A stretch of 32,000 nt of DNA. Origin: Opitutales bacterium (GTDB taxonomy: Bacteria > Verrucomicrobiota > Verrucomicrobiia > Opitutales > PNEW01). The notes under the pieces were generated by a model, which was given only the letters and a program-made list of their open reading frames with translations, made no database searches and was not told the origin of the DNA. The position numbers were made by a program, and so were the translations under genes. Positions within the stretch are counted from its first letter, which is position 1; each line of letters opens with the position of its first letter. The stretch is from NCBI GenBank assembly GCA_965219535.1, contig CBDCNV010000002.1:720001-752000 (forward strand), read 5' to 3'. Shown piece after piece: positions 1-32,000 of the stretch.

Positions 1-615
1 TGCTTCACAAAACTCTTTGAACGCTATGGACTTCCCGCTTGCATCCGCAGCGACAACGGCAGTCCCTTTGCCAGTGCCAATGCGGTCCTGGGCCTGAGCA
101 AACTGGCGGCCTGGTGGCTGGCCTTAGGGATCAATCTCGAGCGTGGACGTCCGGGTAAACCCCAGGATAACGGTGCCCATGAGCGTCTCCATCGCGATAT
201 CAAAGAGGAGTTGCAAAAACATGCCCAGGACGATCTTCGCACCCAACAGGTGGCCTTCGATCTGTGGCGCAAGACCTTCAATGAAGAACGCCCCCATGCG
301 GCTCTTGCCATGAGCACGCCCTCTGAAATCTATCAGCACAGCTCTCATCCTTACGGTGGCACTCCTGCCGATATCAGCTATGATTTGATGACTCGCCGGG
401 TCTCAAAAAGCGGGTCTATCAAACTCGATGGCTTCCAGATTCCTATCTCCACCGCCCTCGCCGGTTGGAGCGTTGGACTAAAACCACTAGACACGGTACA
501 CTTCGATGTTTACTTTGCCACTCTCAGAATCGGTCAGATTGACCTTTCAACGGCTGCTTTCATTGGGGCCGCTTGCGGCCCCAACAATGCCAGCCAAACC
601 TCTAAAACCGCATAA
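1..615 (+). CDS. IS481-family DDE transposase, C-terminal part (partial, 5' end outside window)
   Basis: In frame with, and identical to, residues 193-396 of the 19234..20424 product. Integrase-core (rve) signatures: SDNGSPF and GKPQDNGAHERLHRDIKEE. Confidence 0.85.
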   Translation, partial: CFTKLFERYGLPACIRSDNGSPFASANAVLGLSKLAAWWLALGINLERGRPGKPQDNGAHERLHRDIKEELQKHAQDDLRTQQVAFDLWRKTFNEERPHAALAMSTPSEIYQHSSHPYGGTPADISYDLMTRRVSKSGSIKLDGFQIPISTALAGWSVGLKPLDTVHFDVYFATLRIGQIDLSTAAFIGAACGPNNASQTSKTA

Positions 616-714
616 CATTAACTTAACTATATAACCCGATTACCGTTCAGCATCCCTCACAAAGTGTAAACCATGTCTTGATCTAAATCTGTAAACCATG
701 TCCTGGTTGTACCC
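1..714 (+). mobile_element. IS481-family insertion sequence, right-hand part (copy 1, truncated by window edge)
   Basis: Bases 1-714 match 19810-20523 wherever I compared them. ORF-track translations are identical on both strands (211..615 vs the tail of 19234..20424; 24..317 vs 19833..20126). Homology ends at 714/20523 and the flanks then differ. Sub-terminal repeats TGTAAACCATGTCYTG x2 at 665-705. Confidence 0.85.
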
Positions 715-715
715 C

Positions 716-771
716 GTGAACCCAGAACCCTCTTACCTAACACTTAAAACTTAACACCTAACACGCGCGGA
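716..771. repeat. Heptanucleotide array (8 units in one phase: GTGAACC CAGAACC CTCTTAC CTAACAC TTAAAAC TTAACAC CTAACAC GCGCGGA)
   Basis: Direct reading. It lies immediately 3' of the stop of the minus-strand gene 776..1687 and abuts the IS end. Confidence 0.85.
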
Positions 772-775
772 GGCG

Positions 776-1687
776 TCATCGCGCTGCCGCGCGCTTCGGT
801 TTATCCGGATCGGTATCGAAATATTGATGAGCTGCATCCTTCTGCGCTTCGTAGATCCCGATCGCGCCACTTGGCGGTGGCAGTGGGATTCGGACCGGTA
901 CCTTTTCAAGGCGCGGCTCGATCGTCGGTTCACCGGCTACGATGCGCGCGTTGTAGGTCTCAAGATCGGGAATCAATGGTCCGGTGTAGGTACCGGACAG
1001 CGGCCATGCGTCAGCGGCGGCAAGCTCATAGTAGAGCACGCGTCGGGGCCGCTGAGATCGATTGAGATCCGATCCGTGTACCATGCGAGCGGAAAAGAGA
1101 ATCAGGGAACCGGCTGATGCGGTCAGCTTCACTGCTTTCGAAAAGTCCAGGCCACATGTCTTCGGATTCAGGGCACCGGTAAAGCGGCCCTTGTGATGGT
1201 GATCAAACACGGGTCCCTTGTGCGTGCCTGGTAATACCAGCAGCGCTCCGTTGTCTTCGACAATGTCATCGATCAATACCGCGCTGACCAGGACGTCATC
1301 ATTTGTGTGCGGGTAAAAGGCCCAGTCCTGGTGCCACTGGACGGGTGCACCGAAACCTGCCATTTTCATATTGATTTTGGCAAAATGCAGTCGGATGTTC
1401 GGTCCGATAAGGCGGCTGACTACGTCGACATATTGGGGTTTGCGAACGAAATCCCGAAAGACCGGGTGTTGGTCATCAGGTTTGATGATCCGCCGGATGC
1501 GGGGCCGTTCCGTAGTATGCGACTCCTCCAACTCAACCACACCGTCGCTTTGTGTCATGGAACTGCCGCGTTCCACGAACGTGGCAATCACCTTTTTGAG
1601 TTCGCCGATCTCATCCTGCGAGAACAAGCCTTCAACCACGAGATAGCCTTCGGATTTGTAGAAGCCGACCTGCTCATTACTAATCAT
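776..1687 (-). CDS. Phytanoyl-CoA dioxygenase (PhyH) family Fe(II)/2-oxoglutarate oxygenase
   Basis: 303-aa ORF. N-terminus FYKSEGYLVVEGLFSQDEI and the WHQDWAFYP (HxD) metal motif are typical of the PhyH family. GGGAG lies about 11 nt upstream of the ATG. Confidence 0.8.
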   Translation of the reverse strand: MISNEQVGFYKSEGYLVVEGLFSQDEIGELKKVIATFVERGSSMTQSDGVVELEESHTTERPRIRRIIKPDDQHPVFRDFVRKPQYVDVVSRLIGPNIRLHFAKINMKMAGFGAPVQWHQDWAFYPHTNDDVLVSAVLIDDIVEDNGALLVLPGTHKGPVFDHHHKGRFTGALNPKTCGLDFSKAVKLTASAGSLILFSARMVHGSDLNRSQRPRRVLYYELAAADAWPLSGTYTGPLIPDLETYNARIVAGEPTIEPRLEKVPVRIPLPPPSGAIGIYEAQKDAAHQYFDTDPDKPKRAAAR

Positions 1688-1824
1688 GAATCTATCTCCC
1701 TAGTGACCACTCGATAATGCTTAGAGTCTCAATCACCTGCGAAAGTGCAACATAAAAGGGGCTGAAAATCAGTGAACAGTGAACAGTGGAAAAGCCGAGA
1801 TAAGTTATAGGTCTTGAGTAGTGA

Positions 1825-1930
1825 GGTGGAGCGGGCTGCCTGCTGGCCATAGCCTTGGCGAAGGTTGGTCCCTAGCACGCTTCTTATTTAATAACTTATA
1901 ACAAACGCGGTAGGGACACCGCGTTCCACC
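1825..1930. repeat. Double-hairpin palindromic REP/BIME-like element, copy R1 (carries a ~30-bp internal insertion)
   Basis: GGTGGAGCGGGCTG...GTCCCTAGCACGCTTCTT...AAACGCGGTAGGGACACCGCGTTCCACC. The ends GGTGGA/TCCACC are inverted. Related copies at 16391-16465, 19085-19148 and 28341-28414. Confidence 0.75.
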
Positions 1931-1980
1931 CTTTTTTGAATTATAAATAATTTTGTGTTTCTTGTGGCTAACTTTTCTTC

Positions 1981-2015
1981 AATCGGCAATCGAAAATCGG
2001 CAATCGAAAATTGTC
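1981..2015. repeat. Heptanucleotide array (AATCGGC AATCGAA x2 plus AATTGTC)
   Basis: Direct reading; just 3' of the stop of the sulfatase gene 2026..3495. Confidence 0.85.
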
Positions 2016-2025
2016 AGACTTTCGA

Positions 2026-3495
2026 CTACCCGCGTTCCGGTGTCTGAGTCAACATCCACCAAAGTTGTTCCCACTCGATTCTCTCGAAGTTATCCTGATT
2101 AGCTCCAGGTGTGCTTCTACCGTTATTGACATATTGTGTGAGCAGAGACTTTAACTCTTTAACAATCTCCGGGTGTTTTTCGTATACATTCCAGCATTCT
2201 CCAATATCCGCGTCGAGGTCGTAAAGTTGAATCGGGGGCAAGCCAAAGTAATCACTATCCGGGCGTGGATAACTCCACCCCCCTGATCCCTTACACATCT
2301 CCAGTTTCCATTTGCCTTTACGAATCGAAAAGGATCCATCCATGGAATGATGTACCGTGGCTTCACGCACCGAATTTTCAGCAGGTTCGCCGCGCCACAC
2401 ACCGAGGTTGCTCGCGCTGTCTTCTCCCGCGTTGTCCGGTAGCGATACATCGAGAATGCCTGCACAGGTTGCCAGTAAATCCACAAGGCAAACCGTTTCA
2501 TCACTGGCACTGCCGCCAGCGATTTCAGATGGCCAGCGAACGACGAGCGGAATGCGGTGGCCCCCCTCATATATATCTGCCTTATGGCCGCGGAAGACAT
2601 AACTGGGGTTGTGACCGACATACGCTAATTCATTGTAATCGGCACGTGGAGAACAGCCGTTATCTGAGGTAAAGATCAAGATGGTGTCTTCAGTAAGACC
2701 CAGTTGATCGAGAGTGTTGCCGATCCGACCCACAATAGCATCAACCTGTAAGCAGAAATCACCATACTCATTCGTTCCAGATTTTCCTTGGAATTCTGGA
2801 CTGGGCAGGATGGGGGTATGTGGAGCGGGTAACGGTAAGTAGAGGAAAAAAGGTTTAGCCTCTTGTGCGTTCTCTTCGATGAACTCGATCGCTTTTTCCG
2901 TCAGCGTTGGTAAAACATCTTCGTGTTTAAAGTCGGGTGCGATCGGTCCTTCCCGCCAGAACATTTTTCCTTTACTTTCCGGGACTATTCGATCGGGGAC
3001 CGCGGTCACTTTATCATTTTCGACATAGACATAAGGGGGCATGTCCAGTGATGCACTGATGCCAAAAAAACTATCGAACCCTACCGTCGTTGGCCCATCT
3101 AAAATCTTCTTTTCGAAATCTGCATCCTCTTCACTTTTACTCTTTGTGGGCCAGGTCCATCCCAGGTGCCATTTTCCTATACAACCTGTAGTATAGCCAT
3201 GATCCTTTAAGAGGGAGGCAACCGTCATTCTACCGGGTTCGATAATCGGTTTGGAGTATCCGAAGAGCACACCTTTCTTTAACTGTGATCGCCAGTTGTA
3301 CCTTCCCGTCAAAATACTGTAGCGAGAGGGTGTGCAAACTGCAGAACTGGCATGGGCATCGCGAAAAATCATCCCACCCGCTGCCACTTTGTCGATACTC
3401 TCGGTACGAATCTTTGAGTTTTTATTCAAACACGATACGTCGCCGTATCCCATGTCATCCGCTAGAATGTATATGATGTTTGGTCGCTTCGGCAT
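2026..3495 (-). CDS. Arylsulfatase (formylglycine-dependent sulfatase family), no signal peptide
   Basis: 489-aa ORF. N-terminal PNIIYILADDMGYGD and the sulfatase signature SSAVCTPSRYSILTGRY (C-x-P-x-R). Confidence 0.9.
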   Translation of the reverse strand: MPKRPNIIYILADDMGYGDVSCLNKNSKIRTESIDKVAAGGMIFRDAHASSAVCTPSRYSILTGRYNWRSQLKKGVLFGYSKPIIEPGRMTVASLLKDHGYTTGCIGKWHLGWTWPTKSKSEEDADFEKKILDGPTTVGFDSFFGISASLDMPPYVYVENDKVTAVPDRIVPESKGKMFWREGPIAPDFKHEDVLPTLTEKAIEFIEENAQEAKPFFLYLPLPAPHTPILPSPEFQGKSGTNEYGDFCLQVDAIVGRIGNTLDQLGLTEDTILIFTSDNGCSPRADYNELAYVGHNPSYVFRGHKADIYEGGHRIPLVVRWPSEIAGGSASDETVCLVDLLATCAGILDVSLPDNAGEDSASNLGVWRGEPAENSVREATVHHSMDGSFSIRKGKWKLEMCKGSGGWSYPRPDSDYFGLPPIQLYDLDADIGECWNVYEKHPEIVKELKSLLTQYVNNGRSTPGANQDNFERIEWEQLWWMLTQTPERG

Positions 3496-3527
3496 TTAAG
3501 AGGGTTCAGGGTTCAGTAAAAGACGTA

Positions 3528-3570
3528 CCCTATAATAATTCAACTAAGCTTTCCACTTAAAATGTAACAC
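3528..3570 (-). promoter_or_regulatory. Promoter-like module (minus-strand reading TTAAGT-N17-TATTAT) about 33 nt upstream of the sulfatase ATG
   Basis: A 43-nt block nearly repeated at 5093-5135 in the same position relative to the next gene's ATG. Minus strand: GTGTTACATTTTAAGTGGAAAGCTTAGTTGAATTATTATAGGG. Confidence 0.4.
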
Positions 3571-3583
3571 CCAATCCACTCTT

Positions 3584-3611
3584 CCCCGAACCCTGAACCC
3601 CGAACCCTGTA
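3584..3611. repeat. Heptanucleotide array (CCCCGAA CCCTGAA CCCCGAA CCCTGTA)
   Basis: Direct reading. It is the reverse complement of the GGGTTCA-type arrays at 3501-3521 and 18941-18961. Confidence 0.85.
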
Positions 3612-3637
3612 CCGAGGGCATAGCCCGACATCTTCCA
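3609..3637. repeat. 29-nt intergenic box GTACCGAGGGCATAGCCCGACATCTTCCA (second copy 11230-11258)
   Basis: 28 of 29 positions are identical between the two copies. Both follow a heptad array. Confidence 0.8.
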
Positions 3638-3668
3638 TTCCGCCCTGAACTAAGTCGAAGGGCTACCC

Positions 3669-5057
3669 TTACTCAAGCACGCAGTTGACGACCCAGAGAT
3701 ATCTGTTCGGAGTGGTCGACGAGTTGTTGGTCTTTAACAGCAGGTGATTGTCGCCTTTCTGTAATTTCACCGGGAGCCTGGCTGTTTCAAGTCCTGGTTT
3801 GTGCTGAAGCGTGTCCAGGAGTTCACCGTTAAGCCAGATTGAACAATAGTTGTTAATCGATATACGGAGAACCGCTTCCCGGTCCTCCTCACTTTCGATC
3901 GTCGTGCGGGCATAGGCTGAATGGTCCTTCACATTGTAGAAGAGATTCTGAATATCGATCCAACCATGTTGGCTTATCAGCTTGGAGACGGTAAAAGTGT
4001 GATCTTCATTCTTCAGTTCCTCGGGCCAGATGCCGGGTGCAATTTGCTCGACGAACTCTCCTTTTTGAAACGTCTTAAAGTCATCTGCGCCCGGGAAGGG
4101 ACCGGTGACCTGCCATTCCAATGGTGTCTCGATTTCCGGTGCGCTACTGCCGTCAATCTTGTAGTAGTATACAACGGACTCCATGTCGTCTCCACGACAG
4201 TTAGCAAGGAACGAACACGAGGATCGAAACGCTATAGGGTCGGGTCCAAAGAAGCGATAGAACACACCATCCTGATCCTCACGGCCACGATTGTCGAGTT
4301 GCGGACATCCTATCCAGTGCGATTGAAAATCATTGAACCCCCAGGTGAAACCGTAATCGTCTTCGACATTACAACCACGAATAGCATTTGGTTTCGTCTC
4401 GCCATCAAGGAGGATGGTTACCCCACCGGTATGGAAGACCGCATCCTCGTGATTTTTCTGTATGTATCCGGTCAAAAAGCCAGCGATGAATCCACTCCCG
4501 GATGTATTCGCCATCTCATGCAGCCCGCGCGCAGGGGTGGTCTCATTGCGCTTGTGTTCTGCGTGGAAACGATAGGGTGTAAGTTCGGTGTCCTCTTCGT
4601 ACTCGTGCCAGTCTATCATCGTTCCCAGTATCGCGTCTTTCTGGCCGTGAATGCTGATGCGGCAGGATTCGTTGAAAGGAATAGGAAGAAACAGGTTGTA
4701 ACCGGGATCGCCCGGGATACGGGGATTTTTTTCCCTCGCGACCCAGTTGGGCAAAACCGTGTAGGCAGCGCAGTTGACGTAGTACGGATCTCTGCCCTGC
4801 ATAATGCCAAAAAATGAATTCATCGGAGCCAGCACCTGGGATTCCTTTGCTCCATCAACATTAATCTCCAGGATAAGATCTCCACCCCGTAGAAACCAGA
4901 TGTGCCGGATGCACCCGGGTCCTACAATGTTCGCGACTTCAGTTGAACCATTGTCGTCAATCGTCGAACTGATATTGAGCCGTCGCGAAGTAAACAGAGT
5001 GGGCAGTGCGATCAACGGCACCGCCGGGTCCGAATATGTATCTGGTATGCCTTTCAT
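3669..5057 (-). CDS. DUF2961 / GH172-like glycoside hydrolase family protein with C-terminal beta-sandwich
   Basis: 462-aa ORF. N-terminal pattern R-LNISSTIDDNGST...VGPGCIRHIWFL resembles the DUF2961 signature (SSxDxxGxNxD ... GPGxIxHIW). Family assignment is from memory, not a search. Confidence 0.6.
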   Translation of the reverse strand: MKGIPDTYSDPAVPLIALPTLFTSRRLNISSTIDDNGSTEVANIVGPGCIRHIWFLRGGDLILEINVDGAKESQVLAPMNSFFGIMQGRDPYYVNCAAYTVLPNWVAREKNPRIPGDPGYNLFLPIPFNESCRISIHGQKDAILGTMIDWHEYEEDTELTPYRFHAEHKRNETTPARGLHEMANTSGSGFIAGFLTGYIQKNHEDAVFHTGGVTILLDGETKPNAIRGCNVEDDYGFTWGFNDFQSHWIGCPQLDNRGREDQDGVFYRFFGPDPIAFRSSCSFLANCRGDDMESVVYYYKIDGSSAPEIETPLEWQVTGPFPGADDFKTFQKGEFVEQIAPGIWPEELKNEDHTFTVSKLISQHGWIDIQNLFYNVKDHSAYARTTIESEEDREAVLRISINNYCSIWLNGELLDTLQHKPGLETARLPVKLQKGDNHLLLKTNNSSTTPNRYLWVVNCVLE

Positions 5058-5085
5058 GGGGTGTCGGGTGTCGGGTGTCGGAAAT
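5058..5085. repeat. Heptanucleotide array (GGGGTGT CGGGTGT CGGGTGT CGGAAAT) abutting the start codon of 3669..5057
   Basis: Direct reading. On the coding strand CGACACC x3 runs straight into the ATG, and no Shine-Dalgarno motif is visible. Confidence 0.85.
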
Positions 5086-5092
5086 TGATAGT

Positions 5093-5135
5093 CCCTATAA
5101 TAAATCTATAAAGCTTTCCACTTAAAACTTAACAC
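5093..5135 (-). promoter_or_regulatory. Promoter-like module (second copy of the 3528-3570 block), about 35 nt upstream of the ATG at 5057
   Basis: Minus strand: GTGTTAAGTTTTAAGTGGAAAGCTTTATAGATTTATTATAGGG. It has the same TTAAGT-N17-TATTAT geometry. Confidence 0.4.
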
Positions 5136-5141
5136 GGTTAT

Positions 5142-5218
5142 TTCACTGTTCACTGTTTACCGTTCACTGTTCACCGGTCTTTCCTCACCTTCGACTTTAG
5201 ACCTTCGACTTTAGACTC
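5142..5218. repeat. Heptanucleotide array, 11 units in one phase (TTCACTG x2, TTTACCG, TTCACTG, TTCACCG, GTCTTTC, CTCACCT, TCGACTT, TAGACCT, TCGACTT, TAGACTC)
   Basis: Direct reading; it runs up to the stop codon of 5217..6308. Confidence 0.85.
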
Positions 5219-6308
5219 ATTGACTTACATCAAATTTCCCGAAGCAAATCCTTGTTCTTCTATGCTCCCTATCCTGTGAGCTATCCCAGACTGCATACCA
5301 ACCGGTGTCATTTCTCGCGACGAGGGTGGGGTAACTGTTGCGGTTCTCACCGTCATAAAAAACGCGTGGTTCACCCCAGGTTTCATTACCGGGGGCTCTT
5401 TTAACCCAGGACAATCCGGGGCGCTCCCTGATCTCGTCGGGTGAGTAGATATACACCTCGGTTCCATCGGCTTCGATAAAGTACCAGGATTTGCTCCAAG
5501 TGTTGTGACAGCCATGTTCAGGACGTGCGATCGACCAGGTTTTTCCACCGTCTTTGCTGTCACAGCGATAGGCGCAGTTTCCGTTTGTTGGTAGAGTTGG
5601 TAGTGGCCCATACTTCGCCGCACGGTAGACTATCGTCAAGGTGCCGTCTTTCCGTTGTACAAGACTGCCCTCGGCCAGGAAGACGGGATCGGATTCATCA
5701 AAGCGGGTATACGCACCTATCTTCCAATGAAGCAGATCACTTGACTCGAGAAGAAATGCTTTTTGATCCGCATCGGTATCGCCGCGAATGAATGGTCCGC
5801 GATGAACTGGCATCAGGTACCGTGTATGACCATCGCGCTGAATGGGAACCGGCGCGTTACAGGTGATCAACGGTGACCAGAAATCGCAGGCGAGGGGAAT
5901 TTCCTGCCAGCTCCAACCGCCGTCCACCGTGTAGGCCGCGACCAGTTCATTATCATCCCCGGACAACTTATACATGGGGCTGCGTGTCGCGAAACACCAG
6001 AGCGTATCGGTTCCCTCCGGCTTAATGAAGCTCGGGTTCAGGTATCCGTAACGGCGATTGCCAATCAAATTGCGATGGTCGAAAATGTATACCGAGGGAT
6101 GCCAACTGTTGCCGCCGTCTTGGCTGACCGATGCGCATATGTCTCCCATATCCACTTTGCCGCGAAACTCCGCCCCGTAGCAGGTGACGAGATGGTCGTT
6201 TCCCAAGTTCGCAACATACGGTTGCCATAGCCGATGATAAATCGATTGTGGGTCAAGTTCCGCAATAATTCGTACGTCGCTTACATCACCGCTATAATTA
6301 TGGGTCAT
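5217..6308 (-). CDS. BNR/Asp-box repeat beta-propeller protein (sialidase-like glycoside hydrolase)
   Basis: 363-aa ORF with three Asp-box motifs (SQDGGNSW, TVDGGWSW, SKDGGKTW). No signal peptide. Confidence 0.7.
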   Translation of the reverse strand: MTHNYSGDVSDVRIIAELDPQSIYHRLWQPYVANLGNDHLVTCYGAEFRGKVDMGDICASVSQDGGNSWHPSVYIFDHRNLIGNRRYGYLNPSFIKPEGTDTLWCFATRSPMYKLSGDDNELVAAYTVDGGWSWQEIPLACDFWSPLITCNAPVPIQRDGHTRYLMPVHRGPFIRGDTDADQKAFLLESSDLLHWKIGAYTRFDESDPVFLAEGSLVQRKDGTLTIVYRAAKYGPLPTLPTNGNCAYRCDSKDGGKTWSIARPEHGCHNTWSKSWYFIEADGTEVYIYSPDEIRERPGLSWVKRAPGNETWGEPRVFYDGENRNSYPTLVARNDTGWYAVWDSSQDREHRRTRICFGKFDVSQ

Positions 6309-6313
6309 TATTT

Positions 6314-6348
6314 AAGTCAAAAGTCGAAGGTTGAAAGTCGAAAGCTAG
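6314..6348. repeat. Heptanucleotide array (AAGTCAA AAGTCGA AGGTTGA AAGTCGA AAGCTAG) in the 5' UTR of 5217..6308
   Basis: Direct reading; it starts 6 nt from the ATG at 6308. Confidence 0.85.
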
Positions 6349-6460
6349 ATAATGAAATATAGATAGCCACAAAAGGCACAAGAAACACAAGAAAGATTTA
6401 AACTGGAATAATCAGACCTCATTTACTATTCTTATTGGAAAAGTAAAATTTGAGAACTCA

Positions 6461-7624
6461 ATGGAAGAAATAATGGGTAAGAATTACCGTCCACTTGCTG
6501 AAGTGCGAAAGACGCTCCGGGTCGAGTGGTACCGTTCTCCGATTGAACGCGAAAAGCTTCGTGAGCTTTCGAAACGCAGCGATTTACAGGGATGGTTTCA
6601 AGCCGGAGGGCACCTCGCATTATTTATCTGCACCGGCATCCTGGTGTATGTCTTCTGGTCACAACAGAACTGGCTCGGCTTCGCAATGGCGCTCTTTGCG
6701 CACGGGACGAGCGGAACCTTCTTATCGGGGGTAGCTCCACACGAACTCGGTCATGGAACCGTCTTCCGCACGAAGTGGCTGAACAAGTTCTTCATGTATC
6801 TGTTCAGTCTATTGAGCTGGTGGGACCCATTCGACTATGCGAACAGTCATACCTATCACCATCGCTACACGATGTACCCCGAGGGAGATCGAGAAAATCT
6901 GCTGCCGCTCGAGCCTTCTTTAAGCCCTACGCTTTTGCTCCAGTTGTTTACCGTAAACCTGTTCTCTAAACCCGGTCGTGTTTTCAGCAAAGGCGGTGCT
7001 ATCTCGACGATTCTCGTTACTCTCAAATCAGCTTTCGGTGTCGTCGGCTCCTCTAAGGTTCCGATCAACGAATGGTTGCATGCCCTGCACACCGACCAAC
7101 CGCTCGACCACCATAAGTCAACGCGCTGGTCACGGGTACTGCTCCTCTTCCACGGATCCGTGCTTGTGTTTTCGATCGCCACCCAACTCTGGGTCCTGCC
7201 GCTTATTGTAAGTTTTTTCCCCTTCATCGCGAATTGGTTGGCCTACTTTGTCGGTCTGACACAACACTGCGGTCTGCGTGATAATGTCTCGGATTTTCGC
7301 AAGAGTACGCGTTCGATCACGCTTAATCCACTGGCTGAGTTTTTATATTGGAGAATGAATTGGCACACTGAGCACCATATGTACGCCGGTGTTCCCTGTT
7401 ACAACCTCAAGAAACTCTACCGCGAGATTGCCGAGGACTTACCGAAGCCGCGCACGCTGCGCGGCGCGTGGCTGGAGATGCGCGAAACATGGCGACGCCA
7501 GCAAACGGATCCGAACTACCAATTCGACACCCCGCTTCCTTCAACCGCGGGAAAAATTTCGACCGAAACACCAGACGAATTAGTAACTTCAATCGGGGAG
7601 TTAGCCCCGGAAGGTTTGAGATGA
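6461..7624 (+). CDS. Membrane fatty-acid desaturase family protein
   Basis: 387-aa ORF with three histidine boxes (HELGH, HTYHH, HTEHH) and hydrophobic segments. The start could be 6461 or the in-frame ATG at 6473. Confidence 0.85.
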   Translation: MEEIMGKNYRPLAEVRKTLRVEWYRSPIEREKLRELSKRSDLQGWFQAGGHLALFICTGILVYVFWSQQNWLGFAMALFAHGTSGTFLSGVAPHELGHGTVFRTKWLNKFFMYLFSLLSWWDPFDYANSHTYHHRYTMYPEGDRENLLPLEPSLSPTLLLQLFTVNLFSKPGRVFSKGGAISTILVTLKSAFGVVGSSKVPINEWLHALHTDQPLDHHKSTRWSRVLLLFHGSVLVFSIATQLWVLPLIVSFFPFIANWLAYFVGLTQHCGLRDNVSDFRKSTRSITLNPLAEFLYWRMNWHTEHHMYAGVPCYNLKKLYREIAEDLPKPRTLRGAWLEMRETWRRQQTDPNYQFDTPLPSTAGKISTETPDELVTSIGELAPEGLR

Positions 7625-7636
7625 TAAGGAAAATAA

Positions 7637-7772
7637 GGGGTCATACGTAGAATTTAAATATAAGTAGTGTGGTAAGTACTTCAGGAATTGCAGTACGCTT
7701 AAAAGCTGACTCTCTTCTCGAGGTAGTAATATAATTAAGAATCGATAGTATTTAAATTCTACGTTTGACCCC
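7637..7772. mobile_element. MITE-like element, copy 1 (23-bp terminal inverted repeats GGGGTCATACGTAGAATTTAAAT / ATTTAAATTCTACGTTTGACCCC)
   Basis: Inverted ends at 7637-7659 and 7750-7772. An A-rich run lies before it and T5 after it. It sits between the convergent genes 6461..7624 (+) and 7857..11144 (-). Second copy at 28536-28652. Confidence 0.7.
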
Positions 7773-7806
7773 TTTTTAATCCAACCAAATATCAACGGCT
7801 CCCCCC

Positions 7807-7838
7807 TTTTTGACTTTTTGACCTTTTGACATTTTGAC
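7807..7838. repeat. Octanucleotide array (TTTTTGAC TTTTTGAC CTTTTGAC ATTTTGAC)
   Basis: Direct reading; the period is 8 rather than 7. Confidence 0.85.
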
Positions 7839-7856
7839 CCGCGATGACGCATCGCT

Positions 7857-10800
7857 TCATCGCGCCCCTCCTTCCATTCGTATCCGGGGGTCGAGCCACA
7901 GGAGCAAGAGGTCGCTGACCAGAGTGCCTAAGACACCTAATAGACTTAATACCATAAGCATTGAACCAGCCATATACATATCTTCTTTCATCAGGGCATC
8001 CAACATTAACGGACCTACCGTGGGGAGACTGAGGACCATCGCGACGATGGCGCCCCCTGAAACGAGTTGAGGAAAGATTGCCCCGATACTGGATATAAAC
8101 GGATTAAGCGCGATACGCACCGGGTATTTCAATAAGAGCTTAAAGGGTCGCAGCCCCTTGGCCATAGCGGTAGTGACATAAGGTTTTTTCAACTCGTCCA
8201 GGAGATTGCCTCGCATCACCCGGATCATACTCGCGGTACCCGTGACCCCCAAGACAACAACGGGAACCCAGATATGCTGCAAGAGATCCAAGATCTTTCC
8301 CCTCGTCCATTCCGGTTGGACTGCATACTCGGGTGAATACAAGCCCGAGATATTAATGCCAAGATACTTAGCACTCCAATAAAGCAGGATCAATGCGAGG
8401 AGAAAGCTCGGAACACTCATCCCAATAAATCCGATCAAGGTAAATAGATAATCACTTAAGGTATATTGTCGCACTGCTGAATAGATACCGATGGGCAGCG
8501 CTAGAGCCCAGGTAAAGAGAATGGTGCCCATCGAGATGAGGAAAGTGAGAAGAATGCGATCACCGACAACTTCATTGACCGGGCTCTGGTTTTCCATCGA
8601 CAAACCCATGTGCCCCTGCAACAAACCCTGATCTTTCTTTTCAAAAGAAGTAAACCAGTTAAGACCGAGCCACCGTGTATAACGTTCGACGACGGGCTTA
8701 TCGAGGTGAAATATCTCGCGCAACTTTTCGGCCTCATTGATATTCATGCGCCCGCCTTTTATCCGTAGCTCCAGAATTTTGGTATCGATATAATTACCGG
8801 GGGGCAGTTGGATGATCACAAAGGAGATTACCGAGATGATGAGAAGGGACGGCACCATGATAAGTAAGCGCCTTCCGATGTAAGGGTGCCGCACACCGAT
8901 CATAAGTATACCACAGCTGAAAATACCGATGAACAAATATTTGATGAGCCTTGCCAGGTGACTAACGTTTTTCGATTCGAGATTGTCGTCAACCAGACCA
9001 TAAGGGGCAGGAGTGATTTCGCTTATTTCCTTTTTCAACTTTGCAAGGGTTCCTGGTGAATTATAAGGGTTTTCGAAGTAGTAGGTTTCTAATCCCGCGT
9101 TGGAAGGCGGAAACATGCGTCCACTATAGAATGCATTGCGCGGAACGTTTTTAAAACCGTTTTTGACCACGACCGGGTGCGGTGGTGGAGTGGTTACATT
9201 GATCGACCAGACATTTTCTGTAGCAATATCGAATATTTTATGAATATATTCGCGTTGCGCTTCGCGCGTGGTCACACCGTATGCTGCTCCGAGTAGTTCC
9301 ATTGATTTCCTCAGAGGATGATCACTCGGGGGTTCTATACCGCCGAGTTGAGTGGCTTCGGGGTTACCTGATAGTCCGTCTCTCAAATACCAATTAAAAT
9401 AGCCGTATGCTTGTGTCCCGGATAAGGCCATAAATCTCTCCGGAACCATGATGGGGTTAAATTCGCCATCCGAGGGGAAAGCGGAAAATTCAAGTTTGCG
9501 TGATCTTTCTTTTAAACCAAAGAAGGCTGTAGGCAGTGTGTGTTGAATCGCACGAATGCCAACACGACCCCAGTCTTCGATAATGAGCTCAGTAGGACCT
9601 TCGTCTTCCCCTTCCGGCAGTTCATAATTCCACAGCATGCGCGATCCGTCCTTGAAGGTGCGGTAGCCTCCGCCATCTCGCCTCGTAAGGCCTATCGCAT
9701 CGAGCAGTTGGTTCGCTCGGTCGGGCGCATACTCGGTAAAGCTTTTATGCAATTTTTCATGGTGAAAATAGGATTCCCTTCCCGGTGATAGTTGGGCCGG
9801 TTCTCCGATCATGTTGTAGACGATATCAATAATTTGCCGGCGATTGATCGCGAGGGAGAGCGCCTGGCGGAAGCGTTTGTCATTTAATAGATCGTGTTTC
9901 ATTTGGGTTATCGGATTGTCGGGGTCTATCCAAAGGTTAAGATTCGGATAGATCAGATACCGAGAGCGCGTAGCCGGAAACCAGTGATAAACTTCGTAAT
10001 CGTTTGTTCTGCGTTGCGACATGAGCAGGGTATAATATAAATCCATGCTATCGAAGATTCTAAAAGGCATTTCCCCGCTGGCCGCTATTATCGGTATAAG
10101 CTTATTGTTTTTTACGTCGAAAAATAATTGATCGATATAGGGGAGCTGATTGCCCGCGGTATCGACTGCCCAGTAGTAGGGATTGCGGACAAATGATTGG
10201 GGAGGATTGGCTTTATAAGTACGATAAACCCAGGGCCAAAGCCGCGGGTATTCGGGGTTTAACCAGTGTTTCAATAAAGTGTAGAGGCTCTTGCGCGTAG
10301 GCAGTCTTCTCGCTTCCATCGTAGCCTCGATGAGGGTCTCATCACCGAATTCCGGGTGATATCTTTCCAGGTAATGTCGCGGCGAACTAAATTCGGTCGC
10401 TCCAGTCAATTGTTCAAGAAACGCTCCATAGGGTTGAGGGAAAACGAACTTAACCGTGTAGTCATCGATTTTGACAATCTTCCCTGTCTTTCCACCGATT
10501 TTCATCCACCGAGGTGGTAGAGATTGGTATAATTCAAGCGTTACTTCTTTATTCCACCAGTAGAGAATATCATCGACCGTGAAAGGGTGTCCGTCAGACC
10601 ACTTCATCCCTCTGCGCAAGTAAAATGTCCATTCTTTCCCGTCAGGGCTGGATTCCCAGCTTCTAGCCACATGAGGCACGATCGGATAACCGAGAGGAGA
10701 CCAGCGAACAAGTAAGGACCCGGAATAGAATGAACCGATGAGACTGATTTCTAAAACTTGTCCAACTACTTCGGGATACGTGCCGCCATATTTACCGATA

Positions 10801-11144
10801 TTGTCCACTCCTTTAAGGACCAATGGCTCGGATCCCACACGCTCAGCTAGCGGTGGCAGTTTGCCTTCAGCTACCAGTTCAGCAAAGAGGGGTGATTCAG
10901 ATCGTGGAAACCAGGAGCCGGATTCTCTCTCACTGTAATCGACATCCTGTTGTATTTTGAAAAGATCATCCTCGGTGAAACTGATATCTCGTGACGTTTC
11001 AGTTTTGTTAATTTCTTCTTCGCTATAATGAATGGGTTCCACTTCCAATTCCGGCTTTAAGATATCGCTCCAAAGATAGTAAAATCCAAATACGCAACAA
11101 ACGGTAAGAAATAGAAGACCTGAATATTTAAATACTTTATTCAT
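7857..11144 (-). CDS. Fusion protein: N-terminal anchor + family-5 (DppA/OppA-like) solute-binding domain + extra TM helix + DppB/OppB-type ABC permease domain
   Basis: One uninterrupted 1095-aa ORF. TM anchor LLFLTVCCVFGFYYLW. SBP_bac_5-like core (WSDGHPFTVDDILYWW...). Extra helix LIKYLFIGIFSCGILMIGV (nt 8892-8948). Then a typical permease with IGRRLL start and EAA-loop YVTTAMAKGLRPFKLLLKYPVRIALNP. Confidence 0.85.
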   Translation of the reverse strand: MNKVFKYSGLLFLTVCCVFGFYYLWSDILKPELEVEPIHYSEEEINKTETSRDISFTEDDLFKIQQDVDYSERESGSWFPRSESPLFAELVAEGKLPPLAERVGSEPLVLKGVDNIGKYGGTYPEVVGQVLEISLIGSFYSGSLLVRWSPLGYPIVPHVARSWESSPDGKEWTFYLRRGMKWSDGHPFTVDDILYWWNKEVTLELYQSLPPRWMKIGGKTGKIVKIDDYTVKFVFPQPYGAFLEQLTGATEFSSPRHYLERYHPEFGDETLIEATMEARRLPTRKSLYTLLKHWLNPEYPRLWPWVYRTYKANPPQSFVRNPYYWAVDTAGNQLPYIDQLFFDVKNNKLIPIIAASGEMPFRIFDSMDLYYTLLMSQRRTNDYEVYHWFPATRSRYLIYPNLNLWIDPDNPITQMKHDLLNDKRFRQALSLAINRRQIIDIVYNMIGEPAQLSPGRESYFHHEKLHKSFTEYAPDRANQLLDAIGLTRRDGGGYRTFKDGSRMLWNYELPEGEDEGPTELIIEDWGRVGIRAIQHTLPTAFFGLKERSRKLEFSAFPSDGEFNPIMVPERFMALSGTQAYGYFNWYLRDGLSGNPEATQLGGIEPPSDHPLRKSMELLGAAYGVTTREAQREYIHKIFDIATENVWSINVTTPPPHPVVVKNGFKNVPRNAFYSGRMFPPSNAGLETYYFENPYNSPGTLAKLKKEISEITPAPYGLVDDNLESKNVSHLARLIKYLFIGIFSCGILMIGVRHPYIGRRLLIMVPSLLIISVISFVIIQLPPGNYIDTKILELRIKGGRMNINEAEKLREIFHLDKPVVERYTRWLGLNWFTSFEKKDQGLLQGHMGLSMENQSPVNEVVGDRILLTFLISMGTILFTWALALPIGIYSAVRQYTLSDYLFTLIGFIGMSVPSFLLALILLYWSAKYLGINISGLYSPEYAVQPEWTRGKILDLLQHIWVPVVVLGVTGTASMIRVMRGNLLDELKKPYVTTAMAKGLRPFKLLLKYPVRIALNPFISSIGAIFPQLVSGGAIVAMVLSLPTVGPLMLDALMKEDMYMAGSMLMVLSLLGVLGTLVSDLLLLWLDPRIRMEGGAR

Positions 11145-11175
11145 CTAAAGGAATAAGCTCATCGTGGGCTGTATT

Positions 11176-11210
11176 CAGTGAACAGTGAACAGTAAACAGT
11201 GAACAGTGAA
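11176..11210. repeat. Heptanucleotide array (CAGTGAA CAGTGAA CAGTAAA CAGTGAA CAGTGAA)
   Basis: Direct reading. The same unit recurs at 1770-1790, 14518-14545 and 16288-16329, and inverted at 5142-5176. Confidence 0.9.
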
Positions 11211-11346
11211 CTCAAAACCGCTGAACGGTGTACCGAGGGTATAGCCCGACATCTTCCACCGTGAACCTCCTTAACCTAAAATTTAAAACTGGGACAGCAT
11301 ACCTAATAAACGCTAAGGCACTCTTTCCTTTTTAATTTTAGTATCA

Positions 11347-12654
11347 TCATTTGCTGCCCTTCGTCAGGTCAGCAATGGCCATGCGGTAGTAGGCGGTGGG
11401 GGTCGGTCCTTGGAGAATGGGGTCCTTCACTTCTTTGAGCCAATTTAATAGTCGCTCGTTGAGATCCACACGTATCTGTTCAAGTTGAGTATCCGATCCG
11501 AGGTTGTTCAGCTCATGGGGATCATTGTGCAAGTCATAGAGCTCCATTACCGGGCGTTCCTGCAATCCTCCCTGACCAAGTCGAAACGGTGCATCCGGAA
11601 GACGGCTTGGGGAAAAGTTTCGGATGAGCTTGTATTGGTTTGTGCGGACACAACGTGACTCAACAAACATGCCATCAGCTTGCATCATGGCATAAACCGA
11701 ATCACGTGTAGGAACGGATTGCTCGTTGCTGAAGAATTCGGCAAAGCTCCGGCCCTGCATGTTTTCCGGACACGACAAATTAAGCAGGTCAAAGAGGGTT
11801 GGCACCACGTCGATGTTGCTGATCAGCCAGTCGCATACACTATCGCCATGGGGAAGGCTCGGGGGTAATTGCATCAGGAGAGCAGTGCGAATGCCGCCAT
11901 CGTAGAGATGACATTTGCAGTGCGGAAGCTCAACACCGTGGTCAGCGACAAAGATGACGATCGTATTCTCTTCCAGTCCTGTTTCTGAGAGTGCTTGAAG
12001 GATCTTTCCGACAGCCACATCCAGGCTCCGAATCGATCCTTGAAGCCCGGCTATATGCTGCCTTTCTTTAGGCTCGTCCGCGATATAGGACGGTGTGCCA
12101 ATACCGAGACTGTCGTCCGGTCGAGCATCGCCAAAGTCATAGGGGGTGTGGGTCTCAAAGAATCCGACCTGCGCGTAGAAAGGGACGCCGTCTCTGTCGT
12201 ATTCCCCGAAAAACTTAATGAGCTCATTAGCCGTTTCGTCTGCGGTGGAGACATGTTCTCCCGTCAAAAGCTTTTTCGAACCCGTGTCTACCACCCGGCG
12301 TTCGCGAAAGCCGAGAGGGTTGTCGTACTGCGCTTCGTGCTGAAAATTAAAGAGCACAGGGTGGTAGCCCCGCTCACCCAGCAGATGGGAGAGATGGCGT
12401 TCACCCTCGTTATAGCGCCAGCGATAGGGGGTCTGAATATTTCCCATGATGCCGTTAGTCTGGGGATATCGGCTAGTCATCATCGCACTCCGGCTCGGCG
12501 CGCAGATCGGACTGGTGCAAAAATTGTTGTCGAAACGGCAACCCCTCGCGGCGAGCGCATCCAGGTTCGGCGTGTGCACGGTCTCATGTCCGTAGCATCC
12601 AAGCCAGTCACCGATATCGTGACTGGTCATGAAGAGAATATTCGGTAAAGCCAT
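11347..12654 (-). CDS. Sulfatase (formylglycine-dependent family), no signal peptide
   Basis: 435-aa ORF. PNILFMTSHDIG and the signature SPICAPSRSAMMTSRY (C-x-P-x-R). Confidence 0.9.
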   Translation of the reverse strand: MALPNILFMTSHDIGDWLGCYGHETVHTPNLDALAARGCRFDNNFCTSPICAPSRSAMMTSRYPQTNGIMGNIQTPYRWRYNEGERHLSHLLGERGYHPVLFNFQHEAQYDNPLGFRERRVVDTGSKKLLTGEHVSTADETANELIKFFGEYDRDGVPFYAQVGFFETHTPYDFGDARPDDSLGIGTPSYIADEPKERQHIAGLQGSIRSLDVAVGKILQALSETGLEENTIVIFVADHGVELPHCKCHLYDGGIRTALLMQLPPSLPHGDSVCDWLISNIDVVPTLFDLLNLSCPENMQGRSFAEFFSNEQSVPTRDSVYAMMQADGMFVESRCVRTNQYKLIRNFSPSRLPDAPFRLGQGGLQERPVMELYDLHNDPHELNNLGSDTQLEQIRVDLNERLLNWLKEVKDPILQGPTPTAYYRMAIADLTKGSK

Positions 12655-12697
12655 ATTTATGTTTACCTATACTGGGACTTATACCACGCAGTTAGGA

Positions 12698-12961
12698 CTA
12701 TTTCGTTTCAAATGCTTTCAAAAGATCGGTCACGAGAATTCCTTCGATTGTCATTCCTTCGTAATTCGCATTCGCAATCTTAGCATGGCTAAAATTAATA
12801 TCTTCAAAAACGGCAGCGGAAAGATTGATGTCTTCAAAGCGAACATTTGCCATATTAACGTTTTTGAAAACGCTGCTTGCCAGGTTAACATCATCAAAGG
12901 TCGATTCGCTGATATTCTCGTTTTTGGAAAGGTGCTTCCCGCTCTTGATTGTAGATTCCAT
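12698..12961 (-). CDS. Pentapeptide-repeat protein (small)
   Basis: 87-aa ORF with consecutive A(D/N)(L/F)xx-type pentads (NLASSVFKNVNMANVRFEDINLSAAVFEDINFSHAKIANANYEG). Confidence 0.65.
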   Translation of the reverse strand: MESTIKSGKHLSKNENISESTFDDVNLASSVFKNVNMANVRFEDINLSAAVFEDINFSHAKIANANYEGMTIEGILVTDLLKAFETK

Positions 12962-13083
12962 GATTATCCCCTAATTTTTTTTAATAAAATAGCTTACAGG
13001 CTAACGCAATTGTCTTCGCTATCGAGTGATAAAGTCAAATCGCAAAAGCAGATGCTTGACACTGCTGAGCCCCATGTTCTCCA

Positions 13084-14511
13084 TTGCGGAATAAATTTAT
13101 GAGCGCAAAAAACGATAAAAATAATTCACACACAAAACGCGACCGCTACCTGGTTCTAGATTCGCGAATCATAGATGCGAAAGAGAACGTGGAGCTGACA
13201 GTAGGTGTCGTCCAGAAGGAGAAAAGCAATCCATTCTTCAAAGAAGACAAGCCATGGGAACCTCGCTTCGACAATCCCTATAGCAGTGTCATCTATGATG
13301 AGGAAGAAAATATCTACAAGTGCTGGTACAGTATTTTCACTAAGTCCGACCCGAGGGAGGGTTTCCCGGGAGAGGGACTGCCAACGGAAGAACGGGCCTG
13401 GGTCGATTGGCGAGAGGGGCACCGCGGTTACGGTGTGTGCTACGCCACTTCCAAAGATGGTCTCCATTGGGAAAAACCCGAACTGGGACTGATCGATTAT
13501 GATGGCAGTAAGAAAAACAATATCGTCATCGAATACACCCATGGCGTTGTGGTCATCAAGGATACGCATGAAACCGATCCGGAGAAACGCTACAAGGCTT
13601 TACACCCGGAAAAAGAGGAGAGTGCGGCATGGTTCTCGTCCGATGGCATCCACTGGGGTGAACAGCATAATGTTGGGGTAATCGGTTGGGGCGACACCAA
13701 CCAGTCCCTCTGGTGGGACACTGATATTGAGAAGTACGTAGTTATAACGCGACAATGGGGTGGGGAAAAAACGAAGATGGACCGTTACGGGGAAACCGGG
13801 CATCGCAGCAAGTCAAGGAGTGAGTCTTCAGATTTCCTGAATTGGTCTAAACCTGAATTCGTAATTGAGGGGCTCGATCTGCGCATGCAGATCCACGATA
13901 TACCCGTGGTCCCCCACGCCGGCATCTACCTGGGAATGGTTGGTCTTTTCGATATTACGGTCAGCAAGCAGTGGTGCGAATTGGCTTGGAGCCCTGACAG
14001 TTTCGAGTGGCACCGAATTCAACCCGGCAAACCGTTAATTGCCAACGGGCCGGTCATGGGTGATTACGACTGGGGCTGCATTTTTACGTCCAAGCCAATT
14101 ATTCGTGAGGACGAGATTATCCTCTATTACGGTGCTAACGACGGTAGATTTATGGGCTGGCGCAACGGTTTCTTGTGCCTGGCCCGCATGCGACCCGATG
14201 GGTTCGCGGGCTACGAACAGTTTGAAGGGGGGAGCAACAAGACCGGGTCTATAACGACCGTACCTGTTTCGGTAGTCGCCGGTTCGCTCTGTATCAGCGC
14301 CGATGTTGCACCTTCCGGTTTTGTAAAAGTCACGGCCTTCGATAAGGACGATAAAGAATTAGCAGAAGGTGAGCTGGTAACAAAAACCGTATCAGACGCA
14401 AAGATAGAATGGAAAGAGGGATTCTCTTTGAAGGAACACGAAGGTGAAGAGATCAAGTTGAAATTCCTCCTGCGAGAATCAAAAATCTTTTCCTTCAGTT
14501 TTAAGGACTGA
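13084..14511 (+). CDS. Five-bladed beta-propeller glycoside-hydrolase-like protein (GH32/43/130-like fold), family unassigned
   Basis: 475-aa ORF. CYATSKDGLHWEKPELGL and WYSIF motifs resemble propeller glycosidases, and similar motifs occur in 20845..22542. The start may be the ATG at 13099. Confidence 0.55.
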   Translation: MRNKFMSAKNDKNNSHTKRDRYLVLDSRIIDAKENVELTVGVVQKEKSNPFFKEDKPWEPRFDNPYSSVIYDEEENIYKCWYSIFTKSDPREGFPGEGLPTEERAWVDWREGHRGYGVCYATSKDGLHWEKPELGLIDYDGSKKNNIVIEYTHGVVVIKDTHETDPEKRYKALHPEKEESAAWFSSDGIHWGEQHNVGVIGWGDTNQSLWWDTDIEKYVVITRQWGGEKTKMDRYGETGHRSKSRSESSDFLNWSKPEFVIEGLDLRMQIHDIPVVPHAGIYLGMVGLFDITVSKQWCELAWSPDSFEWHRIQPGKPLIANGPVMGDYDWGCIFTSKPIIREDEIILYYGANDGRFMGWRNGFLCLARMRPDGFAGYEQFEGGSNKTGSITTVPVSVVAGSLCISADVAPSGFVKVTAFDKDDKELAEGELVTKTVSDAKIEWKEGFSLKEHEGEEIKLKFLLRESKIFSFSFKD

Positions 14512-14517
14512 TGACAT

Positions 14518-14545
14518 CAGTGAACAGTAAACAGTGAACAGTGAA
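14518..14545. repeat. Heptanucleotide array (CAGTGAA CAGTAAA CAGTGAA CAGTGAA)
   Basis: Direct reading; it starts 7 nt after the stop of 13084..14511. Confidence 0.9.
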
Positions 14546-14580
14546 ATTTAGTAACAGGTTTAGGTTATAATATGAATTTA

Positions 14581-14622
14581 CTTAACACTTAACACTTAAA
14601 ACCTAACACGCGCGTCAGCGCT
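14581..14622 (-). terminator. Candidate non-canonical 3' module: AGCGCTGACGCGCG followed by TGTTAGG TTTTAAG TGTTAAG TGTTAAG (coding-strand reading)
   Basis: It lies immediately 3' of the GH32-like stop. The same module in the same orientation relative to the gene occurs at 736-775 (after 776..1687) and 18969-19003 (after 17654..18922). Confidence 0.35.
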
Positions 14623-16215
14623 CTAGCTTCCATTCGATGGCATCATCTCCCATGTTTCGATCTCGGTAAATGCGGCAGTACCCCCTTGGCAGAAGAAACT
14701 GATGTGATCAGTGTCATCCCGTTCCGGATATACCCGTCGGGTAATCGCCTGTCGTTCGTTCGCGAATACCTCAACCACCGAATTGTCGATGAAGACGCGT
14801 AAATTGAGACTTTCGTTTTTAGATAAGTCAAAGGGGGCTTCTTCTATAACCGTTCGCCCCAGGGGCCCACTTGCTGTGGAATCAAATACAAGTTTTTTTT
14901 GTGAAGCGTCAAAGTAGAGGAGAGTCGTCTCTTCATTCTTTAAACTGCTGCGCACCCTTATACCCGCTTTCTGTGCCGACTGCAGGTCTATGCTGAAAGC
15001 AAATTCACACGATCGGCCGTTTATCCCCTCCAGCTCGAATGCTGAATCGTCGGCCAGGTTGATGGCGTCAAAATTTTTAGGGTTGTAGCGAAGTGTTTCT
15101 AACTCTTGAGCCGGCGCGATACGCAGTGTGTTGTCATCCCCGAGCCAGAGTACTCGCGGCAGACCGTAGACACCGCACCAACCGTCTTCAATCGTATCAT
15201 CTAATTCCTTGTGCGCGTTGTCCGTAAGCCACGCCCACATGATTTGTCGTCCTTTTGAATCGATGAGCGCTTCGGGTGCGAAAAACGTATTGTCTACCCA
15301 GGTCATCCGCCCGTGGGTTTCAGGTATAAAGAGGTCGCGCTGCGTATCGTAAACACCGATGTAGTATTGGCATCCCAAATTATGTGAAATGAAGAGCTGC
15401 AGATACTTTCCGCTCATCTCTCCGCCCTCGGGTGAAGTGGGTAAAGGGAGAAAGCTCGGACACATATCATCCTCGCTCTCCTGGGTCCAACTATTTTCCG
15501 TGTCGCGTTGATAAAAGCGGTGAACAAACTCCCAGTTTATGAGGTCAGTGGAGGAAAACAAATCCACCCAATCACCGCGGTAGTGAATCGGTGAATCCTC
15601 ATCTCGCCCGAGTTTATTCAGGACCAGTAAATTCCCTGCTTCCATGTAGTAGACGCCGTCCTTCTTCCAGATATTGCTCGGGTCGGCGTTGCCCAGATAC
15701 TGGGTATTTCCCTTTTCGTCTTTGCGCTCGATGATGCCAAACTCGGTGCCGTCGAGACTCGGTATGTCCATCTTCTCCCAGGTCTCATAGTGTCTGTCAC
15801 TGCTACGCGCGATGCCGATACCGGTTCTCTCGACACCGTCTACCGTAGTGCCGAGTCTCCAGTAGGAGAGGTAGGCCGTACAGTCGTCATCGACGAACCC
15901 ACCGCCGCTGAAGCAGCCGCCGTCTCCGTCTCCGGGTCCGATAGCATCGGGATGATGTTGCCAATGCACCAGGTCATGACTTGAAATATGGCCCCAGCAG
16001 AAACCATTGTCTTTCCACGCGTGCACGCCCCTGCGGTTGTAAAGGTACATGAGATGGTACCGGCCGTTCGCATAAAATGCACCATTGGCGTCACCGGGAC
16101 GGCCGATGTCTTCTGGTATCGCGAAGTGGTAACCCGGGCGGTGTTTGTCCCGCAGTAAGTGTTCGCGCAACTCCCGCGCGGCTTGTATTCTCTCGCTCTG
16201 TTTGTTCGCTGTCAT
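14623..16215 (-). CDS. Glycoside hydrolase family 32-like protein (beta-fructofuranosidase/levanase-like), divergent motifs
   Basis: 530-aa ORF. WGHISSHDLVHWQHHP and CFSGGGFVDDD blocks are typical of GH32. The nucleophile region is GDANG instead of NDPNG, ADP replaces RDP, and MCP replaces ECP. Confidence 0.7.
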   Translation of the reverse strand: MTANKQSERIQAARELREHLLRDKHRPGYHFAIPEDIGRPGDANGAFYANGRYHLMYLYNRRGVHAWKDNGFCWGHISSHDLVHWQHHPDAIGPGDGDGGCFSGGGFVDDDCTAYLSYWRLGTTVDGVERTGIGIARSSDRHYETWEKMDIPSLDGTEFGIIERKDEKGNTQYLGNADPSNIWKKDGVYYMEAGNLLVLNKLGRDEDSPIHYRGDWVDLFSSTDLINWEFVHRFYQRDTENSWTQESEDDMCPSFLPLPTSPEGGEMSGKYLQLFISHNLGCQYYIGVYDTQRDLFIPETHGRMTWVDNTFFAPEALIDSKGRQIMWAWLTDNAHKELDDTIEDGWCGVYGLPRVLWLGDDNTLRIAPAQELETLRYNPKNFDAINLADDSAFELEGINGRSCEFAFSIDLQSAQKAGIRVRSSLKNEETTLLYFDASQKKLVFDSTASGPLGRTVIEEAPFDLSKNESLNLRVFIDNSVVEVFANERQAITRRVYPERDDTDHISFFCQGGTAAFTEIETWEMMPSNGS

Positions 16216-16257
16216 CCTTGTAACCCCCGTTTATTTAATTTGAAATCAGCCGCCGTC

Positions 16258-16275
16258 GTCCCGCGATGGCGGGAC
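16258..16275. promoter_or_regulatory. Perfect GC-rich hairpin GTCCCGC-GATG-GCGGGAC in the GH32 upstream region
   Basis: 7-bp stem and 4-nt loop, 43 nt upstream of the ATG at 16215. Function unknown. Confidence 0.3.
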
Positions 16276-16287
16276 TATGGCGTGCCA

Positions 16288-16329
16288 GGGTGAACTGTGA
16301 ACAGTGAACAGTAAACAGTAAAGAGTGAA
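16288..16329. repeat. Heptanucleotide array (GGGTGAA CTGTGAA CAGTGAA CAGTAAA CAGTAAA GAGTGAA)
   Basis: Direct reading; it lies in the divergent intergenic region between 14623..16215 (-) and 16586..17644 (+). Confidence 0.9.
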
Positions 16330-16390
16330 CGAGCGTGCATGCGCGTGTTAAGTTTTCGACGTCGCGCCGCTATAGTTGCCAAGAGTGTTA

Positions 16391-16465
16391 GGTGGAGCGG
16401 GCTGTCCCAGCGCGCTTCTTTATTCATTGTCACTTTTAAACGCACTAGAGACAGCGCGTTCCACC
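16391..16465. repeat. Double-hairpin palindromic REP/BIME-like element, copy R2
   Basis: GGTGGAGCGGGCTGTCCCAGCGCGCTTCTT...AAACGCACTAGAGACAGCGCGTTCCACC. The stem changes relative to R1 are partly compensatory. Confidence 0.7.
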
Positions 16466-16585
16466 CTGTTTTTAAAATATATTCTTGTCTCGTCTTGCCT
16501 GCCAGCCATAGCTTCAGCGACGGCTGGTGCATCTTGTGGCTATTTCTTCTCTATCACTGCGAGCACTGAAACTTATTTTTAAAAA

Positions 16586-17644
16586 ATGAAATCATCCAGG
16601 AGAAACCTCAGTCCACAGAGTATGTTCGTGCGTATGGCGGACGATCATCAACCACAGTTTCATTTTGAAAACTGGACCGGTGACTTTGAAGTGTGGAAAG
16701 CGTCGGCTAAACCGGAAGTGATGAAATGTCTGGGTACATTCCCTGAGACCGTTGACCCGAATCCGGAATTGAAGTTGGAGTGGGAGGAAGAAGGAATTCG
16801 CGGACAAAGATGGATCATCAATGTTAATCCGAAACTTTCAGCGACGGTAATTATTTTTTTCCCGACTGATATGAAGAAGGGTGAACAACGCCCAGCCCTT
16901 ATGTGTTGGCATGGTCACGGTCCCTACGGCAAGGAGTCCGTAATGGGCAACCGATCAACCCCCGAACGTAAAGCCGATATTGAGAGCACTAATTATGACT
17001 ACGGTCTTCAAATGGCACACGCGGGTTTTGTGACTTACGCCGTCGACTGGCTCGGTAATGCAGATTTGGACGATAATTCCAAGCCAAACTGGTGGGGGAA
17101 CGTACATAATCGAGATTGGTGTAATATTTATTATCTTCACTCGACGATGTTTGGCATGACATCCATTTCGATCAACGTAGGCATCGGCATGGCGACAACG
17201 AGTTTTGTCTCCAGCCTTCCGGAAGTTGATTCCGAGCGTCTGGGTGTGATGGGCTTGAGCGGCGGCGGGACAATGACGCTGTGGACAGCGCTATGCGATG
17301 AGCGGTTCAAAGCGGCTGAGATCATATGCTATAGCGATTTGTGGGCCGCTTTTGGGATGCGCGACATAAACTATTGCGGCATGCAGGTCGCTCCTGGCCT
17401 CTATGCGCTTGTTGATCTGCCCGATTTACAGGGCTTGCTCGCACCGCTCCCGCTTCTCATCGACGTCGGTGTCCGCGACATGTGTTTCAGGGTGGATACC
17501 GCCATAGCCTGTTACCACCAGTTGGAGAATATTTACTCAGCCGCCGGAGCGACTGAACACTTGGAACTAGATCTTCATCCCCGTGGACACGCTTGGGGTG
17601 GAAACAAGTCTCAGGAGTTTTTTGGGAAAACGCTCAAAGGATAG
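16586..17644 (+). CDS. Alpha/beta hydrolase (esterase-like)
   Basis: 352-aa ORF. Nucleophile elbow GVMGLSGGG and a C-terminal His region (LHPRGHAWG). The subfamily is not resolvable by eye. Confidence 0.65.
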   Translation: MKSSRRNLSPQSMFVRMADDHQPQFHFENWTGDFEVWKASAKPEVMKCLGTFPETVDPNPELKLEWEEEGIRGQRWIINVNPKLSATVIIFFPTDMKKGEQRPALMCWHGHGPYGKESVMGNRSTPERKADIESTNYDYGLQMAHAGFVTYAVDWLGNADLDDNSKPNWWGNVHNRDWCNIYYLHSTMFGMTSISINVGIGMATTSFVSSLPEVDSERLGVMGLSGGGTMTLWTALCDERFKAAEIICYSDLWAAFGMRDINYCGMQVAPGLYALVDLPDLQGLLAPLPLLIDVGVRDMCFRVDTAIACYHQLENIYSAAGATEHLELDLHPRGHAWGGNKSQEFFGKTLKG

Positions 17645-17653
17645 GCAAAATAA

Positions 17654-18922
17654 ATGAAACGTTTTGTTATAGTCGGTACGGGTGGGCGATGCACACACAG
17701 CTATCTCGGGCCGCTTACATCCCGATTCCAGGGCCGGGTCGAGCTGGTTGGGCTTTACGACCCCAATGCCAAGCGCATGGATGCAGCCAATCAACTGGTG
17801 GGAACATCAGTGCCGACATTTAACAATTTCGATGAGATGATGGGCACCGTAAAGCCGGATGGCGTCATCGTTACTTCGCAGGATTCGACGCATGCCCAGT
17901 ACGTTGTCGGCGCCCTGGAAAAAGATTGCGAAGCCATTGTCGAGAAGCCGCTCTGCACATCCGCCGAGCATGTCCGCGCCATCCGAAGTGCTGCTGAAAA
18001 AAGCAGAGCCAAAGGCCACGTGACCCACAACATGCGGTTCAAGCCTGACATTGAGGTAATCAAGCGCGAAATTCTGGACGGCCGCATCGGCAAGGTGCTG
18101 CACATCAATTTTGCCGAGACCCTGGACAGATCACATGGGGCCGATTACTATCGCCGCTGGCATCGCTTAATTGAGAATAGCGGTGGTTTAATGATTCACA
18201 AGGCCAGTCATCACTTCGACTTGCTAAATTGGCTGGCGGATTCTACACCCGAGACCGTTACCGCTCTAGGCCGGCAGTCCTTTTATGGAAAGCACGGTCC
18301 CTTTCGTGGTGAACGTTGCTCGAATTGCGAATATGCCGAAAAGTGTAATTTTTACGTGGATATGTTTGCGGAAGAGGAGATTCGCATGCTCTACCGTGAA
18401 GCGGAGAGTGAAGACGGATACATCCGCGACGGGTGTGTGTTTGATCCGAGCATCGATATTCCGGATACTTTCAGCGCGTCGATCGCTTATAACAATGGCA
18501 TCATCGCCAGCTTTTCGCTGAACAGCTACGCAGCATACGAGAGTAACTCAATCGCGATTGAGGGTACACTCGGCAGGCTTGAAATGCGGGCTGTGCACTC
18601 AACGGGATTTGTCGCAGGACAAAAAACGCAGAACGTCACACAACTCGTGAACGATGAGTCATTCGGAGTCGGACGAAAGGTCACCTTGTTTCTCCCACAC
18701 GAGGGCAAAGTGCTCGATCTCACCCACGGTGACGTCAAAGGCGGTCACGGAGGGGCTGATCCCAAGATGCTTGAGTTTCTCTTCGGCGACGCCGCGGGCG
18801 ATGACCCACTGAATCAGTTTGCACCGCTTGATCAGGGTATTCAAGCCGTGCTCGTCGGTCTCGCCGCTAACAAGAGCATTCAGGGCAACGGGTGTCCCGT
18901 AGCGGTGCAGGAGTTGGTTTGA
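17654..18922 (+). CDS. Gfo/Idh/MocA family oxidoreductase
   Basis: 422-aa ORF. N-terminal Rossmann motif FVIVGTGGRC, an EKPL motif (AIVEKPLCTS), and a C-terminal alpha/beta domain. Confidence 0.85.
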   Translation: MKRFVIVGTGGRCTHSYLGPLTSRFQGRVELVGLYDPNAKRMDAANQLVGTSVPTFNNFDEMMGTVKPDGVIVTSQDSTHAQYVVGALEKDCEAIVEKPLCTSAEHVRAIRSAAEKSRAKGHVTHNMRFKPDIEVIKREILDGRIGKVLHINFAETLDRSHGADYYRRWHRLIENSGGLMIHKASHHFDLLNWLADSTPETVTALGRQSFYGKHGPFRGERCSNCEYAEKCNFYVDMFAEEEIRMLYREAESEDGYIRDGCVFDPSIDIPDTFSASIAYNNGIIASFSLNSYAAYESNSIAIEGTLGRLEMRAVHSTGFVAGQKTQNVTQLVNDESFGVGRKVTLFLPHEGKVLDLTHGDVKGGHGGADPKMLEFLFGDAAGDDPLNQFAPLDQGIQAVLVGLAANKSIQGNGCPVAVQELV

Positions 18923-18940
18923 ATCTATTCGCTTACGCTC

Positions 18941-19045
18941 GGGGTTCAGGGTTCAGGGTTCAGTGAAAGTGCGCTGACGCGCGTGTTAAGTGTTAAGTTT
19001 TAAGTGAAGGAGGTTCACGGTTCAAGGTTAAGAGTTCACCGTTGG
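18941..19045. repeat. Composite heptanucleotide array, 15 units in one unbroken phase (GGGGTTC AGGGTTC AGGGTTC AGTGAAA GTGCGCT GACGCGC GTGTTAA GTGTTAA GTTTTAA GTGAAGG AGGTTCA CGGTTCA AGGTTAA GAGTTCA CCGTTGG)
   Basis: Direct reading; three different unit types are concatenated without any phase slip. Confidence 0.85.
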
Positions 19046-19084
19046 GAGATAACAGTAACTAGTTGCTTTAATTATGTTCTAAGA

Positions 19085-19148
19085 GGTGGAACGCGGTGTC
19101 CCTACCGCGTTTAGTATGTCCATGCATAAAGAAGGGTGCTAGGGACAG
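19085..19148. repeat. Double-hairpin REP/BIME-like element, copy R3, truncated by the IS insertion
   Basis: GGTGGAACGCGGTGTCCCTACCGCGTT (perfect 8-bp hairpin) ...GGTGCTAGGGACAG, then the IS begins. The expected continuation CCCGCTCCACC (seen in R4) is missing. Confidence 0.7.
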
Positions 19149-20523
19149 GTATAGGTTCAAGACATTCTTTACACAAAAGGTTCAGGACATCCTTTACAGA
19201 TTGCCAAAGAAAGAAGGATGCTAAGTAAGGGGTATGATGTCATGGAAGGAAACAAATAAAATGGACCAAAGATACCAATTCGCCCTGGAATCGATGCAAC
19301 CGGGAGTAAAGATGAACGAGCTGTGTGAAGACTACGGGATCAGCCGACCGACAGGGTATAAATGGAAGAAGCGCTTCCTGAGCGAAGGGATGGAGGGGTT
19401 GCACGAGCGCTCACGCCGACCGCATGGAAGTGTTCAGGAACTATCCGAATCAGTAGTATGTACGCTGATCAAACTCAAGCATCATCACCCGACGTGGGGC
19501 CCCTACAAGATCCGCGAGCTTTACCAGAGGCGTTACGGGAAGGCCCCCTCAGACTCGAGCGTGAAACGGGTCTTGGAACGTGCGGGACTGGTGCAAAAGC
19601 GTCGGCGCAGAAGCGCTCAAAAAAGCGGACGCCTTTACCGCAGCGTCAAGGCCAGTGGCTGTAACGAAGTGTGGAGCGTAGACTTCAAAGGGTGGTGGCA
19701 CACCGTTGATGGCAACCGTTGTGAACCTTTGACGGTACGGGATGAATGGAGCCGCTATGTATTAGAGGTGCGGGTGCTCAGTTCAGCCCGTAGCGAAGCG
19801 GTGCGTGAATGCTTCACAAAACTCTTTGAACGCTATGGACTTCCCGCTTGCATCCGCAGCGACAACGGCAGTCCCTTTGCCAGTGCCAATGCGGTCCTGG
19901 GCCTGAGCAAACTGGCGGCCTGGTGGCTGGCCTTAGGGATCAATCTCGAGCGTGGACGTCCGGGTAAACCCCAGGATAACGGTGCCCATGAGCGTCTCCA
20001 TCGCGATATCAAAGAGGAGTTGCAAAAACATGCCCAGGACGATCTTCGCACCCAACAGGTGGCCTTCGATCTGTGGCGCAAGACCTTCAATGAAGAACGC
20101 CCCCATGCGGCTCTTGCCATGAGCACGCCCTCTGAAATCTATCAGCACAGCTCTCATCCTTACGGTGGCACTCCTGCCGATATCAGCTATGATTTGATGA
20201 CTCGCCGGGTCTCAAAAAGCGGGTCTATCAAACTCGATGGCTTCCAGATTCCTATCTCCACCGCCCTCGCCGGTTGGAGCGTTGGACTAAAACCACTAGA
20301 CACGGTACACTTCGATGTTTACTTTGCCACTCTCAGAATCGGTCAGATTGACCTTTCAACGGCTGCTTTCATTGGGGCCGCTTGCGGCCCCAACAATGCC
20401 AGCCAAACCTCTAAAACCGCATAACATTAACTTAACTATATAACCCGATTACCGTTCAGCATCCCTCACAAAGTGTAAACCATGTCTTGATCTAAATCTG
20501 TAAACCATGTCCTGGTTGTACCC
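19148..20523 (+). mobile_element. IS481-family insertion sequence, complete copy 2 (~1.38 kb; ends +/- 3 bp)
   Basis: Single transposase ORF. Imperfect inverted ends GGTATAGGTTCAAGACAT / ATGTCCTGGTTGTACC. Each end carries two copies of the TGTAAA-NN-ATGTCYTG motif in inverted orientation. The right end is defined by loss of identity with copy 1. Confidence 0.8.
19234..20424 (+). CDS. IS481-family DDE transposase
   Basis: 396-aa ORF. N-terminal HTH with the typical GISRPTGYKWKKRFLSEGMEGLHERSRRPH stretch and an rve integrase core (VDFKGW, SDNGSPF, DNGAHERLHR). No frameshift. Confidence 0.85.
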   Translation: MMSWKETNKMDQRYQFALESMQPGVKMNELCEDYGISRPTGYKWKKRFLSEGMEGLHERSRRPHGSVQELSESVVCTLIKLKHHHPTWGPYKIRELYQRRYGKAPSDSSVKRVLERAGLVQKRRRRSAQKSGRLYRSVKASGCNEVWSVDFKGWWHTVDGNRCEPLTVRDEWSRYVLEVRVLSSARSEAVRECFTKLFERYGLPACIRSDNGSPFASANAVLGLSKLAAWWLALGINLERGRPGKPQDNGAHERLHRDIKEELQKHAQDDLRTQQVAFDLWRKTFNEERPHAALAMSTPSEIYQHSSHPYGGTPADISYDLMTRRVSKSGSIKLDGFQIPISTALAGWSVGLKPLDTVHFDVYFATLRIGQIDLSTAAFIGAACGPNNASQTSKTA

Positions 20524-20571
20524 TGATTATGTGTGCCCTTAAAACTTAACACCTAACACTTCTCGAAGAGA

Positions 20572-20844
20572 TCACTCGATAGTGATCTCCTCGGGAACAA
20601 CTTCGATCGCATGACCTTGGTTAATGACTGGCATAGATGCCTTTGTTAACCAGATGTCAGTTCCTTCTAATATAAACTCTCTTAAAAAATTATATCCACT
20701 AGGAGCTTCTGGTGTTTCCCCGATTATTATAAATCCCGATGGAACTCCATCAGGCCCTGTCGGCCCAATGGGGCCAGTTAAACCCTGAATCCCTTGAGAT
20801 CCTGTTGGACCTATTGGCCCCGTTTCACCAGTCGGGCCGTTATG
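20572..20844 (-). pseudogene. Start-less remnant of a collagen-like (G-X-Y repeat) protein gene carrying the shared EEITIE C-terminal/hairpin module
   Basis: My translation of the minus strand: [90 protein letters not shown]. No start codon lies near its 5' end. Its last ~45 nt and its 3' flank are homologous to the ends of 23128..25353 and 25779..28010. Confidence 0.6.
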
Positions 20845-22542
20845 TTACACGTCTCTCGGGCCGGAAAAACCCGGCCCTCCGGAGGCGACGTAGCCGTGGC
20901 TCTTACCGCCTGGATCGAGGGCGACCCAGAAGGCATACAGGCTGCCGTTTGTCAGCCGGAATCGGAACCGGGCCGGCCCGCCACCGGCCGCTGAGAGGTC
21001 CGCGGCACCCCGCCACCGGATCGGCACGCAGGTTTCGTCTCCATGTACCGGAATGCATCTTTCCATTGAATAAGGTTCGATAACCCGGCCTTCCCGGTCG
21101 AGGGCTTCGACCTGGAGCTCACCCTCCGGGGCCTCCACATTGACAAAAAGATGGCCGCCCTTGAAGGTGAGTGGTCGGGTAATCAAATCTCCGGGGGCAT
21201 CGCCGGCATCCATGGAGACAAAGCCGTCGCGGCGAGTCCAGGCGACGTGGGTGCTGCCTCCGGCATATATGTCGCGGGCACCGGAAGGGGCGATGCCTGA
21301 AAATCCTGAATAGTAGAAGTGCAGCCGATCCCGGGCGATAATGCATCCCGCAGCAGGTCTCAGGTATGCCCGGTCCCAGTCCCCTTCTTTTTTTGTGGCA
21401 CCGATGAAGACCTCCCTGTCCGGCCGGTACCAGTGGAATCCGTCCCGGCTGTAGCCCAGCTTGATCTGAGTCAGCTTTGGGAACTGCCCTTTTCGGCAGA
21501 TGTCGTTGGGCGGGCCATAGAGGATTGCAAAAATTCCCAGCATGAGGCTCTCATAGGGCACCACCTCCAGCATGTACAGCTGTGTCGGCTCCTGGACCAC
21601 CCACTCCGGATCCGGTAGGTCCAGCCTGTCGGCCCCGACCCAGAACACCTGCCCTTCGGACAGCCCCGGAGCGGGCTCATCGAGGCTCCTGACCTGACTC
21701 AGGGCCTCTTCCGGCGTAGCCTCCCGAAGACTTTGAAACTGCCAGAACTGATCCCTTTCGATATAAGCCCGGCCTCGTTTGCCTTCATAGTCGCGTTTGA
21801 GGTTCAGCACCCATTTCCGTCTGAAGGGATTGTAGTGGAGGGTCGTGCCGTCGGCTCCTCTAGCCGTGAACTGTGCCGCATGTTCCCAATGCACGCCATC
21901 ACCCGATTTCAAGAGCCAGTTTTCGCTGGTTCTCTTGCCCTTCTGATTCTCCCAAGGAAAAAATTTCTGATGGATCTCACTTACCTCCCAGGGGACTTTC
22001 CCGTGAAACACGTATAGGTAGGCCTTGAATCGCTCCGTAGGATCCTGCGCATGGAGATCCAGGAGCGGGCAGAAACTGTCCCGGGAACGCATCGGGTAGT
22101 CGTGGGGAAGGATCACGTTCGTACCGGGTAGGATATCCAGGTCCGGCCGCTCCCAATGCAAACCGTCGTCGCTGAACGCCACCGCCGTGTGTCCCGGATA
22201 GGAGGCCAGGTACCAGAGCAGGAACTTCCGGGTTACTGGATCGTAGGCGACTCCGTCGTCGAAAGGACAGGCCGTGGCCGCGGGACGCTCCTGTTCAGCC
22301 GCGGTCTCCGGAACCAGTATTGGATTTTCCTCATATTTTTGCGCCGGGTGAAACACCCGTTTCAAGGTAGTATTCTCGATCAAGAAACCATCGACAAATA
22401 GCTGCCGGCCCACGTCGATCGGTATCACCGATGGCGGAGAGTCCAGATACGGAACCGGCATTGGCTCGCGGGATGATGGATTCATGTCCCGCGGGGGCCA
22501 TTCCTCGGGTAACCGAATTCCATTGTAAAGCACAGTATTCAT
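20845..22542 (-). CDS. Five-bladed beta-propeller glycoside-hydrolase-like protein, visibly GC-rich gene
   Basis: 565-aa ORF. AFSDDGLHWERPDLDIL and YEENPILVP motifs, and a C-terminal LYAFWV...GYVASGGPGFSG tail. It has many overlapping spurious ORFs, as is typical of GC-rich DNA. Confidence 0.6.
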   Translation of the reverse strand: MNTVLYNGIRLPEEWPPRDMNPSSREPMPVPYLDSPPSVIPIDVGRQLFVDGFLIENTTLKRVFHPAQKYEENPILVPETAAEQERPAATACPFDDGVAYDPVTRKFLLWYLASYPGHTAVAFSDDGLHWERPDLDILPGTNVILPHDYPMRSRDSFCPLLDLHAQDPTERFKAYLYVFHGKVPWEVSEIHQKFFPWENQKGKRTSENWLLKSGDGVHWEHAAQFTARGADGTTLHYNPFRRKWVLNLKRDYEGKRGRAYIERDQFWQFQSLREATPEEALSQVRSLDEPAPGLSEGQVFWVGADRLDLPDPEWVVQEPTQLYMLEVVPYESLMLGIFAILYGPPNDICRKGQFPKLTQIKLGYSRDGFHWYRPDREVFIGATKKEGDWDRAYLRPAAGCIIARDRLHFYYSGFSGIAPSGARDIYAGGSTHVAWTRRDGFVSMDAGDAPGDLITRPLTFKGGHLFVNVEAPEGELQVEALDREGRVIEPYSMERCIPVHGDETCVPIRWRGAADLSAAGGGPARFRFRLTNGSLYAFWVALDPGGKSHGYVASGGPGFSGPRDV

Positions 22543-22580
22543 CGGATAAATTGTTCAAGAGTAATTTTTTACGAGGGAGG

Positions 22581-22919
22581 TTAATAACTGAAACTGCGGA
22601 TGATTGCATCTCCTAAAATGCTGTAAAATACAGTTTCAGAAGGAACTTTATGACAGTTGTTCTCGTTGAGATACTTTAAGATTGCTTCGTCATCCTCTGG
22701 TGGAAAAAATAATTGCACTTCACCATCAAAATCTGAACCCAGGGAGAAATTAATACCGGTTATTAAAATTGTCCCTTGTCCCAAGTCTGCTTCTGCTCCA
22801 GTAATGAGCAGTTCTTGTTTTCCCTGGTCGCTATCATTATTATTGTCTGCCAAGAGAGAATGGTTTGTGAGGATAAGAATAGTGATAAGGATAATAAGGT
22901 GGTGAAGAATGTTTTTCAT
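22581..22919 (-). CDS. Small secreted hypothetical protein (AT-rich gene)
   Basis: The ORF track gives 124 aa from 22955. The internal Met at 22919 opens a classic signal peptide, MKNILHHLIILITILILTNHSLLA. I recognise no domain. Confidence 0.5.
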   Translation of the reverse strand: MKNILHHLIILITILILTNHSLLADNNNDSDQGKQELLITGAEADLGQGTILITGINFSLGSDFDGEVQLFFPPEDDEAILKYLNENNCHKVPSETVFYSILGDAIIRSFSY

Positions 22920-23127
22920 AATGACATCAATATTTAGCTGGATTAAGCCGGACACGGCGAATGCTCGTTAGGGAACTGGACCTTCAGTCTGGAGCCACTA
23001 CCTTAACTTGCTAAGGATGAAGCAAAAGGCAGTGTGAGGGGCTTTTCTCCCTAACCATTTACAAGCCACAGTGAGTAGTGAGAGCGTTTTGATGGGCTGG
23101 GGTATACATAGGATATGCCTTGAAGAG

Positions 23128-25353
23128 TTACTCAATCGTCAATTCTTCAGTCGTAACTTCGATCGCATCGCCATCTTCATTGGCGAAGGTGGCATCGATA
23201 CTCAGTGTAGGTTGAGGCGTGTTGTCGGACTTGAAGTTGTTCTGAGAGATCAGGGTGTCAAACCCGGTCGTTGTCGATCCACTCTCCGCTACCACGACTG
23301 CCGCACCGTTCGTCTGCAAGAGGTCACCACCTGTGATCCGCAAGCCGGGATTGCCGGCTGGCACCGTGAACGATCCTGATCCAAAGAGTAAATGCGGGAC
23401 CGCATCGCCATCAGCATCGATGTCACCCACGGTTAAGCGAACCGCGATCGGTACCCCGCGCGCATCGAAGCCGACCTTGCCGGTGCTTCCACTGAATACG
23501 GCATTCGATAACTGCACCCCTCCCAGTCCCGTAGAGTTGACCACTTCCACAAGGGCAACATTCGCCTGGGCGTCATAGACCTGTCCTTCGGGGAACAGCG
23601 CCTGGTTAAAAGCGTTGATCCTGCCAACTGTGAAGATGCTGAAGAAGGTATTGGCGTCTGCTCCTTCGATGACCACGCTCGGCTTGCCCGTTACGTACTC
23701 AACCTGCTGGTTGTAGCGTGGAGGTATGGCCGGGGGCAGGAAGGTGGCCGGGTCCAGGGTTACGGTAAAGGTGCCGTTGCCGGAGAATTCTACCTGCACA
23801 ATGTCTTCGTTTTCGTCCATGAAGGAAACGCGGGTGATCTGTCCCGGTTTGGCCTGGAGTTGGACGGACTCTCCGGTGAGTAAAATCTGGTCGAAGACAT
23901 TACCGTTGGCATGCTGAATGTCTTCACCCGCGATATCCCCCGAGCCATCGAGCACGAGGGGAATGGAAGGAGCTGCTACGGTGATGACCGCGGTATCGCT
24001 GTCGGTAGTACCTCCGGCGTTTGTTATTTGCACCCAGAAGCTGGTGTTCGCAGTAAGCGCGCCGGTATCGAGGGTGCTGCCGGTGGCCCCGGCGACGGGG
24101 TTAGCGATGTCACCGCTGTTACCGGTATACCACTGGTAGGTAAGATCATTCCCACTGGCAGCAACAGATAAGTTTGCCGATGCGCCGGACTGAACTTCCT
24201 GGCTGGTGGGTTGAGTGGTGATAGTCGGAGCATCCGCAGGTGGGGGACCTTCTCCTTCTGTTCCCGGAGCACCGATAGGGGTAAATCCAAAATCATCGAC
24301 TGTAGTACGACTGAAATTAACGCTAACATCGGGATCATCCTTCATCACCAGCCTGCTAATACCGCCGGGAGCTCCTAATTCTTCGGCATTGATGGTTATA
24401 AATCTGGGTTTGAACTCAGCTCTAATATTTCCTTCTAAATCTGAAAAGGTTGCCAGTAAGTTATCGTTCGTATCATAGACTTCAATTGCGCCGTTGGGAT
24501 CGGTACTGCCAGCAGCCACTGTGGTAGCTCCGAAAAAATCTATTTCATAGGCTGGAGTTTCAAAGGTGATGGTTGCCTCCCCTCCATTAAATAATCCATA
24601 AGTATTAAAAAACGCGCGTACATAAATGAAATTACCTGCAACCCTGTTTATAATCATTCCTCCCTCAAAGGTAGCAGTATTGGGCGAAGTACCCAGGACC
24701 AAGGGTTCTGATCCTCCTTCACCCGTACTAAATTCTTCAAAAGTGCTGTAAACAGTGTTGTTTGAGGGGAAGTCGGTCAGGGTAAATCCCAGGTCGTCGA
24801 GGACGAGTTTTCCCGTAACATTAAGAAACTTTACTTCGAGGATACCGCTGAGGAAGTCAAAATCATCTGTATCTTGAAAAACCCCGCTGTCTCCTACAAA
24901 ACTGTATAAAGGGGGATTGGCGCCAGGGCTGATATTTGCTGGCAGTCCTTCGATAAGACCTCCATTGCCAATGACGAAGTTACTTTTAGTGTCAACTGAG
25001 GGGTCTGGTATGACTTCTCCTCTTACCTCAATTCTACCTGCGCCTGTGTTCTCGCCCGCATAAAATTCCAGAAATTGTATACCTCTTGATGATGATATTC
25101 GCCCTTCCTGTCCAGGTCCCAGGGTTAAAGCCTTTGTCCCTGAATGTAATTGAGCAGGATCCTCTAATGTTTCCACCGTGAAACCTGTTATAGTAACCGT
25201 ATTCGGCTCCTGCCCGATGACAATCGTGCCTTCACCACTTACGTCCTCGAAATCGGTGAACACCTCGAGGTCTTGAGGTAGGGCTGACAGGCGCACCGAT
25301 AAATAGAGCAAGAGAATCAGAAGCGGAATTATTTTTATAGGTTTTCTTTTCAT
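23128..25353 (-). CDS. Large secreted protein of unknown function, paralog P1 (signal peptide, duplicated N-terminal module, Ig-like module, conserved C-terminal half)
   Basis: 741-aa ORF. Signal peptide MKRKPIKIIPLLILLLYLSVRLSA. Ig-like pattern TITTQPTSQEVQSGASANLSVAASGNDLTYQWY. The C-terminal ~375 aa are about nine-tenths identical to P2 by eye. Confidence 0.85.
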   Translation of the reverse strand: MKRKPIKIIPLLILLLYLSVRLSALPQDLEVFTDFEDVSGEGTIVIGQEPNTVTITGFTVETLEDPAQLHSGTKALTLGPGQEGRISSSRGIQFLEFYAGENTGAGRIEVRGEVIPDPSVDTKSNFVIGNGGLIEGLPANISPGANPPLYSFVGDSGVFQDTDDFDFLSGILEVKFLNVTGKLVLDDLGFTLTDFPSNNTVYSTFEEFSTGEGGSEPLVLGTSPNTATFEGGMIINRVAGNFIYVRAFFNTYGLFNGGEATITFETPAYEIDFFGATTVAAGSTDPNGAIEVYDTNDNLLATFSDLEGNIRAEFKPRFITINAEELGAPGGISRLVMKDDPDVSVNFSRTTVDDFGFTPIGAPGTEGEGPPPADAPTITTQPTSQEVQSGASANLSVAASGNDLTYQWYTGNSGDIANPVAGATGSTLDTGALTANTSFWVQITNAGGTTDSDTAVITVAAPSIPLVLDGSGDIAGEDIQHANGNVFDQILLTGESVQLQAKPGQITRVSFMDENEDIVQVEFSGNGTFTVTLDPATFLPPAIPPRYNQQVEYVTGKPSVVIEGADANTFFSIFTVGRINAFNQALFPEGQVYDAQANVALVEVVNSTGLGGVQLSNAVFSGSTGKVGFDARGVPIAVRLTVGDIDADGDAVPHLLFGSGSFTVPAGNPGLRITGGDLLQTNGAAVVVAESGSTTTGFDTLISQNNFKSDNTPQPTLSIDATFANEDGDAIEVTTEELTIE

Positions 25354-25414
25354 GCTGTTATAACGATTGAAGCGATGCCAAAGATCGGCGCAAGGACTAT
25401 TCGCTTATTGGGTA

Positions 25415-25588
25415 TTTTTTTGCGGGTTGGTTAGTCATCTTAACTAACCATTTTTTAATTATTGGTGAGGACTATAGTTGCCAAATATTCTGCTTTTTTT
25501 GGCAACTGCCCCTGGAACCCGCATAGATAAAGGGGAACCTCTGCGTCCCGAACGCAGCGCTCTACCAGGCTGAGCTACACCCCGTTGT
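25415..25588 (-). other. tRNA-Pro-headed, A-tailed repeat element, copy A, in the 5' leader of P1
   Basis: Minus strand: tRNA-like head 25584->25536, T-arm-like GCGGGTTCC (25522->25514), hairpin 1 (25477-25506), hairpin 2 (25429-25449), tail CCCGCAAAAAAA (A7 = 25415-25421). The 10-bp direct repeat TACCCAATAA flanks it at 25589-25598 and 25405-25414. Confidence 0.7.
25536..25584 (-). pseudogene. tRNA-Pro(CGG)-like 5' fragment (not a functional tRNA)
   Basis: CGGGGTG TA GCTC AGCCTGGTA GAGC G CTGCG TTCGGGA CGCAG AGGTT. The acceptor 5' strand, D arm and anticodon arm are intact. No T-stem 3' strand and no acceptor 3' strand follow. Confidence 0.8.
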
Positions 25589-25686
25589 TTATTGGGTAAT
25601 TCTTATATTACTTTTTACGGTATTAACGAAAGCTAAATATTTTTAAGGGGTGTTGGTATAATTCATTGATTGTCGTTAACTATAGC

Positions 25687-25717
25687 GGCCATGACGAAGC
25701 ATGGCCCTCCATTTTTT
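25687..25717 (+). terminator. Terminator-like hairpin GGCCATG-ACGAAG-CATGGCC followed by T6 on the plus strand
   Basis: 7-bp stem at 25687-25706 and T-run at 25712-25717. The orientation fits plus-strand transcription, although all neighbouring genes are on the minus strand. Confidence 0.3.
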
Positions 25718-25778
25718 ATTTCCACCATATGCTTAACGCTTAAAACCTAAAACTTAATACTAACACTTCTCAAAGAGA

Positions 25779-28010
25779 TCACTCAATAGTGATCTCTTCG
25801 GTTACAACTTCGATCGCATCGCCATCTTCATTGGCGAAGGTGGCATCGATGCTCAGTGTCGGTTGAGGGGTGTTGTCCGATTTGAAGTTGTTCTGCGTGA
25901 TCAGGGTATCAAATCCGGTTGTTGTCGATCCACTCTCCGCGACGACAACTGCGGCACCGTTTGTCTGCAAGAGGTCGCCACCCGTGATCCGCAACCCGGG
26001 GTTGCCGGCTGGTACTGTGAAGGAGCCTGAGCCAAAGAGTATGTGCGGTACTGCATCGCCACTGGCATCGATGTCGCCAATAGTTAAACGTACGCCGATC
26101 GGTATTCCCCGCGCGTCGATACCGGTCTTGCCGGTACTTCCACTGAACGCGGTGTTCGACAGTTGTATGCCGCCCATGCCCGTGGAATTTACAATCTCAA
26201 CTAATGTAACGTCAGCCTGTGCATCATAAACCTGTCCCTCGGGGAAGAGGGTCTGATTAAACGCATTGATCCTACCCACGGTGAAGATACTGAAGAAGGT
26301 ATTGACGTCCGCTCCGTCGATCACGACGCTCGGTTTGCCCGTCACGTACTCGACGGCCTGGTTGTAGCGTGGGGGGATGGCCGGGGGCAGGAAGGTGGCC
26401 GGATCGAGGGTTACGGTAAAGGTACCATTACCTGAAAATTCTACCTGCACGATGTCCTCGGTTTCATCCATAAAGGAGACGCGAGTAATCTGATTTGGTC
26501 TCGCCTGTAACTGGATAGTTTCTCCGGTGAGTAAAATCTGGTCGAAGACATTACCGTTGGCATGTTGTATGTTTTCACCGGCGATATCGCCCGAGCCGTC
26601 GAGGACGAGGGGTACGGAGGGTGCTGCTACTGTGATTACCGCGGTTTCACTGTTCGCGGTGCCGCCCGTGTTAGTAATCTGTACCCAGAAGCTCGTGCTC
26701 ACTGAGAGAGCACCCGTGTCTAAAGTCCCAGCAGTCGCGCCCGCGACGGGACTGGCTGTGTCACCGCTGTTGCCGGTATACCACTGGTAAGTGAGATCAT
26801 CTCCACTGGCGACAACAGACAGGTTGGCCGAAGCGCCGGACTGCACTTCCTGGCTCGCGGGCTGTGTGGTAATCGCCGGTGCATCTGCGGGAGGGGGACC
26901 CTCGGAGCTGGTGCCCGGGGCGCCAATGGGGGTAAAACCGAAAGTGTCGAAAACCGTCCGGCTTCTCGCTACATTTACATTGGGATTGTCTTTAACAACC
27001 AGTCTGCTAATACCCCCCGGAGCACTCAATTCTGCCGCATTGATCGTTAAAAAAGGGGGTTTGTTAATAAATCTTAGAGGACTATCACCAGTAGTTCCAC
27101 CACTAGAAAAATCCGTAAAAGTAGCAATAAGGTTATCATCAGTATCATATACTTCAATCGAGCCATCGGAGTCTGTAGTGGCTCCCGAAATAACCGCGGC
27201 AGCATAAGTATCCACTTCATAAGCCGGGGTTTCAAAGGTGACTTCGAATGAATCACCATTAACTTGAATCCCATAGGATACACCTCCCGAGTGAGTCGGA
27301 TTTCCTGCTGCTCCGGCCATAATCTGACCGCCATCAAAGGAAGCAGTAAAGGGCGATGTCCCAATAACAAGAGGTTCGAACTGTCCTGAACCTACACCGA
27401 ATTCCTCAAAATATGTCAAGACCGTATTATTGGATGGTTTGGCCGTGAGGGTGAAGCCCAGATCGTCGAGGGAAAATTTACCTGTAACATTCTTGATCTT
27501 TATTTCTCTGATGCCATCGAGAAAGTCAAAATCCGTGTTATCGATAAAACTACCACTATCTGCAATACCACTCTGTAATGGGGGATTTGCACCGGGGCTG
27601 ATATTATTCGGCAGACCATCGATCACACCATTATCGGCGAGAATGAGTTCTATACTCAGAATCGTTGAGAAATTTCCTCGGTACTCGATTCTGCCGGCTC
27701 CCGTACTCTCGGCCGCATAGAATTGGATTTCATCAAGCCCTCTATCCGATACAATTACCCCCTCCTTACCAGGCCCGAGGGTTATCGCTTTTGTTCCCGA
27801 GTGTAAGAGCGCAGGATCCTCCAGAGTTTCCACCGTGAATCCGACTAACTTGACCCTGTTGGGTTCTTCCCCAATGAAAAATTCGCCTTCCCCGCTGATG
27901 TCCTCGAAATCGGTGAACACCTCGAGGTCTTGAGGAAGGGCCGATAGATGCACCGGTAAATAGAGCAAAAGAATCAGAAGCGGAATTATTTTTATAGGTT
28001 TTCTTTTCAT
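25779..28010 (-). CDS. Large secreted protein of unknown function, paralog P2
   Basis: The ORF track starts at 28052. By homology with P1 (identical MKRKPIKIIPLLILLLYL and a conserved upstream leader) the real start is the ATG at 28010, giving 743 aa. Confidence 0.85.
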   Translation of the reverse strand: MKRKPIKIIPLLILLLYLPVHLSALPQDLEVFTDFEDISGEGEFFIGEEPNRVKLVGFTVETLEDPALLHSGTKAITLGPGKEGVIVSDRGLDEIQFYAAESTGAGRIEYRGNFSTILSIELILADNGVIDGLPNNISPGANPPLQSGIADSGSFIDNTDFDFLDGIREIKIKNVTGKFSLDDLGFTLTAKPSNNTVLTYFEEFGVGSGQFEPLVIGTSPFTASFDGGQIMAGAAGNPTHSGGVSYGIQVNGDSFEVTFETPAYEVDTYAAAVISGATTDSDGSIEVYDTDDNLIATFTDFSSGGTTGDSPLRFINKPPFLTINAAELSAPGGISRLVVKDNPNVNVARSRTVFDTFGFTPIGAPGTSSEGPPPADAPAITTQPASQEVQSGASANLSVVASGDDLTYQWYTGNSGDTASPVAGATAGTLDTGALSVSTSFWVQITNTGGTANSETAVITVAAPSVPLVLDGSGDIAGENIQHANGNVFDQILLTGETIQLQARPNQITRVSFMDETEDIVQVEFSGNGTFTVTLDPATFLPPAIPPRYNQAVEYVTGKPSVVIDGADVNTFFSIFTVGRINAFNQTLFPEGQVYDAQADVTLVEIVNSTGMGGIQLSNTAFSGSTGKTGIDARGIPIGVRLTIGDIDASGDAVPHILFGSGSFTVPAGNPGLRITGGDLLQTNGAAVVVAESGSTTTGFDTLITQNNFKSDNTPQPTLSIDATFANEDGDAIEVVTEEITIE

Positions 28011-28073
28011 GCGGTTATAACGATTGTAGCAATGTCCAAAAAATCGGCGCAAGGACTAAATGCTTATTGGGTA

Positions 28074-28248
28074 TTTTTTTGCGGGTTGGATAGTCATCTT
28101 AAATAACTATTTTTTAATTATAGGCAAGGGTTACAGTTGCCAAATATTCTGTTATTTTTGGCAACCGGACCCGAAACCCGCATAGGTAAAGGGCGACCTC
28201 TGCGTCCCGAACGCAGCGCTCTACCAGGCTGAGCTACACCCCGTCAAT
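28074..28248 (-). other. tRNA-Pro-headed, A-tailed repeat element, copy B, in the 5' leader of P2
   Basis: Head 28243->28195 is identical to copy A through the anticodon arm (anticodon CGG). The hairpins are conserved. A7 tail at 28074-28080. Flanking repeats at 28249-28258 (TACCCCATAA) and 28064-28073 (TACCCAATAA). Confidence 0.7.
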
Positions 28249-28340
28249 TTATGGGGTAATACTTATATTACTTTTTAAAGCGTCAACGAAAGCTAAATAT
28301 TTAGCGTATGATGGTATCATCTAAAGAAGGACTATAAAGA

Positions 28341-28414
28341 GTGGAAGACACGGTTCCTAGCGTGTTTGAGAATGTCGTAATTGAAGAAGCGTGCTAGGGA
28401 CAGCCCGCTCCACC
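28341..28414. repeat. Double-hairpin REP/BIME-like element, copy R4 (left half degenerate)
   Basis: GTGGAAGACACGGTTCCTAGCGTG...GAAGAAGCGTGCTAGGGACAGCCCGCTCCACC, followed by heptads TTAACAC TTAAAAC CTAACAC (28415-28435). Confidence 0.65.
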
Positions 28415-28447
28415 TTAACACTTAAAACCTAACACTTCTCGAAGAGA

Positions 28448-28535
28448 TCTCTCAATAGTAATCTCTTCGGGAATAACATCGATCGCATCGCCATCTTCAT
28501 TGGCGAAGGTTGCATCGATACTCAATGCTGCAAAA
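28448..28535 (-). pseudogene. 3' remnant of a third paralog (P3); stop codon mutated, body deleted at the MITE junction
   Basis: Homologous to the last ~85 nt of P1/P2 and reads ...AALSIDATFANEDGDAIDVIPEEITIE. TCA (stop) is changed to TCT at 28448-28450. Homology ends at 28535, where the MITE begins. Confidence 0.75.
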
Positions 28536-28652
28536 GTGGTCAAACGTAGAATTTAAATATCGAGAGCGTGAGAAGTTAATCAATCAGAATAAATAGTTGT
28601 CTTCGATATCAAAGGAAACAGAAAATTACATTTAAATTCTACGTTTGACCCC
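28536..28652. mobile_element. MITE-like element, copy 2 (inverted ends GTGGTCAAACGTAGAATTTAAAT / ATTTAAATTCTACGTTTGACCCC)
   Basis: Ends at 28536-28558 and 28630-28652 match copy 1 (7637-7772). The internal ~70 bp is not obviously related to copy 1. Confidence 0.65.
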
Positions 28653-28690
28653 TTTTGACTTCCACAGTAACCTGTATTTTAAGCTAAGAA

Positions 28691-29563
28691 ATGAATTCGA
28701 ACCACATACATAAAGTTTTAAGCGGGGGTTGCCTATGCGGCCATGTGCGTTACGAATACGCAGGTGAACCAGAAGGTGCAAATTATTGCCATTGTTCTAC
28801 CTGTAGGAGAATGACGGGTAGTGCCTTCAACGTTGGCATACGTGGTCAAGCAAACTTGCTGAATATCATATCAGGCAAAGTTAAGGGATACACGAGGAAG
28901 GCAGACGATGGTAATGAGATTACTCGCGAGTTTTGTCCGGAATGTGGATCGCCTCTGTTTACAAGGTTACCTTCAAATCCACAGTTTATATTCATAAAGG
29001 CAGGAAGTCTCGATGACTCGACTTGTGTGAAACCATCATATCAGATGTGGACTGAAGAAGCAGTCCCTTGGGCTCATATTGATGAGAATATTACAAGCTA
29101 CCCACAAACCCCGACACCGCCTAGTGATGACATAGCACCGCCTAGTGATGAGATAACACCACCTGTTGATGAGATAACACCGCTTGTTGATGAGATAACA
29201 CCGCCTGCTGATGAGATAACACCGCCAATTACAATACTCAAAAAGCAAGCAGAAATTTTAGAAACTCAGACAAAAGGAACCCTTAAAGGATTAGTTTGGC
29301 ACTTCGTAAATGTAAATAAAATCTCTATCAGACTTGATATCTTAGCACAGAATTTAGACGACTATAGTATGACCGTGCTCCGTATAGAACAGCCACTTAA
29401 TATTTATCCTCTAAGAATATTTAACGAAATAACAAATGAAGAACATAAAGTCGAAAATGAAGAGGAATTTATTAGCACTCTTCGATCCATTTTATCATCG
29501 AATGATGTTAAACGAGAAATCAAAGTAATTTTTTCTCAAAGTAAAAATAAAATAACATTTTGA
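28691..29563 (+). CDS. GFA-family (CENP-V/glutathione-dependent formaldehyde-activating-like) zinc domain fused to a heptapeptide-repeat linker and an unknown C-terminal domain
   Basis: 290-aa ORF. The Cys pattern CLCGHVRY...CHCSTCRRMTGSAF...CPECGSPLF is typical of GFA. Then come PPSDDIA PPSDEIT PPVDEIT PLVDEIT PPADEIT and a ~105-aa AT-rich-encoded tail. Confidence 0.75.
   Translation: MNSNHIHKVLSGGCLCGHVRYEYAGEPEGANYCHCSTCRRMTGSAFNVGIRGQANLLNIISGKVKGYTRKADDGNEITREFCPECGSPLFTRLPSNPQFIFIKAGSLDDSTCVKPSYQMWTEEAVPWAHIDENITSYPQTPTPPSDDIAPPSDEITPPVDEITPLVDEITPPADEITPPITILKKQAEILETQTKGTLKGLVWHFVNVNKISIRLDILAQNLDDYSMTVLRIEQPLNIYPLRIFNEITNEEHKVENEEEFISTLRSILSSNDVKREIKVIFSQSKNKITF
29117..29227 (+). 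repeat. 21-bp tandem repeat, ~5.3 copies (CCGCCTAGTGATGAGATAACA consensus), in-frame within 28691..29563
   Basis: Units at 29117, 29138, 29159, 29180 and 29201, plus a partial unit at 29222. Confidence 0.9.
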
Positions 29564-29597
29564 TCTCAGCAATATCGCGAGTAGTTGAAAATTAAAA

Positions 29598-29707
29598 ATA
29601 GTTACCAAATATTCTGCTTTTTTTACAACTGCCCCTGGAATCTGCATAGATAAAGGGGAAACTCTGCGTCCCAAACGCAGCGCTCTACCAGGTTGAGCTA
29701 CACCCCG
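29598..29707 (-). other. tRNA-Pro-headed element, copy C (partial: head + hairpin 1 only; anticodon TGG)
   Basis: Head 29707->29659: CGGGGTGTAGCTCAACCTGGTAGAGCGCTGCGTTTGGGACGCAGAGTTT. Homology to A/B begins exactly at the tRNA-like 5' end and stops after a degenerate hairpin 1. The upstream flank is unrelated to A/B. Confidence 0.65.
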
Positions 29708-29793
29708 AAAGGTTTTTATAATCAATTAAGTATTTGTAGAATAGTACCTACGTGCTTTATATTTTTTTATTATAGTATCAAATAATGTCAGAG

Positions 29794-29822
29794 GTTGCCA
29801 GATAAACTCCATTCATGGCAAC
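29794..29822 (-). terminator. Hairpin GTTGCCA-N15-TGGCAAC just 3' of the cupin gene stop
   Basis: 7-bp stem, 8 nt downstream of the stop at 29830. The downstream T-tract is weak. The stem sequence resembles hairpin 1 of the tRNA-headed element. Confidence 0.3.
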
Positions 29823-29829
29823 TGGAATA

Positions 29830-30141
29830 TCACGCTTCCAGCGTGACCACGAAAAGCTCCAAGCCTTCCTTTCCAGCTTTCAACCTGAACGATGAACCAT
29901 GGGGAAAAGTCATGGTCGTTGCATGGTGCATATTGAATTCTCGGTCGCCGACAACTACAGTACCGGATCCCGATTGCACGAAATACGACTCTTCGATCCC
30001 CTCCATCGTCCGGTCCAGCTTCTGGCCGGGCTCGAAGCTCTCAAGGCGAATCGAACGCCACGCTCCAGTGAAATACTGTTTGGGATCGATCGATCTCTCC
30101 TGACTCAGATGAATGAGGGTGCATTTCGCCTTGTCAGTCAT
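29830..30141 (-). CDS. Cupin domain protein
   Basis: 103-aa ORF. ESYFVQSGSGTVVVGDREF...FPHGSSFRLKAG resembles the two cupin motifs. Confidence 0.6.
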   Translation of the reverse strand: MTDKAKCTLIHLSQERSIDPKQYFTGAWRSIRLESFEPGQKLDRTMEGIEESYFVQSGSGTVVVGDREFNMHHATTMTFPHGSSFRLKAGKEGLELFVVTLEA

Positions 30142-30145
30142 ATGA

Positions 30146-30556
30146 TCAACCCTCGACTTCGGTGGGTTTTTGAGTAGGCAGAACCTCGGAAACGGACGGA
30201 GGGAACACCTCGATGACCAACACTTCCAGAGGGCCGTCGCCGATGTTCTTCATGCCGTGCCGGCCGTATTGTGGGGTGATGAGCAGATCACCTGTCCTCA
30301 TCTCTCGAACTTGATCGCCATCAACAGAAGCCTCACCCTGACCGAAGGCCACAAACCAGATCTCCTCGGTGCGTGACTGGATGTGGTCGGCCGACGCGGC
30401 GCCGGGTTCGAATCGATTAAAATCCACTGATTGCCAGTTTCCAAAGAGGTGTTCACCGACCACCATCCGCTTCCATTGGATTAAGCCAACTCCTCCGTGC
30501 ATACCGTAAACCTCGGTAAAGCCATCGGGTTGAGACACAATCACAGCATCCTTCAT
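30146..30556 (-). CDS. Cupin domain protein
   Basis: 136-aa ORF. ADHIQSRTEEIWFVAFGQGEASVDG and GDLLITPQYGRHGMKNIG match the cupin motifs. It is 4 nt from the downstream cupin gene, so the two are probably co-transcribed. Confidence 0.7.
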   Translation of the reverse strand: MKDAVIVSQPDGFTEVYGMHGGVGLIQWKRMVVGEHLFGNWQSVDFNRFEPGAASADHIQSRTEEIWFVAFGQGEASVDGDQVREMRTGDLLITPQYGRHGMKNIGDGPLEVLVIEVFPPSVSEVLPTQKPTEVEG

Positions 30557-30724
30557 TGATCTCCTCCTTTAATGAGCATGAATTCTTGCGCCTCAAATGA
30601 TTTTAAATCATTTTCAGTAACACTAAACATAATAACGTTTTTTATTCTTCAAAGAAGAACGAGTCAATAAATTCATTGAATTGTGATAGAATAGAGAAGA
30701 CTGTTTAAAGCTGATGACTGAAAA

Positions 30725-31474
30725 ATGAAAAATAAAGTAGCTCTCGTGACCGGTGGTGGATCCGGTATTGGCCGTGCTACGGCTCTCGCTTTTGCGCGTG
30801 AAAGGGCCGAAGTTGTCATTGCAGATGTCGATGATGAGAATGGAAATAAAACCGCACGCTTAATTGAAGAAACGGGTGGTAAAGCGGTATTTATTAGTTG
30901 TGATGTATCAAAAGCATCTGAAGTGGAAGCTCTGATCAAGCAAAGTGTGGAAAAATTCGGACACTTGGATTGGGCTTTTAACAATGCCGGTATTCTCGGT
31001 GAGATGGCTACAACCGCAGATTGTAAAGAAGACAACTTTGATCGTATCATAAATACCAACCTCAAAGGTGTATGGTTGTGCATGAAATATGAAATACCGC
31101 AAATGGTTAAGCAGGGTGGTGGGGTGATTGTTAACACCGCATCCAACGCCGCCGTTCGCGGGGTTCCGGAATTACCGGCTTATAGCGCATCGAAAGGTGG
31201 GGTCTTGCAGTTAACACGTACAGCTGCAGTAGAATCTGCATCTTCAGGTATTCGGGTAAACGCTATCAATCCCGGTCTCATATCCACCCCCATGGTAGAT
31301 CGCCAAGTGGAGAGCAATCCGGAGGCGGTAGAAGGATTTATTAAGGAGCATCCAGTGGGTAGAATAGGCGAACCGGAAGAAATTGCTGAAGCAGTGTTGT
31401 GGCTTTGTTCGGATGCAGCATCTTTCGTTACCGGTCATATCATGGCAGTCGACGGCGGCATTTCCGCCAAATAG
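30725..31474 (+). CDS. Short-chain dehydrogenase/reductase (classical SDR)
   Basis: 249-aa ORF with TGGGSGIGRA, NNAG and YSASK (YxxxK) motifs. Confidence 0.9.
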   Translation: MKNKVALVTGGGSGIGRATALAFARERAEVVIADVDDENGNKTARLIEETGGKAVFISCDVSKASEVEALIKQSVEKFGHLDWAFNNAGILGEMATTADCKEDNFDRIINTNLKGVWLCMKYEIPQMVKQGGGVIVNTASNAAVRGVPELPAYSASKGGVLQLTRTAAVESASSGIRVNAINPGLISTPMVDRQVESNPEAVEGFIKEHPVGRIGEPEEIAEAVLWLCSDAASFVTGHIMAVDGGISAK

Positions 31475-31521
31475 GTCCTGATAATTACATTTAAAATTCG
31501 AAAGAATTAAAGAGTAAAACA

Positions 31522-32000
31522 ATGTCTAAGCATACGGCAATTACGCTAGGTAATGCATCCTATGGATTCAGAGAATATAACTTAAAAGATTTTTTTGAAG
31601 CATCTAAAAAAATAGGGATATCTTTAGTGGAAATTGACGCCGGGTGGCTGGTGGGAGAAGCGAAAAACGCGATTTCATTAAATGCAACCCCAGAAGAAAT
31701 AGGAAAAGTCAAGCATTTGGCTTCCGATGCGGGTGTTAAAGTGGCTGCACTGGGGGGTGGAGCGGTGGTGGCGCTCGAAGGAGATAAGGCTAATAATCAA
31801 TCCACTGAAATAATGAAAGCTATTGATATTGCTGATGCCCTGGATGCACGGGTGATCAGGGTATTTACCGAACATGATTTTACTGCTTCCCAGCATTATG
31901 TCCTGCCCGCGGAAAGAGTAACTGATGCACTCTATACAACACTCGGTGAAGCCTTTAATATAGTAGGAGAATATGCCCAGAGCAAAAATGTATCCCTTGC
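31522..32000 (+). CDS. Sugar phosphate isomerase/epimerase-like (xylose isomerase-like TIM barrel) protein, partial (3' end outside window)
   Basis: Not in the ORF track because no stop falls in the window. My translation from the ATG at 31522: MSKHTAITLGNASYGFREYNLKDFFEASKKIGISLVEIDAGW...ALDARVIRVFTEH... Open to the window end. The family call is tentative. Confidence 0.45.
   Translation, partial: MSKHTAITLGNASYGFREYNLKDFFEASKKIGISLVEIDAGWLVGEAKNAISLNATPEEIGKVKHLASDAGVKVAALGGGAVVALEGDKANNQSTEIMKAIDIADALDARVIRVFTEHDFTASQHYVLPAERVTDALYTTLGEAFNIVGEYAQSKNVSL

Follow-up and report, generated by a model that had tools for sequence, protein, structure and literature searches.

The two neighboring genes P1 and P2 are just two of the many members of a lineage-specific family of exported, unannotated proteins that has undergone massive expansion in marine Opitutales (Verrucomicrobiota). 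Three Opitutales genomes hold 137 relatives. The chromosome OY829953.1 (4.49 Mb) encodes at least 47 full-length copies and the MAG CBDANS01 at least 39, as singletons or head-to-tail arrays of two to three and accompanied by many 3' fragments. The family accounts for about 2% of the 4.5-Mb chromosome. P1 has 495 homologs at E <= 0.001, and the 120 listed ones, 717-754 aa in length, are 73-94% identical. One member comes from Opi.OSU.00C, a free-living single cell from the Sargasso Sea that has been described as degrading phytoplankton carbohydrates (PMC6003095). In the window, i.e. the whole 32,000-nt stretch of DNA analyzed here, the neighbors of P1 and P2 include sulfatases, GH32, a BNR sialidase-like protein and DUF2961; no conserved partner gene was seen beside the family copies.

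P1 and P2 are head-to-tail paralogs on the minus strand, 75% identical over their full length (BLASTP), and form a repeat unit of 2651-2669 nt, intergenic leader included. An earlier note, made from the sequence by eye, had described nearly identical beginnings, a core about half identical with indels and C-terminal parts about nine-tenths identical. Checked element by element, its observations on the pair hold throughout: identity is 94% over aa 1-35, 58% over aa 40-365 (with 14 gap columns) and 88% over aa 366-741, and it reaches 90% in the C-terminal domain (aa 462-741). The approximately 270 nt upstream of the two genes are 80-94% identical. The length of P2 is counted from the ATG that aligns with the P1 start, the formal alternative being a TTG at 28052. 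The features discussed in the following are:

23128..25353, minus strand: P1, full-length family member, 741 aa (open reading frame)
25276..25353, minus strand: P1 Sec-type signal peptide, aa 1-26, MKRKPIKIIPLLILLLYLSVRLSA, followed by LPQD, without a lipobox Cys (read from the sequence)
24769..25275, minus strand: P1 N-module 1, aa 27-195, predicted jelly-roll, CBM/lectin-like beta-sandwich (AlphaFold, Foldseek)
24274..24768, minus strand: P1 N-module 2, aa 196-360, second predicted jelly-roll, ancient duplicate of N-module 1 (hhalign, AlphaFold, Foldseek)
23971..24273, minus strand: P1 Pro-rich linker (GAPGTEGEGPPPADAP) and Ig-like domain Ig_7, aa 376-459 (Pfam PF19081)
23131..23970, minus strand: P1 conserved C-terminal domain, aa 462-741, undescribed (no database family matched)
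25354..25642, minus strand: P1 leader or upstream repeat (direct repeats D3 and D7, 87%)
25779..28010, minus strand: P2, full-length family member, 743 aa, architecture as P1 (open reading frame)
28011..28302, minus strand: P2 leader or upstream repeat with a tRNA-Pro fragment at 28188-28243 (Rfam tRNA, 26.8 bits at a gathering score of 29; alignments)
28448..28535, minus strand: 3' remnant of a third copy, last ~29 codons (repeat family D4)
28531..28657, no strand: MITE-like element with 28-nt terminal inverted repeats (arms 96% complementary)

The family proteins start with a Sec signal peptide, which is followed by two jelly-roll modules homologous to each other, a Pro-rich linker, an Ig_7 domain and a C-terminal domain of about 280 aa. 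The mature protein is free of Cys and very acidic (pI 4.05 or below), with Thr, Ser, Gly and Asn making up 35% of its residues; together with the signal peptide and the two predicted CBM/lectin-like jelly rolls, these properties agree with the proposal of a variable secreted ligand-binding family. In the AlphaFold model of the N-terminal half (pLDDT 83.7, pTM 0.79), two beta-sandwiches are predicted. Its best Foldseek match is the tandem CBM22-1/CBM22-2 of Xyn10C (4xup, E 6e-9), followed by reelin repeats, Vip3/Cry CBM-like domains, F-lectin, a gingipain adhesin domain, CBM32 and CBM61, with TM-scores of only ~0.28 that are normalized to the two-domain query, for what is a generic fold; comparison with a viral library yielded CenC/F5-8C-like domains. 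In Pfam, the N-modules matched no CBM sequence family. The internal duplication suspected within this half is real and old, as hhalign aligns the two modules over 147 columns (probability 95.6%, E 1.2e-8), and BLASTP detects only a 31-aa match (E 0.002). Variability is concentrated in discrete indel-bearing stretches, mostly in predicted loops: entropy and indel maps place them at aa 114-129 of module 1 and at aa 234-252, 275-285 and 309-313 of module 2. The Ig-like module was recognized correctly, too (Pfam Ig_7, E 3.4e-10), and its PDB and PHROG matches are exclusively Ig-like domains of phage tails.

The C-terminal domain has a core of about 230 aa with the motifs HxNGNxYDQ(V/I)LLTG, DxNDDIVQVEFSG, YNQ..YVKG and GGDLxQxNG. 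It has no match in Pfam, NCBIfam, PDB or PHROG; the N-modules likewise lack a sequence family in the first three of these databases, which bears out the impression that neither half belongs to a characterized family. The domain is the most constrained part of the family, with a dN/dS of 0.05-0.07 and an entropy of 0.28 bits, compared to 0.8-1.1 bits in the N-modules. Numerous polar positions in it are invariant (H, D, Q, R, D, D, E, Y, Q, Y, N, Q, N) and might point to a catalytic or ligand site instead of an anchor. Its AlphaFold model, built from a shallow alignment, reaches a pLDDT of 36. Nor is the domain restricted to this family: at least 744 protein clusters contain it (50% identity, E <= 1e-3), 396 of them at E <= 1e-30, mostly as the last domain and mostly right after an Ig domain, ending exported PVC-type subtilases, GH16/43/71 and beta-lactamase-like enzymes, beta-propellers and multi-Ig proteins. 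In some proteins it is N-terminal, in a beta-lactamase/Golvesin_C protein internal, and sometimes it is duplicated within one chain. Its partners in 53 multidomain proteins comprise Ig_3 (26), Peptidase_S8 (6), He_PIG (6) and DUF5122 (5) as well as NHL, beta-lactamase, GH43, GH71 and GH16, with RCC1 and TonB_C as additional partners outside this tally.

For the uneven similarity of P1 and P2, the earlier note had offered two alternatives, ends homogenized by gene conversion or an N-terminal core under diversifying selection. In the C-terminal half, synonymous sites are near saturation (dS ~0.9-1.1) at a dN/dS of ~0.06, and the similarity therefore reflects purifying selection and not recent conversion. 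At the 5' end, comprising ~270 nt of upstream sequence and ~40 codons, dS is 0.30-0.35 (maximum chi-square 44, 0 of 2000 permutations). Only the leader and the first ~40 codons look homogenized; the conversion reading would apply to this end and not to the C-terminal half. Diversifying selection finds no support in the averages: dN/dS is below 1 throughout the gene and ~0.2 in the N-modules, a mean that says little about their saturated, indel-rich hypervariable loops. Within OY829953.1, no tracts of at least 120 nt at 98.5% identity or more were found between family copies, so that very recent intragenomic conversion is not frequent there.

Comparison with sister strains reveals a different kind of exchange. 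The sister-strain loci L002 and L003 match the flanking GH-like gene at 99.3-99.4% identity and the N-module part of P1 (gene nt ~150-1000) at 99-100%, whereas they are only ~79% identical to the 3' half of P1. The breakpoint follows gene nt 1076, with 27 differences over the 1076 sites before it against 237 over the 1150 sites after it (maximum chi-square 174, 0 of 2000 permutations), and between the same two genes dS rises from 0.05-0.09 in the N-modules to 0.97-2.3 in the Ig and C-terminal parts. P1 is, on this nucleotide comparison, a recombinant mosaic relative to strains that are ~99.3% identical, and inter-strain recombination could be the source. The breakpoint maps to ~24278 in the window, at the 5' edge of the linker between N-modules and Ig domain, and recurs at nt ~1096 in the tandem copies L005_6001 and L005_9942, which share 94% identity over their 3' 1116 nt. 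Array content differs as well: L002 carries a different upstream copy and L003 a single copy. P2 lacks a close ortholog in these strains, and its best N-module matches elsewhere show 82-87% nucleotide identity.

The leader of P1 contains a tRNA-Pro promoter-like stretch, a hairpin (GTTGCCA-N-TGGCAAC) and a T-arm-less tRNA-Pro(CGG) fragment at 25530-25584, which scores 24.4 bits with the Rfam tRNA model and thus lies under the gathering score of 29; alignments show the proximal ~110 nt of the leader to be common to a subfamily of paralogs. Such tRNA-Pro 5' fragments lie ahead of P1, of P2 and of the copies at L002 and L069. As only four tRNA-fragment matches were found in 70 loci, in three of them (L001, L002 and L069), we regard the fragment as local to this sublineage and not as a family feature. 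A displaced 3' tRNA fragment was looked for and is not present. Upstream of P2, the reported remnant of a third unit was recovered as 88 nt that are 90% identical to the P2 3' end, with homology running 19 nt further downstream to 28429. The stop codon has changed from TGA to AGA, and the 5' truncation point of the remnant abuts the MITE-like element, one arm of which lies at 28531-28558. A second MITE-like copy is found in the window at 7639-7770, and many more in related loci. An IS481-family transposase is also encoded nearby.

Several other explanations deserve consideration. The C-terminal domain might be the catalytic part of a set of isoenzymes, for example polysaccharide-active ones, that variable CBM-like modules target to their substrates. 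The succession of two CBM-like modules, linker, Ig domain and large conserved domain resembles the classic CAZyme order of CBM, linker, Ig and catalytic domain, the very strong purifying selection on the C-terminal domain and its many invariant polar or charged residues would suit an active site, and sulfatases and glycosidases abound in the genomic context. We nevertheless consider this improbable: the domain, which lacks any recognizable sequence relative in Pfam, NCBIfam or PDB chains, is appended to proteins that are already catalytic and of unrelated chemistry (S8 protease, GH16, GH43, GH71, beta-lactamase) as well as to pure binding or propeller proteins, and it is sometimes duplicated in one protein, as is typical of accessory modules. 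P1 and P2 might also be nothing more than an old tandem duplicate of a hypothetical secreted protein, with an uneven divergence that simply mirrors domain-specific constraint. This would explain why they are saturated in dS over most of their length, why dN/dS stays below 1 everywhere and why recent conversion tracts are missing among the 47 copies of one genome. This reading is quite unlikely in view of the chromosomal share of the family, of a similarity in the leader and first 40 codons that far exceeds that of synonymous sites elsewhere, of the variable array content among sister strains and of the mosaic tests, which contradict it.

Exchange of an exposed face by recombination is known from Campylobacter fetus Sap and Helicobacter Bab/Hop, and the family could likewise be an S-layer-like coat or surface-variation system, with a conserved C-terminal anchor and variable exposed N-modules, driven by escape from phages or grazers and not by substrate capture. 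Exported, acidic, Cys-free proteins rich in Thr, Ser, Gly and Asn, conserved at their ends and variable in the exposed part, would fit, as would module-boundary recombination and array turnover among ~99%-identical strains and the many 5'-truncated 3' fragments, which are possible recombination substrates. Yet each complete copy is preceded by a leader and begins with a start codon and signal peptide of its own, neither a single expression site nor an invertible promoter nor a long contingency repeat came to light, and the maintenance of at least 47 intact copies under selection (dN/dS 0.05-0.4) suggests that many are in use, which makes this reading unlikely. Finally, an origin as receptor-binding proteins of phages or tailocins, or as cargo of a tRNA-targeting mobile element, could be read from the phage-tail and decoration-protein matches of the Ig domain, from the CBM-like domains that phage tail proteins commonly carry, and from the tRNA-Pro fragments, transposase and MITE-like elements. 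This appears very improbable, as 2.9 million viral contigs contain no relative of the C-terminal domain, the copies are not flanked by phage, integrase or capsid genes and carry Sec signal peptides, the tRNA fragments are restricted to three loci, and their displaced 3' counterpart is absent.

We give an even chance to the explanation that the family forms a combinatorial repertoire of exported proteins which bind glycans or other ligands and have an attachment or targeting module in common. At the level of sequence, the family demonstrably expands and diversifies by tandem and dispersed duplication plus homologous recombination. The conserved leader and signal peptide on one side and the conserved linker, Ig and C-terminal half on the other serve as homology arms, by which N-module 'cassettes' and 3' halves are recombined. 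We infer that such a repertoire would be of adaptive value and that its N-modules would be the ligand-binding part. Given their fold and a genome rich in sulfatases and glycosidases, glycans from algae or particles would be the most plausible ligands; that the ligand is a glycan is our guess from fold and ecology. The Ig-like domain may serve as a spacer between the N-modules and the C-terminal domain. Because the latter ends so many other exported proteins, it is probably a shared, non-catalytic module, which would anchor or direct its cargo to one common partner in the envelope or outside the cell, by a logic comparable to that of dockerins, of the T9SS C-terminal domain and of S-layer anchoring domains.

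P1 and P2 are two long open reading frames on the minus strand that follow each other head to tail and share 75% identity over their full length (BLASTP), in agreement with the earlier note, which had described them as paralogs. The features in and around this array are as follows.

23128..25353, minus strand: P1, open reading frame of 741 aa
25779..28010, minus strand: P2, open reading frame of 743 aa, counted from the ATG that aligns with the P1 start
28429-28535: remnant of a third copy, comprising the last ~29 codons and 19 nt of downstream homology, 90% identical to the end of P2
28531-28657, with a second copy at 7639-7770: MITE-like element of ~127 nt with 28-nt terminal inverted repeats (CAAAAGTGGTCAAACGTAGAATTTAAAT)
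25477-25584, minus strand: T-arm-less tRNA-Pro-like unit, anticodon CGG, in the P1 leader
28136-28243, minus strand: T-arm-less tRNA-Pro-like unit, anticodon CGG, in the P2 leader
29600-29707, minus strand: T-arm-less tRNA-Pro-like unit, anticodon TGG, at the site of an intact tRNA-Pro(CGG) in L001, a related locus
22581-22955, minus strand: open reading frame of 124 aa, the sole one between P1 and the neighboring glycoside hydrolase (GH)-like gene in the window

Identity between P1 and P2 is distributed unevenly along the gene, with 94% at aa 1-35, 58% and 14 gap columns at aa 40-365, and 88% at aa 366-741. The mosaic picture first gained by eye, with near-identical starts, a roughly half-identical core with indels and a C-terminal part of about nine-tenths identity, is thereby borne out, as is the view that the third unit survives as a 3' remnant only. 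Including the leader, i.e. the region upstream of the start codon, the repeat unit measures 2651-2669 nt. In the remnant, the stop codon is altered to AGA, and the 5' truncation point adjoins the 127-nt MITE-like element, which is multi-copy in the clade (L020, L028 and many other related loci). The last codons and the stop of the family genes are spanned by a hairpin with a 13-bp stem (GAAGAGATC…GATCTCTTC; 25767-25804 and 28436-28473), which is kept in P2 and in the remnant and is possibly a transcript-end or recombination feature. A protein with a GFA (glutathione-dependent formaldehyde-activating) domain is encoded on the plus strand at 28691-29563; in its C-terminal extension, 21-nt tandem repeats (29114-29197) yield heptads of the types PPSDDIA, PPSDEIT and PPVDEIT.

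At the protein level, both paralogs start with a Sec-type signal peptide (aa 1-26) that lacks a lipoprotein lipobox with its invariant cysteine. Both sequences are free of cysteine throughout, and their mature parts have a pI of <=4.05 and consist to 35% of Thr, Ser, Gly and Asn; cysteine is likewise absent from the mature part in 93% of 122 family members. Across these members, variation with indels is concentrated in discrete stretches (aa 114-129, 234-252, 275-285, 309-313 and 344-348), which, together with the signal peptide, agrees with the notion of a variable exported family. Most of the hypervariable stretches fall within predicted loops; overall, the entropy of strands and non-strands does not differ significantly (p = 0.35; 122 members).

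For the N-terminal half (aa 27-372), AlphaFold yields a confident model of two β-sandwiches (58 homologs; pLDDT 83.7, pTM 0.79), the N-modules 1 and 2. The top Foldseek match of this model in the PDB is the tandem CBM22-1/CBM22-2 of Xyn10C (4xup; E 6e-9, probability 1.0), followed by reelin repeats, Vip3/Cry toxin domains, a tandem F-lectin, a gingipain adhesin domain, CBM32, CBM61 and MAM, and a search of a viral library returned the same generic CenC/F5-8C-like domains. The predicted N-modules thus have the jelly-roll β-sandwich fold of carbohydrate-binding modules (CBMs), but no Pfam or NCBIfam CBM model matches their sequence at E <= 1, and their identity to the structural matches is just 9-16%. 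With hhalign, the two modules align to each other over 147 columns (probability 95.6%, E 1.2e-8); plain BLASTP returns a match of 31 aa only. They are thus homologous, as the earlier note had proposed in calling this part internally duplicated. Judging from their modeled fold, these variable modules are CBM- or lectin-like and may bind glycans or other ligands. A Pro-rich linker connects them to an Ig_7 domain (PF19081; aa 376-459, E 3.4e-10), which confirms the suspected Ig-like module in both proteins with Pfam scores of 40.5 bits (P1) and 34.7 bits (P2) over a gathering threshold of 27.3 bits. The label 'CHU_C associated' concerns this domain alone.

Neither Pfam, NCBIfam, PHROGs nor the PDB contains a match to the remaining C-terminal domain (P1 aa 462-741), also when the search used a profile built from diverse members, and profile-profile comparison indicates no relationship to the N-modules. 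As searches of the same databases with the whole protein also matched the Ig domain alone, the earlier remark that no characterized family was recognized for either half holds. AlphaFold reached a pLDDT of 36 for this domain because the family-only alignment was too shallow (rows 85-95% identical).

Its distribution became apparent when 1.84 billion cluster representatives were searched with a query that joined the N-modules to the C-terminal domain and omitted the Ig domain. This search returned 744 proteins at E <= 1e-3, 396 of them at E <= 1e-30, and nearly all of the best 150 matches cover the C-terminal domain only, with a core at P1 aa ~468-690. The carriers range from 127 to 3517 aa and bear the domain mostly as the last, sometimes as the first or an internal one, and now and then twice. 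Ig-type domains stand directly upstream of it, and its partners include enzymes (subtilases, GH16, GH43, GH71, beta-lactamase-like), β-propellers (DUF5122, NHL, RCC1) as well as He_PIG, CARDB, TonB_C and Golvesin_C. The motif EQRQLLA, known from planctomycete exoproteins, opens some of the carriers. All are named 'hypothetical protein' only, with no precomputed Pfam hits on the domain. Its hallmarks are the strongly conserved motifs HxNGNxYDQ(V/I)LLTG, DxNDDIVQVEFSG, YNQ..YVKG and GGDLxQxNG. The C-terminal domain is undescribed, widespread and highly constrained.

Since it stands at the end of many exported enzymes and binding proteins that are otherwise unrelated, it is most simply understood, by analogy to dockerins, T9SS C-terminal domains and S-layer anchoring domains, as a shared attachment or targeting module, which may position each carrier on a shared partner in the envelope or outside the cell. 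For P1 and P2, NCBIfam gave 0 families and Pfam gave Ig-type hits only, so that neither paralog matches the T9SS C-terminal domain models of NCBIfam/TIGRFAM and Pfam; a PEP-CTERM-type tag is likewise not apparent, as the proteins end in an acidic stretch (…NEDGDAIEVTTEELTIE) that lacks a hydrophobic segment and has no NCBIfam hit. We found no conserved neighbor or partner genes of proteins with this domain.

The closest homologs of P1 are 73-94% identical and 717-754 aa long, many of them on the same multi-megabase contigs. In a scan of reference genomes, 137 relatives were found in three records, namely the 4.49-Mb chromosome OY829953.1 and CBDANS01, both metagenome-assembled Opitutales genomes (MAGs), and Opi.OSU.00C, a single-cell genome from the Sargasso Sea. 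Mapping P1 onto 69 loci located 47 or more full-length copies on OY829953.1 and 39 or more in CBDANS01; both counts are lower bounds from the best 80 matches. At ~2.2 kb per copy, the family occupies ~2% of OY829953.1. Its copies are scattered around the chromosome, either singly or in head-to-tail arrays of 2-3, and are accompanied by copies with frameshifts, by variants lacking the Ig domain and by numerous 3' fragments. By far the closest pair on this chromosome lies at 1.85 Mb and 4.24 Mb (L024 6001-8235 and L030 6001-8256; 95.7% identity over 2191 nt), a likeness that indicates a recent long-range duplication.

This very large, modular family of exported proteins is unannotated; we found no paper on it or its C-terminal domain, only an ecological account of Opi.OSU.00C, described as living free, reaching its peak once the spring bloom is over and catabolizing phytoplankton carbohydrates (PMC6003095). 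The gene content of the window fits this lifestyle, with two sulfatases, a GH32, a BNR sialidase-like protein, a DUF2961 protein and the GH-like protein of 565 aa that adjoins P1. The window also holds a 1095-aa open reading frame (7857-11144, minus strand) in which a domain for extracellular solute binding (SBP_bac_5) is fused to one of an ABC permease (BPD_transp_1), an unusual fused binding-protein/permease.

The uneven divergence of P1 and P2 had been ascribed either to gene conversion of the ends or to diversifying selection on the core. For most of its length, the gene pair is almost saturated at synonymous sites, with a dS of 1.4-2.0 and a dN/dS of ~0.2 in the N-modules, and a dS of ~0.9-1.1 and a dN/dS of ~0.06 in the C-terminal domain. 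The nine-tenths identity of the C-terminal half accordingly stems from purifying selection acting on a duplicate of old age rather than from recent conversion. The 5' end is the exception and looks homogenized: the leader is 80-94% identical over ~270 nt, the first ~40 codons have a dS of 0.30-0.35, and a breakpoint lies ~110 nt into the gene (max chi-square 44, 0/2000 permutations). dN/dS gives no sign of positive selection, being below 1 in every region, the core included (0.05-0.55); most paralog pairs are saturated at synonymous sites.

Comparison with the sister strains L002 and L003 reveals a younger layer of exchange. The GH-like gene beside P1 is 99.3-99.4% identical to theirs, and nt ~150-1000 of the P1 gene are 99-100% identical to their ortholog (dS 0.05-0.09). 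Against L003, P1 has 27 differences in the 1076 sites up to the linker and 237 in the 1150 sites thereafter, with a breakpoint at nt 1076 (max chi-square 174, 0/2000 permutations). In this 3' part, dS to the sister strains is 0.97 for the C-terminal domain and 2.3 for the linker and Ig domain, and the first ~150 nt and the leader are also unlike theirs. With divergence on both sides of a near-identical N-module part, one lineage has thus very recently replaced its entire 3' half and, in a separate step, its 5' end, leaving the N-module 'cassette' where it was. The donor of the 3' half is absent among 70 loci. The same breakpoint recurs in a tandem pair on OY829953.1 (L005_6001/L005_9942), where the 3' 1116 nt are 94% identical and the 5' halves have diverged.

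The array itself also differs between strains: P2 has no ortholog in the near-identical sister strains, L002 has a different upstream copy, and L003 has a single copy. Between the P1 ortholog and the GH-like gene, L002 and L003 encode an extra 899-aa protein on the opposite strand (8535-11234), which is missing from the window and from L027, where this spacer is arranged alike; this is a strain-level indel beside the array. An IS481-family transposase (rve, HTH_32, LZ_Tnp_IS481; 19234-20424, plus strand) lies just past ~20640, where synteny with L002 and L027 stops.

With breakpoints of chi-square 174 and 44 and dS values of 0.05-0.09 and 0.97-2.3 within one gene, P1 has the mosaic structure of recombining paralog families; recombination at module boundaries goes along with strain-level turnover. 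Among the 47 copies on OY829953.1, we found no tracts of >=120 nt at >=98.5% identity, only the one older 3'-half exchange and the one recent whole-gene duplicate; conversion within that genome has thus not been rampant in the very recent past. Homologous recombination between strains is an equally good source of the P1 mosaic. MAG assembly chimerism in such repeated genes may also play a part and should be kept in mind, though L002 and L003 independently agree.

Upstream of both P1 and P2 lie the 5' two-thirds of a tRNA-Pro(CGG) with a native-looking upstream region. The tRNA breaks off in the T stem, and next comes a common stretch of ~60 nt that ends in the hairpin GTTGCCA-N12-TGGCAAC; the third unit (29600-29707) is built alike. 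The displaced 3' half of the tRNA was not found in the window; in L069, a fragment precedes a family gene and an intact tRNA follows it. The fragments are not a family-wide leader RNA: they match 4 times in 3 of 70 loci (L001, L002 and L069), and RNAalifold (covariation term +0.92) and RNAfold (z = -1.14) lend no support to a conserved structure. They are thus local to the sublineage, and we treat them as markers of array building, with duplication units starting inside the tRNA gene. The palindrome, found upstream of only 3 of 85 copies, was likewise dismissed as a family operator. A 91-nt 'tRNA-Asp' called by ARAGORN within the P1 coding sequence, on the opposite strand (24075-24165, plus strand), has no Rfam report at E <= 1 and is probably spurious.

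The reading that we favor, about as likely as not, is that the N-modules bind glycans or other ligands and the C-terminal domain attaches or targets the proteins. A bolder version, which has a rather low probability, goes further: the ~250-aa C-terminal domain would be the dockerin- or T9SS-CTD-like 'address tag' of proteases, glycosidases and binding proteins in a new, widespread surface display or sorting system of Verrucomicrobiota and other PVC-type bacteria, and the Opitutales family a combinatorial lectin repertoire within it, whose cassettes are recombined to track algal glycans or evade phages. The many invariant polar residues of the C-terminal domain would also suit an enzymatic or ligand-binding role, but a catalytic domain is unlikely in a module that also ends subtilases, GH16, GH43 and GH71 enzymes and binding proteins. 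The exported, variable N-modules could belong to an S-layer-like or surface-variation system; this, too, is improbable, as every copy has its own leader and start codon, and no switching element such as a long homopolymer or an invertible segment was found in the leaders.

That P1 is an ordinary duplicate is quite unlikely in light of its mosaic structure relative to L003. An origin from a phage or mobile element has in its favor that the Ig domain has PDB and PHROG relatives only among the Ig-like domains found in tail and decoration proteins of phages. Yet the PHROG matches are confined to this domain, the neighboring genes are metabolic, and 2.9 million viral contigs (IMG/VR) contain no relatives of the C-terminal domain, so that we rejected this highly improbable origin. 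In the favored reading, the diversity of the family may broaden the range of substrates, help to evade phages or grazers, or both.

Marine Verrucomicrobiota play a major part in degrading algal polysaccharides. They are not known to have a surface machinery of the SusC/D type found in Bacteroidota, and their capture of substrates at the surface is poorly understood. A family that makes up ~2% of the genome and is exported, lectin-like and strain-variable is a candidate for this capture or for a phage-exposed surface, and the fold and partner of a domain found on at least 744 clusters of exported proteins could explain how PVC exoproteins are positioned. In kind, such a system is familiar, as an expanded exported binding-protein family whose ligand-facing part varies and whose conserved part is used for anchoring and recombination. 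New is that both the N-modules and the C-terminal domain lie outside described sequence families, the latter as a large, unrecognized module of PVC-type exoproteins; the scale, with 47 copies or more, is unusual for a marine polysaccharide degrader that is apparently free-living.

Several known systems resemble parts of this picture. Like the tandem CBM22-1/CBM22-2 of Paenibacillus barcinonensis Xyn10C, the N-terminal half is predicted to form two consecutive jelly-roll β-sandwiches, a fold also seen in CBM32, CBM61, F-lectin and Vip3/Cry domains, and its variable residues lie largely in loops, as in CBM binding sites. Unlike CBM22-type modules, the N-modules are joined to no recognized catalytic domain, and the likeness is one of predicted fold, at ~11% sequence identity and a TM-score of ~0.28 over the two-domain model. 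Helicobacter pylori Bab/Hop and Campylobacter fetus Sap are likewise exported paralogs with conserved ends and a divergent, ligand-exposed part, which recombine through their conserved parts. These families have a few to ~30 members in host-associated pathogens, β-barrel or LPS-binding anchors and documented expression switching, whereas here a marine, free-living or particle-associated member of the Opitutales has at least 47 copies, each with a leader and with no switching mechanism seen.

The C-terminal domain is reminiscent of T9SS C-terminal domains, dockerins and PEP-CTERM in that one conserved module ends unrelated exported proteins, often after an Ig-like domain. It is much larger, however (230-280 aa versus ~20-100 aa), has no NCBIfam or Pfam match, and is sometimes N-terminal, internal or duplicated. 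Finally, the SusE/F-like surface glycan-binding proteins (SGBPs) of Bacteroidota capture polysaccharides in glycan degraders. SGBPs carry a lipid at the N-terminus and their genes lie within SusC/D loci, whereas P1 and P2 have neither a lipobox nor SusC/D neighbors and carry a different, conserved C-terminal domain; the analogy would be a functional one, in that both are exported strings of Ig-like and CBM-like β-sandwiches.
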